The notes under the pieces are model-generated. The model searched no databases. It was given only the letters and a program-made list of their open reading frames with translations, and was not told the DNA's origin. Source: a virus. From it: a stretch of 64,000 nucleotides of DNA. The position numbers and the translations under genes were made by a program. Below are positions 1-64,000 of this stretch, piece by piece. Position 1 is the stretch's first letter, and each line of letters begins with the position of its first letter. The stretch covers positions 7,768-71,767 of the IMG/VR virus record IMGVR_UViG_3300006921_000010, one strand, 5' to 3'.

Positions 1-44
1 ATCAAGCATCGGACTATTAGATTTACTAAGTATATCAACCCAAC

Positions 45-1511
45 TCATTTTTTATCCCTCTTTTCTTGAAGTGCTTTAACTCTAGCCCTAAGTGTTTCTA
101 TGTCTGAAGTGACGCTCAAAGGAGGTTCCTTATCAGGCTTTCTAATACTAGCAGTTTCACTCTTATCTTCTTCTGGTGTTAAATTACCTTTTGCTCTTTC
201 AGCATCCATTCTTTCTTCTGCCGCCCTTTCTCTATTTTTAAGATTCTCTAACTTCTGTCTTTCGTTTTTCTTATCTTGGTTGATTTGACCTGTATATTTA
301 TTATAGTGTTGTATTGTTTCTTTAATTTGTTTATAGTCTTCTTTAATTCTTTCTTCTCTACCAGTATCAACTTCAATATTTAATTGTTTATCTGATAACA
401 TTTCTGCAAGTTTATTGTAAGCGATAAACATAGACCTTAATCTTTTGTAGTCGCTTTCTATCTCTTTAACAATTTTCTTGTATTCTTGACCTGCTAATTT
501 TTCTCTACTAATGTCTTCTCTTTCACTAGCAGAAAGTGCATTCCATGAAACATCTATTTTACTTTCCATGCCTTTACTACTCCATTCACTTATCCTGTTC
601 GTTTTATCATTAGCCTCATCATATTCTTCAAATGTATCTTTAAAATCAATCATTATTTCATCCCAAGTATCAATCATATCTGAAATACTTTCTGATAAAT
701 AATTTATATCCGACTTGCTTTTTGCACCTTGAAATCTATACCTATCTTGATTAATTAATTTGATTAGGTTCTCCAATGAGTTTTTCTTTCCATCAGATAT
801 TAATTTATATTCTCTAACTAATGCCTTTCTATCAGGTCTTTGATTACCGCTAAGTATTTCTATTCTCTTCATTACCTTTTCATATAAATCAGTTGGTTTA
901 TATGTGCCATCCTCTTTCTGCTCAATTAATTTATTATATATATCAGGGTGCATTAGTCTAAGTCCGGTGTTAGCCATACGCTCAAATATTAATAATTGTT
1001 TAGTAGTTAATATTTTTTTATCATATAATGAGTTTTGTAATGAAACAGATATTTTACTTCCTTCTTCTACTCTTTTTATTAAAGTTAATAGAGTGCTTTC
1101 ATTAGAAGTTAGATTCCTTCTTATTTCTTTTTCAGAAGTATCTTCTTCATCAAAAAAAGATTGTAGGTTTCTAAATAAATCTTCTGGGATGTTTGGTTTT
1201 ATTTGCCAAAGAGATGACATAATTACTGAATTATTTGCTTTACCTTTTCGATTTCTACCGCTAGGGGTAATTAGTGTCTCCTTATCGAACCCATATGTAT
1301 TATCCTCACCTAAAGTATGTTCTTTTAAATCTAACATTACTCTACCTTGAACTTTAGGTTTTGCTTTACTGAAAAACTCTCTAACTTGTTCTGTGGTATA
1401 TGGTCTAATAACAGATTGGTTACGTTCAAGTCTATCAAAAATCTTATCTTCAACAGAAGTAGATTTTAAGATATTACTATCTCTTATTAAAAAACCATCT
1501 AAAAATGACAT
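45..1511 (-). CDS. Hypothetical coiled-coil-rich protein in the virion morphogenesis cluster
   Basis: 488 aa ORF with a GGTGA SD motif upstream; lies downstream of the portal in the same operon; no recognisable motif. Confidence 0.6.
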   Translation of the reverse strand: MSFLDGFLIRDSNILKSTSVEDKIFDRLERNQSVIRPYTTEQVREFFSKAKPKVQGRVMLDLKEHTLGEDNTYGFDKETLITPSGRNRKGKANNSVIMSSLWQIKPNIPEDLFRNLQSFFDEEDTSEKEIRRNLTSNESTLLTLIKRVEEGSKISVSLQNSLYDKKILTTKQLLIFERMANTGLRLMHPDIYNKLIEQKEDGTYKPTDLYEKVMKRIEILSGNQRPDRKALVREYKLISDGKKNSLENLIKLINQDRYRFQGAKSKSDINYLSESISDMIDTWDEIMIDFKDTFEEYDEANDKTNRISEWSSKGMESKIDVSWNALSASEREDISREKLAGQEYKKIVKEIESDYKRLRSMFIAYNKLAEMLSDKQLNIEVDTGREERIKEDYKQIKETIQHYNKYTGQINQDKKNERQKLENLKNRERAAEERMDAERAKGNLTPEEDKSETASIRKPDKEPPLSVTSDIETLRARVKALQEKRDKK

Positions 1512-1520
1512 TTATATCAC

Positions 1521-1739
1521 CTAAAAGGGTAAACTTCCCATCTTATTACTTCTTTTCTTCTTTGGCTTTCCAATATAGTCAGGCACTTCTGCACTATCTG
1601 GTCTTGTTATACTCTTTGCTTCAGGGTCTACCCCAATAAAGTCAAAGTTTCTATTCTCTGGTTTTTCAACAGAGTTTCTTTCTTCATTTCTTTTTTTAGT
1701 TAATTCTTCTCTTAACTGTCTTGTTGTTTTTTCTGTCAT
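1521..1739 (-). CDS. Small hypothetical protein (likely start MTEKTTRQ)
   Basis: 3' part of track ORF 1521..1949; ATG at 1739 abuts the stop of the upstream gene, so the longer overlapping start is unlikely. Confidence 0.5.
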   Translation of the reverse strand: MTEKTTRQLREELTKKRNEERNSVEKPENRNFDFIGVDPEAKSITRPDSAEVPDYIGKPKKKRSNKMGSLPF

Positions 1740-1740
1740 T

Positions 1741-2256
1741 TTAATATCTCCCGATTTTACCTGGTCTACTATAGTTTGGGTTGTTAACTTTTTTAATTGA
1801 ACGCTCAAGCATGTCCCAACCTCTTTGTAGTTTAAAATCATGCGGTGCATCCTTGTGGGCGTATCTGTATCTATGAATATGTTTATCCTTATTACTTTCA
1901 ATAGAGTTAGCAATATGTTCATCTCTACCTTTAAGATGTTCAGCGTCATTAAACTCTATATGAACTTCATCGTCATTTTTATCAAAACTATGTATTGTAA
2001 TTCCAGGTATTGGTTTATCCGTAGTAGTAGCCCCGTGAGGGTTCCATACATACGTCCCGTCTATTATATTTGTAATCGCTTCATACACTCTGTCTCTATC
2101 GGAGGGATAATCAAACTCATTCCATAAAATATATGTCTTTTTGAATTGCTCAGTATGTGAGTCTGCAAAATATCTTTTTAAAAACATATACATTTTAGTT
2201 ACATGTATACCATGTGGGTTACGTGGATTAACCTTCAATATTTCTTCCCACATCAT
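1741..2256 (-). CDS. Hypothetical protein with N-terminal WxxILK motif
   Basis: 171 aa, begins MMWEEILK, overlaps the portal stop codon. Confidence 0.6.
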   Translation of the reverse strand: MMWEEILKVNPRNPHGIHVTKMYMFLKRYFADSHTEQFKKTYILWNEFDYPSDRDRVYEAITNIIDGTYVWNPHGATTTDKPIPGITIHSFDKNDDEVHIEFNDAEHLKGRDEHIANSIESNKDKHIHRYRYAHKDAPHDFKLQRGWDMLERSIKKVNNPNYSRPGKIGRY

Positions 2257-3914
2257 GGTACTCTCCTTTCTGTTCTTGAATCTACGTTCTGATTACCTGC
2301 TTCTTTAGGTAGACCACTAAATCTTTTATCTGGCCCCGTTTCCATAGAAGGCTTATTTCTTGTTTTTGGTGGTTCAGATTTAACCTTTTCTGCTTGACCC
2401 GCTTCTGCCAAACTAGGTTTATTACCTGCTTCCATCATTTGTCCTAATTGACTAGCATCTATATCAGTACCGGCATAAGGGTCTACTTGAAACTCTTCAC
2501 CTTTACCTTTTTCTCCACCTTTCATTTCTGGTTTTTCTTTAGAATATTTGAACCTACCCTTATCATCCATAGAGACTTCAAAACCTAAGTTTTTAATTGA
2601 ACCTGCTATATTTACTTCCATTTCTCTAAGTCTAAGTCTAGCGATTTCATCTTCTTCTTCTGATGGTGGTAGTTTAAGTTCCCAATCAGTTATACCAAAC
2701 TCTTTGATGATAAAAGGAAACACATAGTTATTCCATATAGTTTGAGCCATTTCTACCGCACGATTAGTAACAAGTATTTGCATACCTTCATTATTCAATC
2801 CACCACTTGCAGAATTATCAGACATAAACACTTTACTTACACCATAGAACCCAGATACCCTATCTCTTAAATCATCTTTAACAGATATATAATCCATTTC
2901 TTTTAGACTGTCCATAAACTTAATCCATTCAATAGAACCCTTGCCATTTTCTGCTTCTATTCCCATTACAGGAATAAAGTGTGGGTCTTGTTCCATCTTC
3001 TCTTTGACCCCTCTCCAAAATGATTTCATTGAGTCAATGTTTCTAGTTTGAACAGCAAGTAATCCTCTAGGCATTCTTTGTTTTGAGTAGGATGAATTGA
3101 CATAATTTTCCATAGCCAATAAAGTAGTGATATGATTCCATAAAGTCAAAACAGGAGACAAACCATACAATCTACTTGGGTTGTATTTACTAAAATGCAA
3201 CACTTCACCTTCGATGAAATGTTGTTCTTCACCATTACATCTATTCACATAATATACAGGGTGCATTGGTGAACCACATTCATCGCACATTGCAGTAGGG
3301 TCTTCTATTATTTGGTCTCTATGATTTAGACAAGTAAATCCATGATTACCCTTCTCGCCATTTTCATCACTATAAATAGCCATAGTTACAGGGTCTCCTC
3401 TATACATTTCTTTAATTTTATGCATTCTAATTTTACCATTATTGTCTAAATAATATTCTTTCTTTAAAACAATATAAGCATCATCCATAATGTTCAAATC
3501 ATCTTCTAATTCTTTTAATATATCTATGAACATTTGGTCTGAGTTATTGACATATCCATCTAAATATTCTTTAGCATACTCTAATTGTTTTTTATTAGGT
3601 TTAGCCAAACTTACAGAACCACATTCTGAACATTTTTCTACGGGTTCATCATGCTCATGTCCACAGTCTCGGCATTTGTAGGCAAACTTTTCTTCCCACT
3701 TATACCCTCTTCTAAATATTTCATTTTTTAATTGAGTAGTGCATGTTCTAACAATAACAGACTGTTGCGCTACATGATAGATTACAGGAGTAGTAATCAT
3801 ATAGTCCGTGGCTTTCTCTTGAATGCCTGGATTAAATGCTCTAGGGTCTTTAGGGGTTGGAGTCCTTCTTCTGAAAAGATTAGTTATACTAAATCTTCTT
3901 TTCTCTTCTACCAT
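2253..3914 (-). CDS. Portal protein with Zn-ribbon insertions
   Basis: Portal-like motifs (EVLHFSKYNPSRLYGLSPV, PRGLL, DMDYI..RDRVSGFYGV); position downstream of terminase; CxxC pairs at YKCRDC, KCSEC and MCDEC. Confidence 0.85.
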   Translation of the reverse strand: MVEEKRRFSITNLFRRRTPTPKDPRAFNPGIQEKATDYMITTPVIYHVAQQSVIVRTCTTQLKNEIFRRGYKWEEKFAYKCRDCGHEHDEPVEKCSECGSVSLAKPNKKQLEYAKEYLDGYVNNSDQMFIDILKELEDDLNIMDDAYIVLKKEYYLDNNGKIRMHKIKEMYRGDPVTMAIYSDENGEKGNHGFTCLNHRDQIIEDPTAMCDECGSPMHPVYYVNRCNGEEQHFIEGEVLHFSKYNPSRLYGLSPVLTLWNHITTLLAMENYVNSSYSKQRMPRGLLAVQTRNIDSMKSFWRGVKEKMEQDPHFIPVMGIEAENGKGSIEWIKFMDSLKEMDYISVKDDLRDRVSGFYGVSKVFMSDNSASGGLNNEGMQILVTNRAVEMAQTIWNNYVFPFIIKEFGITDWELKLPPSEEEDEIARLRLREMEVNIAGSIKNLGFEVSMDDKGRFKYSKEKPEMKGGEKGKGEEFQVDPYAGTDIDASQLGQMMEAGNKPSLAEAGQAEKVKSEPPKTRNKPSMETGPDKRFSGLPKEAGNQNVDSRTERRVP

Positions 3915-3916
3915 AT

Positions 3917-5218
3917 TTAGAACTCCATTTTACTATTCTCTTCTAGTTTAGTTATACCGTCAATATCAATATCCCATGCTTTCCAATCAAATCTGGTATT
4001 ATCACTATGATTATAATATTTCATTAATTTGAATAATTCATCCTTTCTATCTTTATACCAATCTTCTTTTTTATTTTCTTTCTTTATTTTAATTAACTCT
4101 AATAATGCGTTAGCGTTATTTTTCTTTAATTTAAAGTGAGGTAAACACTTGGTTAATAATTTCTTAATGTCTCCTCCAGAATAAAAGTTGAGTCTATTAA
4201 TTAACCTAGTATCTTGTGGAGATTTCTGGTCTAGGTGTAATCTACCCATACCTAATGATTTGTGCATCTCTAACATAAACGCCTTGCCTCTATTACCTGT
4301 TGCTACTAATCCTACTCTTGGGTTATGGTTTTTATCCATTGTAATATATCCGTCTGAATCTATGAATGCGGCTGTATAAGCCCAAATGTTTTTCTTAATA
4401 TCGTCATTTATTTTATAGTGCGCCCCATCTACGTTTGTAATATTCTGTTCTACTGCAAGTTTTGCTATTATTTGGGGGGAACTTCTATCGTATAAGTTTC
4501 TAGGTAATGAATCATGTATCTCTCTTGAGGATATTCCAGGGTTATTACAGACAGAATCTAATATCGCTTTCCTTATACTATCCTTTGGTGATATACTTAT
4601 AGGGGTTTCTTTTATTATTTTCGTGAAGTTTTTCTTTAGAGTTTTCATCTCTTTAGTTAATTCACAATATTTTTCACCATAATTCAAATGTTTTCTTTCT
4701 TGGTCTGCTTCCCAATATTTACACAGAACGTCAATGACTTCTCTCTTCTGGTCTTCAGAAGTTATAGAGTTTAATTTAATTAATTTATCTTCATTATAAT
4801 TCATCTGTCTCAAAGGAGTTTCATACTTTCTTATCCAATAAATACTGCGAATACATTTAGTTAAGTAATCAGAATAATCCTCAATCAAATTATCTATGGA
4901 TTTGGTGAATGCTATTTTAGTTTCACCCTTTAGAGTTCTTCTATATTTTCTCATTGACTTAATTAATGAAGGTATATCTTTACCTTCTATTTCATATTTC
5001 TTAGGATATTCAAAAAGTGTATTTCTAGCCTCAGTAAGATTTATTTTAGCAAAACTAGCATAATCTTTAGCAATATCATCATGGCTTCTAATTGGTTGAG
5101 ATTCTAACCACTTTTGTTCCATGCTTTCTTTAATTCTAGTCATTTCTTCTTTGACTTCTTCTATATTATCTTCTTCATCTGCTAGTTTACGATATGCTTC
5201 TGCTCTTTCACTCATCAT
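3917..5218 (-). CDS. Protein with C-terminal LAGLIDADG endonuclease-like domain, central winged-helix-like segment and helical N-terminus
   Basis: YTAAFIDSDGYI motif and LLTKCLPHFKLKK typical of LAGLIDADG; ILDSVCNNPGISSREI is wHTH-like. Confidence 0.7.
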   Translation of the reverse strand: MMSERAEAYRKLADEEDNIEEVKEEMTRIKESMEQKWLESQPIRSHDDIAKDYASFAKINLTEARNTLFEYPKKYEIEGKDIPSLIKSMRKYRRTLKGETKIAFTKSIDNLIEDYSDYLTKCIRSIYWIRKYETPLRQMNYNEDKLIKLNSITSEDQKREVIDVLCKYWEADQERKHLNYGEKYCELTKEMKTLKKNFTKIIKETPISISPKDSIRKAILDSVCNNPGISSREIHDSLPRNLYDRSSPQIIAKLAVEQNITNVDGAHYKINDDIKKNIWAYTAAFIDSDGYITMDKNHNPRVGLVATGNRGKAFMLEMHKSLGMGRLHLDQKSPQDTRLINRLNFYSGGDIKKLLTKCLPHFKLKKNNANALLELIKIKKENKKEDWYKDRKDELFKLMKYYNHSDNTRFDWKAWDIDIDGITKLEENSKMEF

Positions 5219-5227
5219 ATCACCTAT

Positions 5228-6673
5228 TCAAAAATTAAGTCCCATTATTCCTCTATTTATTCCATAATTAGGTTTAATTGGGCTGTCAAATATCTCCATA
5301 TCATCTAATAATACAAATGAGTCCGTTGAAGTTTGTGCCGCGCTATTAGCCAATGCTAAGGCCATAACTAGGTCATCGTGTGCGCCTACGCCTTCAAACC
5401 TTCCGCTATCAGTAATAGAAAACATAGATAATTCTTCAATTAACATATTAGTTACTGCTCTACTGTTATTATCACCATAAGGTAAGTTGATTTTCTTGTT
5501 TTCAAAGTTCATTTGTAGGTTTAGTATAATCTCTTGTTTCTTTTTTCTAGTTGTATCGAAATCTCTAACATTTAAGTCCGATACTGCTCTTAATTCTTGA
5601 GTAAATGCTTTGGCGAATGTATTTGTTTCATAAAGTATGTTATCCGGCTGAAAAACTTGACCTATTATACGCAATTTGTCTATATTTTCTCTAAAACTCA
5701 CATTTTTGGCTCTATCTACATGGACAATTGTTTTATTCCCTTCATCATCTACCTCTAAAACCATAATTACGTTATAATCTCCATCGGTTGATATAGCAGG
5801 GTCTACACCAACACAATATCTGTATCCTTTATCTCTTCTTTGTCCTAATTTTAGTATATACTCTTTATTTTTAGCATCCTCTAAGTGTTCTATGCCAAAT
5901 AGTGCAGTTCCTGTAGATACAGGAATACATAGATACTCTCTCGTAAACTTTAATGACCCAATTTCAGCCCTTCTTTGCATAAGTGAATCATAGTCCCATC
6001 TCTCAGGCCATAATGGTTCTTCTAATGAATTAAAACAAGGATATTTTCTAACAAAATATGCAGGGTTTTCTTCTAATTGTGAAAATATATCAGTATAAGT
6101 AAAAGGAGTTCCAATCATTCTTAATTTAGCAGTATGATGTAGTGTTGGTATCATGTCTCCAAAGAACCAATCTGTAACTCTAGTAATACCTGCTACACTA
6201 AACTCTTTCAAAGGGTCGTCAATAATAATTTCTTGAGGATGAAGTCCTCTAATCTGAGAACCTACTGACCTTTCTAATACAGAATTACCATTAGTCAAAG
6301 TAATATTACCAATAGCCCATCCCCTAGTAGGTTTATACTGTTTCAATGCAGGGATGTTAAAATATCTATCTATTTCTCTCATGTGAACCATTGTCTGCTT
6401 TTGGTTAGATGAAATATATAGCATTTGAAACGGAGGTTCTTGAAATATAAGATTCCATACTACCCAACTATGCATAAAGACAGATTTACCGTGGTCTCTT
6501 GAGCAAATAATAACTGTTCTATCCGTTGTCTCCATTGATTGTAGCCACTCTTCCATATACTTAGGATACATCATACCCAATACATTTTGAAAGAAGTAAG
6601 GAAAAGAATGTTTAGATAATTCCATGTCCATTCTATGAGTAAAATCTAATTCATTAATTTCCAGAATATTCAC
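5228..6673 (-). CDS. terL: Terminase large subunit
   Basis: Walker A SRDHGKS, Walker B IIIDD, GTP coupling motif, nuclease motifs VGVDPA and HDDLVMALALA. Confidence 0.93.
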   Translation of the reverse strand: MNILEINELDFTHRMDMELSKHSFPYFFQNVLGMMYPKYMEEWLQSMETTDRTVIICSRDHGKSVFMHSWVVWNLIFQEPPFQMLYISSNQKQTMVHMREIDRYFNIPALKQYKPTRGWAIGNITLTNGNSVLERSVGSQIRGLHPQEIIIDDPLKEFSVAGITRVTDWFFGDMIPTLHHTAKLRMIGTPFTYTDIFSQLEENPAYFVRKYPCFNSLEEPLWPERWDYDSLMQRRAEIGSLKFTREYLCIPVSTGTALFGIEHLEDAKNKEYILKLGQRRDKGYRYCVGVDPAISTDGDYNVIMVLEVDDEGNKTIVHVDRAKNVSFRENIDKLRIIGQVFQPDNILYETNTFAKAFTQELRAVSDLNVRDFDTTRKKKQEIILNLQMNFENKKINLPYGDNNSRAVTNMLIEELSMFSITDSGRFEGVGAHDDLVMALALANSAAQTSTDSFVLLDDMEIFDSPIKPNYGINRGIMGLNF

Positions 6674-6942
6674 CTACTTGATTTATTGCCGTGACACTTC
6701 CATTTTCTACGGCTTAAGTTATTAGGGCTATTAGGGTCTTTTCTCCAATCTCCTTTTATCTTATTTGACCTTGCACAATAAGCATCACCCTTACTTGTAT
6801 TGGGTCTAATTCTATCTCCACCATCCTTTGCTTTACCTGCTTGACCGTAAGAGACAGTTCTGTTTCCGACCTTTTTAGAAAACCTTTTTCCTTTAGCCTT
6901 CTTTTTCTTCTTCTTCTTCTTTAAGACATCTTCCCAATACAT
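6670..6942 (-). CDS. Small basic virus protein (YCARS...RKWKC family)
   Basis: Motif SYGQAG...KGDAYCARS...SRRKWKC resembles a widespread phage family; starts MYWEDVLK. Confidence 0.6.
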   Translation of the reverse strand: MYWEDVLKKKKKKKKAKGKRFSKKVGNRTVSYGQAGKAKDGGDRIRPNTSKGDAYCARSNKIKGDWRKDPNSPNNLSRRKWKCHGNKSSR

Positions 6943-7634
6943 TATGGTCTACCCCAAAATCTATTCTTCCATTCGCTTTGTGTAAGTCCCATTGCTTCTT
7001 TTTTGCTAGGTGGATAAGGTGGAGTTTCATATCCCAATGACCTAAGATATCTATGTATCATTCCACCATTAAGTAATGATTTACTGCTCATTTTAGCCTT
7101 AATGTGATTAGTAATATTTCTTAAAGCAATGGCGTTTTCACCCGTATCCTTACTAAGATTTTCTGCATATTTTTCTCTTAGAGTATCCCAAAATTGGCCT
7201 TGAGGCAATAACTCAAAAATGCCTAAATCATTCATGTAAATAGATATTGTATCTTCTAATGCCTGTTTAAACTCTCTTCCTTGTATCTTTTTACTTTTAC
7301 CTCCGGCTCTTTTATACATCATTGATTCTTGACTATGTTCTGATGAAATAGGAGGTGCGTTAGGGTTTCTATGTGATTGAACAAGACACATATCCCAATC
7401 TCTTAACATTTGTTTAAACATTGGTCTTTGACTTTCCATAGCAGTTGTAGAAAACTCTTCAATCATACCTCTAAGTTCATCACTATCTAAATCTTTAAAA
7501 CTATGTAATAAATCATTATTCGCACCCATTTTTTCTAATACACGATAGAGTCTTTCTTTTGCTTCTAACGTGCAAGGGTCTGCCTTTAATATCTCAATCC
7601 AATTCATTTTATTCTTCCTCCCAAAACTGCACAA
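6942..7634 (-). CDS. Hypothetical protein (likely start MNWIEILK)
   Basis: ORF in operon; internal ATG gives the WxxILK N-terminus. Confidence 0.55.
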   Translation of the reverse strand: MCSFGRKNKMNWIEILKADPCTLEAKERLYRVLEKMGANNDLLHSFKDLDSDELRGMIEEFSTTAMESQRPMFKQMLRDWDMCLVQSHRNPNAPPISSEHSQESMMYKRAGGKSKKIQGREFKQALEDTISIYMNDLGIFELLPQGQFWDTLREKYAENLSKDTGENAIALRNITNHIKAKMSSKSLLNGGMIHRYLRSLGYETPPYPPSKKEAMGLTQSEWKNRFWGRP

Positions 7635-7910
7635 ATAACCTATCTAATCTAACTTTCTTTTTCTCTCTAAACACTTCTTCATATCCCTTTATTTGCGCTT
7701 CCCAATATTCCGTGTTCATCTCATACCTATAATATTATTTCTTACATTCCTTTTCTAAATGGACAGCACATAGTTTCTTTTCACATTTTATACATTCTAT
7801 ATGAGCAGGTCGCCAACAATAATAACATGTATCTCCAACAATTTCATCATTGATTGGAACATGTGTTTTTCTATTAATCATAGCCTCCCATCTTGATATA
7901 ACCATACTAA

Positions 7911-10475
7911 TTACCTAAACATTGCTTTAACATGATATACTGCATTACTATTAACCCCATATCTTTTGGCTATAGTTTCCATACTATCTATTTCATTAAC
8001 TATCCCTGTTATATCTGAGCCGGTTAATTCCACCTTATATTGTTCTTTAATTATATCAATAGTATCACTTATGTGATTAAAACTTTCAAGTTCACATGTG
8101 TTATAATAAATAGGCTTGCCTAACATCTTTCTAATTTCATCATGCGCTTCTAAAATCTTTGTATGAACAGAAGCCAATTTGGTTTCGGTTTGGTTTTTGT
8201 ATGCTGTCTTAAACTTATCATATTCTTTTCTTGTATAGTGATTCTTTTCAAATTGTCCTCCAAACTTATACAGCATTGTAATTACATTATGATAAGACGT
8301 TTTATGTTTTCTTTTATCAAACATCATATCTTCTATTTTTCTATTCTGTAATGTAATACCTGTTATATCAAAACTAGAATCTCTTTTTGCCTGTTGTTTA
8401 AACTCATTAGCAAACCAATTTATATCATTTTCTATATTGCCAGGGAACATTTTCTTTAATACATCTAATACTCTATCCGCTTTTTGTTCCATATCTTCTG
8501 CATCTTTACGTGCAGAGTTACTAGTTACTAAGTAGTCTGTTAATATTGAAATGGTTCTAGGTGTAACTGATGAATGATAATACTCTCTATATAACCCTAA
8601 AGTTATCTGTGCTACATTTTCTGGGCCATGATTAATTAGAGCATTTAATGTATCTGAATCTAAGTATTTAGGAACTGTCTTATATGGTATCATTAATTCT
8701 CTAATTGGGTCTCCATAATATCTATCTGCTATATCAAATAACTCAGTAAGACTTTCTGAAAACTTAGCATATTTTTTAACATCTCTTTTTTTACCTTTCT
8801 TACCTAACTTTAATGAATGTATTAAATTGAATTGCGTTTTAAATCTATCTTGCTCTTTCTTATCCGCAGGTATTCTTTTTTCTCCTTTACCTTCTAGCCC
8901 AGGTGCGAAATCAGAAGGCTGATGGTGTATTGGGATTGTAGACTTTTCTAATGGGTCTTCTAATAAATCACTTATTAGAGTAACTAATTTTATATGAAAA
9001 TCTTCTATTTTATCTAAAGGCAACTCTATATCATCAATATGTTGTAAAGCACTTACAACACTTTCACTAATAGGAAAATAGAAGTTTGTCCTATCACCAG
9101 CATCAAACGCTTGTTCTTGGTATTCTTCGTGTTCTGCTAATGCTGTTCTATAAATAGATATTGCACCTGGATTATTTTTAGTTGTATCTTTTAATCTATT
9201 ATTTAATTCAGTCTTAGTTTTCTCCCAAGAACTAATACTATATTTATTTTTAATAATACCTCCATGTGCGGCAACAATAAATAGTGGGTCTACTTGTTCT
9301 ATTACATTGAATTGATTTAAATCATCCATTAAATCATCATACTCTTGTTCTTGTCTAACTTCTTCTTCTGTTTTCTCTCTAAAATTAACTTGTGCCGCTT
9401 GAGGTTTGTTTTCGCCTTGTTTCTCACCTATCGTTGCTATTTGATTTTGTTGTGATTGATAATAATCATCATCATCTTCAAAATCTTCTTCGTGTGCTTG
9501 TATTTCTTCTTTACCTAAAAGGTCGGTTAATGCTCTTAACAACGTAGTTTGCACACTTGCACTAATACTTCTATCTCTATTAGTAATTATAGAATAATCT
9601 AATAGTCCTGTTTTTATTATGTAGTTTTTATCAGCATCCATTTGATTATATAATTCTTGCATTCTTTTAAACTCAGAATCTAACTCTTCTACCTTATCTG
9701 ACACTTGGTTTTTAGTATTGTATCGGCCTGTTGGTTTCTGTGTAATTTGACCTGCCTCATCCATAGCATCTTCCATTTCTTCTTCAACGTCATCCCATAG
9801 TTCTAACACTTCTTTCATAGCGTTTTTTAAATCATCATATAGTGAATATCTTTCTTGATAAAAATTATATATATCTTCTCTGTCATTTTTGTTTGCAGGG
9901 CTTATTCTAGTAACTGAACTAACTGACCTACTTAATGGAGTATATTCTACTTCTGTCTTTAGCGTTTCTAATTCATTTAATAACATCATTAGACCATCTT
10001 CATAAGAAGGTAATTGACTAATAAGAAGTTTAATCTGTGCTGATAATGCAGATTTACTTGTTTCATCTACACCCATAGTAGTTATGTCTTGTAGTGTTAA
10101 ATCTTCTCTTAAATCTTTTAGAGTCATTTGTCTATCTCTATATCTAAAAGAAGTTAATATTTCATTTTTGACTGTTCTTAATGCTATATCATCAGGTTTT
10201 AATTTGCCTACCTCTTTAGTATATGAAGAAATATAGTTTTCTTCAAAACCTCGTTCTATTAAATCACTTCTAATAGAACTAAGAACCCCTGCTTTATTAT
10301 CAGTCTCATGTATAGATGTGCTATGTCTAACTGCTATGTGAGATTCATCAAACTCTTCTTCGGTTACATTATTTAAGAAAGTAGACATATCTAACTTAGT
10401 ATATTTAGTAGCAAAATCAGGCCAACTAAGATTAATATAATCTCCAACCTGTTTCTTGGTAATCTTTTTTGACAT
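7911..10475 (-). CDS. Large hypothetical protein, possibly virion-internal
   Basis: 854 aa acidic, helical ORF; GGAGG SD; in the structural-side operon. Confidence 0.6.
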   Translation of the reverse strand: MSKKITKKQVGDYINLSWPDFATKYTKLDMSTFLNNVTEEEFDESHIAVRHSTSIHETDNKAGVLSSIRSDLIERGFEENYISSYTKEVGKLKPDDIALRTVKNEILTSFRYRDRQMTLKDLREDLTLQDITTMGVDETSKSALSAQIKLLISQLPSYEDGLMMLLNELETLKTEVEYTPLSRSVSSVTRISPANKNDREDIYNFYQERYSLYDDLKNAMKEVLELWDDVEEEMEDAMDEAGQITQKPTGRYNTKNQVSDKVEELDSEFKRMQELYNQMDADKNYIIKTGLLDYSIITNRDRSISASVQTTLLRALTDLLGKEEIQAHEEDFEDDDDYYQSQQNQIATIGEKQGENKPQAAQVNFREKTEEEVRQEQEYDDLMDDLNQFNVIEQVDPLFIVAAHGGIIKNKYSISSWEKTKTELNNRLKDTTKNNPGAISIYRTALAEHEEYQEQAFDAGDRTNFYFPISESVVSALQHIDDIELPLDKIEDFHIKLVTLISDLLEDPLEKSTIPIHHQPSDFAPGLEGKGEKRIPADKKEQDRFKTQFNLIHSLKLGKKGKKRDVKKYAKFSESLTELFDIADRYYGDPIRELMIPYKTVPKYLDSDTLNALINHGPENVAQITLGLYREYYHSSVTPRTISILTDYLVTSNSARKDAEDMEQKADRVLDVLKKMFPGNIENDINWFANEFKQQAKRDSSFDITGITLQNRKIEDMMFDKRKHKTSYHNVITMLYKFGGQFEKNHYTRKEYDKFKTAYKNQTETKLASVHTKILEAHDEIRKMLGKPIYYNTCELESFNHISDTIDIIKEQYKVELTGSDITGIVNEIDSMETIAKRYGVNSNAVYHVKAMFR

Positions 10476-12383
10476 CTAATTTCCTCCAATTAGTCCCTTC
10501 TCACTTAATTTATCAAAGAGAAGATATGCTTTAGAATCATTACTAAGAGACAGTGAGTCTTGGTAATCTTCTTTATTCTCTAGTATATCATCAACTTTAA
10601 TCTTTACGCTATCCACAAATGAATTAATTATATTGGTAAAGTTTTCTTTAGCAGATTTTACTAACTCTTCGGATGATATTTCCCCTCTTTTAAACTTAGC
10701 CGCAACTGACCTAAAAGGTGTTCTTGCATAATAAAAATCTAAAACAAATAAATAGTGAATCATACCAGAGGGTGTAGGAGTTCCACTAATTGGTGGTTTA
10801 TATCCAGTAGTATAATTTTGTAATGTTTGTTCTAAAGATGTTGAAACACCTTGAACCTCATCTGCTTGTCTAAGTATTTTAAGACCGTGAACCAAATCTC
10901 TCATATCTTGATTTTTCATTCCGGCAGGGGTCATAAACTTATATCCCCCTTCTATTGATTTAAACGGACTACTTGTTCGTAGCACTCCTTCTAATAATAC
11001 AGGCAATCTATCATCAACAGTTTCAGCATTATAATATTCCATTAGTTTATTTGGAATTGCTCTTGGATTTATGCCACTAAGCCCTTCCATAAATGTTTTT
11101 TCTTCTTCTGAAAATAGGTTAGGTATTGATTGTATCAATGCATTATTTAATTTAGCAAAATCATTTTGGTTTTTACCCTTTAATTTCTTAATAAAAGACG
11201 TAAGATTGCGATTAGTATTGTTGTATATCTCCTGTAATTCTAGTATTTCGTCTTTACCTACACCACCGATAGAAACAGGGTCTTTCGCTTCTAATACTTC
11301 CATTAGTTTAGGACTATTATATCTAATATTAGATTCGACAGACCCTTGTTGCATTAGATTAGTTAAATTAAAAGTAGAAGTTTTAAATAAACTTCTAAGT
11401 GAACTAGATAGGCTAGGGGTTTCTCCACCTAATAATAACTTATTAGCATTTTTAGTTACTTTAGGACTACCCTTTTGTATTTTAGGTTTAGGAGTAAACT
11501 TTATTCCCTTTTTATATCCTCTTGAGGTTATAATTTCCAAATAGGCTAAAGCATGTTCTGGACTACTTACAGTATTAGTGTAGTTTTTCTTTTCAGCATT
11601 CTTTACTTTAGTTTTTACTTGTAATGATACATTATCATCATACAACTCTAACAAAGGAGATTTAGTAAACTTACCTGTTTTTTTGAATATAATTAAATCC
11701 TTTTTCTTTTTAGCCTGACCTTTAATTTGGGATACTTCTAATGCTAATTTCATATCAGAAGCAGAAGTTTTATCTGGGAATGTTAATTTAATTCCATTTG
11801 TAGTATCTATTTTAATATCTGTGTCGGATAATTGACTTCGTATAGTAGATACTTTATCATCCCAATCATCATCAGAAATAGGTTTACTTGCTACTAATGA
11901 AAACTCGTTAGTAACATAATAGAATAAGTCTTTATCATTCATATCAATGAAGTTTAATATAGCACTTTTGTTTTTCTTTAATAATGAAACCTTTTCTGTT
12001 CTAGTTTTACTAGGCATGTTTCTATATTGTGTATTGCCTACTAATTTAATTAACCCTTTCTTATCTTCATTTTCAATAATAGTATTTAGTTTATCTTCTA
12101 GCGTTTCTTTCTTAGGTTGAGTTTTAGAATTACTATCTTTTATTATCTCTTCAAGAGCAATCACTAATTTTTCAGCGTTAGATTGTATAGTTTCCTCATC
12201 TAAGCCTTCTGTGATTCCTTTACCTGTTGCTAATTCTTTGGCTTTATTTTTGACTCCTATAATGTTCTTTTTATTGGCCCCATTTGCTTGACTTACCAGT
12301 AGTTGTAGTCCCGCATCTTGCGAAAGCATACCAACTATCGCATCAGGTTTAGGTAAACCCTTCAATATTGAGACCCATGACAT
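10476..12383 (-). CDS. Large hypothetical protein with WxxILK N-terminus
   Basis: 635 aa, starts MSWVSILK. Confidence 0.6.
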   Translation of the reverse strand: MSWVSILKGLPKPDAIVGMLSQDAGLQLLVSQANGANKKNIIGVKNKAKELATGKGITEGLDEETIQSNAEKLVIALEEIIKDSNSKTQPKKETLEDKLNTIIENEDKKGLIKLVGNTQYRNMPSKTRTEKVSLLKKNKSAILNFIDMNDKDLFYYVTNEFSLVASKPISDDDWDDKVSTIRSQLSDTDIKIDTTNGIKLTFPDKTSASDMKLALEVSQIKGQAKKKKDLIIFKKTGKFTKSPLLELYDDNVSLQVKTKVKNAEKKNYTNTVSSPEHALAYLEIITSRGYKKGIKFTPKPKIQKGSPKVTKNANKLLLGGETPSLSSSLRSLFKTSTFNLTNLMQQGSVESNIRYNSPKLMEVLEAKDPVSIGGVGKDEILELQEIYNNTNRNLTSFIKKLKGKNQNDFAKLNNALIQSIPNLFSEEEKTFMEGLSGINPRAIPNKLMEYYNAETVDDRLPVLLEGVLRTSSPFKSIEGGYKFMTPAGMKNQDMRDLVHGLKILRQADEVQGVSTSLEQTLQNYTTGYKPPISGTPTPSGMIHYLFVLDFYYARTPFRSVAAKFKRGEISSEELVKSAKENFTNIINSFVDSVKIKVDDILENKEDYQDSLSLSNDSKAYLLFDKLSEKGLIGGN

Positions 12384-12391
12384 TTAATCCC

Positions 12392-13378
12392 TCAAGCCAT
12401 TTCTTCATTGAAACTTGATTTGCTTCCATCCGGCTTTTCATAAAACATAGTAAACTCTTCATCACGCTTATTTCTAACAACATCCATAAACTCAGTTCTG
12501 AAAGTTTTATGATGCATTTCAAATCTATTAGATGCCGCCATACCTCTTGGTGTAATTTTAGGATAGCCTCTCATATTAGGTGTTCTTTTATCTAGGTTCA
12601 TATCAACAAATCCTCTATCTGCTAAAGTCTTAATGTATTTGCTTTTAGTATTTCTAGCAAGTGGCCCTATTCCTAATTCCATAAACAATTTTTGCTGTTG
12701 TAGGTATTGTTTTGGAGGGCCATCTGGCTTTATCTGTGATAATATTAACAATGCCGCTACTTCACCATTATTCAAATCATAGTCTTGGTCTCCTGTTCCT
12801 TCAGTCATTTTAGGATTTACATATTGTTGGAAGTTAGATTTTTCACCATAGTAAACATTTATCATTAATGATGGCTTACCAAAAGTGGTTCTACCTCCTC
12901 TTTTCTTAGGTTTCAAATCGTATATTACAGTAACTCCTATTTCATCTTCTTCTAACTCAAATGACCTTTGACCTGCCGCTATTTTAGCAGATTCTGTAAC
13001 TTGTGTTAGTTGGTCTTGTATTTGGACATTTCTTAACGAACCTGTTTCCCACGGGAAAGTCGGTGTTTTAGATTGAAGATTAAAAACAGTAACAAACATA
13101 ATAGCATTTTGCCTATTGCTTATACTAGGTCTCCAAGAATTACCTAATTTTCCGCCTATCATAATAGGATGTGATTTAACAGTTGTTCTAGGTGCGGCAC
13201 TAAGTTCCTGACTTAATGGGAAACCTGCACCAAATAAAACATCAAACCCTGGAATATCAGAAAACTGATGAATATCATATTTGTTTTTATTAGCATAAAA
13301 AGGAGGGGGTGCCTTTCTTATTATTTCTGTCCATCTCTTTAGTATTACATCTTCTCTAATTGTTTCGTTCCATTTCAT
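12392..13378 (-). CDS. Hypothetical protein, possible C-terminal winged helix
   Basis: 328 aa; two W-motifs at the N-terminus (KWNETIR, RWTEIIRK); LADRGFV...ITPRG is wHTH-like. Confidence 0.55.
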   Translation of the reverse strand: MKWNETIREDVILKRWTEIIRKAPPPFYANKNKYDIHQFSDIPGFDVLFGAGFPLSQELSAAPRTTVKSHPIMIGGKLGNSWRPSISNRQNAIMFVTVFNLQSKTPTFPWETGSLRNVQIQDQLTQVTESAKIAAGQRSFELEEDEIGVTVIYDLKPKKRGGRTTFGKPSLMINVYYGEKSNFQQYVNPKMTEGTGDQDYDLNNGEVAALLILSQIKPDGPPKQYLQQQKLFMELGIGPLARNTKSKYIKTLADRGFVDMNLDKRTPNMRGYPKITPRGMAASNRFEMHHKTFRTEFMDVVRNKRDEEFTMFYEKPDGSKSSFNEEMA

Positions 13379-13950
13379 TATAAGTCCTCCCTATATTGAT
13401 AGTATTCATCTGATTCACAGTCCCACGGTCTATAGCCATGATTACCGCCAAGACTTCTAACTACTTCAGCAAAATGCTCATCACATAATTGACTATTATG
13501 TTGTTCATTTTTATAGACAGCATGAGCATCACAATTTACTTCATCACACTCACACTCATCTTCTCCATCATCATTAAATGATTCTAATTCTGTATCATCA
13601 TCAAATCTAGTTTCTGGTTCTTGTGGTCTAGCCATTAATTTTGGTGCTTTTAACGCATTAAACCATTCACCATCATCTCTATTTCTTAACATTAATCTTA
13701 AATTAGAATGAGGCCTAACAGAATCCATTTCTGCTAATTTTAATGGAGGGGATACATACGCACCAAAATCATCATTCGCATTAGTTTTAGCGGCAATTAA
13801 AGCATCTACTAAATCACCACTATACATTGTTCCTTTAGTCTTTAAAGGAGGATTTTGTTCTAAATACTGCACCATAGCCATGTATCCATCTTCTTGTAAT
13901 TCAGCAAGAATAAGGTCATAGGTTCTGGAATAGTCTTTCTTAAGAATCAT
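13378..13950 (-). CDS. Hypothetical protein with Cys/His-rich C-terminus
   Basis: 190 aa; CEC..C..H...LCDEH. Confidence 0.55.
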   Translation of the reverse strand: MILKKDYSRTYDLILAELQEDGYMAMVQYLEQNPPLKTKGTMYSGDLVDALIAAKTNANDDFGAYVSPPLKLAEMDSVRPHSNLRLMLRNRDDGEWFNALKAPKLMARPQEPETRFDDDTELESFNDDGEDECECDEVNCDAHAVYKNEQHNSQLCDEHFAEVVRSLGGNHGYRPWDCESDEYYQYREDL

Positions 13951-14119
13951 AACTAAATCTCCTATTTAATTTGTTTTTTCTAGCCTTACAACCACAATCT
14001 TTACCTGTCGCTTTGGCTACTTTATCAACAACAGTTTTGATGCCTGTCGCCTTAGTAACCCTCTCAACAGTATCGCCAAGTCCGGTGTCCTCTTTTAATA
14101 GTTTATCTTTCCAACCCAT
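13940..14119 (-). CDS. Small protein not in ORF track (MGWKDKLLK...GLGDTVERVTKATGIK...DCGCKARKNKLN)
   Basis: Translated by hand, 59 aa; GLGDT...CGC..R...LN resembles a common small phage protein; fills the operon gap. Confidence 0.6.
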   Translation of the reverse strand: MGWKDKLLKEDTGLGDTVERVTKATGIKTVVDKVAKATGKDCGCKARKNKLNRRFSYDS

Positions 14120-14120
14120 T

Positions 14121-14666
14121 TCACCAATCTCCTATGAATACATTCTGCCTTTCTAATGCTCTTTTCACGTTCTGCCTCATATGCGCTTCTATCTTTCTAA
14201 CTACTGCGCCTCTAGCACCTGTTGTTATAATAAACTTAGTAGGTTTATCTGTAGGATTATGTTCACCATCATAAGTGCAACGTATTTTCATATGTTGAGT
14301 TTTTCTACTTACTTCAGGAGGCCACTCATCAATAGTAACTCCTGGGATTCCTTCTAATGCTGATTTAATTTTTTTCATTACTTTAGATGAAATAAACTTT
14401 CCCTTAATTATAGTAGATGCTTGACTTAATTTTTTTAACGCCTTTTCATCTAATTCATATAAATGATACAATTTTTTACTTTTACCTTCAACATGTTCTT
14501 TACCATTCATTAGAGTCCCATCAGGATGTTTATGAGTTTCACCAACATACTGTGTTCCATCTTCAAAGAAATGTCTTTCACCCATTCCTTTCTTTACTTC
14601 ACCGTATGTTTCGCAAGGGTCTTTACCGCACCCACAGTTTCGTTTAATTATTTTTTCCCACTTCAT
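14121..14666 (-). CDS. Hypothetical protein with WxxIIK N-terminus
   Basis: 181 aa, starts MKWEKIIK; CGCG..PC and HKHPDGTLMNGKEH motifs. Confidence 0.6.
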   Translation of the reverse strand: MKWEKIIKRNCGCGKDPCETYGEVKKGMGERHFFEDGTQYVGETHKHPDGTLMNGKEHVEGKSKKLYHLYELDEKALKKLSQASTIIKGKFISSKVMKKIKSALEGIPGVTIDEWPPEVSRKTQHMKIRCTYDGEHNPTDKPTKFIITTGARGAVVRKIEAHMRQNVKRALERQNVFIGDW

Positions 14667-14941
14667 TTAGACTCATTCCTCAACATTTCGGCTAACCTTT
14701 TTTTAACTTCTTCCATCTCAAACTCAGTATATCTTGGCATATTTCTATCAAGCCCTGGTAAGATGACTGCATCTCCCACTTCTTTCAACCTCATCCAAAA
14801 CATGTTAATTTTGTAAAGTAAACTGCTTTTTATATACTTACTACTATCCATACTTTTAACAGACATAGCCGCTTCATCGAAAACCGCTTTCATTTCATTA
14901 TACGAATATTTTCTTTCTTTTAGTATCTCTTCCCAACTCAT
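14663..14941 (-). CDS. Hypothetical protein with WxxILK N-terminus
   Basis: 92 aa, MSWEEILK; ATGA-type overlaps with neighbours. Confidence 0.6.
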   Translation of the reverse strand: MSWEEILKERKYSYNEMKAVFDEAAMSVKSMDSSKYIKSSLLYKINMFWMRLKEVGDAVILPGLDRNMPRYTEFEMEEVKKRLAEMLRNESK

Positions 14942-15636
14942 TGTAGTCTTTCCTCCATTTTTGATTTAACATCTAACCATACTTGTGGGTGGTTCTGTGC
15001 TAATACTTCTTGCACTACTTGCATTTGTGCGACTATAATTGTGTCTTGTCTCTTGTGGACAAGTTTACCTTTGAACTCCATTAAGTATCTCAAACTTTCT
15101 CTAATCTCTTTTGCTAACTTAGTTAGACTGTCTACATACTTAGGATGTATTTCATCTTGGTCGAATAGAATATCTATTTTTTGTTCTAATCTATATATGG
15201 TTTTAGTCAATGACTCTATTTCATCTACTTCTTTAACCGCAATAATACTTGCCGCAGATTTTTGAACCAAAGGTTGTAAGTGTTTTCTCATATGGCGTTT
15301 AACTTGTTCTTCTGAACAATCAGCAATTTGAGCAACTACGGCAGGAGTTATCTCACCTTCTTTCAATTGTTGTTCTATTAATCCTCTAATCTCATGTGTG
15401 CAAATATTACATTGAGGATTAGAAGAATCAAAATAATCTCCCATATGATTTCTTTGGTGTCTAGCAGTAGTTCCACTAGGCCAATTATATTGTTTATCTA
15501 AAGCATCAGGAGATATAGACATAGTTTCTAGTTGTGTCTCAATCTCTTCTCTATTATCGAGATTACAAACTTTACATCTTTTTCTTGTTACCATAGTATC
15601 AATAATCCTTGAATATAAAACTCTCTGCAACACCAA
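14938..15636 (-). CDS. Duplicated CxxC/HTH/HxxxH domain DNA-binding protein; possible terminase small subunit
   Basis: RCKVC...RHQRNHM and QCNIC...RHMRKHL tandem domains followed by a coiled coil; the TerS role is inference. Confidence 0.45.
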   Translation of the reverse strand: MVLQRVLYSRIIDTMVTRKRCKVCNLDNREEIETQLETMSISPDALDKQYNWPSGTTARHQRNHMGDYFDSSNPQCNICTHEIRGLIEQQLKEGEITPAVVAQIADCSEEQVKRHMRKHLQPLVQKSAASIIAVKEVDEIESLTKTIYRLEQKIDILFDQDEIHPKYVDSLTKLAKEIRESLRYLMEFKGKLVHKRQDTIIVAQMQVVQEVLAQNHPQVWLDVKSKMEERLQ

Positions 15637-15829
15637 CTAAAGTGTTCATAATATCTGGTGTGTTTTTGTTCTTTCTAATAAAGTTAAGTATAATAGAATC
15701 TAATGTCGCAACTTCATTATTGCCTGGAAGTTGTTGTGCCTCATTCCAGAAATGAGGATTTCTTCTTTTAAACTCAGAATAGATTTGTATTTCATTCTTC
15801 ATGATGACCTGCCAATTATTTCCATCCAT
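15599..15829 (-). CDS. Small hypothetical protein
   Basis: 76 aa in operon; NWQVIMK motif near the N-terminus. Confidence 0.5.
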   Translation of the reverse strand: MDGNNWQVIMKNEIQIYSEFKRRNPHFWNEAQQLPGNNEVATLDSIILNFIRKNKNTPDIMNTLVGVAESFIFKDY

Positions 15830-16962
15830 TTCTTAACCTCCTTTTTAGTTTTTTTAGATTTTTTAGCGTCTTTACTTACATGATAAACTACATCTCTACC
15901 CTTATATTTTTTACATACTCCTGTTAAAGTTGCTAGTTTCCTAGTTTGTCTTCTTGAAATGTCTAATTGAAATGTAGTTATTGTTCCGGCATATTTATTA
16001 AAATTAGCCGCACGTTTAATGAACCTACTTTGTGCTAATCCTTGCACATCAAACTTTTCAGAAGATATTTGAGAATGCATTGGTCTATCTTTCCAATGTA
16101 ATGTTTTTGGATTTATACCATCACCTGGGCTAGTGCTAGAACCGACCTTACTTGCTAACCAACTTTTTACTGCGGGTAATTTATACACATCTTCGGCTAG
16201 TAGCCCATCACCAGAATCATGAACCTTTAAAATAACATTGTGTATTTCAGTTTCTTTAATTAATTTCTTTGCTTCTTGACAAACACCTAACAAACCTAAT
16301 GATACCATATCACCATTTGTAGCAAACAATGCTTGCCACATCGGGGGTTCTGCTGTGTTTTTTCCATCTGTGCCTTCAGCATACCAACTAGAATCAACTG
16401 CTTCAATACTTTCTGGATTGATTTTACTGTTAGGAAGGTCTGCTAGTATTTTTCTAAAAGCAATATAATCAGGTGTTCTATAATGACCGTAAACTTCTGT
16501 AACGTCATCTTCATCATAATCTCCATTATCTGGGTTTACTTCACTTAATATAGGCACTGTAAATCTAATGTTTCTTGGGTCATTTTCTGAATCAGCCATA
16601 GCATTAAGTTTTTCAATTACTTCATCTAATGCAATTAAATCTACTGTTTCTAATACAGCAATATCATTTTCCCATTCTTCCATTAATTCAATTATAGTCC
16701 CTGCACCTTTATCTTTACTAACAGGACTTTTAGTGTAAGGTCTCGCCACAACTCCATGTGCGCTAACTATTTCTAATAATGTAGCACTAGAAGTTAATCC
16801 TAATTTAGAACCACTTGCTTTACAGTCATTTTTCCATTTATCAAAAATAACTTTAAACTTATCATAGTCAAAGTCCTGAGTTGCAGAACTGCCTTTTTCT
16901 TTAATTGGTCTTGAGGATTTTTTAGTTTTCTTTGGCATCTTCTTCTTCCTCCACTTCTCCAA
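15799..16962 (-). CDS. Hypothetical protein (likely start MPKKTKK at 16938)
   Basis: ~380 aa ORF in operon. Confidence 0.55.
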   Translation of the reverse strand: MEKWRKKKMPKKTKKSSRPIKEKGSSATQDFDYDKFKVIFDKWKNDCKASGSKLGLTSSATLLEIVSAHGVVARPYTKSPVSKDKGAGTIIELMEEWENDIAVLETVDLIALDEVIEKLNAMADSENDPRNIRFTVPILSEVNPDNGDYDEDDVTEVYGHYRTPDYIAFRKILADLPNSKINPESIEAVDSSWYAEGTDGKNTAEPPMWQALFATNGDMVSLGLLGVCQEAKKLIKETEIHNVILKVHDSGDGLLAEDVYKLPAVKSWLASKVGSSTSPGDGINPKTLHWKDRPMHSQISSEKFDVQGLAQSRFIKRAANFNKYAGTITTFQLDISRRQTRKLATLTGVCKKYKGRDVVYHVSKDAKKSKKTKKEVKKWMEIIGRSS

Positions 16963-17071
16963 ACTTTAAATTAAATAATGCATCTGTTGCGGGATTCGCT
17001 TCTCCACCATATGTAGAACCTGTTGTTACGGCAGTAGCAACTTTAAGTAAATCAAACCATTTGTGCGTCAT
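16922..17071 (-). CDS. Small protein not in ORF track (MTHKWFDLLK...)
   Basis: Translated by hand, 49 aa; carries the W-motif and fills the gap between two large ORFs. Confidence 0.5.
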   Translation of the reverse strand: MTHKWFDLLKVATAVTTGSTYGGEANPATDALFNLKFGEVEEEEDAKEN

Positions 17072-19307
17072 CATTACCATCTTCTTCATCCTCATCTTTT
17101 TTCTTTGGAGGTTCTGGGTATCTTGGTAATGGGTTGGCGTTTCTTTTCCTTTGCCTCTCTTCTTGATTTACCTCATTACCTCTCATTTCATCTATATAAT
17201 CCCAAAGCCTTTCTCTAGCAAGGTCTTGTGAGTTCATTTCATTTTCTGTTTGGAACCCTGTTCCTTTACCAGAGTCTGGAGATATTTGACTTGCTCTTTG
17301 CCATCTAGTCCACAAATCTGGGTATTTTTGCATCTCTGCCGGATTAAACTGACCTCCTGGCCCTACATATCCACCTCTTTGTTTGAAAGCATCTAATATA
17401 TCTATTTTCAATTTCATTTGTTTATCAGTAGATACACCAACATCTGCATAAAACTCTTCATTTTCTAAATTATCGCTTATTTCAGTTAATTTACTTTGAA
17501 CATGGTCTTGTATGCATATATGATAAGCCATAGCCAAAGTCATTCCTAAACCTCCAACCTGCACTCTTCTGCCATTTATTATCTTTTTACTAGGTCTATC
17601 TGGTTTTGCATCCCAATACTCTTTTGGTAAGAAAGATAACTTACCTGCAACGTTAGAGAAAAAGTTCATTTCGTTTGCAGGTATTCTTATTTCTTTATTA
17701 CCAGATACTTCACCACTATCTTCATCAAACTCTAAAGGTATAGTAAATCCTTTATCTCCTCCTACATCAGATTTTATATCATCTCGACTTGCGTTGTGTA
17801 AGTCTGCTATTGTAGGGTTATTGTTCACGTTTCCATAACTGTCTACTACTGATATTCTAACAGCCATAGCCTTCTCAATGTCTGAACAAGTAATGTTTTC
17901 ATCTATCCATTCCTCCATCATTCTTAATTGATAGTCATCTGTAAATGATGTTAGTTCTACATAATCTTTTAGGTATTGTCTAATTTTACCACAACAGAAA
18001 GTATCTGTTCCTACTGTTTCTCTTCCTTCTGCTAGTTTACTTGCCTTTCTTCTTTTTCCTGTGATTGGGTCTATGTTGTTATCTTTTTTCCAATCATCTT
18101 TCCATCTCTTCGGGGATTCTCTTTCTCTAATAGTATTATCATCTTCTGGATTTTTAGGCTTTTTAGAAGGGCCACCACCTGCGGGTAAAGCCATATCATC
18201 ATCATCTTTATCATCCCAACGTCCTTTAAACTTTAATAAATCAAACCAATGTGTAGTTTTGCCTTTCTTTATTTTGTCAAACATATTATCGCCTCGTAAA
18301 GTTTTAGCCCACGCGGATTTACTTAGTGGGTTTATTGGGTCTCCTCTAGGTGTTCTAATAAAGTATTCGCTATTCTTTCCGGTTAATCTTCCATCTTTAC
18401 TTTTAATGCGTTCTATTGCCGTTTTAATATAATCTGAAACACTACCGCTTTTATCAGATAATAACTCTTCCATATATTCTGGGGTTAAAGGCTTAAATCC
18501 TGTCTTCATTAATGGAGATTTTAATCTTTCATTAGCGGCCACAGTAATGTGCCACTTATCTTTATTCATTTGTCTGGCTTCTTCTAAGATTTCTTTAACA
18601 AGACCAGGATATTGTTTTCTAATTAAATCATTAACAACCGCTACAAAATCTGCTTGAGTTTTAGAAACTTGTAATTCTTGTAAAATACCTTCTCCCTCGA
18701 TAGGTTTGTGTAAATACTCTACTAAATAATTATTGTATTCTGGAAAATTGTCCTCTAAATAATTAACTTGCGAATCAAGAGTTTTATAATTATCAATCCA
18801 ACCTTTAGGGGGTTTAGGAATAGAAGCAAAACCTTTATCGCTCTTTTTATCTACATCTAATAATTGAGATGCTCTAACCATTTTTGATGCTCTACCAGAT
18901 TTTCTATCTATTGTGGTTTTTAACGGGTCATCAGTAGGCACTCTATTACCTGCTACATCTTTCATTCCTATTAATCCACCACGTATTATTAAATTACCAG
19001 AAGTCTCACCTTCTGTTCTAGTGTAAAGAGGAATGCCAGAATCTAAATCATAGTAAGTATGAGTAACCCATTTAGGTTCAAATAAATGATTTAATACAGT
19101 TGTTGTTCTACCAATAGAAGCATCTCCAGAGTTTCTATTTGTTCCTAAAGTCATATTATCAGGAAATGCTTGTTGTGGTTTAAAACCAAAAGGCTGTAAA
19201 AAATCCATCCAAAACTTTTGAGCAGTTTTTTCTGTCCCTACTTCTCTTCCTACTCCTAGTTTTTTTAGGATGTCATCATAGGCCTTTATTATACTGTCAT
19301 TATCCAT
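17052..19307 (-). CDS. Large hypothetical protein, possible multi-module polyprotein
   Basis: 751 aa; GGTGTG SD-like motif; internal W-motifs (AWAKTLR, HWFDLLK). Confidence 0.6.
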   Translation of the reverse strand: MDNDSIIKAYDDILKKLGVGREVGTEKTAQKFWMDFLQPFGFKPQQAFPDNMTLGTNRNSGDASIGRTTTVLNHLFEPKWVTHTYYDLDSGIPLYTRTEGETSGNLIIRGGLIGMKDVAGNRVPTDDPLKTTIDRKSGRASKMVRASQLLDVDKKSDKGFASIPKPPKGWIDNYKTLDSQVNYLEDNFPEYNNYLVEYLHKPIEGEGILQELQVSKTQADFVAVVNDLIRKQYPGLVKEILEEARQMNKDKWHITVAANERLKSPLMKTGFKPLTPEYMEELLSDKSGSVSDYIKTAIERIKSKDGRLTGKNSEYFIRTPRGDPINPLSKSAWAKTLRGDNMFDKIKKGKTTHWFDLLKFKGRWDDKDDDDMALPAGGGPSKKPKNPEDDNTIRERESPKRWKDDWKKDNNIDPITGKRRKASKLAEGRETVGTDTFCCGKIRQYLKDYVELTSFTDDYQLRMMEEWIDENITCSDIEKAMAVRISVVDSYGNVNNNPTIADLHNASRDDIKSDVGGDKGFTIPLEFDEDSGEVSGNKEIRIPANEMNFFSNVAGKLSFLPKEYWDAKPDRPSKKIINGRRVQVGGLGMTLAMAYHICIQDHVQSKLTEISDNLENEEFYADVGVSTDKQMKLKIDILDAFKQRGGYVGPGGQFNPAEMQKYPDLWTRWQRASQISPDSGKGTGFQTENEMNSQDLARERLWDYIDEMRGNEVNQEERQRKRNANPLPRYPEPPKKKDEDEEDGNDDAQMV

Positions 19308-19311
19308 TTAA

Positions 19312-19665
19312 TCACACCTTGTAATATGTTTTCTTTCCTGTTCTTCCCGCAGCAGGTTCTTGGAATGTTTTTACATCCATGTTATCTAACCTTTTTCTCA
19401 AAAATGATATTAAGTTTTCATCTGCATCTTTTAATCCTGGGTTTTTATCTCTTAGTGATTTAGCAATATCTTGTAAACTAGACCAATTATCATCTATTGT
19501 TTCAATAATTTGTTTATTTAATATATCATAGAACTCTTTGCTTTTCTTACCATGTTTCTTTCTAAGATAATCTAAATGGGTTAAGTCGGTAGGTTCTGCA
19601 TATTTTTGTGCTAGAACCTCAAACTCTTTTAGTTCGCCAGATTTAATTAATTCAAACCAAGTCAT
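19312..19665 (-). CDS. Hypothetical protein (MTWFELIK)
   Basis: 117 aa ORF in operon. Confidence 0.6.
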   Translation of the reverse strand: MTWFELIKSGELKEFEVLAQKYAEPTDLTHLDYLRKKHGKKSKEFYDILNKQIIETIDDNWSSLQDIAKSLRDKNPGLKDADENLISFLRKRLDNMDVKTFQEPAAGRTGKKTYYKV

Positions 19666-20210
19666 TATTCTCTACCCCAAAACCTTGCATTCTCTTGCCT
19701 CAATCCTTCTTCTTTGCCTTCTTCAAAGAAACGAGTACCATGATAAAAGTAATCCCATCTCCAAATAGCAGTCGCATATATTTCTGCATTTTCATCTGCC
19801 ATTTTTTCTACTAATTCCTGTTCTTGAGGAAGTAATTGACGAGAGTTTTCCCATATCTTACTGTATTTATTTAAGTCTCTTTTATTCTTTTTATATGTAA
19901 TATATTCTGCATCAGTAACAAAATATGGAATATAAGTCCTAAGAAAAGAATGCCAATTAGTAGTAGTTTGACCGCGACTAGTTTTTGATGCTTTAGGTGC
20001 AAACCGATAATCGTTTATTCTAGGAAGTTGTTCAGGGGGAACATAATATTTTGTTTTATCTGCTTGGTTAGCACGTTTTATCCCTTCTTCTTTTTCTTCT
20101 CTATCTAATTTTTCTTGTTCTCTTATCATTTCAGGCGCAAATCTTTTTGCATCACTGATAGCATCCCTAGTGGATATTTTTAGAACATTAAACCAAATTA
20201 TAGTAATCAC
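19665..20210 (-). CDS. Hypothetical protein (IWFNVLK)
   Basis: 181 aa ORF in operon. Confidence 0.55.
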   Translation of the reverse strand: MITIIWFNVLKISTRDAISDAKRFAPEMIREQEKLDREEKEEGIKRANQADKTKYYVPPEQLPRINDYRFAPKASKTSRGQTTTNWHSFLRTYIPYFVTDAEYITYKKNKRDLNKYSKIWENSRQLLPQEQELVEKMADENAEIYATAIWRWDYFYHGTRFFEEGKEEGLRQENARFWGRE

Positions 20211-20362
20211 TCCTTATTAACTCGCATTCTACCTTTACCACTTCTTCTAACACAAGTGGCACATATTTTTTTTCCTTTAGACTTTGCAGTAGGAGACATT
20301 CGGTTATAACACCCAGGATTTTCACACATCTTTCTATGCTTTATCATTGTAAACCACTTCAT
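20207..20362 (-). CDS. Small Zn-finger protein not in ORF track (MKWFTMIK...CENPGC...CATC)
   Basis: Translated by hand, 51 aa; GGAGG SD; overlaps both neighbours. Confidence 0.55.
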   Translation of the reverse strand: MKWFTMIKHRKMCENPGCYNRMSPTAKSKGKKICATCVRRSGKGRMRVNKE

Positions 20363-21282
20363 TATCCTCTCCTCCTACTAAAACCAATTTCTTCAAGCAC
20401 TTTATCGTTTAAATCTTCACCATTAATATATCTTTGAATATCCTCATAACCTGCGTTGTCTATGTATCTACTAATCATAACTGTCATTTCTCCTATGGTA
20501 GTGTTTTCTCTTTCAGGTAGTGTGCCTAAGTAAAACCTCTTTTGTTGAACATCCAGCATCCGTTTATAAATAAAGTCTACAGTTTCAGACCAAGCACGTT
20601 CCATTAACTGCGTAATTTGTCCCATGTATTCTACTACATTAGGGAATCTTATGTCTATAATTAACTTTTCCATGTGAGAAAACTCTTCACTTTCTCCTAT
20701 TGCCTCTTGTAGTCTATTAATTACACTAGATTTTGTTCTCCGAAGAGTATTATTAAAATCGTCTCGCCAATAATCTTTGTATTTATCTATTATTATTCTG
20801 CTTATTCCTTCAACACTTTTACCTGCATACCCTGCATATAATTCATCAAGTATAATTGTTGCTGCATGTTTTTTACACGCCGCTAATAACTTGCTAGTTT
20901 TTTCATCTAAATCAAACAGATTCTTGTCATCAATCTCTAATAGTAATCCAAGCATTATATCTGACATAACTCCACCTATTTCAGATTTTAAACCAGTATA
21001 CCCAGAAAGTTTATGGAATAACACATGTGCATATTCATGACTCAATGTATTGCTCATTTCTCTTATTACTTGTTCTTCATTTTCTTGTTCGTAATTACCG
21101 TCTTTATCATACAACATATTTTTCCATGCATTAGCACTTAAATTAATACTTGCTATGTTTCCGCGTGAAAACCCTGCCGCTTCTTTAGGCACTCCTCGAT
21201 AACCTTGTAAACCTTGTGAATCAACATCGGCATATTTACCATGAGAATACTTAAAGTCTTTAATTATGTTAAACCACTTCAT
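20362..21282 (-). CDS. Putative zincin metallopeptidase
   Basis: TLSHEYAHVLF (HExxH) with downstream DELYA; starts MKWFNIIK. Confidence 0.55.
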   Translation of the reverse strand: MKWFNIIKDFKYSHGKYADVDSQGLQGYRGVPKEAAGFSRGNIASINLSANAWKNMLYDKDGNYEQENEEQVIREMSNTLSHEYAHVLFHKLSGYTGLKSEIGGVMSDIMLGLLLEIDDKNLFDLDEKTSKLLAACKKHAATIILDELYAGYAGKSVEGISRIIIDKYKDYWRDDFNNTLRRTKSSVINRLQEAIGESEEFSHMEKLIIDIRFPNVVEYMGQITQLMERAWSETVDFIYKRMLDVQQKRFYLGTLPERENTTIGEMTVMISRYIDNAGYEDIQRYINGEDLNDKVLEEIGFSRRRG

Positions 21283-21614
21283 CTCATGTCCTCTCCCATT
21301 GATAGTAAATCCTCATTACAATCTAAATATTTAGCATACATGTCTTTTATTACTTGATATATTTCGCCTTCATCAGCAACAGAAAGTATCTGTGAATCAA
21401 TTATATATTTTCTTTTGAAATACGACATACCTTCACCCAATATTCTTTCTACTTCAGGAACTAATACCTCACAATTATTTTTATTCTTTTTAATAAAACT
21501 CACAAAGTCATTAAAAATAAGATTTTCAAATAGTAGTTCTAAATCTGTAGCCAGTGCTTCACAGCAATTGTCTTCATCTAAATCAACATTTTTTAAAATA
21601 GCCATCCAACTCAT
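21279..21614 (-). CDS. Hypothetical protein (MSWMAILK)
   Basis: 111 aa ORF in operon. Confidence 0.6.
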   Translation of the reverse strand: MSWMAILKNVDLDEDNCCEALATDLELLFENLIFNDFVSFIKKNKNNCEVLVPEVERILGEGMSYFKRKYIIDSQILSVADEGEIYQVIKDMYAKYLDCNEDLLSMGEDMR

Positions 21615-21751
21615 TAAAAGACTTCCTTATGACCGCATTCGGGACAAAGATATATTGCTCTATTTCTTGCATATTTAGTTTTAGAAGGTTGCTTTTCTAA
21701 TTTAGCACCACACATCATGCATTTCATTTTAATTATGTCTTCCCAACTCAT
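21614..21751 (-). CDS. Small Zn-ribbon protein not in ORF track (MSWEDIIKMKCMMCG...CPECG)
   Basis: Translated by hand, 45 aa; two CxxC motifs. Confidence 0.6.
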   Translation of the reverse strand: MSWEDIIKMKCMMCGAKLEKQPSKTKYARNRAIYLCPECGHKEVF

Positions 21752-21761
21752 TCTAAATCCC

Positions 21762-22007
21762 TCAATATCCAAACGCAATTCCTTCTATTATATCTCTTAG
21801 GCCTTCTTCGCCTACCTCTTTTCTTATAATATCGTGAATATCCCCAAAGAAACCATCGGTGAATTGACCTAATAATCTCATAGCCAAATCAAGAGCATTT
21901 GAGGTATCTCCTTCTTCCAACAAAGCCCTAATCTTATCCATTGTTTCAATGTGCTTTTGTTCTTCTATGCTACCTTCATATTCCTTAATTACTTCTTTCC
22001 AACTCAT
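21762..22007 (-). CDS. Hypothetical protein (MSWKEVIK)
   Basis: 81 aa ORF in operon. Confidence 0.6.
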   Translation of the reverse strand: MSWKEVIKEYEGSIEEQKHIETMDKIRALLEEGDTSNALDLAMRLLGQFTDGFFGDIHDIIRKEVGEEGLRDIIEGIAFGY

Positions 22008-22498
22008 TACAATCGCCTCTTTTTATATGGCCTTTTATTAGCATTATCAAGTGGTATAATCTGACCTTTAGCATTAGTTCTACGCGAAGCAACAGGTTTT
22101 CCTTCAATAGTTCTAGCACAAGCAGCACAATAATTTAAATCTGCGGCATTGTTTAATGTTTTAGTTTGCTGATTATTAGTCAATTTAATTCCACACATTG
22201 CACACCTAGATGCCGGATTAAGATTAGCACCTTCTGGTGCCAACTCATATCTCGACTTACGCCTATTCGTGTGGGGATGGACTTTATTGCCACCACCACG
22301 TTGTATAGATATTCTTGCTCTAGGAACTTTCTTAAAACTTTCAGCAACCTTTGCTTCTCTTTCTTTGGTCTTTTCATCCCTTGCTTTCATTCTATCTTCT
22401 ATGTTTACAGGCTTATCGCCTTCTCCAGTAAATGGATTATACGGCACACGCTTACGCCTATTACCGCGTTTACGTTTAATAACATCTAACCAATTCAT
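22007..22498 (-). CDS. Basic Zn-finger protein (MNWLDVIK)
   Basis: 163 aa; CAMC...CAAC. Confidence 0.6.
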   Translation of the reverse strand: MNWLDVIKRKRGNRRKRVPYNPFTGEGDKPVNIEDRMKARDEKTKEREAKVAESFKKVPRARISIQRGGGNKVHPHTNRRKSRYELAPEGANLNPASRCAMCGIKLTNNQQTKTLNNAADLNYCAACARTIEGKPVASRRTNAKGQIIPLDNANKRPYKKRRL

Positions 22499-22502
22499 TA
22501 TA

Positions 22503-22616
22503 TCACTTCTTTATTGGTACGCAATTTGGAACTTGTTTTCCATTTTTGTCTTTCATACCTATTTGTTCATAACCATCCCAACAAGGATTTTTCTTAACAA
22601 CATTAAACCAATTCAT
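22503..22616 (-). CDS. Small protein not in ORF track (MNWFNVVKKNPCWDGYEQIGMK...VPNCVP)
   Basis: Translated by hand, 37 aa; CW.GY...G.K.K.GK.VPNCVP is a recurrent phage peptide motif. Confidence 0.6.
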   Translation of the reverse strand: MNWFNVVKKNPCWDGYEQIGMKDKNGKQVPNCVPIKK

Positions 22617-22776
22617 TTTAACCAACCTATTTTTTTACCAATCCAAGTCCAAAAAGAATTGTAGCCTTCAATAGTAATATCTGATTGTCTATTCTCTACT
22701 ATATCTTCTTCAAACAAAGAATCCATTATTTTATCATGATTATGACACTCTAACATTGATTGCATATTATCGCCTC

Positions 22777-23235
22777 CTATCTTTTATCCTGATTGTATCC
22801 CCATTCGTCATCATGTGAGAACTCTTCAATAGGAACCCATGCATGTCCACTATTGTTTCTATTAGCATAAGTTTTATGGCCTTCAGGATATCTATCATCA
22901 GCAAAATCGCTATTTGCACCACATACTTGAACACCATCAAATCTATCACCTTCATATCTACAACCACCATGTTTACCATTAGTGCATTTCCATTCTGCAT
23001 CTTCATCACAATAAAAACATTTTACTCCTTCATGATACCGTTCCGTTCTTTCTTGTATTTCATCTTCTCCAAAACCTTCGTAATCTGAACCATACTGACT
23101 TTCATTATGTGTTTGTCTTGTTCCATAGCCTTGTCCTGGGCTTCTGTTTCCCCAATTTTTTTCTACTTCATCTTCTTTGAGTATTTCTTTCCAATCTTCT
23201 GATTTTTTGACTTCATCATCACAATTACTGCACAT
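22777..23235 (-). CDS. Cys-rich acidic hypothetical protein
   Basis: 152 aa; contains DWKEILK. Confidence 0.5.
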   Translation of the reverse strand: MCSNCDDEVKKSEDWKEILKEDEVEKNWGNRSPGQGYGTRQTHNESQYGSDYEGFGEDEIQERTERYHEGVKCFYCDEDAEWKCTNGKHGGCRYEGDRFDGVQVCGANSDFADDRYPEGHKTYANRNNSGHAWVPIEEFSHDDEWGYNQDKR

Positions 23236-23490
23236 TTATATCAACTCCTGTATATTGTTTGTTTCACATTCTTCCCAAATAACCATTAAATCTTTCATAA
23301 TCTTGATTACTCGATTAACATGTCCTTTAGGTATATTTTTCATAGAGGGATTATCAGTAGTTAGGTGTTGATTATCATCTAACCATTGGTATAAAGTGGA
23401 ACGGTCATTTACTATATGTGCATTATTCACATACCACGCTTCATTATCTGTCTTAATAAGATTTTGAATATGTTTAAAACAATCAGTCAT
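23236..23490 (-). CDS. Hypothetical protein, first gene of the leftward operon
   Basis: 84 aa; AGGGGG SD-like motif upstream. Confidence 0.5.
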   Translation of the reverse strand: MTDCFKHIQNLIKTDNEAWYVNNAHIVNDRSTLYQWLDDNQHLTTDNPSMKNIPKGHVNRVIKIMKDLMVIWEECETNNIQELI

Positions 23491-25299
23491 TGTAAAACCC
23501 CCTTTACAGGATGGTACATACTACCTTGATTATAGAACATATTCGGCATTCTCATTTTCTCACCATTTTTTTGGGGCATATTTTTTAGACCTTTTTTATC
23601 CTATTTTTGGGGTGTTATTTTTCTGGCACTTGCGTTTATTTTTTTGCTCTTTTTTGTCCATTCCCAGAATAAGAATTAATTCATTACCTGTAGTGAGGGT
23701 TTATTTGAGCATTGGTGGTTAATGTGTATTCTTTTATTGATTCATTTGTATCCTTGATGCACCGCGAATTAATTATTAATAGCGATTCATACATTGATGC
23801 TCAACAGCCTTCTATTAGACCCACATGAGTAACACTATATTAATTTAGGGTTTCTAAAGACAAAATCTTATGTCAATTAAAATAAAAAAAAATCGAAAGA
23901 CAAAGCATATGGTGGGAGAAACGTAAAGCGTTAACCACTGATGATGGTCTTACTCTCCCTCGGAATAACGTATAGTTGCGTTAAGCAATAGTAGAGAGGA
24001 GGGGAGACCAGAAGAAGGAGGTTAAAGCAGTGTGAATGAATCACACCTTAAGGGTCGGGTTTAATCACATAAAATATCAGTAGTTGGGTGTGATATCTAC
24101 CAAGCATTCTCCGTGCGTAGTTTCAATAGACGTTTCACTGATGCTTAATGCATCACCTTTCACCACTGCACACGAATGCTGGAGATACACTCCCATCTAT
24201 CTGCATCTTTTATGCAACCATATGGGTGTAGCGTAGCGTTAAGCAGCCTTAAGGATATGAAACGCTTCGCTGTTACATCATCCTGCTATTTCTAGTTAAA
24301 AGCATTGAAACGCTTCACTTTTACTGAATGTTTCATCACAACACTTTTACCACTACGTTACTAAAAATATTGAAGGATGTAATTTAATACCATATGATTG
24401 TGCATTAAGCACACTGTTGTAAGGGAGGTCGGTAATGAAGCAACGTGAAACGGCCTGAGTGGACGTTGACCGAACAAAAGGTGAGTCCCAATCTATTAGA
24501 TTGAACTCGCTACGCTCAAACAAATACAATCATATGGTATCATAAACGTAGTTTAGATTATCCCCAATGCGGTCACAATTCTTAGCGACACACCAACCAC
24601 TCCCGTTGTTTATTGCTAAACGCATATCTACTAAGAATGCGAACCATATGGTAGTGTTAAGTTATATCTGAGTTTACTCTGTTTAGGCAATGGAGGAACG
24701 AGGTGAACTGGTAAGTATTATCACGCAAACATACATAAAACGAATAGTGCATTAAGCACAGTTGTATGTGGCGGCTTAAGTAATACTTACCGTGCAACCA
24801 TGTTCCGCAATTTGCCTAAACGGAGTAAAGTCAGGGGAACTATTATCAATACCACAAATGTGGTTATTATTGACTCTATATAGGAAGAAGACGATATCAT
24901 CATGCTTAATGCATGGTTCTAGTGAGTGCGAGGCGCACTCCAAGAACATCTGATATTCAACCGTCTTCTCCTATATCTCCCCGAATATAACCATATGGTA
25001 GTGTTAAAGTGTAGGTTACTTTACCTAAGTCTTCGGAAACTTTCAAGGCTAGGAGAATATTTAACAGCATACATACGCGCTGAACCTAAACTGGTTCAGG
25101 TAAGTAATGTATTGGCATTAAGCCAATGTTTATTTGGACTAGCCTTACAGTTGGAAGAGACATTAGAGTTACAGTATACTAAACAATAACATCTACCCCA
25201 TGTCGTCTCCTCCCCAGGTGTCTCCCCTTCTGGTTGTTAGCATAGTATCCATAGAACGGCTTAATGCCTTATAGTTCTATTACCTAGATACTATTACAA

Positions 25300-25360
25300 C
25301 CATATGGTGTTATACTTTGTGGTATAACACCTTAAATACTAATCAATATCTATTATAATG
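25300..25360 (+). promoter_or_regulatory. Cassette promoter A (archaeal TATA-type)
   Basis: CCATATGG-N6-ACTTTGT-N9-CCTTAAATACTAA-N-ATTATAATG; TATA-like TTAAATA at 25332-25338, ~26 nt before the inferred start; layout conserved in four copies. Confidence 0.7.
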
Positions 25361-25767
25361 TCGAGGAAACGTAACTCGACATGAGTGTGCCAGAATAAGT
25401 CCGTTATCTAGGGCTAATGGAATGCCATGTTCTGTGGTGGAACAACGAGGCCGATAATAATAAGTCGGTCAGTGAAAGGAAGGTAACTCTTCTATGGTAA
25501 GTTTTCTGGGGTGAATGCTACATGCGAATATAGATACCCATTCAGAATTGGTGGACGGTAGAAATATCAACCCACTCACTCCCCTGTTTTTCTAGTTTCA
25601 AGGATTGAGCCAAACGATAGTTTAATGGACTCATAAAATAAAAAACTAGACCACATAAACGAGTGGGAAATAGAAGTGGAAATCCCGTAAGTTATTCCAG
25701 TGCATCCAACCGAAAGGCTAGCCATTAGTGCGTTAGTAGGTTGCAGGTGTTATAAACAACGCTCGAC
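25359..25767 (+). ncRNA. Putative ~410 nt structured non-coding RNA
   Basis: Follows promoter A; no ORF of 60 aa or more; several nested complementary segments and a CCGAAAGG GNRA hairpin. Confidence 0.45.
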
Positions 25768-26604
25768 CTTGTGGGTTTATTAACAAAGTATACACCCATA
25801 TGGGTGTAGCCCTTAAGGAGACTTTTTCGTTATTATTTCATGGCTTCACGCTTTTTCACATTAATTGTAATCAAGTGCTAAATGCACTATACCATGTTAA
25901 AAAACCTTCACCATTTCAAAAATCACAAAAAACCATTTCATTGTTCCATATGGTAGGAGTCTAGTCTCAGGCATTATGCCTAGAACCGTGGTGGGAAGAC
26001 TTAGGCCGACCCCAAACGTATTGGGGACTATCTATACTACGTTATGACACCATATGGTAGTGTAAAGAAAGGAACAGGATAAATATATTTATGCGGGTAT
26101 GGTGTGTGCGATTACGGTGCTTTTCTAGTATTATGAATAATACAGTATAGGGCATTTAGCCCTTGTATTCATAATGCGTATAGGGAAAGCACGTATACGC
26201 TACACAAATGTCCCGCATAAATATTATTTATTCTAGTGATTCTTATCATCTACCCGTCTTGAGGGCGGGAGACTTCAGGTTATCTGGTGTTAGACTTGGC
26301 TTAACGCCACTTCTTAGTTTCTATGAACTAATAAGAATAGTTCTTCCTAACACCATATGGATGGGGGGCATTAGTCATACAAAGGACATTAAGTCTGCTA
26401 CGAAGTAGATTTGACAATGCTCTCTCTCCACATAAAGTTTAAGACCTGGGGCAAACTATGTATTTGTATCGTTAGATAAACTACTGCCGTTGGCCGTGTT
26501 TATCACGAACTGCAACCATATGGTGGGAGTGGTAATACTTTGTTAAAAGAACGTGAACCTGAAAAAAGGGACAAAAAGAAGGGTGAAGGTGGCCTATCAC
26601 CTAA

Positions 26605-27144
26605 TCACTCTTCTTCTTGTCCCCCATTATCTACTACATTAGGATAACCTTCTAGTGTGAAAGTCCCATCCCAGAAATAACGCTTTGATACGTCATTCTT
26701 AGCATACGCATTGTAGCATTGACTCAAAAATAAGGACATAACCTTAGTTTGATTGTCAGCGTATTCTGTGCGGCCATCATCCATATCTCTATAGAGGACA
26801 CCGCCGGATTTACCGTGTGTTTTAGCAAAACCGCGTTCTTGATTGTATGCTACGTCATATTGATACTGCCAATAATCTGCTTTGTATGTATCAAAATCCG
26901 ATTTAATAGCGGTTGTCATCAATGACCTTCTACCGCCGCCAATAGGGGAATTGCTCAAATCAGCAAATATCCCACTAATGCTAGACCAATGCTTCTTACG
27001 AAGGTCGCTTTGCATGTCACCTATCGCAAATAGTCCATCAGCAATGACTCGTCTACCCTCATGTTGAGGGTTCGCATCGAACCATTCTGCAATCAATTCT
27101 TTCTTCGCATTCCATGTGTTATCTTCCATACTGTAATCTACCAT
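26605..27144 (-). CDS. Cassette-encoded orphan protein, paralogue of 29338..29847
   Basis: 179 aa; own promoter, GGAGG SD; shares N-terminal ME..W and HGKS.G, YA, WDGT and terminal QEEE motifs with the paralogue. Confidence 0.8.
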   Translation of the reverse strand: MVDYSMEDNTWNAKKELIAEWFDANPQHEGRRVIADGLFAIGDMQSDLRKKHWSSISGIFADLSNSPIGGGRRSLMTTAIKSDFDTYKADYWQYQYDVAYNQERGFAKTHGKSGGVLYRDMDDGRTEYADNQTKVMSLFLSQCYNAYAKNDVSKRYFWDGTFTLEGYPNVVDNGGQEEE

Positions 27145-27191
27145 AATTTATTCCTCCAAGTTATATAAATAACTAGGTGTTAGGCCACCTT

Positions 27192-27252
27192 CATTACAGT
27201 CATTTTAACTTACTATTTAAGGTGTTCATCCACAAAGTATCACACCATATGG
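27192..27252 (-). promoter_or_regulatory. Cassette promoter B
   Basis: Minus strand CCATATGGTGTGATACTTTGTGGATGAACACCTTAAATAGTAA...TAATG, nearly identical to promoter A. Confidence 0.7.
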
Positions 27253-28472
27253 AACAACGAAGTGGTAATTGGTAATTGCTTGTAGCGAAGAGTAATTATA
27301 TATTAGTAAGGACATTAAGTCCTAGCAATACGTTGAATATATAATTGTGATTGAGCGAAAGAATTAGCCATTCGTGCCTTAAGGGTTACACCCATATGGT
27401 AGTGTAAAACGATAGACGTTATGGGTTGTAAGGAGACTTGTCATCGTCTAGTCGTAGAGTAACGATGAGAAGCATCCGTCAAGACATGTTGTCGGCTTAG
27501 TTGGTACAATATCCGATATCTTGGGATTGTAAACTGTCCTCAAGATGTGGCTTAATGCCACTTACATACGTTTATCAACCATATGGTTGGTCATAATTGA
27601 AATACAGTTTGATGTGAACATTTAGGTATCAATAAGGTAGCGCAGTAATAGTGCTACATTACTTATACCGTGAACATTGTAAACTGTGTAATGTATAGAC
27701 CATGCCCCATTTTTGAATGGGGTCAAGCCCTAAACCACGTTATTTACGCTTAATGCGTATTTTCTCTTGTCCATATGGTTGTTAATAGACTGGTCTATAA
27801 CTTACCCCATTGTGGAAACCGCTAACGTTGTCCTTGCCTAGCAAGTGTTCTTAATGACACATTACAACAACGCTACTTCCATATGGGTGTGCATTAAGCA
27901 CAGGGTAAAACATAAACCCCCAAATGAGGATTATACATGGCGTTCCGAGAGGAAACCTCCTCCACTAACAATGTATAACCATATGGTTGCATTAAGCAAG
28001 GAACGTAGTATAGAGGTCTAGGGCGGCTCTGACCGATTAATACTACGAGACATTTCCCGATTGCCAAAAATGGGATTGACTTCCGCTAACCGCTTAACTA
28101 AACTACGCAAATGTTTCCATTTTCGTAGATTATGTAAAATCAACCATATGGTAGTGTAAAGATGGAACTGAAGAAAAATATATTTTTCTGAGAGTGCAAA
28201 GAGTGGGGTTTTGCAGATTCAGATGATATTAATTTAGCATTTAGTGGCATTAAGCCACTGCGTAATATTATCGGTTAAAACTCTGTAAAGCCCCCTTTTG
28301 CACCTTGTAAAAATATATTTTGTCTTTGAGTGTATTCTTATCATCTACCCGTCCTAACATCCGCCCCTCTGGTGCTAGACTTGGCCTAATGCCAACTGAC
28401 TAGATTATAATCTACACAGTATCGTTTTATCTAACACCATATGGTTCTAAACTTTGTCTATAGAACCTGAAG

Positions 28473-28688
28473 TTAATCTTCAGATTCCCCCGTTATAGAC
28501 ATATATTCGTCTAAAGCCTGTCTTAATTCGGACATAACCATAGAAAGGTCATCACCAGATACCTTCAATTCCTCAATAGAGAGGACAATGTTCTGTCCTG
28601 ATTTCATATGCTTTAATTTGATAGCATATTTAGGGGCATTTACTTGTTGTATAATAGTAGTAGTTTCGTTATTCATTAAAATCACCAA
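28473..28688 (-). CDS. Cassette-encoded small protein
   Basis: 71 aa (likely start MNNETT after GGTGA SD); downstream of promoter C and a structured leader. Confidence 0.6.
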   Translation of the reverse strand: MVILMNNETTTIIQQVNAPKYAIKLKHMKSGQNIVLSIEELKVSGDDLSMVMSELRQALDEYMSITGESED

Positions 28689-28798
28689 AGGGTGAGACAG
28701 CCCTTAACCAAGTGGCTATACTTCCAATAAATACGTTTAGATTGTCTCATGGCATCATCACGTTGTTGGATAGCGGTCAAGCATTGGTGGGCTGTCTA

Positions 28799-28860
28799 CA
28801 TTATAATAGATATTAGTTAGTATTTAAGGTAGTCCTTAACAAAGTTGTCCTACCATATGG
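28799..28860 (-). promoter_or_regulatory. Cassette promoter C
   Basis: Minus strand CCATATGG-N7-ACTTTGT...CCTTAAATACTAACTAATATCTATTATAATG. Confidence 0.7.
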
Positions 28861-29231
28861 TTCATCGTAGATTGGACAGAACCAGATTTTAGGGCTTACA
28901 CTTGGTATTGTAATCATTGCATCTGCGCTTCGTTGGCTGAATACGCCTGATAAAGAAATATCAGAAGAGTATATGTATTCATCCTTTGAAGACTTGATGG
29001 AATGAAACAATCCCTTCGCTACAACCATATGGAGGGTCATGAAGTGATAAAAGGTAATGTATGAACATAACAGTATGAATAAGGTAGCGCAATAATAGTG
29101 CTACCTTAGTAATACCGTGAAATACATTATTTGTTCATGATAGATTTCTCCACACAAATGAGGTATCCCCACTTACGTTTTGCAGAGGAGATGGCTTAAT
29201 GCCATATATCTCTAATTTCTCAGCAAGCCTA

Positions 29232-29289
29232 CCATATGGTTCGACTTTGTCAAGAACCCCTTATATACTAACTATGTTAGATTATAATG
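29232..29289 (+). promoter_or_regulatory. Cassette promoter D
   Basis: CCATATGG-N4-ACTTTGT...CCTTATATACTAAC...ATTATAATG. Confidence 0.7.
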
Positions 29290-29337
29290 TCGCTGACCTA
29301 ACTAAAGGGAAGAAAGGATTATTGGAAGGTAATTAAA

Positions 29338-29847
29338 ATGGAAGAAAGTAATTGGAATAATGTAAAGAATAAAGTAGCCTCATGCTTAGATGGGGATATT
29401 GATAGTGAAATACCTATTGATGTGAAAACATTAGTAAGCATGCTAATGGAGACAGGAGATAATAATGTCGCAAACCGAACCGCACTAGCGGCATCAGTAA
29501 AAGCGATGTTGAAAGATTTCCCATCAGGTCAAGTAGTCTGGAGAAGAGGTAATCAAGGACTATTGTCTATTGAGGCAAGTATGGTTGTTGAAACTGCTTG
29601 TGCAGAAATTAGAGAAGCGGCTCATCTGTTTTTCACCACTACTCAGACTTATTCACAACCCCTGTTACGAAAGCATGGTAAATCTAAAGGCGCACCTGTG
29701 TTTTTAGATGCCGATGACTACGCAAATACTCTAGTGGCTAAAGCCAAGCAAACTGCTAGAGAATTATTCAAATCCAAAGAATGGGATGGTACTACTGACG
29801 GCTTAGATGCATGTGCATCTTATACCGAAGTTCAGGAGGAGGAATAA
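29338..29847 (+). CDS. Cassette-encoded orphan protein, paralogue of 26605..27144
   Basis: 169 aa; GGAAGGT SD; shared motifs as above. Confidence 0.8.
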   Translation: MEESNWNNVKNKVASCLDGDIDSEIPIDVKTLVSMLMETGDNNVANRTALAASVKAMLKDFPSGQVVWRRGNQGLLSIEASMVVETACAEIREAAHLFFTTTQTYSQPLLRKHGKSKGAPVFLDADDYANTLVAKAKQTARELFKSKEWDGTTDGLDACASYTEVQEEE

Positions 29848-30475
29848 TCGCCTTCTGAACTTTAGTTTTGGTCGGCGACAACGGTAGGCAAGGATAGGTT
29901 GAAATATACCTATTCTTGTCTCCAAAACTTCTGGTTCTATGGACAAAGTTTAGAACCATATGGTCACACTAAAGATGTGCCTCAATTTGTGGATACGCAG
30001 ATATTCTTATTCTTTGTCGTTCATAACATATCATCTCCTGAATATCTGCTACCATATGGTAGTCCATAATGAATGGAATGAAAAGGTTTAGGACTTACCC
30101 GAGGGGTTTTTTAGGGTATGCACAAGGACGATTCTCTTGTGCTTAATGCACACTCTCTGCCACCATATGGTTGTAGAGTAATAAAAAAAGAATAGCGTGT
30201 TGTAGAGCGAGGGCATCGAGGTGGTGCCGCGCAGTATATATACTAACTCGATTTGATTGTAATGTCGGCGGCAATTAAAATCTAATGGCCTGTTAAACAC
30301 GCATTCCGCCAATGGCCTATTTATACCTATTACATTTAATGGCTTAATTTATTATACAGTGAATAAGCATAGTTTAGGATTAATGAACCGAGAAGGCTAT
30401 CTATGTATAATATATCTCTTATCTTATACACATATCAATATGGCATATCCTATATGATATGATAGTTTATCGAAT

Positions 30476-30755
30476 ACGTTTCTAATTTCTAATTTGGATT
30501 GGAAATGAGTTTGCTCAAAATGAGTGGGTTAGGGTATAGTAAGTATGTTAAAATTATATATTTATAATATTATAATATTTCTAACTAATATATATAACAA
30601 CTACCTACCTACCTACCTACCTACCTACCCTGATGGGGGGTTAGAAACGTTAGAAATTAGAAATGACAGTCAAAACAAGTTAAATTGTATCAGTTATCAT
30701 AGAGTATCTGGTGCAAAATGTGTTTCCAATGGGATTAGAATAAGGTTAGAAATGC
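30476..30755. other. Candidate replication origin: AT-rich core, inverted TTAGAAA repeats, (CTAC)7 tract and G-string
   Basis: TTTCTAA at 30479, 30486 and 30578; TTAGAAA at 30641, 30650, 30657 and 30746; nearly pure AT at 30548-30600; CTAC x7 at 30601-30628; G6 at 30635-30640. Confidence 0.45.
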
Positions 30756-30834
30756 TTCTTGCCCTACTGCTGTATTATTCTGTCCAAGAAGACATTGCGC
30801 GCTTGCTTTTAACACAAAAAGGAGAATAAAAGAA

Positions 30835-31392
30835 ATGGTATTAACCAAGAAAGAAGAAAAGAAAATAATTAAACGATATAAAGAAGGTATGAAAACAAAG
30901 GACATAGCATTAGAGTTAAATGTTAATCAAAGTAAAGTAACTTCTAAGATTTACCACCTACAAGGGTTAGGTATTTTACCTAAGAGATATGGTAAAGATA
31001 AAGTGTCTAGGAAACATATTATGATGAATAATTTAAACTATACACCAAAGACAGTAACAACACAAAAGAAGTTGAAACAAGGTGCTTTACCAAACACACA
31101 AACAAAGGCTATAAAAGACAGGCAAGTGCTTGGTGAGAACCAGGTCAAAATAGCAGGACTTATGGATGAAATTAAGACAATGCTTTTGGCTAAAAATGTT
31201 CAGTATGGCGACTCCGCTTTACAGCCAGTTAGAGTCTTTTCTACGGCTGACACAACTGAACAAATCAAGGTAAGAATTGATGATAAAATTAATAGAATTG
31301 TGCAAGGTAATGATAGTATGGAATCAGATGAAGATGTGATTAAAGACTTGATAGGTTATCTTGTATTATTACTCATAAATATGAGAGAGTAA
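30835..31392 (+). CDS. HTH fused to a DUF1599/Nmad1-like nucleotide-modification-associated domain
   Basis: N-terminal EGMKTKDIALELNV HTH; C-terminal KNVQYGDS...RIDDKINRI...DLIGYLVLL. Confidence 0.7.
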   Translation: MVLTKKEEKKIIKRYKEGMKTKDIALELNVNQSKVTSKIYHLQGLGILPKRYGKDKVSRKHIMMNNLNYTPKTVTTQKKLKQGALPNTQTKAIKDRQVLGENQVKIAGLMDEIKTMLLAKNVQYGDSALQPVRVFSTADTTEQIKVRIDDKINRIVQGNDSMESDEDVIKDLIGYLVLLLINMRE

Positions 31393-31402
31393 AACTCACA
31401 CG

Positions 31403-31552
31403 TTGAGTTAGGTTTGTCCGTTAAAAAGATGAATAATGTTGGTATATCAAATGGTTATTTGAAGTCTCATAGGTTGTATCAAAATGCAACTAGGACTAGG
31501 CGACACTGACAACTTCACACTGCAATGTGAAGGTCTTATCTTCCTAACTCAA
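31403..31552 (+). ncRNA. Putative ~150 nt structured RNA or leader
   Basis: TTGAGTTAGG (31403-31412) pairs with CCTAACTCAA (31543-31552), enclosing three hairpins; intergenic. Confidence 0.4.
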
Positions 31553-31573
31553 TAATATAACAGAGGAATTAAA

Positions 31574-31762
31574 ATGGATATAATAGATGAAATAAATAAT
31601 GGAACACAAATACTAATCTTGCGAGACCCTGTACCCAAAGGTAAATTGGGAATATCGTTTATCTTCGATGACGACAAAAGGTTTAACGGAACATTAGATA
31701 TGTTAAAACACAAGCAATTGATACTCGATATTGCTGAAGCATTTGGAGATGAAGAGGAATGA
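31574..31762 (+). CDS. Hypothetical protein
   Basis: 62 aa, GAGG SD. Confidence 0.5.
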   Translation: MDIIDEINNGTQILILRDPVPKGKLGISFIFDDDKRFNGTLDMLKHKQLILDIAEAFGDEEE

Positions 31763-32013
31763 AATTAGAAAACATGACAAGAAAACAATTGCTTGAACAT
31801 ATTGAAGAATTAAGTAAAGAATGTAATGCATTATGGAGTATTACAGATTGTTGGACTATGTGTAGGGATGACTATACCATGCACGACCAATACGAAAACC
31901 TCGATGATAAATACGCCTATGATGACTTCAATGGCGTTATCATCCTCAAAGAGTTGTATGATTACACAGAAGAAGATGGCTACCAATTAAAAGAAATAGA
32001 GGTGGAAGAATGA
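31759..32013 (+). CDS. Hypothetical protein
   Basis: 84 aa, ATGA overlap. Confidence 0.5.
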   Translation: MKLENMTRKQLLEHIEELSKECNALWSITDCWTMCRDDYTMHDQYENLDDKYAYDDFNGVIILKELYDYTEEDGYQLKEIEVEE

Positions 32014-32127
32014 AATGTGGAGAATGCGTAAAAGGTATAATAATGAAACAGATAGCGATATCTGAATGGAGTGCGGAACCATGCACTTGCACAATAAATA
32101 ATTGGTTCAATGAATTAAAACAAAGGA

Positions 32128-32526
32128 ATGATTAAAATGACGAAAAGTTGGAAGAAAGAAAACACACAAAGAATGAGAGTAACTTATACTTATGACAAGT
32201 ATAAGGAAGCGGAAGAGTATAAAGATACTTTCCGTGTAATAGAAGGAACATTAGCATATGTAAATATGCCAATGGCTAACTCCTTCTTGAATATAGTAGA
32301 CGAAAATACAGGCAAAGTAGTAAGTATTGCATTCGGATTAATATTGAAAATTGAATGGGATACCATGCCAAAGTGGACTCAACTATCAGAATCACAAGTA
32401 GTAGATTCTGCTACAATGAGATTGAAGAACCTAGATAATGAACTAGAGATTCAAAGAAATAACATGGCTCAACAGGAAGCATTGTCAGAAATGCTTGACA
32501 AAAGCGGCGTATCGGAGAGTAATTAA
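32128..32526 (+). CDS. Hypothetical protein
   Basis: 132 aa in early operon. Confidence 0.5.
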   Translation: MIKMTKSWKKENTQRMRVTYTYDKYKEAEEYKDTFRVIEGTLAYVNMPMANSFLNIVDENTGKVVSIAFGLILKIEWDTMPKWTQLSESQVVDSATMRLKNLDNELEIQRNNMAQQEALSEMLDKSGVSESN

Positions 32527-32773
32527 TATGGCTATGACACAAGAAAGAAAAGTAGTAGAGTTTACCTATATCGAGAATGAGGAGATGCCTCCCATCATTA
32601 TAACGATGGATGAGGATGATAAACCAAAGGTAGTAATTAACAGATGTCATACAATTTGGCTGTCTTTGAATAGAAAACTTATAGGTGGCATCTCAGAGGA
32701 GTTATTCGGTAAGATAGATGACTTGCTTTCAGGTCATTTGAAAGAACAAAGAATGTATGAAACAATGGAGTAG
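32495..32773 (+). CDS. Hypothetical protein (likely start MAMTQERK)
   Basis: ORF in operon. Confidence 0.5.
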   Translation: MTKAAYRRVINMAMTQERKVVEFTYIENEEMPPIIITMDEDDKPKVVINRCHTIWLSLNRKLIGGISEELFGKIDDLLSGHLKEQRMYETME

Positions 32774-32799
32774 AATATGTCAGGTATAATAAAAATAAA

Positions 32800-33096
32800 G
32801 TGTCCAGAATGCGACAAATGGATGAGACAGGCCGTGGATTTATGTCCAGATTGTCGAGTCTTTTTAATATCAGTAAAGGAGGAAGAGGAATGAATAATAA
32901 GTTTAAAACAGCAAGAGGCCATACGGTAATACATCACGGTGCAATCTGTGCGTATACAGAAGTAGTAGAAAGAACACCACGTAAAGTAATGGGTAGTTAT
33001 GAAACTACTTATATTGACGTTCACTTACATAGTGGAACGGTGTTTACAATTCAACCAGAAGATGTCGAAAGATTTCTTGAATGGATGAAAGAATAA
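32800..33096 (+). CDS. Hypothetical protein (likely start MNNKFK)
   Basis: GGAGG SD before the internal ATG. Confidence 0.45.
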   Translation: MSRMRQMDETGRGFMSRLSSLFNISKGGRGMNNKFKTARGHTVIHHGAICAYTEVVERTPRKVMGSYETTYIDVHLHSGTVFTIQPEDVERFLEWMKE

Positions 33097-33257
33097 GGAG
33101 GAAATAAAAATGCAAATAAATCAATGCGAATGCGGAAAAATAATAAGTATGAATAAAACAAAATGCAAGTCTTGTAATGTTAAGGTGATGGCGTGATATG
33201 CCCTTGCTGTAATAGAATATTACCAGACTACAAGTATTACGATATAGAATTGAAGAA

Positions 33258-34415
33258 GTGTCGAGTAACGGTGATGAAATGAGAAGAGAATTAGGAACAG
33301 GAAGATGGGACAAGAAACTAATCCAGAATATGGTTGAGTTATCTGTATCAGACAACTACGAAGAGGCTAAACATGAATGGATAGCAACCGGAGAAGTTTG
33401 GTGGAATCAATTAAGTGCAGTACCAGATTGGGCGGCTAAACATCAGAACAATTGTCTATGCGGTCATGATATAGTATATCATTTTGAGATTCTTAATACT
33501 GAGAATGGAACAAGAGAGTGTGTTGGTTCAGACCACATCAATTCATATCTAATCTTTAGAGCAATCAAGGAAGATAATCCTTCATTGTCTGACGACATGA
33601 TAACTGATGACATGATTGAAGAGTGGATTAATGTTAGAGTCGAAGCACTAAAACAGAAAGTTTGGTGGAGAGAAAACGGTGAACAATTCACACTAATGTT
33701 TGATAGAGTTAAAGACCTAGACTTACGAGTTAATGTAAGAAAGAAAGGTAGACACTATGACTCTGACTTACAATTATATAGAGATACTACCTTCATTAGA
33801 AAGGTATCTAAATATGATTTTGGGGACTTAGATTATCAAATGGCTAGTATAGTTTGGAGGTGGAATCACCCAGATAACCCTAAAGCACAGATAAATAGAA
33901 AGGGTTTTCCTAACCAAAAACTATGGAATGACCTATTAATGTTCTACTTTAATGTAGAGAAAGCAGAAGCAATTGTCAAAAAAGAAGACGATTTTGTTGA
34001 ACGTAGAACATTTACTCTAAAGAAACACAAGGAAAATCAGATTAACATCAGAAATGAACAAAGAAAAAGGCGAATTAAAGTAGCAAATAAAGTGCATGAG
34101 ATTACATTTGAACCATTTTTTGTAGAATGTTGTGATTTCTATGGAGTAAAACCATTCATTAAAGAGCAAGGAAGAAACACTTGGGAAGAAAACTTCTTAA
34201 ATAATGCTAAGAAGTTAATAGTATCAGGACATACCCTGACGGAAGGACAAGTCTCTACACTATGGAATATATTAGATGGTGATAGTAGACAACAACAAGC
34301 AACTCAAAAGCAGAAGGAGTATTTAGTTAGGCTAGGTTATGAAGGCGATGTAGACGAACTAACGAAACATGAAGCAAGCGAGCAAATTAAAAGACTAAAA
34401 GGAAATTGGAGTTGA
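33258..34415 (+). CDS. Hypothetical protein with Zn-binding N-terminal domain
   Basis: CLCGH.I...I.N..NG....VGSDHI motif; C-terminal ATQKQKEYL...LTKHEASEQI. Confidence 0.6.
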   Translation: MSSNGDEMRRELGTGRWDKKLIQNMVELSVSDNYEEAKHEWIATGEVWWNQLSAVPDWAAKHQNNCLCGHDIVYHFEILNTENGTRECVGSDHINSYLIFRAIKEDNPSLSDDMITDDMIEEWINVRVEALKQKVWWRENGEQFTLMFDRVKDLDLRVNVRKKGRHYDSDLQLYRDTTFIRKVSKYDFGDLDYQMASIVWRWNHPDNPKAQINRKGFPNQKLWNDLLMFYFNVEKAEAIVKKEDDFVERRTFTLKKHKENQINIRNEQRKRRIKVANKVHEITFEPFFVECCDFYGVKPFIKEQGRNTWEENFLNNAKKLIVSGHTLTEGQVSTLWNILDGDSRQQQATQKQKEYLVRLGYEGDVDELTKHEASEQIKRLKGNWS

Positions 34416-34419
34416 AAAA

Positions 34420-34665
34420 ATGGAAAAGAAAGATAAAGGTAAAAGTAAGAAAGAGTTAGAATTAGAATTGGATATGTTAATTGAATCGAATGTTGAACAA
34501 CAGAATCAACTTCAACAATTGAGTCAAGCATACCAGACTATTCTAAATGCGAACACAAACTTAAGTGTTCTAGTAGATAAATATGAAGAAACAATCAACT
34601 TGCTAACTGCAAGATTGATAGAAACAAAACGCGATGTAAGAGTAGCATCTGAGGAGTCGAGGTAA
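34420..34665 (+). CDS. Coiled-coil hypothetical protein
   Basis: 81 aa heptad-rich. Confidence 0.5.
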   Translation: MEKKDKGKSKKELELELDMLIESNVEQQNQLQQLSQAYQTILNANTNLSVLVDKYEETINLLTARLIETKRDVRVASEESR

Positions 34666-34705
34666 GGTTAATAGACCTACCTTAATAAGAGAAAAATAAG
34701 AGGAA

Positions 34706-34918
34706 ATGAAAATGTTATTAACAATAATTAATGAAACAGGACATACAGAATTAGTGAGCCAAACGGCATCACAAGTAATAGACCAGATAAACGACCACCC
34801 ATCTCATTGGGTGATTATTGATGGTGATTTGACATCAAGAGAAATGATTTCAGAAGTAAGTTGGGATACTGTAACATCAGTAGACCTTATTCCGGCAATA
34901 GTCGGCGGAACACAGTAA
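34706..34918 (+). CDS. Ubiquitin-like beta-grasp protein (ThiS/MoaD/SAMP-like)
   Basis: 70 aa ending VDLIPAIVGG-TQ, the ThiS/MoaD-type C-terminal di-glycine followed by two extra residues. Confidence 0.7.
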   Translation: MKMLLTIINETGHTELVSQTASQVIDQINDHPSHWVIIDGDLTSREMISEVSWDTVTSVDLIPAIVGGTQ

Positions 34919-34927
34919 GCGTTCCAT

Positions 34928-34976
34928 CTTGAGGGTTGGGTAGTAGATGCCTTCACTACCCACCCTCCTACCAAGA
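34928..34976 (+). other. Strong hairpin immediately after the Ubl gene
   Basis: AGGGT-TGGGTAGT...ACTACCCA-CCCT stem, closed by TCTTG/CAAGA. Confidence 0.5.
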
Positions 34977-35369
34977 GGCATTATCATGCTTAAAGACAAT
35001 ATTAATTTTATAGATAAAGACGTATTCCCTACGCTGATGGAAATATTCGGTTGGAATGCAAAAGAAGATTTCTTGACTTACAAGGACATGGCTGTTGTTA
35101 GAGCAGACTTTTATCCTACGGGTCATGTATTCGCTTTCAGTCATAAGGCTGTTATCGTTTGTGATGGTAAGATGAGTATCACCTACAAAGGTGAAACTTA
35201 TACAGACTTTTCAGAATTAGAGAAAAGATATGGAACCAAAGCAATATCCACATTTCCAAAGTGGGAGATTAAAATGGAAAAACAATGGACTGTTAAAAAG
35301 AACGGTCAATGGGTGGCGGCATTCACCAATCTAGCAGAAATGCCATATAGACAAGCATTGAGGTGCTAA
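34947..35369 (+). CDS. Hypothetical protein (likely start MLKDNINF)
   Basis: ORF in operon. Confidence 0.5.
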   Translation: MPSLPTLLPRGIIMLKDNINFIDKDVFPTLMEIFGWNAKEDFLTYKDMAVVRADFYPTGHVFAFSHKAVIVCDGKMSITYKGETYTDFSELEKRYGTKAISTFPKWEIKMEKQWTVKKNGQWVAAFTNLAEMPYRQALRC

Positions 35370-35370
35370 T

Positions 35371-37302
35371 ATGAGTAAACAAATAAATACAATCAAAAAA
35401 CCAAATGATGACGACAAGGCAAGTAAGATAATGAGCGACATTACAGTATATATGAAATATGCTAAATGGCTTCCATCTGACTTTAGGAAAGAAACATGGA
35501 AAGAGATTTGTGATAGAAATATGCAAATGCATCTAAGAAAAATTGATTCTTTACCTGCTACCGGCGAAGATATGAGAGAGTTAATGAGAAAAGAAATCAT
35601 AAACATTTATGATAACTTTGTAGTTACTCACAAAATACTTCCATCAATGCGTTCAATGCAATATGCAGGTAAGGCAATAGAAGTATCACCTAATTCAATT
35701 TACAACTGTGCTTATATGCCAGTAGATTCAGCAGAATGCTTTCATGAATGTATGTTCTTATTGATGAATGGGACAGGAGTAGGATACTCTGTTCAAAGAC
35801 ACCATGTAGAACAACTACCTGAGATACAATTACCAAATGTTAATAGAACAAGAAAGATAGTAATTCAAGACTCTATCATTGGTTGGGCTGATGCAGTTAA
35901 AGAATTGTTTAGGTCATATACAGGTGAGTTAAGTCAAACTCCTAGATTCATTTATGATGATATTAGACCTAAAGGGACACGACTCAAAACTAGAGGAGGT
36001 CAAGCACCTGGCCCACAACCATTGAAAGAATGTATGCTTAAAGTAGAACATATACTTCAAAGCAAAACTAATGGTGATAAACTTACAACATTAGAATGTC
36101 ATGATATTATGTGTCATATTGCTGATGCAGTTACAGCAGGTGGTAATAGACGAGCCGCATTAATTAGTTTATTTAGTGCTGACGACCAACACATGATTAA
36201 CTGTAAAGCAGGTGATTTCTATGTTGATAATGCACAAAGATTTAGAGCAAATAATTCTGCTGTATTATTAAGACATAGAGTAACTAAACCATTCTTTGAT
36301 GGATTGTGGAAACGTGTGCAAGCAGGTGGTTCTGGAGAGCCAGGAATATACCTAACTAATGACAAAGATTGGGGAACAAATCCTTGTTGTGAAATAGCAC
36401 TTAGACCATATCAATTCTGTAATCTTACAGAAGTTAATTCATCAACAGTAGAAAGCCAAGAGGACTTAGAAGAGAGAGTAAAAGCGGCAACTATTTTAGG
36501 CACAATGCAAGCAACATATACTGACTTCCATTACCTTAGAGATATATGGAGGACTACTACTGAAAAAGACGCACTGCTAGGTGTTTCTATGACAGGATTA
36601 GCGTCTAATAGGTTGAAGGGATTAGACGTTACAGGAATGGCTGTAATGGCTAAAGAAGTGAATAGACATTGGGCTACAATGTTGCGTATTAATCCGGCGG
36701 CAAGAGTAACTTGTGTTAAGCCATCTGGGACTGCTTCTATGGTATTAGGTTCCTCATCAGGAATACATGCTTGGCATGATGAATATTATATTAGAAGAAT
36801 TAGAGTTGGTAAGACAGAAGCAATCTGCACATATCTAACTAACAACCATCCTGAACTTATTGTAGATGATGAGTTTAACCCTGATGGTAGAATAATAGAG
36901 ATACCGCAGAAAGCACCAGAAGGTGCATTAATCAAAAGGAATGAAAGCACCTTTGATTTCTTAGAGAGAGTGAAGGAGACTTCAGTAGGTTGGGTTAAAC
37001 ACGGTCATAGTAACGGCCAGAATACTCACAATGTATCTGCAACAGTTTACATTGACAAAGACCAATGGGATGACGTAGGAACATGGATGTGGAATAACAG
37101 ACATTTCTACAATGGACTATCATGCTTTCCAAATGATGATAGTGTATATGTTCAAGCACCTTTTGAATCATGTGATAAAGATACATATGATAGAATGTTT
37201 GAATATCTTAAAGAAGTAGATTTAACAAAAATAATAGAGTATGAAGATGATAGTAATTTTGGCGTAGACCCTGCTTGTGCGGGTGGTGTGTGTGAGATAT
37301 AA
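35371..37302 (+). CDS. nrdJ: Class II (B12-dependent) ribonucleotide reductase
   Basis: PSMR, NCAY, GTGVG, TNPCCEI, CNL, KPSGT and C-terminal CAGGVC; no beta subunit seen. Confidence 0.9.
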   Translation: MSKQINTIKKPNDDDKASKIMSDITVYMKYAKWLPSDFRKETWKEICDRNMQMHLRKIDSLPATGEDMRELMRKEIINIYDNFVVTHKILPSMRSMQYAGKAIEVSPNSIYNCAYMPVDSAECFHECMFLLMNGTGVGYSVQRHHVEQLPEIQLPNVNRTRKIVIQDSIIGWADAVKELFRSYTGELSQTPRFIYDDIRPKGTRLKTRGGQAPGPQPLKECMLKVEHILQSKTNGDKLTTLECHDIMCHIADAVTAGGNRRAALISLFSADDQHMINCKAGDFYVDNAQRFRANNSAVLLRHRVTKPFFDGLWKRVQAGGSGEPGIYLTNDKDWGTNPCCEIALRPYQFCNLTEVNSSTVESQEDLEERVKAATILGTMQATYTDFHYLRDIWRTTTEKDALLGVSMTGLASNRLKGLDVTGMAVMAKEVNRHWATMLRINPAARVTCVKPSGTASMVLGSSSGIHAWHDEYYIRRIRVGKTEAICTYLTNNHPELIVDDEFNPDGRIIEIPQKAPEGALIKRNESTFDFLERVKETSVGWVKHGHSNGQNTHNVSATVYIDKDQWDDVGTWMWNNRHFYNGLSCFPNDDSVYVQAPFESCDKDTYDRMFEYLKEVDLTKIIEYEDDSNFGVDPACAGGVCEI

Positions 37303-37639
37303 TCATCATTACAAATACAAAGGTTTCACATCTACTGATGTTAAAATGATATACCCTTTTCTACTAGAGAAGGTAATGACTGTTGAGCATATTCTACCCT
37401 CATCAAGAGACCGTGTGGGTAAATATGCTTACAGGAATAAAGACCAGATGGTTGATTCTTTTATACAAGCATCAACTGATGTGATAGATGGTAATTGTGG
37501 TGCTGAATATTATCTTAACTTTGTTAGAAGAATATTTATAGCATCATCATTATCACCAAGTAATAGCAAGTTTTACTTGGAGATAGCAGAATTGAAACAA
37601 CTTGCAGAATATATAGAGGCGAATAAAAATGAAGTTTAG
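37277..37639 (+). CDS. Hypothetical protein
   Basis: 120 aa in operon. Confidence 0.45.
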   Translation: MRVVCVRYNHHYKYKGFTSTDVKMIYPFLLEKVMTVEHILPSSRDRVGKYAYRNKDQMVDSFIQASTDVIDGNCGAEYYLNFVRRIFIASSLSPSNSKFYLEIAELKQLAEYIEANKNEV

Positions 37640-38108
37640 TGATTGTAAATGTGGATGTAATAAGTTCAATTTAGATATGAAAGGAAAAATGATATGTCAA
37701 GCGTGTGGTGCTGAGTTTAAACCATTTGAAGCAGAAATGCATAAGGTGATTAAAGACGATGGCTTCCATTATTTTTGGGCTGTGTTTACACCCCATTTTA
37801 TGGAACGATTAACTGAGAGAATCCCAGGTGCTGAAGTAGAAGATGTGTTAGAGATTGCATCGGCAATAGAGAAGAAAGCAAAGAGAAAGAAGTTTCAATG
37901 CACCAGATGGAAAGACAGACATATCATATGGAAATATAGATATAACGAGAAGCGTAAAAGACTTGAGTTAGAGTTTATCAGCGTAATACCTGTAAATAAG
38001 TTTACCACTAGATTAGACAATGGATACTTTGTTAAAGATATACAATATGTCGAAATAGAAACTAAGGAGGAATCTAAATGCAAAACAATAAAAATGAACA
38101 AGAAATAA
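37629..38108 (+). CDS. Zn-ribbon plus DUF4258/RelE-like domain protein
   Basis: CKCGC...CQACG, then FTPHFMERLTER...EFISVI. Confidence 0.45.
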   Translation: MKFSDCKCGCNKFNLDMKGKMICQACGAEFKPFEAEMHKVIKDDGFHYFWAVFTPHFMERLTERIPGAEVEDVLEIASAIEKKAKRKKFQCTRWKDRHIIWKYRYNEKRKRLELEFISVIPVNKFTTRLDNGYFVKDIQYVEIETKEESKCKTIKMNKK

Positions 38109-38500
38109 AACAACAAGAAGAATTACAAGCGAAGTATGATTCATTTATGAAATCAGACTTACTTAAAGGACTTAAGAAATATCTAAAAGATAACAACAGA
38201 ATCAGAAATAAATCTGATGGTTTTGGTAGAAGGAAAGGTAATGGATTAGAAAGACCATGTATTAATGGTAAATATTATTCATGGAACTCCTTTACTAAAC
38301 TCCCTAAAGATGCAGTATTAGTTTATTGTCTGATGACAGGTTGTGATTTAGATTACTTACTAGCCCTACAAAAGAGAGGTTGGTTTGATGTGAATAAGAA
38401 ACTTAGAGCGCAAGCCCGTAAAGATGGTAAAGAGATTATAGGCGTATCTGGAGGATTTCTAATCAAACCTAAAGGTTGGAAAGGTGAAACTAATGTTTAG
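38078..38500 (+). CDS. Basic hypothetical protein
   Basis: 140 aa, GGAGG SD. Confidence 0.5.
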   Translation: MQNNKNEQEIKQQEELQAKYDSFMKSDLLKGLKKYLKDNNRIRNKSDGFGRRKGNGLERPCINGKYYSWNSFTKLPKDAVLVYCLMTGCDLDYLLALQKRGWFDVNKKLRAQARKDGKEIIGVSGGFLIKPKGWKGETNV

Positions 38501-39827
38501 TCATTATGGTAATGAATATAAGTTTAAACTAAAAATATTCGGTGCTAGTGATTCTGCTACAGATTTCCAAACTACTAATGTGTGTGTTTATTCTACATAT
38601 GAAATAGAGACTTTAATGTTAGAAGTAGCGAGAACATGGAATCCACATTTTGCTCAAGGTAGACGACACTCCGGCCACATGATTGAGCATTCATATGGAG
38701 GTGATTCAGTTGTTTCCGTATCTGTTCAAAATCAATCAGGCGGATATGCTAAAGGTGAACCTCTTATTCAAGAGATTCAGAAAACATTACAGTTTCTTTT
38801 CGGTTGGGGAAATAGAAGATACAGCAGGCGTTTTGGAACACCTGATGAGTTTAAGATTGCTATTGTTTTACCAGATGCAGGTAATATGGCTATAATGATA
38901 GAGAAGGGTAAAACCTACTATAAGTTAATGAATCAAAGGATTAAGAAGAAGAATCTAATGTTTGCTATGTCAAGATATTTGTATCGTTCTACATCAGACA
39001 ACGATGGAGTTAGCCTATTAACATACTTAATGAAGATGATGACATTGCCTGAAAATGTATCCTATGTTTTAGAAAATCGAATCCCATTTTGGTTCTTTGA
39101 TATGGAAACCAGACAGAAGGTTCATTGTAGACTTAATGCTGAATTAATAGGCACTTCAGAAGTAGCAATAGAAGTATCGGATGGTATTTGGGGTTCACTA
39201 TCAGTCGAAGATTTAGATACTATGGTAAATTATTTCTATCTAGGACATACTCGTTCTAAAACATGGAGGAATGCTTCACCTAAAAGATTGTGGACTATGA
39301 CTATGGGTGAAGAACCCACTAATTCACAGTTAGATTTGATGAAAGAGTTTCTTGTTCAGAATAGGACTAAGGATTTAATAGAGAATCGAGCAAAAGAATT
39401 GATGGCTAGTTTAGTTGTTAAGTATCCAGATAGAATTAATATCATAGAGGTAGAAAATAAAACCATTATGTTTGTTGCAGGTAAGTTAGGTGATTGGGCT
39501 ATAACAGCAACAGGATTAGGTAGAGGTAGTGCCACGCAGAAAGTATCAGTATACTTTTATGATACTATGTCCTCTGATGAAGGGGTTTTTAAAGGCCCAA
39601 TTTGCATTGATAACATACATTCTAATTCAAGTTTAGGAGACCAATTTGCTTCAAGAGCATTGGCTTTATTAAACGATAAATTAACTGTTAAATTAATACA
39701 TACTATTGATAGATATATACCAGATGGTTGCACTGAAGAAAATGATGAGTGTAGGATATATAAAACAACTAACATACCATTAGCAGAATTAGATGCAAAG
39801 ACATTGAATTGGAGTGAATTGCTATGA
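38484..39827 (+). CDS. Hypothetical protein with C-terminal GPICID...GDQ...ALAL.ND motif
   Basis: 447 aa ORF immediately upstream of TFB and E1. Confidence 0.55.
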   Translation: MKLMFSHYGNEYKFKLKIFGASDSATDFQTTNVCVYSTYEIETLMLEVARTWNPHFAQGRRHSGHMIEHSYGGDSVVSVSVQNQSGGYAKGEPLIQEIQKTLQFLFGWGNRRYSRRFGTPDEFKIAIVLPDAGNMAIMIEKGKTYYKLMNQRIKKKNLMFAMSRYLYRSTSDNDGVSLLTYLMKMMTLPENVSYVLENRIPFWFFDMETRQKVHCRLNAELIGTSEVAIEVSDGIWGSLSVEDLDTMVNYFYLGHTRSKTWRNASPKRLWTMTMGEEPTNSQLDLMKEFLVQNRTKDLIENRAKELMASLVVKYPDRINIIEVENKTIMFVAGKLGDWAITATGLGRGSATQKVSVYFYDTMSSDEGVFKGPICIDNIHSNSSLGDQFASRALALLNDKLTVKLIHTIDRYIPDGCTEENDECRIYKTTNIPLAELDAKTLNWSELL

Positions 39828-40756
39828 GTAGCATTTGTATAGAGTGTGAAGGTAATGAGTTTATGTTTGATGATAGGTTAGGTGAACGAATATGTGTATC
39901 ATGTGGCTTTGTTCAGGTTACTCATATCTTTGAGGACACTAATAGAACAATAGTATCAACAGACCATCACTATAATTTAGGTGCAGGTATTTTTATTAAA
40001 GGTGCAGATAGAGCATTGGGTTCATTCATTGGGGAAGAACGCACCAATAATACAGACTTAATTAGTTCTTTGAAAAGAACCCAAAGAAGGTTTAGGAACA
40101 AGAAAGATATTTCAATCAACCGAGGACTTATGGAATGTAATATGGTTTTATCCCCATATCTACCTAACATTAGATTGAAAGAGAATGTTCATTCTTATTA
40201 TCGAAGATTATACTTCGACCATAAGTTTACAGGTATTCCATTAACTCTAAGAGCATGTGCTGTAGTAGTTATATGTCTTAGAGAATATGGACTACCTATA
40301 AGCATTAATGAGTTAGCAACTGCAAATAATGAAAACCCACATAAGGTGTCTAAATATGCTAGACATCTTGCTAGGTTCTTAGGTAAATCTAGTGTATTAC
40401 AAAGTATGCCTATCTCTCCGTGGATTGATAGAGTATGTAATGACTTAAATGCAAGTAGAGAGTTTACAAGTGATTGTAGAATAGTAGTAGAGTATTTGCA
40501 TCAGTTAGTATTAGAACATGACATACACTTCTCAAGAAGTTATATGGCTACAGGAATATGGATAACATCTCTACTAAGAGCGCAGGGTAAACCAGAATAT
40601 ACCCAAGAAGTAATATGTAATGCTTGTAATTGTTCAGCAGTTGCACAGCGTTTAATTGCGAAGAAATTATTTCCCATGTTAAACTTACAGAAAGATAAAC
40701 TGAAAGTATTAACTGTGGAAGAGTTTGTATCTGGTATAAGAATAGGAGGACAATAA
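39824..40756 (+). CDS. tfb: Transcription initiation factor B (TFIIB/TFB) homologue
   Basis: N-terminal Zn ribbon CIECEG...DDRLGERICVSCG followed by two cyclin-like repeats (ACAVVVICLREYGLPISINEL; ATGIWITS...TQEVICNAC). Confidence 0.85.
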   Translation: MSSICIECEGNEFMFDDRLGERICVSCGFVQVTHIFEDTNRTIVSTDHHYNLGAGIFIKGADRALGSFIGEERTNNTDLISSLKRTQRRFRNKKDISINRGLMECNMVLSPYLPNIRLKENVHSYYRRLYFDHKFTGIPLTLRACAVVVICLREYGLPISINELATANNENPHKVSKYARHLARFLGKSSVLQSMPISPWIDRVCNDLNASREFTSDCRIVVEYLHQLVLEHDIHFSRSYMATGIWITSLLRAQGKPEYTQEVICNACNCSAVAQRLIAKKLFPMLNLQKDKLKVLTVEEFVSGIRIGGQ

Positions 40757-40758
40757 TA

Positions 40759-41379
40759 ATGAAAACAAAAACAAAAAGAAAGGTGCTAGTGATTGGAGTA
40801 GGCGGGATAGGTAGTTTCCTAACCCCTCTACTTCATAGGACAGGGTTGTATGATATTTACATGCATGACCCTGATACTGTTGATTTGAAAAACATCAGTT
40901 ATCAAAACTTTAATCATGGTGATATTGGATTGAATAAAGTAACTGCAATGCGTATCAATACTACTTGTATGAATCACTTGGCTGATGTTGGGTTGAGTCA
41001 AGGTAAAGCATATCCGATATTAACTAAGAAACAATTAGAAGGTTTTGATTTAATAATATGTTGTGCTGATAATCTAGCAGTAAGAAAACTCTTGTATGCT
41101 CAAGGGTTCAAAGATGATTGTAAAACACATTGGTTAGACCTTAGAGCGCAAGGTAGAAATGGTGCTTTGATTAGTTATCTTACAGAGGGCAATTTTAGTG
41201 AAACATTACTAAATGGGCCAGAAGGTTCTTTCTCTTGTCAAGGAGAGAACTTTAATGAATCCTTAAATACAGAGGATTTACACTTCACTCACGTAGCAAT
41301 TGCGGGTTATGGCGCACAATGGATGCAACGATGGTTCGCAGGTGATGAAGTAAAGGACAAATATATAATAAACGTATGA
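40759..41379 (+). CDS. ThiF/E1-like ubiquitin-activating enzyme
   Basis: VLVIGVGGIGS, DPDTVDLKNISYQNF, K, IICCADNLAVR; candidate catalytic Cys in FSCQ. Confidence 0.85.
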   Translation: MKTKTKRKVLVIGVGGIGSFLTPLLHRTGLYDIYMHDPDTVDLKNISYQNFNHGDIGLNKVTAMRINTTCMNHLADVGLSQGKAYPILTKKQLEGFDLIICCADNLAVRKLLYAQGFKDDCKTHWLDLRAQGRNGALISYLTEGNFSETLLNGPEGSFSCQGENFNESLNTEDLHFTHVAIAGYGAQWMQRWFAGDEVKDKYIINV

Positions 41380-41388
41380 GTTGATAAT

Positions 41389-41868
41389 ATGGTAAAATGG
41401 ACAAAAGATGAAGAAGAACAAATACTACAAGGTTGGCCTGTTAAAGAGCATAGAGATGCGATAGCAGAAGAATTAGGTAGAAGTAAAGCGGCTTGCGCTA
41501 CACGTTATCGTAAGTTGATTAAAGAAACACCTGCAAAAGATTTGACAGGGGATGCTTATGTTGAGAAGGTTCAACAAATGAAAGAAGAAGTAGTAGAAGA
41601 AATCAAAGAAACTATTACCCCAACAAAAGCGGCACAAGAAATTAGTGAAAAGATAACTGAAATCATAGAACAAAATGAAGCGGAGTTAGCGGCAACTAAT
41701 GGTAAACTAAAAGAAGTAAAAGAAGAATTGAAAGAAGAACAAGTGAATAATGTTGCAGAAACAGTAGAAATACTTTCTACAAAGAAAGACTACAAGTATA
41801 CAGTTAGGATTGTAGCACTATTAACAATACTTGGATGTTCATACTTAGGATGGTATTTGTATGCTTAA
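41389..41868 (+). CDS. Myb/SANT-like HTH, coiled coil and C-terminal transmembrane helix
   Basis: WTKDEEEQI...IAEELGRSKAACATRY; C-terminal IVALLTILGCSYLGWYLYA. Confidence 0.65.
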   Translation: MVKWTKDEEEQILQGWPVKEHRDAIAEELGRSKAACATRYRKLIKETPAKDLTGDAYVEKVQQMKEEVVEEIKETITPTKAAQEISEKITEIIEQNEAELAATNGKLKEVKEELKEEQVNNVAETVEILSTKKDYKYTVRIVALLTILGCSYLGWYLYA

Positions 41869-42409
41869 TGGTAAAGAAATAGATTACACAGGAAGAAGGA
41901 CTAATCTTGTAGATTATAGAGGAGATGACTTTCAGGAATTAATTCCCGATTGGAAAAGAATAATAGAATCAAAATACGAAGATGTATGCCTAATACACAG
42001 GTCTCAACTTAAGAAAACAATAGATGATTTCCATAAAGCAATTTGGGAAATGTCTACAAATGCTTTCGATAAACCTAGAGAGATTCAGATAGTAATTGAT
42101 GGTAACGATAAGTGCCATATTAGTGCTGGAAATCCAGGCTATGTTACATTTGGTGGACAAGAAGAAGGAATCGCAGGTATGAAGTTTCCATTAAAAGAAT
42201 GGATTCATACTCATCCTTTCGGACAAGCGTTTTGGAGTGGCACAGATATGAATACTATTAATATGTACCATAGATTTTTAAACTCCGCTACTGTTATAGG
42301 TAATGGTGAGAAGCAAACATCGTACTTCAGGTATGACGCTGATGGTAATGATTATCATGAATGGACACAGTTTGCATGGGGACAGATAGGTGGAGGTGAA
42401 GAAGAATGA
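41861..42409 (+). CDS. JAB/MPN (JAMM) metalloprotease
   Basis: E (PREIQ) plus WIHTHPFGQAFWSGTD, matching HxH-x7-S-x2-D. Confidence 0.85.
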   Translation: MLNGKEIDYTGRRTNLVDYRGDDFQELIPDWKRIIESKYEDVCLIHRSQLKKTIDDFHKAIWEMSTNAFDKPREIQIVIDGNDKCHISAGNPGYVTFGGQEEGIAGMKFPLKEWIHTHPFGQAFWSGTDMNTINMYHRFLNSATVIGNGEKQTSYFRYDADGNDYHEWTQFAWGQIGGGEEE

Positions 42410-42870
42410 AGGCTCAAATGATGATTTTGTTAATATTGTCTACATTATTAGCAGGGTGTGCAGATGCAATACCTGACCCTGATGATGTGTATAGTGAAGA
42501 TGATACTATCCAGAAGGATTGGGTTATACTATCAGGTAATTTTACTCTAGTGTTTGATAACACTACTGATAACCTAACCTTACTAGAAGCACCTACTATA
42601 TTGTTAGAAACTAACAGGACGTATGGTTTATTAGAAGTTAAAAGGTTTAACTATACAGCAGAACATCTTAGTTTTGAAGTAATTAATAATACCGTTAGGT
42701 TCTACAATTATTCATTTAACATGAATGGTTACTTAGAACAAGATGGCTTACACTTTAACGAAGGACTAGCACCTGATTGGGGTGATGCTACACTTAAGTT
42801 TGCCTCATTCCCTTTTGATATAACTGTTCACTATGAAGTAGAGTATCGAGTTTGGGATGGAAGAGAATGA
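42406..42870 (+). CDS. Putative lipoprotein
   Basis: Signal peptide with LLAGC lipobox; several NxT/S sequons. Confidence 0.65.
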   Translation: MKAQMMILLILSTLLAGCADAIPDPDDVYSEDDTIQKDWVILSGNFTLVFDNTTDNLTLLEAPTILLETNRTYGLLEVKRFNYTAEHLSFEVINNTVRFYNYSFNMNGYLEQDGLHFNEGLAPDWGDATLKFASFPFDITVHYEVEYRVWDGRE

Positions 42871-43286
42871 AGACTAATGCTGTAACTATACGTTTTCCCG
42901 CACCTTTACCTGCTGAAGTGCCATGTCCTATATGTTCCTTAGAAGAAGGAAAGAAAGGACTTGGTTGTAAAGTATGTGAGTTTGAAGGAAAACTGTTGAT
43001 AACAGTAGATGCTAAAATACCTATACAAAGGGGACATATCATAAAGTATGTTTCAGATAATCTAAGTGTTATAGCATCTGAATTAACAAGAGTTACAGGG
43101 TTAGTTCCAGAAGTTAATACTCTGGAAATAATAGATAAATCAGAAGATGGTGGCGTTGGACAATATGAGATTGTTCAGGTTAGTAGTCTAGGTGGGGCAG
43201 TTTGGATAGCCAATAGGTTAGATGAGTTTGCTTCACCTAGATACTTCTACACCAATAAAGAATTAAAAGATTTTAAAGGTAGTTAA
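42852..43286 (+). CDS. Zn-finger hypothetical protein
   Basis: CPIC...GCKVCEFEG. Confidence 0.55.
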   Translation: MGWKRMKTNAVTIRFPAPLPAEVPCPICSLEEGKKGLGCKVCEFEGKLLITVDAKIPIQRGHIIKYVSDNLSVIASELTRVTGLVPEVNTLEIIDKSEDGGVGQYEIVQVSSLGGAVWIANRLDEFASPRYFYTNKELKDFKGS

Positions 43287-43287
43287 T

Positions 43288-43524
43288 ATGAATAATGAAA
43301 AGATAATAGCAAGAATACCTAGAAGTGCTACACAAGAATTAGTAGTAAGGACAGGAGAGTATTGGAATATAGAAATCGTTGATATGCGTTGGTATAACAA
43401 CGGCTCAGTTACCCGTAAAGGGTTAAGAGTAAATATGGAAGAAGCCATAACATTAGTTAGGGCATTAGAAAAGATAGTTGGTAAAAATGATAATAAGTCA
43501 AAGGAAATTGAAAGAGAAAATTAA
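43288..43524 (+). CDS. PC4-like ssDNA-binding protein / transcriptional coactivator
   Basis: ELVV..GEY.....VDMRWY.....TRKGLRV...EA..L. Confidence 0.75.
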   Translation: MNNEKIIARIPRSATQELVVRTGEYWNIEIVDMRWYNNGSVTRKGLRVNMEEAITLVRALEKIVGKNDNKSKEIEREN

Positions 43525-43753
43525 AGAAAAACTACCACCAAAGACTCATGTTCGTGAAGGTGTTTACGAATTGATGAGTGAAATAATGGAAGTAGAATTA
43601 GATTCGCTGTTAGAAGCAATACTAATTGATTATAGTAATGGTGGCGATAAAGCCATAAGAAAGTCCCACGTTTATACAGCATGGGCGAAGCAAATAATAA
43701 AATTAAATAGAGGTAATAAAAATGACATTGAGCATATTTTCAAGAATGAATGA
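43478..43753 (+). CDS. Histone-fold protein
   Basis: LKEKIKEKLPPKTHVREGVYELMSEIME...DKAIRKSHVYTA fits the a1-L1-a2-L2-a3 histone pattern. Confidence 0.5.
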   Translation: MVKMIISQRKLKEKIKEKLPPKTHVREGVYELMSEIMEVELDSLLEAILIDYSNGGDKAIRKSHVYTAWAKQIIKLNRGNKNDIEHIFKNE

Positions 43754-45263
43754 GAGATTAGAAGGAATCACACCAAAGGAACAAGTAGAAGAGTTAAGTA
43801 ATTCTTTAAGTGCTTTTATTGGTGATGATAAGGCGTTAGTAATACAGATACTTGCACTAGAGTATGATGTGAATAACATAGGTGAAACTAGGGCAAAGGC
43901 ATGGGTTGCTAAAGCACTAGGTATATTTGATGAGGAATTAGATTCATACATCCATACATGGGGCGACATAGGAGAAGCAGTCTATGAATTAGATACAGGT
44001 AATGAGAACGATTCTAAACTATCAATTAAACAACTACATCGTTTGTTAAGTTTAGATTGTTCAAGAATCAATAGTCATTCATATGATTTATTTTCCGAAG
44101 CGTTGTCTTTTATGAGTGCTAGAGAGAAGAAGTGGTTTCTACGTTATTGGCTACACAAGCCAAGAAACGGAGTGCATACTACAATTCCAAAGAAGGCAAT
44201 GGCTAGGTATTATGGTAAAGGTGTAAGAGAGATTAATAAATACGCGCAATACAATTCATTATATGAGATATGTTTAGATTTAGAAGCAGGTAATGTTCCT
44301 GAATGTAAACTAAAACACGGGCAGTTTGTAACTCCTATGCTAGCAAAGGCTAGAAAAGGTGCTGAAAAACCAGATAAGTATATTATTGATATTAAGTATG
44401 ATGGTAATAGGTATATTATACATAAGAAGGATAAACACATAATTATCTTTAATCGTAAAGGCAATATAGCAACAGACCAATACCCAGATATTGTTGAGAT
44501 AGTCAAAGAGTTTAATGGAGATATGATATTAGATAGTGAAATATATCCTATCAATAGAGATGGTTCACCTGCTGAACACAAGATGTTAGGTAAGAGAGTC
44601 CACAAGAAAGACAAAGCGGAGGCAGTGCGAGAATGTCCTGTTAATCTTGCTGTGTTTGATGTATTATCTTTCAATGGAATCTCATTGTTGGTAGAAACAC
44701 AAGAAGTAAGAATGAAGAAACTATTAGAAGTAGTGCCTAAAGAATATCAAACACATATCTTTGAGGATGACACTATCAAATCAGCATATAACAAAGCAAT
44801 TGATTGGGGCTATGAAGGTATAATGATTAAAGATGCATCTATGATTTATGAGGCAGGTAAAAGAAGTAAAGGTTGGTTGAAATATAAACCACCACGCATT
44901 GAATTAGATGTAGTAATAACTTCTGGCACATATGGTAAAGGAACAAGAACAGGGTTGTTTGGTTCATTTGGTATATCAGTTAAAGAAGGTAGTAATTATG
45001 TCAATGTAGGTAAAGTAGGTACAGGGTTTTCTGATGAAGAATTAGTATGGCTAACTAATGAACTTAGAAAGAGCATTGATAGAATGGATAATGGTGTGTA
45101 TTATTTCCTACCTAGAATTGTATTACAAGTAACAAGTGATTTAGTTACGAATGATGCAGATGGTAATATAGGATTAAGATTTCCTAGAAGCATGAGAGTA
45201 AGACATGATAAGTTTGCTAGTGATGTGGACACCATACAAACAGTTAGGGAGATGATGTTATGA
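43722..45263 (+). CDS. lig: ATP-dependent DNA ligase
   Basis: PMLA, KYDGNR, LDSE, FDVL, EGIMIK, WLKYK, KVGTGFSDE, LRFPR. Confidence 0.95.
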   Translation: MTLSIFSRMNERLEGITPKEQVEELSNSLSAFIGDDKALVIQILALEYDVNNIGETRAKAWVAKALGIFDEELDSYIHTWGDIGEAVYELDTGNENDSKLSIKQLHRLLSLDCSRINSHSYDLFSEALSFMSAREKKWFLRYWLHKPRNGVHTTIPKKAMARYYGKGVREINKYAQYNSLYEICLDLEAGNVPECKLKHGQFVTPMLAKARKGAEKPDKYIIDIKYDGNRYIIHKKDKHIIIFNRKGNIATDQYPDIVEIVKEFNGDMILDSEIYPINRDGSPAEHKMLGKRVHKKDKAEAVRECPVNLAVFDVLSFNGISLLVETQEVRMKKLLEVVPKEYQTHIFEDDTIKSAYNKAIDWGYEGIMIKDASMIYEAGKRSKGWLKYKPPRIELDVVITSGTYGKGTRTGLFGSFGISVKEGSNYVNVGKVGTGFSDEELVWLTNELRKSIDRMDNGVYYFLPRIVLQVTSDLVTNDADGNIGLRFPRSMRVRHDKFASDVDTIQTVREMML

Positions 45264-45739
45264 TAGATATCGGGTCTATGACATTAATCGAAGCAATACC
45301 TTATACTTGTGTAAAAATCGAAGGTAGCGTGGCGTTTTTACAAAGAGTCGGTGAAGACAAGCGGGGTAGATTGAAAAAAATGGATGTTAAATTGGTTCCC
45401 TATGTTGATGAAAATAATCAACTAGTAATTCCAAAACCGCCACCTATGAACAGGAAGAAAATGACACGTTTTCATTATATGAAAGCAATTAAAGATGAGA
45501 TAGATTTACCCGTTTCACATGACTTGGCTTATTTTATTGCTGAACAATTAGACACTTTAATTAGAGACTTAGCCGTGAAAGCACAACAGAATGCACAGTA
45601 TAGAAATGATGATAGGATAACTCCCAATCATTGGTATAACCTACAATTGGGTATGCATCAAGGTGATGGTTATTGGCCTTCACATAAAGGAATAGCAAAA
45701 GAATATAAAGAATATTTGAGGGGAAATGATGTCATTTAA
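45260..45739 (+). CDS. Protein with C-terminal histone fold
   Basis: KAIKDEIDLPVSHDLAYFIAEQLDTLIRDLAVKAQQNAQYRNDDRITPNH. Confidence 0.55.
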   Translation: MIDIGSMTLIEAIPYTCVKIEGSVAFLQRVGEDKRGRLKKMDVKLVPYVDENNQLVIPKPPPMNRKKMTRFHYMKAIKDEIDLPVSHDLAYFIAEQLDTLIRDLAVKAQQNAQYRNDDRITPNHWYNLQLGMHQGDGYWPSHKGIAKEYKEYLRGNDVI

Positions 45740-46130
45740 TACTGATGAATTGCGAGGTATTTTAGTATCAATCGCTAAACCAGAAATACATATTGGTCGC
45801 TCAGATAGTATTCAAATAGGATATAGAGTTAGAGTTAGAGTAAACATAAGAGGCTCTGATAATTTTCTAATATGGATAGAGCGAGCATTATTAATGAAAG
45901 GTATTGAATCTAAATATAAAAAGATAGAACATAAAAGTAGACCTAGACCCATACTAACAATTAGCGGTTTAGTAAATCTTTGGAAACTATCGGAATTAAT
46001 TCCTAAAAATATGCCCGATGCTAAGAATGCGTGGGGTGATTTTAGAGAAGTAATTACTCTTATGGACGAAGGTAAACATCATACCTTAGAAGGTTTAGAA
46101 AGAATCTTACAAATAAAAGGAGAGTTATGA
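45726..46130 (+). CDS. Degenerate single LAGLIDADG-like domain protein
   Basis: IGYRVR and C-terminal F.EVI.LM..GKHHTLEGLERILQIK typical of LAGLIDADG; canonical motif degenerate (LRGILVSIA). Confidence 0.55.
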   Translation: MMSFNTDELRGILVSIAKPEIHIGRSDSIQIGYRVRVRVNIRGSDNFLIWIERALLMKGIESKYKKIEHKSRPRPILTISGLVNLWKLSELIPKNMPDAKNAWGDFREVITLMDEGKHHTLEGLERILQIKGEL

Positions 46131-46348
46131 TGAAGGACTTTACTTCTGATGACATTGTGCTTTTAGAAAAGTCTGTCAAGCAAACGCTTGAACATGGCTG
46201 TAAAGAATGTAATTTTAGATACATTGCATTCTCTACAAACGTATCACTAGAACCTAACGGAACCAAGTGTTTTTTTCTGGAAGTAGAATGTCCTAACTGT
46301 GGTGCTGAATATACAGACATTATGGCAATGAGGGATAAAAATGATTAA
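46127..46348 (+). CDS. Zn-ribbon protein
   Basis: CKEC...CPNCG. Confidence 0.6.
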   Translation: MMKDFTSDDIVLLEKSVKQTLEHGCKECNFRYIAFSTNVSLEPNGTKCFFLEVECPNCGAEYTDIMAMRDKND

Positions 46349-47183
46349 TATAAATACAAATAGAGCAATAATAATAGTAGGAAAAACAGGCACAGGTAAA
46401 ACAACTAAAGCATTAGAGATGTTGCCTGTTAATCCTATTATTAAATATGCAGATGAATATGACATAGATGATAATTTTAGTATACCTAGAGATAGAGGCA
46501 TACTAATCGAAGAGGTTCACTTTAAACCTAACATAGAGTTGATAACTAAAACTCTATTAGAATATAAAGGACAAATAGTTTTGACATCACTAAATCAAAA
46601 AGATGTCCCTAAATCTATATTTACAATGTGTAAATTAAAGAGAGCAGGTAGCACAAATCATGTGAATAAAGAATTACTAGAGAAGGGTTGTTTGCATAGA
46701 ACGATTGACACTTATCAATTGGATAAGAGCATATTTGATTTAACATATGACTTCGCTAAGAATAAAGATAGAGAGTTAGTGATAAAACATTTAAAGCACA
46801 ACAAGCCTTTTGATGAGCAGATATTATCTTGGTTACAAGATGTAGTAGGTATTTCTAAAATATCATATCTTGATGCTAAGGTCAAGCGCAAGTGGTCTTC
46901 AAATTACTTGTTTGAATTATTGGGCTATTCCCATGATGGGAAATATACGGGGAAAATTACATTCCCTTCAAGAAGGACTTATGATAAACGCCCCCTTCTT
47001 TGTAGAAAACTAGGTCTTAGAAAAATAGATTATGGCTTAATTGATTTATTAAAACAAGACCCTGAGTTTCAAAACTACATTTATTCTAAACTAACCAAAG
47101 TAGATAGAGTAAAGGTTGGCGTTACCAAGAAAGTAAAAGTAGAGAAGACAGATGCTTCACAATTAACATTAGGTGATTTTTAA
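46341..47183 (+). CDS. Divergent P-loop ATPase, probable RFC large-subunit-like
   Basis: GKTGTGKT and ILIEE; C-terminal QLTLGDF is a PIP-box-like motif. Confidence 0.55.
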   Translation: MININTNRAIIIVGKTGTGKTTKALEMLPVNPIIKYADEYDIDDNFSIPRDRGILIEEVHFKPNIELITKTLLEYKGQIVLTSLNQKDVPKSIFTMCKLKRAGSTNHVNKELLEKGCLHRTIDTYQLDKSIFDLTYDFAKNKDRELVIKHLKHNKPFDEQILSWLQDVVGISKISYLDAKVKRKWSSNYLFELLGYSHDGKYTGKITFPSRRTYDKRPLLCRKLGLRKIDYGLIDLLKQDPEFQNYIYSKLTKVDRVKVGVTKKVKVEKTDASQLTLGDF

Positions 47184-47452
47184 TGGCAGGACATAATAAG
47201 AATACATATCGCATGATAGCAATACATGAGTTTGCTGATACCTTGAAAGAACGTGAACAGTTTCACATTACTCAATGTGTAGAGTTTCTTAATACTAGAA
47301 AGGCAATAGGGACTAATAGACCACATAAGCAAACTCAAACTGATAGTAGACAACTACCAATGTTATTAAGAAATACAGGTATGTTTACAAGTCTTGGCTA
47401 CGGTAAATGGAGATTTATTGGTGTGCCAATTAGTAGGAGGAAAAAACAATGA
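47183..47452 (+). CDS. Hypothetical protein
   Basis: 89 aa in operon. Confidence 0.5.
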   Translation: MAGHNKNTYRMIAIHEFADTLKEREQFHITQCVEFLNTRKAIGTNRPHKQTQTDSRQLPMLLRNTGMFTSLGYGKWRFIGVPISRRKKQ

Positions 47453-48021
47453 ATATATTTATTTTAGACAATGACCCAACAGAATGTGCTAAACTTATGA
47501 TAAACAAGCACGTAGTAAAAATGCCAACTGAAAGTATGCAAATGCTTTCAACTAATGCAAACCATTTAGGTTTCAATAGTCCGTATAAACCTGTGATGTT
47601 AAACCATCCCTGCACTATATGGGCTAGAAAAAGTAAAGATAACTTTCAATTTTTGTTAGACCACACAGATGCATTATGTAAAGAATATACTATACGTTAT
47701 GGTAAGAAACATAAAGTAGAAACTACGTTATTAGAGTATCAAGATACATGGCAATCTGTATTAGATGTATTGCCCGATATTGGTTTAACTCCATTTGCTG
47801 TGGCTATAAGCCCAAATATGAATTGTAGAAAATTAGATGGGTTTGACGATATGTCAGTAGCAGATAAATATCGCAACTACTACATAGAAGATAAGTGGTG
47901 GTTTGCAGAATGGAAAACACAAGAGCCAGAATGGTGGCCTAAAAACCATTACAATATAAAAATGAATGAAATAGAAATGAGGAGGAATAAGAATGTTATG
48001 GACAGAAAAATACAGGCCTAA
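47449..48021 (+). CDS. Pyrimidine-dimer DNA glycosylase (DenV/Pyr_excise-like)
   Basis: MNIFILD...CA....KHVVKMP.ES.QML, NHPCTIWAR, EY..RYGK.H, YR.YY. Confidence 0.75.
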   Translation: MNIFILDNDPTECAKLMINKHVVKMPTESMQMLSTNANHLGFNSPYKPVMLNHPCTIWARKSKDNFQFLLDHTDALCKEYTIRYGKKHKVETTLLEYQDTWQSVLDVLPDIGLTPFAVAISPNMNCRKLDGFDDMSVADKYRNYYIEDKWWFAEWKTQEPEWWPKNHYNIKMNEIEMRRNKNVMDRKIQA

Positions 48022-48922
48022 GATATTAGATGAAATTATAGGACAAGATAAGTTTGTTGCTGATGCAACACATTGGGGAACCGATTATTATGGTGTTATT
48101 ACAACCATGCCTAATGTTATACTATACGGTGTAGCAGGTGTAGGTAAAACTGCGGCGGCTCATGTGATTGCTAATAAATTACTAGGCGACAATAAGAAAT
48201 CAAACTTCTTTGAGATTAACGCATCAGATGATAGAAAGTTAGAGACAGTAAGAACAACAATAAAAGATATAGCCATGTCTATGAAAATAGGTGATGTGCC
48301 TCACAAGATAATACTGCTAGATGAAATGGATGGTATGACTCCTGATGCTCAGAATGCACTAAAGCGTGTGATGGAAAGATACAGCCACAATTGTAGATTC
48401 ATAATTACTTGTAATCGTAGACATAAGATAATACCGCCGCTACAATCTAGGTGTGCTAATTATCATTTTACCCGTTTATCCGATGCCGATGTGAAAGAAG
48501 TTTTGGTATCTGTCTTGGAAAGAGAAGGGAAACCCACGCCAGATTCTTCAGATTTCGACACCTTTATTAGTAGCCTTCAAGGTGATATTCGTAGGGGACT
48601 AACTGAACTTCAAGCCTCAGTTAATAGTGATACCCCGATAACAATACTAATAGAAAGAACACATGCACCTTACAAAGAAATAATGTCATTGGTTCTAAAT
48701 AAAGATTATAATAAGGCTCTCAATCAAATGCATAAATTAGTATACTTATCGGTAGATATGAAAGTAATATGTCAAAGTTTACATGATACGGTGATTGATA
48801 TGAATGATTTAGATAACGGCCAGAAGTTTAAGTATCTTAGAGTTATAGGTGAAGCCGAATGGAGAAGTAATAATATGACACCAAAGATACTATCTTCTTG
48901 GATGATAGGACAGATGATATAA
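47993..48922 (+). CDS. rfcS: Replication factor C small subunit (clamp loader)
   Basis: WTEKYRP, GVAGVGKT, EINASDDR, LDEMD, AQNAL, SRC. Confidence 0.93.
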   Translation: MLWTEKYRPKILDEIIGQDKFVADATHWGTDYYGVITTMPNVILYGVAGVGKTAAAHVIANKLLGDNKKSNFFEINASDDRKLETVRTTIKDIAMSMKIGDVPHKIILLDEMDGMTPDAQNALKRVMERYSHNCRFIITCNRRHKIIPPLQSRCANYHFTRLSDADVKEVLVSVLEREGKPTPDSSDFDTFISSLQGDIRRGLTELQASVNSDTPITILIERTHAPYKEIMSLVLNKDYNKALNQMHKLVYLSVDMKVICQSLHDTVIDMNDLDNGQKFKYLRVIGEAEWRSNNMTPKILSSWMIGQMI

Positions 48923-49007
48923 TGGATGTTGGAGTATTACTTATATTTACGTTTATATTATATTGGTGGATGACAAAGGATAGACAATATTATTAGGAGG
49001 AAAAAGA

Positions 49008-49244
49008 ATGAAGAAATTATTTGACTTTAACAATGATGGTAAAGTAGACAAAGAAGATTTCAAACACCTTATGTTAAGGTATGAAATAATTCTATTGGGA
49101 GGTATGGCATTAATTATATTGCCTATACTAAACTCAATGGGAGTAATAGAAGTAGATTCTGATACGTTCTGGGTTTTGGCAGGTATTGTCATTAGCGCAG
49201 AAGCAGTATTAGAAATCATACACGAAAGGAGGAAAAAAGAATGA
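49008..49244 (+). CDS. Small membrane protein with EF-hand-like loop
   Basis: DFNNDGKVDKEDF followed by two hydrophobic helices. Confidence 0.55.
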   Translation: MKKLFDFNNDGKVDKEDFKHLMLRYEIILLGGMALIILPILNSMGVIEVDSDTFWVLAGIVISAEAVLEIIHERRKKE

Positions 49245-49495
49245 TTGAAAATGACATGGATGCTGATGCATTCTATGCTGATGAAATGATGAAAACAGAA
49301 AAACCTGTATATGCAGGTAGTAAAGACTATGCTACAAACAGCATACGTTGTGAAGACATTCGGATAAATAATGCTGATGGTGATACATTAGTTAGACTTT
49401 ATTTAGATGATAGTAAACATGCATTCGCACACTTAACGGTGTCCGTAAAGGATAATAGTATTGTAATGCGAATACTAAACGAGGAAGAAAGATGA
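49241..49495 (+). CDS. Hypothetical protein
   Basis: 84 aa, GGAGG SD. Confidence 0.5.
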   Translation: MIENDMDADAFYADEMMKTEKPVYAGSKDYATNSIRCEDIRINNADGDTLVRLYLDDSKHAFAHLTVSVKDNSIVMRILNEEER

Positions 49496-49564
49496 GCCAA
49501 TCTTGGGAATCGTATAAAAAAGCAAAAAAGAAATGGCTAGAAAGAAAAAAAGGAAGTAATAAAA

Positions 49565-50782
49565 ATGGAAGAACAAATAGTAAATGAAGTAAACAAGGCA
49601 GCAGAAATGTTGCAGATGGAAGTAAGTGAGGTAGAAGCAAAGTATATGGAAATATGCCAAGCAAATAACCTCGACCCTGTTGGTGATGTGTTATTAGCAC
49701 GTTCATTATTCAGGCAATGGTTTAGCGGTGCTTACCAATATAAAGATGCACCACAGCAAGAAACACGACAAAGCAATAGTTTGATTAAAGATGCAGTAGG
49801 ATATTTTATCTCAGTTAGCGAACCTATGGATATGGGTGCTAGAAGAAATGAACAGATTCTTGGCGAATATAAGAGAGACCAACATGGCACATTTAGCACA
49901 GGAAAAGTTGCTACTGCTAGGAAAGAAGGTGAGAGTTATGTTATCTCAAGAATGCACAATGGTGAACAACAAGATAAAACTCTATCAGCATTACCTGATA
50001 ATAGCCACGAAGTAGAGTTTGGACAGTGGGTAATACCATTGGATAACATACCTGCTTATGGTGAAAGAAAGAACAAGGCATACGGTAAACCTTTACCTGC
50101 TAGTCAAAGCAGAATGCAAGGGGTATTCTTGGGTGAAGTTGATGGTGAAAGTAATCTATATTACTTCTCTTACAAGGGAACATCTGCTAAGACATTTACA
50201 CCAAGAACCTTTAAACTTCTAAGTATGGAAGTAATTAAAGATAGTAATAACCCAAACCGTATATATGGTTTCAAGGATGGCACAGCAAACAGTTTGAAGT
50301 ATAATGCTGATTTAGAAGAAGGTAGTAAATTACCAGAACCAAGTGTTTCTGATATGCAGAATTATACAATGGAACATGCTATGAATAATTATAGCCCATT
50401 GATTGATGTTGGTATGTATCATACTAATGTTGCTGATAGAAACTATGCTGAGAAGTTTGTAATAACAGACGGAACAGTTACTAGCATGAACATGACACCT
50501 AATAGGTTAGGTAGTCGAAGAATAACAATTACCGATGTAAACTCGGATTATAGTTATGACGGTTCATGGGCGGGAACAACTTGTTGGATACCTGCACACT
50601 TAGACTTAGACTTTGGAATTAATTCAAATGTTTTAGTTGTGGGTAGGACTTCACAAGGAAGAAACGATGATGGTAGTTTTAGAGAAGTTTCTTTGAACCT
50701 TAGTGGAATACTTTGCATTAACAACATGGGGGTTGTAGCAGAACCATTTGAGGCAGAAGAAGAAGACCTAGATTGGTTCTGA
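49565..50782 (+). CDS. ssDNA-binding protein (RPA-like OB folds)
   Basis: C-terminal OB-like segment (VITDGTV...ITITD...VLVVGRTSQ) and acidic tail EEEDLDWF; replication cluster context. Confidence 0.6.
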   Translation: MEEQIVNEVNKAAEMLQMEVSEVEAKYMEICQANNLDPVGDVLLARSLFRQWFSGAYQYKDAPQQETRQSNSLIKDAVGYFISVSEPMDMGARRNEQILGEYKRDQHGTFSTGKVATARKEGESYVISRMHNGEQQDKTLSALPDNSHEVEFGQWVIPLDNIPAYGERKNKAYGKPLPASQSRMQGVFLGEVDGESNLYYFSYKGTSAKTFTPRTFKLLSMEVIKDSNNPNRIYGFKDGTANSLKYNADLEEGSKLPEPSVSDMQNYTMEHAMNNYSPLIDVGMYHTNVADRNYAEKFVITDGTVTSMNMTPNRLGSRRITITDVNSDYSYDGSWAGTTCWIPAHLDLDFGINSNVLVVGRTSQGRNDDGSFREVSLNLSGILCINNMGVVAEPFEAEEEDLDWF

Positions 50783-50798
50783 AACCAATTGTATCTTA

Positions 50799-51110
50799 TT
50801 GGTAGTAGCGACCAACGAGGGGGTGCAAAGCCCCCAACCAAATAAAGGAAGAAAAAATATGTATGAAATAACAGATAGAATAATACATGGTTCAAGTTTC
50901 GCAGTGGAACTTGATACCATAGAGTTTCTAACTATGAGATTGAATGAAGAAACCAATGAATATTGGCTTAAGATGCATTTACCCTCAAGTAAAGAAATAA
51001 GATTGAAAGTCAGCGAGACTGATGTAAGAAACATTGTAGAACAATGGACACAAAATGGAAATATTGATTTAAATATAGGTGATGAAAATTATGGATTGGA
51101 CAAAAGATAG
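50799..51110 (+). CDS. Hypothetical protein (likely start MYEITDR)
   Basis: ORF in operon. Confidence 0.5.
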   Translation: MVVATNEGVQSPQPNKGRKNMYEITDRIIHGSSFAVELDTIEFLTMRLNEETNEYWLKMHLPSSKEIRLKVSETDVRNIVEQWTQNGNIDLNIGDENYGLDKR

Positions 51111-51990
51111 AAAAGGAGAAGCACATAAAGAAGATGAAGACGATTTCTTTGCACTACAGAAGGCAAAGATACTCGCACAAATACAGGCAAGATTGGATAG
51201 AGATAGAAGTCATCTTCTATGTTCTATTACAGGCAACCCAAAGACAGGTAAGACAGGTCTAGTATTAGACTCTAGGACTGAAGAACAAATAGCAGAAGGT
51301 AAGAAAATATACATCTTAGATTTTGATAGAGGCGCAGAACCTACATGGGATTCTTGTTGGGATAGAGATGAGAATATAGTTATCTTTGACCCTATTGAGA
51401 TGAGAGCAGATGGTTCTACTAATTGGGAAATTACGTTTAAGAATGCAAGTAGTTTCTGTCAATTGGCTAAGGAAGCATTAACAGAAGAACCTGGAAGTAT
51501 ATGCACTTTTGTTTTAGATGGTGTAGACAAAGCCTTTGAAGGTTCTAGTGATGTATTAAGAGAGTTGCTAGTTAAACAACAGACAAGAGAAGGAACAGTT
51601 GTTCATGCTACTGATTCAGTTAAGGTATCTACTCTTGATTGGAAAATTAGAAATAGAGTATACAATAGACTATTGGATTTAGTTTGTAATCTACAATGTG
51701 ATAGATTTTTAATTACACACATGAAACCATTGTATGATAATATCAACGTGCCTACACCGATAGGTCATACACCTGATTGGCATAAATCAACACCTGCAAG
51801 GTTCGTTCAAATGATTCATATTAGAAAGGAATTAAGAAGAAATGGTGATAGTGAGCAGACTAACTACATTGCTAGGTTAGATGCAAGTAAAACAAACCCA
51901 ACTCTTGTAGGAAACGAATGGACTATCTTTACAACAAATGGTGAGAACAAATGGAACGGAATAACAGAACTACGAGAGGGAACTCTTTGA
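51079..51990 (+). CDS. RecA-superfamily (Sak4/AAA_24-like) ATPase
   Basis: GNPKTGKT, ILDFDRG, VLDGVD, LITH. Confidence 0.7.
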   Translation: MMKIMDWTKDRKGEAHKEDEDDFFALQKAKILAQIQARLDRDRSHLLCSITGNPKTGKTGLVLDSRTEEQIAEGKKIYILDFDRGAEPTWDSCWDRDENIVIFDPIEMRADGSTNWEITFKNASSFCQLAKEALTEEPGSICTFVLDGVDKAFEGSSDVLRELLVKQQTREGTVVHATDSVKVSTLDWKIRNRVYNRLLDLVCNLQCDRFLITHMKPLYDNINVPTPIGHTPDWHKSTPARFVQMIHIRKELRRNGDSEQTNYIARLDASKTNPTLVGNEWTIFTTNGENKWNGITELREGTL

Positions 51991-52760
51991 ATAGTATTCA
52001 AGTGAATACTAAATCATTTATAGAAGCAATAGAGGCAATTTGGCTTAAAGGTAAATATAAGTCCTCTACTACTTCTAAGACTGATGTTATCAGTAATACC
52101 TGTGTAGCAATTGTTAGAAGTGAAGAGTTAGAGTTATTGAACGGTAATGATAAAACAGCATTGAGTGTTATAATACCAATTGAAGAACAAATCTCAGTAG
52201 TAGAAGAGATGCTTATATTTGATATAGAGAAACTAATGAAATACGTTAAGAATATGAAATGTGTAAATCTTACATTAAGATTTAATCAATCTACGTTAGA
52301 AGTTAAAGGATTAGTTAAAACAGTTAAATTACCAAGACTGTTAGAGCATACTAATATGAATCTAATTACTATGATTATGTCATTTGACTATGAGCATGGT
52401 GGTAAGGCTATATTCGGCAAGACAGAATTACCTTGTCAATTATCATTTAATGGTAATGAATTGAAAGAAGCAGTTAAGTTTTGTTCTGTATCTGGCACAG
52501 CAACATATACTATTGTGCATTGGGGTGGGAATAATGAGTTTAAACTTATGTCATCAAGCAGTAGTGGCACAGATACTAGTGAAGTAAACGTATCATTACT
52601 ATCAGAAAATGATTATGATGCAACAGTTTCATTTTCTGCACCATTAGATAAGTTTTGTATAGATAGTGAGATGACAATATTAACAGGTGATAACTTACCT
52701 GTTATGTTAATTGGGGAAAGTAGAAAGATGGTGGTAGCACCATACGTTAGAAGTGATTGA
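51951..52760 (+). CDS. pcna: DNA sliding clamp (PCNA-like)
   Basis: Size, two-domain beta/alpha pattern ending LPVMLI...VVAP; located between ATPase and PolB. Confidence 0.65.
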   Translation: MERNNRTTRGNSLNSIQVNTKSFIEAIEAIWLKGKYKSSTTSKTDVISNTCVAIVRSEELELLNGNDKTALSVIIPIEEQISVVEEMLIFDIEKLMKYVKNMKCVNLTLRFNQSTLEVKGLVKTVKLPRLLEHTNMNLITMIMSFDYEHGGKAIFGKTELPCQLSFNGNELKEAVKFCSVSGTATYTIVHWGGNNEFKLMSSSSSGTDTSEVNVSLLSENDYDATVSFSAPLDKFCIDSEMTILTGDNLPVMLIGESRKMVVAPYVRSD

Positions 52761-54426
52761 AATGATAATAAGCACTGTAGATAAGAATAATATGATTGGC
52801 CTTAGATGGCGAGATGAAAATAATAAAAGAGTAGTGGAGGAGGTTTCTTACGAAGAAGCCCCTCCCTATTTCTTTGTAGAGCAAAGTGCTAATAGAATAA
52901 AAAGAATGTCTGTTAAAGAATACGGACAAAGTTTCACTATCAATGTTAGTTATGAAGAAGGTGATTATGTTTCTTTAGAGAAGAAGAAACTAACTAAAGT
53001 TACGTGGACTCCTCCTAAACCGTGGTATGGTAAAACATTAAAGAATCAATTTAATAAAACGTATGAAGCAGATGTAGCATACTCATACAGATATGCTGTT
53101 GATAACATACATGATATGCCAGAGTATGACCTTAGAAAAATCTATTGGGATATGGAGTGGCAACAAGGTGGTGAACATGATAATGCAGTTACTTGTATTT
53201 CCTACTATGATAGTTATACAGGTGTATCTAATGTATTATGGTGGACACCATTAGGTGCTGTTCGTGATATTATAGACCATTGTAAGCCAAATGAAAGTGA
53301 GCATGATATGTTAGAATGTTTTCTTACGGTTATAGAAAGTCATGACCCAGATATGCTAGTTGCATGGTTTGGTTCTAAGTTCGATTTACCTAAGTTAATT
53401 GAAAGACTACATGCTAATGGTATAGACCCTAGACGTTTATCTCCTTATCATGATGTTAAAGGTGTATTCTTTGAACCAAGTAAAGGGATTAAACTCACAA
53501 AGGCAGTAAATAACTACTCACCAATAGAACAACCTATTCGTGGAAGACTTGTTCTAAACCTAGACTTAGCATTTGAAAGGCAATGGAATGATTCACAAAG
53601 AGGAACATTACCTTCTATGGCTTTGGATTATGTATCTGAATTGGTATTAGGGACTAAGAAACTTGTTAGTGAAAAGTTTCCTGATAAGAATGATTTCTTT
53701 CAAAGAGGATGGCTTGAAGATACTCAAAGATATTTAGATTATGCTAGGGTTGATGTAGACCTTCTGGTTCAAATTGATGACAATATGAACACATCAGAAT
53801 CTGTAATAGCATTACAGCGATTGCTAAAAGCACCCTTTGAAGCATGTTTCTATGCAAGCAATATGGGTGGGATATACTTCATGCGTAATGCATGGTGGAA
53901 AGCCCCTACGGGTGAGAAAGGTGAACGTATAAATTATGAAGGTGCCATGATTTATGACCCTTTAACTGAAGGCACAAATGGACTACATTTAGGTGTAGCC
54001 GCATTTGATTTTGCACAACTGTATCCATCAATGATGATAGCAAGAAATATTTCTTGGGAAACTAAATCAAATGAACCAACGGAGTTTGCAGTTAATATAT
54101 TAACTCCAAGAGATTTCAGTGATGTTACAAAAGAAGATATGCGTTATTTCAAAACAGATAAACTTGGTTTATTACCAAAAGCAGTTTTGGAACTTAAAGA
54201 ACTAAGAGATGAATATAAAGCAAAGATGCGACAAGCAGAAACTAAAGACGAACAAATTAAATGGAACAGTAATCAATTGGCAGTTAAACGACTGATGGCT
54301 TCATTCTATGGTATTACCGCATATCAAGGCTTTGGTTGGGCTGACGTAGATATAGCGGCTTCAATAACTGCTAGTGCTAGAGAAGCAATTAGATGTGCAG
54401 CATTAAAAGTGGAGGGATTAGAATGA
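52753..54426 (+). CDS. polB: Family B DNA polymerase, N-terminal part (3'-5' exonuclease, motifs A and B)
   Basis: WDME, FDLPKL, YARVD, FDFAQLYPS, KRLMASFYG. Confidence 0.92.
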   Translation: MIEMIISTVDKNNMIGLRWRDENNKRVVEEVSYEEAPPYFFVEQSANRIKRMSVKEYGQSFTINVSYEEGDYVSLEKKKLTKVTWTPPKPWYGKTLKNQFNKTYEADVAYSYRYAVDNIHDMPEYDLRKIYWDMEWQQGGEHDNAVTCISYYDSYTGVSNVLWWTPLGAVRDIIDHCKPNESEHDMLECFLTVIESHDPDMLVAWFGSKFDLPKLIERLHANGIDPRRLSPYHDVKGVFFEPSKGIKLTKAVNNYSPIEQPIRGRLVLNLDLAFERQWNDSQRGTLPSMALDYVSELVLGTKKLVSEKFPDKNDFFQRGWLEDTQRYLDYARVDVDLLVQIDDNMNTSESVIALQRLLKAPFEACFYASNMGGIYFMRNAWWKAPTGEKGERINYEGAMIYDPLTEGTNGLHLGVAAFDFAQLYPSMMIARNISWETKSNEPTEFAVNILTPRDFSDVTKEDMRYFKTDKLGLLPKAVLELKELRDEYKAKMRQAETKDEQIKWNSNQLAVKRLMASFYGITAYQGFGWADVDIAASITASAREAIRCAALKVEGLE

Positions 54427-54499
54427 AAAGTAAAATGTTAATACGAATAATATATGTAATAGGTAAAATATCTACCATAATCGGTAGATTTAACAGTAG

Positions 54500-55414
54500 G
54501 TGGAGAAAATGAGAGTAGTTTATGGACATACAGATTCAATATACGTTCAGATGCCTATGGAACGGGCAGAAGAAACATTAGCATTACTAAATAATCATGT
54601 TAGAAGTCATTTCCCAAACCTGTTGGGTCTAAAGGAACACCCTGTAACTTTAGAGTTTGAGAAATACTACAAGACTTTAGGAGTAGGTATTACTAAGAAC
54701 AGAAATGCAGGTCTAATAACATGGAAAGATGGTAAAACATTAGAAGAACCGGAGTTTGTTATGACAGGTTTTTCTGCTAAAAGAGTAGCAGTAACTACAT
54801 TAGCAAAGACAATTCAATTAGAAGTGCTTAATCGTTGGGTCAATGAAGAGAGTGAAGAGAGTATTACTTCATATCTTAAGACTCAATACAATAGAGTATT
54901 AAACGGTCAAATTGAAATTGATGAGATAACAAACAGAAGTAGATATAGACCCGAAAGATTCGTCTATAAGTGTAATGATTGTAATAAAGAATACACCGTA
55001 GATGATGCAATTAAAAGACACAAGGAGTTTACTACTTCTTTTTGTGGTAAGTGCGGCACCGAGTTAGACTTAAAAACTCTTGAAGGTAAACAACCAAGTA
55101 TAGGTAGTGGAGTAGAAGGAGTAATTTGGTGGAACCAAACATATCCTACACCTATTAGTGAATCGTATTTTTATGTTAGAGTCCAAGATGACCCGTTAAG
55201 GCTTAAATATATTAATCCAATAACAGGAATGCACAAAAGACCAACCTACTTAGCGGCACCAAGTAAAGAACAGATGCCGAATCATATCCCAGATTATAGA
55301 CACTATTCAGATTCTATAATCAAAAAAGCAGAACCGATTTACAATGCTATGGGATGGGATTTAAAACCAATTAAAAACGATGTGAATCAAACAAACCTAG
55401 AAGAATGGTGGTAA
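54500..55414 (+). CDS. polB: Family B DNA polymerase, C-terminal part (motif C, thumb; likely start 54509)
   Basis: YGHTDS, LEFEK, KNRNAG; CNDC...CGKCG insertion; C-terminal QTNLEEWW PIP box. Confidence 0.9.
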   Translation: MEKMRVVYGHTDSIYVQMPMERAEETLALLNNHVRSHFPNLLGLKEHPVTLEFEKYYKTLGVGITKNRNAGLITWKDGKTLEEPEFVMTGFSAKRVAVTTLAKTIQLEVLNRWVNEESEESITSYLKTQYNRVLNGQIEIDEITNRSRYRPERFVYKCNDCNKEYTVDDAIKRHKEFTTSFCGKCGTELDLKTLEGKQPSIGSGVEGVIWWNQTYPTPISESYFYVRVQDDPLRLKYINPITGMHKRPTYLAAPSKEQMPNHIPDYRHYSDSIIKKAEPIYNAMGWDLKPIKNDVNQTNLEEWW

Positions 55415-55418
55415 TAAA

Positions 55419-56297
55419 ATGACAGAAGAATTAAGAGAATATACATATAAATGGAATGCAGATAATTATGATGATGATACACAACCCATATTGAAGATAA
55501 CAAAATCTTCATTTGGTTCATTTCAATGGTGTCCTAAGAAGTATGAGTTTAACTACATACACAGGCTACCTCAATCTACATCAGAAGCAATGATAAAAGG
55601 AACAGTAGTTCACAATAGCAGAGAAGAGTTCTTTAACGTGTTTGACGTTAAGAAAGCAGAAGACCTAAGTTACCATGAATTGGTAGAATATAATATGAGT
55701 CTATACCCAATAGATGGATATAGTGATATGTATAAAATCATATCAACCTTTGAAGCAGATAGGTTTCTTAAATCTAAAGAAGATAATACAATACATGAAT
55801 ACCTACCTGTTGTAAATGAAGCAACGTTAGATGCTGAGATAACTATACCTCATGCCTTTAATCCTAAATACGTTTTACAACGTGATTATGTTGTTCACTT
55901 ACAAGGAATAATAGATAGAATGTTTGTTCAAGATAACAAATATATTCCTTTAGAGTTGAAGACAGGCGCATGGAAGGACTATAAAACAACAAGTATGAGA
56001 AAAGAAATGGCCTTCTATAAGATGTTAGTAGAGAATGCTACTGATGAAAGCCTAGCAAATGCAGGTATTAGTAGAGATATACCAATAACTAATTGGGGTT
56101 GGTATTACCCTGCATCTAATTACATACATGTAGAACCTGTTAAGACTAGCAGTTACAAAGCAGTAATGAATGGCATATGTCAATTACTACATGCTTATGA
56201 GCAGAAAGAGTTTAATGCTAAGTATTTTTACAATACTTGTCAGCATTGTAGTTTTTACAGTATATGTCCATCAGCACAGGAGAGTGAATGGCTATGA
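55419..56297 (+). CDS. Cas4-like PD-(D/E)xK exonuclease
   Basis: WCPKK, GIIDR, ELKTG, C-terminal CQHCSFYSIC (Fe-S cysteines). Confidence 0.85.
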   Translation: MTEELREYTYKWNADNYDDDTQPILKITKSSFGSFQWCPKKYEFNYIHRLPQSTSEAMIKGTVVHNSREEFFNVFDVKKAEDLSYHELVEYNMSLYPIDGYSDMYKIISTFEADRFLKSKEDNTIHEYLPVVNEATLDAEITIPHAFNPKYVLQRDYVVHLQGIIDRMFVQDNKYIPLELKTGAWKDYKTTSMRKEMAFYKMLVENATDESLANAGISRDIPITNWGWYYPASNYIHVEPVKTSSYKAVMNGICQLLHAYEQKEFNAKYFYNTCQHCSFYSICPSAQESEWL

Positions 56298-56677
56298 TAG
56301 AAAAAATAGTTAGAGATGAATTAAACACAAGAGTTTGGACATTTACAGAAATAGCAAACGTATCAACTACTGTTGAGTTATTAACTCAAATGGTCTATGA
56401 TAAAATGCCTACAAAGGATAAATTAAAATTAGTATGGGATGTAGAAGTTTTTTCTGGAAGTATGGAAGAAAGGATTTATTTTGGTGAATTATACACAAAA
56501 ACAATAATGTCAGAGTTAAGAGTAATGGTTGCTGATATTGTTAAGGATGAATTATCATCAGCAAAAATAGTATTTAATAAAAATGAGGTAGATAAAAATG
56601 AAGTTTCCGAGAGAAGTTTGGGCGGGCAGTCATCTAAAAGACGCACCCCAGATGAAGCGAGTGATAGTGAAGAGTAA
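56288..56677 (+). CDS. Hypothetical protein
   Basis: 129 aa in operon. Confidence 0.5.
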   Translation: MAMIEKIVRDELNTRVWTFTEIANVSTTVELLTQMVYDKMPTKDKLKLVWDVEVFSGSMEERIYFGELYTKTIMSELRVMVADIVKDELSSAKIVFNKNEVDKNEVSERSLGGQSSKRRTPDEASDSEE

Positions 56678-57596
56678 GCAAGAGTTTACTGAATGGGTCA
56701 ATGCCTTTAATGGTAAGATGAATTGCTATACAACAGTATATGATTTTGAAGAGTATGCTGAAACAGCAAAGGTAGATTCTACTTGTGTTAAGGACAGAAT
56801 GTTTTTAGATTTTGACGCACACGGAGAACCGTTAATTAATGCATGGAAGGACTTTAATCATATAGTAGTAAACATATTAATGACTAAAGACATAGTATTC
56901 AAAATGTATTTTAGTGGTAAAGGATTTCATATAATAGTAATGGGGAATAGAACAGATGATATTAGAAGCATTCAAAGTAGTTTTTCCAGATTGGCTATTG
57001 ATAGCCCTACGTTGGATAGAACGGGCGTTCAAACTAATAGGCTTAGGCGTATTCCTAATACTGTCAATCTTAGTAGTGAAGGGCCATATTATTGTATTCC
57101 TTTAACTTATGACGATTTATTAGAAGGTTTAGACTATGTTCTAAATAAAGCAAAGACGGGTAATTATCCTACTATAACTTATGGAACTAAACCTATGTTA
57201 TGGGACAGCGTTAAACCTATAGAAACTTCTGATGTAGAAGTTGTAGCACCTAAACCACCAGGAGAATTACCTATACTACCATGTTTGTATAATTCAATCA
57301 TGGTAGAAAATCCAGGCCATTATGCTAGAGTATATTTAGTCCAATGGTATAGAGATATATTAGCGATAGGTGAAAGAGAATTAACTCCTGATAAACAAGA
57401 GGTTATCATTCAGATTATAATGAATGAGATTAAATCTATTGTAGCACATGATGGTGTTTGGTTAGATTGGGATGAAAACGTAACCCTAAAAAATGTAAGG
57501 TGGATGGTATCAAAAGGTTATCATGCACCTAGTTGTGAAGCAATACTTGTGCCTCAAGGATATTGTATAGGTAAATGTTGGAGGTATCCAAAATGA
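56598..57596 (+). CDS. Archaeo-eukaryotic primase, PriS fused to a PriL-like C-terminal domain
   Basis: FLDFD, FSGKGFH, RLRRIPNT; then LPC...HYAR...Y.APSC.....GYC...C. Confidence 0.85.
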   Translation: MKFPREVWAGSHLKDAPQMKRVIVKSKQEFTEWVNAFNGKMNCYTTVYDFEEYAETAKVDSTCVKDRMFLDFDAHGEPLINAWKDFNHIVVNILMTKDIVFKMYFSGKGFHIIVMGNRTDDIRSIQSSFSRLAIDSPTLDRTGVQTNRLRRIPNTVNLSSEGPYYCIPLTYDDLLEGLDYVLNKAKTGNYPTITYGTKPMLWDSVKPIETSDVEVVAPKPPGELPILPCLYNSIMVENPGHYARVYLVQWYRDILAIGERELTPDKQEVIIQIIMNEIKSIVAHDGVWLDWDENVTLKNVRWMVSKGYHAPSCEAILVPQGYCIGKCWRYPK

Positions 57597-58273
57597 ATAA
57601 ACTAATAATAGACAGTAGGGAAAACTCAGAGTTGTATAGTGCAGTTAGGGATGAAAGTATTAAACTTAATTTGATGACTGAAAAACAATGGCTAGAAATA
57701 GGAGATTATGTTTTTCAAGATGTTTGTTTTGAGGCTAAGTCTACTATTGATTTCTTACAGTCTGTAATAAACAAAAGATTGTGGAATCAATTAGACAATA
57801 TGGATAGACATTACGAACATTGTTTTCTGATAATACATGGCTCATTACATGAGGCCATGAAATACCCTAAGTATGTAAACATCAATATGACAGAACAACT
57901 AATAACAAACAAGTTTTATGGTGCTATTGGTAAGATTAGTTTAGATACAGATGTAAAAGTATTCTGGGTAGAAGGGCCGAGAAAAGCCGCTAAGATAATG
58001 ACTACCATATGTAAGATGAGACCAATCAATAGAACAGTAATTAAACCAAGTTTACTTAAAAGAATAACAACAGATGATTTAAGAATAAACCTACTAGCAA
58101 GTATTAAAGGAGTTAGTGAAATGAAGGCTCAACAATTAATTGATGAGTTTGGTTCACTAATGGAAGTAGGCGAAGCAAATATAGAAGAAATAACAAAGAT
58201 AGAAGGAATAGGAACAAAAACAGCAGAGCGCATCGTAGATGTAATGAATAGCGAAGATAGAGTGATAATATGA
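57575..58273 (+). CDS. ERCC4/XPF-family nuclease with HhH motifs
   Basis: IDSRE, GDY, EAKS..DF..S, IKGVS and IEGIGTKTA. Confidence 0.88.
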   Translation: MLEVSKMNKLIIDSRENSELYSAVRDESIKLNLMTEKQWLEIGDYVFQDVCFEAKSTIDFLQSVINKRLWNQLDNMDRHYEHCFLIIHGSLHEAMKYPKYVNINMTEQLITNKFYGAIGKISLDTDVKVFWVEGPRKAAKIMTTICKMRPINRTVIKPSLLKRITTDDLRINLLASIKGVSEMKAQQLIDEFGSLMEVGEANIEEITKIEGIGTKTAERIVDVMNSEDRVII

Positions 58274-59727
58274 TTAATAGAAGAATAATGGATGAAGATG
58301 AACTATACTATAATTTTATAGATAATGGAATGCAAGAAGAAATTACGAAAGTAACCTTACCTGCTGTTGCGGTTAGTTATACCGCAGATGCTGTTAAAGC
58401 GTCAAACTATAACTATACACCTGCAACCTTGTCATTTTTTACAATGGTAGGACAGTTGGTTAAAGACATGATAGCAATACCTAGTGGTGCAAACATTGAT
58501 GATACTAGGTTGCAGTTTCTTTGGTTACAAACTTCTGGGACGGGTAAATCAACCTTAACTAATTGGTATCTGCCTATTGTTAAAGAAGCATTTAGACTAG
58601 TAAATGAAAAACATGGAACTGAGTTTGATTTGTTTGACATAACAGACTATACTGATGCCGCATTAATTGGTTCTTTTGAACAACAAAAGGAAGAAGTAGA
58701 AGATGAAGAAGGGCGAACCAGAACAGTTGATGTTGTAGTGCAAGTACCAGGCCAATTAGATGGTGAAGGTTTAGCGGTATGGGATGAGTTTGAGTATTCG
58801 GGTATATTCAAACAGTCGCAACACAAAGAGAATGCGATTGTATATTTGAATACATTTATGAATACCTTACATGGTGAGACTTGGATTATTTCTAAGAAGT
58901 TGAAACAAGGTGATGAGCCTATTGAATGTAAATGTAAGCGTTCAATTTATGCTACATCGTATATACCAAAAAGTCTTACTACTGTGATAACAGAAAAGGG
59001 TGTTCTTCAAAGGTTATTGACCTTTATTTGGGAAGTCCCTCAAGACATACAGAAGAAGATGAGAAGGCAACTGATAAGCGATTTTGGTGTAATTCGTGAG
59101 AACGAAGCACCTAAACTAAAATACGCTAGTGCATTAGCAAAAATATACGATGCTGTAAAAGAAAGATATGACGAAGTAGAACAAGACCCTTTGAAAGTTA
59201 TTCGTATTGCACCAGATGCAAAGGATGCTTTACTTAGAGAATGTATTCTTATGGAACAATATATTACGCATAGTAGGCCTGAAGTTTTCAGTGCAGTAGA
59301 GACTTTCATTAATAGGATATTGAAGCACATACAAAAACTAGCAGTATTATGTTGCGTGGCTGAAGCACCTAGTATAAGTGATAAGAGTAAAAGGTTTATT
59401 GTTACTGCAAAAAACGTAGAACAAGCGGCTTATTTGGTTCGACAATGTTATAAGAGCCTCGTATCATGGCTTGATGAAGCACTTAGAGTCGAAAGACAGG
59501 CGGTAGCAGACCAAGCCAATTTAGGAGTATTTAAAGCAATATTCAATAAAATGGAGAAGAACAATGGTTGGGTGCATAAGGCTAGATTACTACAAGAGGT
59601 TAGAAAACACACAAAGAAAAGTCAAGCGACTATTTACAATTGGTGGAAGAAAGAAGTAGAAACATACTTTGAAGAGAATAGAATAGATAAAAGAGCATAC
59701 GTTAAATTAAAGGAGGAAAGCAAATGA
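58270..59727 (+). CDS. MCM-like AAA+ replicative helicase
   Basis: QTSGTGKS, TDAALIGS, WDEF, GVLQR arginine finger; C-terminal wHTH. Confidence 0.7.
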   Translation: MINRRIMDEDELYYNFIDNGMQEEITKVTLPAVAVSYTADAVKASNYNYTPATLSFFTMVGQLVKDMIAIPSGANIDDTRLQFLWLQTSGTGKSTLTNWYLPIVKEAFRLVNEKHGTEFDLFDITDYTDAALIGSFEQQKEEVEDEEGRTRTVDVVVQVPGQLDGEGLAVWDEFEYSGIFKQSQHKENAIVYLNTFMNTLHGETWIISKKLKQGDEPIECKCKRSIYATSYIPKSLTTVITEKGVLQRLLTFIWEVPQDIQKKMRRQLISDFGVIRENEAPKLKYASALAKIYDAVKERYDEVEQDPLKVIRIAPDAKDALLRECILMEQYITHSRPEVFSAVETFINRILKHIQKLAVLCCVAEAPSISDKSKRFIVTAKNVEQAAYLVRQCYKSLVSWLDEALRVERQAVADQANLGVFKAIFNKMEKNNGWVHKARLLQEVRKHTKKSQATIYNWWKKEVETYFEENRIDKRAYVKLKEESK

Positions 59728-59966
59728 GTTATGAAGGAGATAAATACGAATATAAGTTTCTTGTATTCAGTATATTAAATGGGCCAAAAAATATGATAGA
59801 TAATCTGAATGCAGAAGGTGATGAAGGTTGGACAGCATATGATAACCTTTCTATTAGTGATGATAGAATAGTTACATTCTTAATGAGAAAGAAGATTGTT
59901 AAGGTTATTGAACCTAAAGAAGAAAGAGAAAGAGCGTTAAGTTCATTATGGGGTGGAAGCGAATGA
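59724..59966 (+). CDS. DUF4177-like small protein
   Basis: YEYK......LNAEGDEGW......FLMRK. Confidence 0.55.
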   Translation: MSYEGDKYEYKFLVFSILNGPKNMIDNLNAEGDEGWTAYDNLSISDDRIVTFLMRKKIVKVIEPKEERERALSSLWGGSE

Positions 59967-60130
59967 TTGGTGATTTAATTAAAGGTAGTTGTGCTGTGAT
60001 AATTGGTATTTTAGGGGCGTTAATAGGATGAGTAAATGTAAATGTTGGACTGATATGGGTGTTGAGCCTATCACATGGATTTGTTCATATTGTGATGAGT
60101 TAGAACAAACATACAATAAGGGTGATTTAA

Positions 60131-60739
60131 ATGAGTAAAGTAGTAGCGATTGATATTGAAACAAAAAACTTCGCCAATGATATAGGCGGTTGGGCTAATA
60201 CACATATGTTTCAGCCATCTGTTGTTTGCACTTGGGATGGTAGCGTAGGGACTGTGTATGTAGAACAGGACTTAATGAAATCATTAGATGGTTTACAAAA
60301 GAGTGGTACTGTCATTAAGACATTAAGACAACTTAAGTTTGATTTAGATGACTTACATAAAGAAGGTGGTATATTGTTAGGACATAACATAGCCGCATTT
60401 GACTTACCTGTATTACGAGATTCAATGGATATATATTGTATCAACAAGTATTTCAATACTAAACAGTATTTTGATACAAGTAGGATGATAAGTTCTATAA
60501 CGAAACAAAGGTATAGTCTAAATAATTTAGTGCAACATACTTTAGGTTCTGAAAAGATTATGGATAGTGCAGACGCACCTGTTGTATGGAAAGCAGGTGG
60601 CTATGAAGAAGTAGCAAAGTATTGTATAAAAGATTGTCAATTAGTCTATGATTTATGGAAACATGGTAAAGATAATGGTTTCATTAAAGGATATTCTATT
60701 GATGAAGTAGAAGAAAAAACAATGGAGGTGGAGTGGTAA
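60131..60739 (+). CDS. DEDD/RNase H-like 3'-5' exonuclease
   Basis: DIET, GHNIAAFD, YCIKD. Confidence 0.8.
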   Translation: MSKVVAIDIETKNFANDIGGWANTHMFQPSVVCTWDGSVGTVYVEQDLMKSLDGLQKSGTVIKTLRQLKFDLDDLHKEGGILLGHNIAAFDLPVLRDSMDIYCINKYFNTKQYFDTSRMISSITKQRYSLNNLVQHTLGSEKIMDSADAPVVWKAGGYEEVAKYCIKDCQLVYDLWKHGKDNGFIKGYSIDEVEEKTMEVEW

Positions 60740-60894
60740 TGGTAAGCACTATAGAAATAATATTGTGGTTCGTTTTTATCCTTGTGATAAGTTTACTATT
60801 CTTTGCGGCTTTTGGTTCAGATAAAGTATCTAACCAAACCATAGAAGAATATATGGATAATCTAATCAATGAGGAACAACAACGTGGCACTTAA
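60739..60894 (+). CDS. Small membrane protein not in ORF track
   Basis: Translated by hand, 51 aa with an N-terminal hydrophobic helix. Confidence 0.5.
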   Translation: MVSTIEIILWFVFILVISLLFFAAFGSDKVSNQTIEEYMDNLINEEQQRGT

Positions 60895-61036
60895 AGAACA
60901 GTGTAGCAATTGTGGTGAAGAAACAATCCCTAGAAGAATACAAGGGTTTTATGTAGGTTCTACACAGAGAATTAAGATTTGGGAATGCCGAGAGTGTAAT
61001 GCTCTATGGTCTGAAAAAGTCTTAGACTCTGTGTAG
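60884..61036 (+). CDS. Small Zn-ribbon protein not in ORF track
   Basis: GTG start; CSNC...CREC, 50 aa. Confidence 0.5.
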   Translation: MALKEQCSNCGEETIPRRIQGFYVGSTQRIKIWECRECNALWSEKVLDSV

Positions 61037-61041
61037 GCCTA

Positions 61042-61070
61042 CGCTTTTTTTATGCAAAAATTAAAAAACG
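61042..61070. terminator. Bidirectional oligo-T terminator between convergent operons
   Basis: T8 on the plus strand and A5/A6 tracts (T on the minus strand) exactly at the convergence point. Confidence 0.55.
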
Positions 61071-61099
61071 CATATTTCAGTGGGAACTATCGGCTATTC

Positions 61100-61429
61100 T
61101 CAATGCCACGGCCCATAATGTCCAGAACTTAATGATGCACGTAACATTTCATCTAAAGTATATAGTTTAACATCCTTTACTTTTCCTACTCTATAATACT
61201 CGTCTTTAGGAAAGCCTGTTCCTGTTGTTACGTCTATAACAAAACTATTGTTAATTAAAATAAAGGCATGTCCATATTCAACTCCTTCTACACCGCCACC
61301 TGTGCCTGTAACTGTTGCGTGTGCTAACATAGCACCACTATCACCATGATTGTATTCGTTCTCTATCATCCAATTATAAGCATCAGGATAACAAGTGCCG
61401 TCATTCTTTAGAAGGTTATACCAAGACAT
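61100..61429 (-). CDS. Transglutaminase/papain-like Cys-His-Asp protein (MSWYNLLK)
   Basis: GTCY..A, GHAFI, VIDVT; start chosen at the W-motif ATG. Confidence 0.5.
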   Translation of the reverse strand: MSWYNLLKNDGTCYPDAYNWMIENEYNHGDSGAMLAHATVTGTGGGVEGVEYGHAFILINNSFVIDVTTGTGFPKDEYYRVGKVKDVKLYTLDEMLRASLSSGHYGPWH

Positions 61430-61430
61430 A

Positions 61431-61730
61431 TTAACTATCAATTGCCCCAGTAAACCCATCTTGTTCTTTCAAATGAAGATAACATTGTTTGAGTAAATTA
61501 TGCTGTGTTTTAGAATTACCAATATTTAATGTGGTTGTAAAATGCTCACCACCAAATGGTAGTTCTTCATTTTCTTTTGCTTCTTCATTCTTATAAAATC
61601 TAACTGTGTATTGCACAAGAATCCCTTCATCATTATCCATATTTTCAAAAGATACTCTAGCAATTTTTGCATACATACTAGGTATTGTTACCCCTATTCT
61701 ATTATCTTCGTAATCTAATTCTAAAGCCAT
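61431..61730 (-). CDS. Hypothetical tail-associated protein
   Basis: 99 aa ending CYLHLK...F.GAIDS, downstream of the tail fibre genes. Confidence 0.5.
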   Translation of the reverse strand: MALELDYEDNRIGVTIPSMYAKIARVSFENMDNDEGILVQYTVRFYKNEEAKENEELPFGGEHFTTTLNIGNSKTQHNLLKQCYLHLKEQDGFTGAIDS

Positions 61731-61731
61731 C

Positions 61732-61941
61732 TTAATTCATCCATGTTGGTTTTGTCGGTATGTTAGCATATGCTAATTCCGGTGTTGTGTAGTCCTGTGG
61801 TAGTGTTAATAAATCTTGCCTATACTGTTCTAGTTCAGTTTTTTGTGTTTCTGTTAGATTACTATATGGAATCGCCAATTGGTAAATATCCATTTCCTTT
61901 AGTAGCCCTTGTCTTATTCCTCTTAATTCATCCCATTCCAT
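61732..61941 (-). CDS. Tail fibre assembly chaperone
   Basis: W.ELR..R..LL...D...YRQ.L..LPQ...P.KP.W. Confidence 0.75.
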   Translation of the reverse strand: MEWDELRGIRQGLLKEMDIYQLAIPYSNLTETQKTELEQYRQDLLTLPQDYTTPELAYANIPTKPTWMN

Positions 61942-61950
61942 TTAATCACC

Positions 61951-64000
61951 TCAGAAGTTATATCTCACCCATAACATAGCCTGTGAATTATTAAGGTCAG
62001 TTGAACCACTTTGTCTCTTTACTTGTAAAACATCACCTGCTGCAAATGTAAACAATACATCACTACCCGATTTAACAAGAGAATATTGATTTCCATTAGT
62101 ATTATTCAAATCGCTTTCTGTAAAAGTAAAGTCTTTAATATCGCTACCACTAGTGCCACCATTCTTTCTTATTCGTAATGTATTAGTATTTCCACTAGTG
62201 CTTATAGCCGAACCCGCAAAGAGGAAAGATGCTGCCATTACTTTACCTGCAAATGGCATTGGATAACCGTTAGGATTAGCAGTAGAACTTTGAACTGTTG
62301 GAACTCTAAAATCAACAGCATTTGTATCTAATCCTGCCCTTTCATAGAATAGTGGTGTTAATGCACCTAATACAATTCCATCTTCATTACCTTGAATCCA
62401 TGTAGTTCCGCCATCACCATCTGATATTGATAATTGACTATCTGCGGTTGCACTTGGAACATCAGCCCCACCAATTACTACGTTAAAATCTCCTGAAGAA
62501 ATACTATCACCGGCTTGATAACCAATTCCAATATTTTTAGTACCTTCTCTAACATTATCTAATGCCTCATAACCAAATCCAGTATTACCTGTTCCTGAAC
62601 TTACTAAATATCCTGCTTTATAACCTGTAAAAGTATTGTTAGCACCAGTGATAGCACCAACACCACCATACATTGATTGTGTTCCTATTGCTGTATTACC
62701 TGAACCACTACCTGCACCCATAGTTGAGCGTAATGCTTGATAACCTACTGCAACAGAATAAGCACCTGTTTGATTATAAGCAGTTACAGAACCAACATAA
62801 GTTGAATAACTTCCACCTTTGTAACCTGCTTGATAACCAACTGCTGTTGTGTAATCATGAACAGTAGGAGTATGACCCCACCAAAACCCTGCTTCAGCAC
62901 CTACTGCGGTTGTAAAATCCATATCACCACCAAACCATGCAGTATTTCTTCCAACTCCTACATTGTAATTACCAGTAATACTCTTACCTGCTTGCATACC
63001 TACACCTGTATTATGTGTGCCTGTTGCACCATTACCAGATTGATAACCAACATAAGTGCATTCTATTTGAGTCGTTATAGCATTGGCTGATTGATAACCT
63101 ATTGCAGTTAAGTTACTAGCACTTGTTACTGCTGTTCCCGCTTGATGTCCTACTGCGACTATATTGCTTAATGTTGTTATAGCATCTAAAGTCTGTGTTC
63201 CAATTGCTACGTTTCTGCTACCTGTTGTAATTTGACTTAGTGAGTTATACCCTACTGTTGTGTTGTGAGTCCCTGTTGTAATAGTTTGACTGCTTCCTGA
63301 ACCTACTGCTGTATTATAAGAAGCACCAGTAGTATTCTGCCAATGACCCGATAACGCATTATTTCCAATCCCAACATTGTCTTGTGAACTTTTAGCACCT
63401 CTCATCCCTGCGTTACTACCAATCATGGTATTATTACTTGAAGCGGTTGCGTATCTCCCTGCGTGATTACCGACCATAGTGTTATTGCTAGTATCGGTTG
63501 CCGCTTCACCTGCGGCATACCCTATCATAGTATTATAATCACCTGTATTTATTGCTGTTCCAGAATCTATTCCAAGCGCAGTATTATAATTACCACCTGA
63601 TGCTAAAGAATCTAAAGCACCACTACCTAATCCTATGTTGTCAGTAGCAGTTGTAATTGCATCTGATAATTCACCAATAGCAGAAGCACCGCCACCCCCT
63701 GCTTCTTCTAAACTAATTTGAGTATTAGCATGGTCGTAAGTTAATACATAATTATCTTGACCTGAACCTACTGTTTGGTCAACATCAAATTGGAAGTTAC
63801 CTAAGTTTACTTGACCTGTTCCATTTGGTGTAATACTAATATCACTATTAGCACCATCAGTAATAGTAATCGAACCTGAATTAGTTCCATCATTTGTTCT
63901 GAGAATTAAATCTTGAGTTCCCTTAGCATTGACATAACCTGCTGAGTTTCCATCTCCAACAGTTATTCCATATGGGTCAACTGTTAATTTTAATTGACCC
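61951..64000 (-). CDS. Tail fibre/adhesin with G/N/T-rich beta-helical repeats (5'-truncated by window)
   Basis: ~14-residue NTAVGxxA repeats; the frame appears to stay open upstream of the track start at 63528. Confidence 0.8.
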   Translation of the reverse strand, partial: GQLKLTVDPYGITVGDGNSAGYVNAKGTQDLILRTNDGTNSGSITITDGANSDISITPNGTGQVNLGNFQFDVDQTVGSGQDNYVLTYDHANTQISLEEAGGGGASAIGELSDAITTATDNIGLGSGALDSLASGGNYNTALGIDSGTAINTGDYNTMIGYAAGEAATDTSNNTMVGNHAGRYATASSNNTMIGSNAGMRGAKSSQDNVGIGNNALSGHWQNTTGASYNTAVGSGSSQTITTGTHNTTVGYNSLSQITTGSRNVAIGTQTLDAITTLSNIVAVGHQAGTAVTSASNLTAIGYQSANAITTQIECTYVGYQSGNGATGTHNTGVGMQAGKSITGNYNVGVGRNTAWFGGDMDFTTAVGAEAGFWWGHTPTVHDYTTAVGYQAGYKGGSYSTYVGSVTAYNQTGAYSVAVGYQALRSTMGAGSGSGNTAIGTQSMYGGVGAITGANNTFTGYKAGYLVSSGTGNTGFGYEALDNVREGTKNIGIGYQAGDSISSGDFNVVIGGADVPSATADSQLSISDGDGGTTWIQGNEDGIVLGALTPLFYERAGLDTNAVDFRVPTVQSSTANPNGYPMPFAGKVMAASFLFAGSAISTSGNTNTLRIRKNGGTSGSDIKDFTFTESDLNNTNGNQYSLVKSGSDVLFTFAAGDVLQVKRQSGSTDLNNSQAMLWVRYNF

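Follow-up and report, generated by a model that had tools for sequence, protein, structure and literature searches.

Gene flanks that pair over hundreds of nucleotides are familiar from the processing stems of rRNA precursors and from bulge-helix-bulge circularisation in archaea, and the cyclisation sequences or panhandles of RNA viruses (flaviviruses, influenza, bunyaviruses) are cases of 5'-3' complementarity kept by covariation. The closest described messenger RNA is that of hok, from the hok/Sok system of plasmid R1, in which a helix between the 5' and 3' UTRs (tac/fbi) stabilises the message and hides the ribosome site until the 3' end is trimmed, according to the part of PMC9841398 on which we draw. 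At the level of gene organisation, T4-type phages have PeSL cassettes, small accessory genes that carry their own strong promoter and a stem-loop and are shuffled between close relatives (as outlined in PMC2839356), and a repeated TATA-plus-inverted-repeat motif is mentioned for the haloarchaeal virus HGTV-1 in the relevant portion of PMC3950731.

Here we analyse two paralogous viral genes, A and B, that lie in shuffled one-gene cassettes and whose messages are closed by pairing of their ends. They come from a window of 64,000 nucleotides, the whole stretch of DNA that was analysed (positions 7,768 to 71,767 of IMG/VR record IMGVR_UViG_3300006921_000010). In the surface ocean, magroviruses rank with the most abundant viruses of archaea; we know of no work on the regulation of their genes, nor of a host in culture. 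By gene content, the window is from a magrovirus-like (group B-like) tailed virus of marine archaea. PHROG matches in the window comprise a tailed-virus structural module, archaeal-type replisome genes, a split PolB and a ribonucleotide reductase; the best isolate matches of the PolB are haloarchaeal viruses, at ~25% identity. The traits that distinguish magroviruses, as given in the part of PMC5434244 compared with the window, were found among its features. A and B lie within an array that gave no match to isolate phage records by megablast:

24218..30170 (no strand): ORF-poor array with 23 CCATATGG sites, leftward structural genes on one side and rightward replication genes on the other
25300-25803 (+), cassette A (-), 28437-28860 (-) and cassette B (+): the four TATA cassettes within the array

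Results

A and B belong to one small, virus-specific family

Both ORFs reported by the first-pass annotation exist:

26605..27144 (-): protein A, 179 aa, pI 4.9, helical, with an invariant HGKSGG loop and an EEE tail
29338..29847 (+): protein B, 169 aa, pI 4.8, paralogue of A

Their translations indeed have in common the motifs that it had listed (MEDNTWN/MEESNWN, THGKSGG/KHGKSKG, YAD/YAN, WDGT and a terminal QEEE). Pairwise similarity was weak (BLASTP E 1e-4, 21% identity over 147 residues), and the proposed paralogy was borne out by hhalign of the two profiles, built from 24 and 18 homologues, with 97.8% probability and an E-value of 7.6e-13 over 149 columns. We found 27 relatives of A and 21 of B, all unnamed, and a profile search of 1.84 billion representatives returned 73 proteins, nearly all of 130-200 aa; no longer, fused form was present among 7999 candidates. 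Pfam, applied to 57 of the 73 distant relatives, gave no match for 54, and the other three matches, in two long proteins and one Gly-rich one, were taken as unrelated. The family is small and virus-specific. Genomes carry two to three copies, all within the CCATATGG array, and every array-bearing complete genome examined had several. Two other ORFs of the window that end in EEE (31574-31762 and 41861-42409) are not paralogues of A and B.

The two proteins are acidic and helical, with two conserved basic Gly-rich loops and the EEE tail, and are predicted to be soluble. The first-pass annotation had put them forward as the best candidates for the cognate factor of the array: a hairpin binder, nuclease or recombinase. 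Neither protein matched anything in Pfam, PHROGs, NCBIfam or PADLOC at E < 0.01, sequence profiles of the PDB gave no meaningful match, and profile searches with A and B returned no nuclease or recombinase family. Structural models of the two fared similarly. Foldseek against the PDB gave no match at E <= 0.001, a wide fold search with VIA reached Z scores of 6.7 and 7.3 at best, for a generic N-terminal three-helix bundle only, and none of these searches on the models produced a nuclease or recombinase fold. BFVD held one relative, viral and unnamed. Where A has a candidate catalytic residue, Tyr118, the B of the window has Phe, and in one relative of B the Ser of HGKS is replaced by Ala. Nothing, then, ties A and B to nuclease or recombinase chemistry.

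Clusters retrieved from the ESM Atlas were likewise unnamed and viral; some bear a minority portal label, with 145-162 shared features, which we record as a lead only.

The expected co-occurrence of family and array was seen in all 39 loci, and in four of five further contigs chosen by the array motif alone. That part of the claim stands; as evidence of a functional link it is confounded, since the genes sit inside the array and are therefore linked to it by position and descent. A and B may or may not be the array's cognate factor. An HTH protein (30835-31392) was considered as an alternative DNA-binding factor and set aside: its C-domain occurs in only two of five other array contigs and is absent from both complete ones.

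Each gene lies in an autonomous cassette bounded by palindromes

A and B are autonomous one-gene units. The order of elements is CCATATGG, ACTTTGT, an archaeal-type TATA box, the start, the 5' arm, a Shine-Dalgarno sequence, the ORF, the 3' arm, ACAAAGT and again CCATATGG:

26516..27252 (-): cassette A, palindrome to palindrome, with CCATATGG at 26516-26523 and 27245-27252
27214..27222 (-): archaeal-type TATA box of cassette A, CCTTAAATA on the - strand
29232..29963 (+): cassette B, palindrome to palindrome, with CCATATGG at 29232-29239 and 29956-29963
29259..29267 (+): archaeal-type TATA box of cassette B, CCTTATATA

ACTTTGT lies between TATA box and palindrome in cassette A (27232-27238, - strand) and at 29244-29250 in cassette B, where ACAAAGT follows at 29943-29949. 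All 34 related cassettes have the palindrome upstream and 33 have it downstream as well; a hairpin closes on it in 21 of the 29 flanks upstream and in 11 of the 28 downstream. In these cassettes CCATATGG is a DNA site and not an RNA hairpin, since on one side it precedes the TATA box and on the other it lies past the 3' arm, in both cases outside the A and B transcripts. Runs of T5 and T6 stand beyond the 3' arm of A (~26550-26575), and a hairpin or T-run follows the 3' arm in 21 of the 34 cassettes.

The TATA layout of A recurs in 29 cassettes. Both 5' arms begin 21 nt past the last base of the CCTTA[AT]ATA box; in a neighbouring cassette the Rfam manA model begins at the identical distance from its TATA box, an agreement that supports the transcription start inferred in the first-pass annotation. 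A sigma-70 promoter was rejected, the element found being of TATA type and not -35/-10, and the window's TATAAT-like hexamer is not kept in relatives.

Comparison with a related contig, L006, showed that the cassettes are mobile as blocks. Nineteen of 22 units of the window have a match there, 11 of them full-length (coverage at least 0.99) with ends at the palindromes, and the order of the units is permuted, with six inverted. Cassette A corresponds as one block to unit 4199-4917 of L006 (96.7% identity) and cassette B to unit 6892-7608 (94.7%).

The ends of each message pair to form a panhandle

Within each cassette the ORF is bracketed by two complementary arms:

27174..27193 (-): 5' arm of the A panhandle, with its start 21 nt past the TATA box and its end 27 nt short of the ATG
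26584..26603 (-): 3' arm of the A panhandle, directly after the stop codon
29288..29307 (+): 5' arm of the B panhandle, with an outer 11-bp helix, a small internal loop and a 7-bp helix
29860..29880 (+): 3' arm of the B panhandle; bases from 29848 on, 1 nt past the stop codon, are able to join in the pairing with the 5' UTR

The inverted repeats first noticed by inspection were both recovered. That of A spans 20 nt, is 95% complementary and has its arms 570 nt apart; that of B, read by eye as an 11-bp helix with one G-U pair, a 2x3 internal loop and a 7-bp helix, is recovered by RNAduplex, and on its 5' side another, weak helix may extend as far as the Shine-Dalgarno region. Folding of the whole transcripts placed the terminal helix in both the MFE and the centroid structure, with fold z scores of -6.16 for A (20 shuffles) and -6.87 for B (100 shuffles). 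When 70 nt upstream of each ORF were paired with 45 nt downstream by RNAduplex, A and B gave -35.4 and -36.3 kcal/mol, whereas the flanks of the 56 other ATG ORFs of at least 100 aa in the window averaged -12.0 (sd 4.1), the best being -22.7 kcal/mol. The arms of A and B thus form an RNA helix that closes the mRNA into a panhandle.

Pairing, not sequence, is conserved

All 34 non-redundant cassettes taken from related IMG/VR contigs have the same 5'-3' helix, in each with the 3' arm beginning 0-4 nt past the stop. It is 17-25 bp long and nearly perfect. Duplex energies averaged -34.6 kcal/mol (range -26.5 to -45.0; shuffles -18.6), so that every cassette was stronger than the best of the 56 other ORF flanks, and in 30 of the 34 all 100 shuffles were beaten. 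In 29 of 34, moreover, a 5' arm paired more strongly with its own 3' partner than with every partner from another clade (means -32.7 versus -15.9). The helix has been kept since the split between A and B, now at ~20% identity. The sequences of the arms differ between clades, and therefore pairing is what is selected; the first-pass annotation had said as much from two genes, and that the mRNAs are end-paired is now supported across the cassettes examined.

Base composition and substitution patterns were examined as well. The 5' arms are G-rich and purine-rich (222 GC versus 130 CG pairs; 217 AT versus 82 TA), and internal G-U pairs outnumber A-C mismatches by 16 to 6, a borderline difference (p = 0.052) among loci that are related. 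When pairs were projected by sequence alignment between 16 pairs of related cassettes, 247 were unchanged, 11 changed on one side and 20 on both, with 65 broken pairs and 29 gaps; we put this poor score down to register shifts, although this is not proved. Whole B transcripts were also aligned with MAFFT, but the 3' arms came out misaligned and the alignment was discarded as a basis for covariation. The helix is specific to the A/B gene family: neither the manA-like RNA cassette nor the 71-aa cassette beside it paired beyond shuffles (151 and 75 of 200 shuffles, respectively, being as good).

A and B are expressed

Assembled contigs from four metatranscriptome runs, of four studies, supplied RNA evidence, in a form that cannot show starts, ends or strand. 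All 17 RNA records from these runs fall within three cassettes, A and B among them, and cover A from 26604 to 27184 and B from 29303 to 29898; both genes are thus expressed. The rest of 24000-30500, outside the three cassettes, was without cover in the four runs, and we draw nothing from this absence. Contig depth was 160-610 for the manA-like unit and 4-52 for A and B, values that cannot rank genes. Of the A contigs, three reach into the 5' arm and contain its inner half; the B contigs extend over the whole 3' arm. In two runs adapter sequence abuts 26604 and 26611, so that these A contigs lack the 3' arm, and in one run it abuts 29307, that B contig lacking most of the 5' arm. It may be, therefore, that the mature RNA does not carry the two arms together.

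Discussion

These results suggest that the A and B mRNAs are closed, end-paired units under selection for pairing, stable and either self-limiting or re-initiating in the manner of hok, an explanation that we consider, on balance, probable. The helix would hide both RNA ends from exonucleases and would gate translation. Because the 3' arm begins 0-4 nt past the stop, each terminating ribosome would have to melt the helix, and this would happen close to the 5' end. In messages of the B type, the pairing may extend over the Shine-Dalgarno region: it comes to within 5-20 nt of the ATG, but folding of the entire B mRNA gives a local hairpin instead. The arm of A-type cassettes stops 19-45 nt short of the ATG. 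Such a message would resemble the tac/fbi fold-back of hok and not a circular RNA. A more elaborate version, which we think unlikely, is a hok-type timer: the messages, transcribed from strong promoters of their own, would be locked and stable with both arms, becoming translatable only once one arm is trimmed. In this way the virus would postpone or meter the supply of two paralogous factors that might form a heterodimer and act on the host or on the array. The contig ends at 26604 and 26611 (A) and 29307 (B) would then be the trimmed, active forms.

The same contig ends could instead reflect a processing stem, the helix being recognised by an endonuclease specific for double strands, which frees the unit from longer transcripts or trims it, as at rRNA precursor stems and the RNase III sites of phage T7 early RNA. 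A long, nearly perfect helix would suit such an enzyme, and adapters at 26604 and 29307 stand at its inner base. However, every cassette has its own promoter just before the 5' arm, and with a hairpin or T-run following the 3' arm in 21 of 34, excision is not needed; the retention of half of the 5' arm in three A contigs and of the entire 3' arm in the B contigs also speaks against it, and we regard processing as doubtful. If the helix were rather an autoregulatory site, at which A and B, or a double-stranded-RNA binder of the host, set the translation or decay of these messages, its confinement to this one gene family, its retention since the A/B split and the two basic Gly-rich loops would be accounted for. 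Yet the arm sequences are not conserved, so that shape alone could be recognised by a binder, the proteins are acidic overall (pI 4.8-4.9) and the fold searches gave no RNA-binding fold; this appears quite improbable.

Two further readings carry very little weight with us. End-pairing brings the 5' and 3' ends together as ligation would require, and circular RNAs are common in archaea; circularisation of these mRNAs had accordingly been raised at the outset. The helices, however, are plain, with single mismatches or symmetric loops and no bulge-helix-bulge motif (a 4-bp helix between two 3-nt bulges at the junction). The contigs of the four RNA runs contained no back-joint, a weak argument given that contigs drop rare forms. 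End-pairing is therefore supported and circularisation is not; the latter is highly improbable. It is equally hard to credit that the arms are DNA-level inverted repeats serving cassette inversion or recombination. The window and L006 differ in the order and orientation of their units, and A is inverted relative to B in three of 12 contigs holding both, but the breakpoints are the palindromes and not the arms, and the whole unit moves, promoter included. The arms, moreover, lie within the transcribed part, from the probable RNA start to a position abutting the stop codon, and show the excess of G-U pairs over A-C mismatches. As a whole, the design points to control of message stability or translation, not to RNA circles.

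For magroviruses, the end-paired message provides a sequence-defined, testable piece of post-transcriptional control. Positions of the archaeal-type promoter and of the probable transcript start are now fixed for these viruses, and the DNA part of the system (palindrome and shuffling of units) can be separated from its RNA part (the arms). The closing of a message by its own ends has persisted across deep divergence and goes with a single family of orphan proteins. Should the fold-back act as that of hok does, we would know of no earlier example of such a lock in the archaeal domain.

How, then, does the locus compare with known systems? Helices of rRNA precursors and of bulge-helix-bulge circularisation contain cleavage motifs and yield stable RNAs, whereas those of A and B enclose protein-coding ORFs and have no bulge-helix-bulge. 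The panhandles of RNA viruses are polymerase signals on replicating RNA genomes, and those described here are on mRNAs of a DNA virus. As in the PeSL cassettes, to the extent that the source cited above describes them, the array has a repeated promoter and stem-loop motif at small genes and is shuffled at that motif; PeSL cassettes use sigma-70 promoters and have no invariant palindrome in that description, in contrast to the TATA promoter and the CCATATGG boundary with flanking hairpins of A and B. Pairing between the ends of a message is not among the features that it gives for PeSL, and the panhandle is thus an extra layer, confined to one gene family. As with hok, in the part of its description considered here, A and B messages are short, carry one gene and are closed by a long-distance 5'-3' UTR helix like tac/fbi. 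Nevertheless, hok is a type I toxin-antitoxin of a bacterial plasmid, with an antisense RNA and a small membrane toxin, whereas A and B belong to an archaeal host and encode predicted soluble helical proteins of 169-179 aa, not peptides. The novel part of the system is its family-specific mRNA panhandle.

Transcripts of A and B have conserved paired ends

Two genes of the palindrome array can give mRNAs closed by a panhandle, that is, an RNA helix between the 5' arm and the 3' arm of one message:

26605-27144 (-): ORF A, 179 aa; arms at 27174-27193 and 26584-26603
29338-29847 (+): ORF B, 169 aa; arms at 29288-29307 and 29860-29880

Both ORFs, with all the motifs quoted in the first-pass annotation, are present in the window, and the inverted repeats described there are genuine and greatly exceed chance expectation. 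That of A spans 20 nt at 95% complementarity, with 570 nt between its arms; that of B consists of an 11-bp helix including one G-U and a 7-bp helix, separated by a small internal loop. The terminal helix was retained in the MFE and centroid of whole-transcript folds for both A and B, and both transcripts were unusually structured as a whole (z = -6.2 and -6.9, respectively).

Profile-guided IMG/VR scans yielded 39 loci, 25 of A type and 14 of B type, distributed over 27 contigs 15-96 kb long. Removal of identical flanks left 34 cassettes (palindrome-to-palindrome units), the window's A and B among them. In all 34 the 3' arm starts 0-4 nt past the stop codon; the 5' arm ends 19-45 nt ahead of the ATG in A-type cassettes and 5-20 nt ahead of it in B-type cassettes. 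Pairing was measured by RNAduplex, using 70 nt upstream and 45 nt downstream of the ORF. The mean duplex energy was -34.6 kcal/mol (range -26.5 to -45.0), as against -18.6 for shuffles, and 30/34 cassettes beat all 100 of their own shuffles. For the 56 other ORFs of the window the mean was -12.0 and the best value -22.7, which every one of the 34 cassettes exceeded in strength. These results support the proposal that A and B transcripts are end-paired.

Arm sequences vary between clades, and 29 of the 34 5' arms preferred their own 3' arm over all other-clade 3' arms (means -32.7 vs -15.9); the five failures were close relatives passed by a crude clade filter. When pairs were projected from one relative to another through sequence alignment, 20 had changed on both sides, 11 on one side, and 65 came out as 'broken'. 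In a MAFFT alignment of B transcripts the 3' arms were misaligned. Judged from these comparisons, the panhandle appears to be conserved by pairing rather than by sequence, as originally suggested, which in substance is covariation.

Cassette layout and the other units of the array

The array contains two further units of interest:

25359-25582 (+): manA-like structured RNA (RF01745, full model), in unit 25300-25803
28437-28860 (-): fourth TATA cassette; ORF of 71 aa at 28473-28688

One layout is common to four array units. Upstream, the order is CCATATGG, 4-6 nt, (A/G)CTTTG, 6-10 nt, then (A)CC and a TTA(A/T)ATA-like box; about 21 nt separate the box from the first structured RNA base, which is followed by the cargo. 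The downstream end reads ACAAAGT, a few nt, CCATATGG. Both the box and the distances around it are consistent with a putative archaeal TATA promoter. A TATAAT-like hexamer of the window is not kept in relatives. The manA model starts at 25359, 21 nt past the box of its unit, and in A and B the 5' arm (from 27193 and 29288, respectively) begins equally far from its own box. Because of this shared spacing, the earlier placement of the arms at the inferred transcription start is independently supported. A Shine-Dalgarno of the GGAG(A/G)TGA kind lies downstream of the 5' arm, 5-8 nt ahead of the ATG, and T-runs or a C-UUCG-G hairpin follow the 3' arm in 21/34 cassettes.

Neither the manA-like unit nor the 71-aa unit of the window's array showed 5'-3' pairing above shuffles, with pairing as good in 151/200 and 75/200 shuffles, respectively; the panhandle is specific to the A/B family. 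The leader of the 71-aa unit (~100 nt) forms its own closing stem (about 28690-28799), and a hairpin of 6 bp with the loop ATTAA spans the stop codon of the unit's ORF. The manA match is end to end (54.3 bits vs a gathering score of 55.2, E 3e-13), and there are no ORFs of at least 40 aa on that RNA's own strand. The description of manA drew on marine DNA and cyanophages (PMC2864571), and manA RNAs are reported to assemble 10-mer and 60-mer cages (2026 preprint, 10.64898/2026.07.01.735769). Sub-threshold matches of 32-44 bits occur in the arrays of four related loci (L011, L012, L014 and L021). Given these matches and the manA-like RNA in this array, archaeal viruses may be the source of many marine manA matches.

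The array and the virus that carries it

The array (24218-30170) is an ORF-poor zone separating a leftward from a rightward gene arm, with a G+C content of 38-40% vs 30-36% elsewhere in the window and without strand skew. Leftward genes, left of 23.2 kb, include portal, large terminase and, between those two, a nuclease-like gene; those running rightward, beyond 30.8 kb, include ribonucleotide reductase, ATP-dependent ligase, clamp loader, primase, ERCC4-type nuclease and a divided polymerase:

52753-54426 and 54500-55414 (+): family-B DNA polymerase, two consecutive ORFs

Among isolate records, the best matches of this polymerase are haloarchaeal tailed viruses, at ~25% identity. The account of magrovirus group B in Philosof et al. 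2017 (PMC5434244) gives this gene set, the split polymerase and ribonucleotide reductase as its marks, with the two-ORF polymerase reported for group B1. Since these marks match, we call the virus magrovirus-like, and its host is probably archaeal. The IMG/VR record is 71.8 kb long (completeness estimate 75%), the window being its bases 7768-71767. ARAGORN found no tRNA genes in the window; an 84-nt tRNA gene is present in each of four related loci (L011 3741-3824, L012 12342-12425, L014 3505-3588 and L021 5533-5616).

The window has 24 CCATATGG sites, and 23 of them fall within the array, vs 0.9 expected there. Relative to L006 1868-7743, a related locus, the units between these sites are permuted and flipped, with 80-97% identity within units: 19/22 have partners, 11 are full-length with palindrome ends in altered order, and 6 are inverted. 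A is inverted relative to B in 3/12 contigs carrying both. Moved or flipped units break at palindromes, and the entire unit travels, promoter included. Both arms fall between the inferred transcript start and the terminator. Purines predominate in the 5' arm, and G-U pairs inside the helices number 16 vs 6 A-C mismatches (p = 0.052, the loci being non-independent). Because the arms sit within the transcript, G-U outnumber A-C and the breakpoints lie at palindromes, these patterns indicate that the palindrome is a DNA element and the arms an RNA element.

Several smaller features accompany the palindromes. A hairpin with CTTTG in its loop and a stem closing on the palindrome's GG (window 29240-29260 and 27223-27246, with equivalents in relatives) occurs in 21/29 upstream and 11/28 downstream flanks, and its stem letters covary (GGTGT/ACACC, GGTTC/GAACC, GGTAG/CTACC). 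Short TTAAT-loop hairpins stand 20-45 nt ahead of palindromes at many places in 24128-30151, and ATTAA loops lie directly past palindromes on the + strand (e.g. 27547-27562, 27890-27902 and 28243-28258). A 60-nt element in two copies (27615-27674 and 29062-29121, 85% identity) folds to a long hairpin. Right beside the last palindrome, 30237-30580 (+) is without a credible ORF and is 77% identical to 10684-11025 of a related locus (L008), more than the A and B coding parts; it is preceded by a cassette-type promoter-like repeat (30237-30267) and may be another RNA gene or leader.

The A/B protein family

By BLASTP, A and B match weakly (E 1e-4, 21% identity). Their profiles, of 24 and 18 relatives, match at 97.8% probability (E 7.6e-13, 149 columns), establishing the proposed paralogy. 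The relatives (27 of A, 21 of B) are all unnamed metagenomic proteins. Both proteins are acidic (pI 4.9 and 4.8) and confidently predicted as helical bundles (pLDDT 87.0 for A, 78.7 for B). Two basic Gly-rich loops (G-x-G-R-x-S-L / R-R-G-N-Q-G-L, and H-G-K-S-x-G) are conserved, as are W-D-G and the EEE tail. Two other EEE-ending ORFs, 31574-31762 (+) and 41861-42409 (+), were ruled out as further paralogs of A or B. An ORF of ~78 aa at L008 13893-14129 (+) resembles the N-terminal half of B only (39% identity/64 aa, E 1.6e-9).

A and B had also been proposed as the array's cognate factor (hairpin binder, nuclease or recombinase), with homologues expected to co-occur with such arrays. CCATATGG is present at 39/39 A/B-family loci, with three or more sites at 38/39. 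In an array-first test, five further contigs were chosen solely for several ACAAAGT-N-CCATATGG matches; four, including both complete genomes, carry 1-3 A/B-family members beside the matches, and the fifth is a fragment of 54% completeness. The genes themselves lie within the array, so this association does not count as independent evidence of a role in serving it. Family, fold and fusion searches on A and B gave no match indicating function, leaving a role as the array's enzyme unsupported.

Expression

Six RNA runs contain 6-9% of sampled words of 24000-30500. Expression contigs were taken from four RNA runs of four studies, and the 17 records are confined to three units: 25375-25769 of the manA-like unit, covered in 4/4 runs, A (26604-27184) and B (29303-29898). 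Because the records are contigs, they give presence rather than transcript ends. Three A contigs end at 27183/27184 and so fall 9-10 nt short of the predicted start. In A, adapters adjoin 26604 and 26611, immediately interior to the 3' arm; in B, an adapter adjoins 29307, where the 5' arm has its inner end. These ends are at most a hint of trimmed forms, or else of library bias at a stable duplex. No joint was listed for the contigs of the four runs; the suggestion of circularised A and B mRNAs finds no support.

Discussion

A and B are autonomous promoter units with a conserved, family-specific 5'-3' RNA helix, the 3' strand of which abuts the stop codon. Such a helix would shield both mRNA ends. 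Translation would be coupled to its opening, in that a ribosome at the stop codon must unwind the 3' arm, which would free the 5' arm beside it; in B-type messages the predicted pairing can extend to the ribosome site.

We know of no end-paired archaeal mRNAs that have been described. Among the matches listed for CCATATGG in full-text literature, there were only unrelated primer or motif uses, and the main texts of the magrovirus papers PMC5434244, PMC10160649 and PMC11706807 make no mention of non-coding, palindromic, intergenic or promoter elements. As these are outlined in their sources, the palindrome array resembles both the PeSL cassettes of T4-type phages (PMC2839356) and the TATA-plus-inverted-repeat motif of haloarchaeal virus HGTV-1 (PMC3950731). 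For the panhandle, the closest worked-out case is found in hok mRNA, with its tac/fbi fold-back, as presented in PMC9841398. The panhandle would represent a further form of a known type of mRNA control, here tied to an uncharacterised viral protein family.
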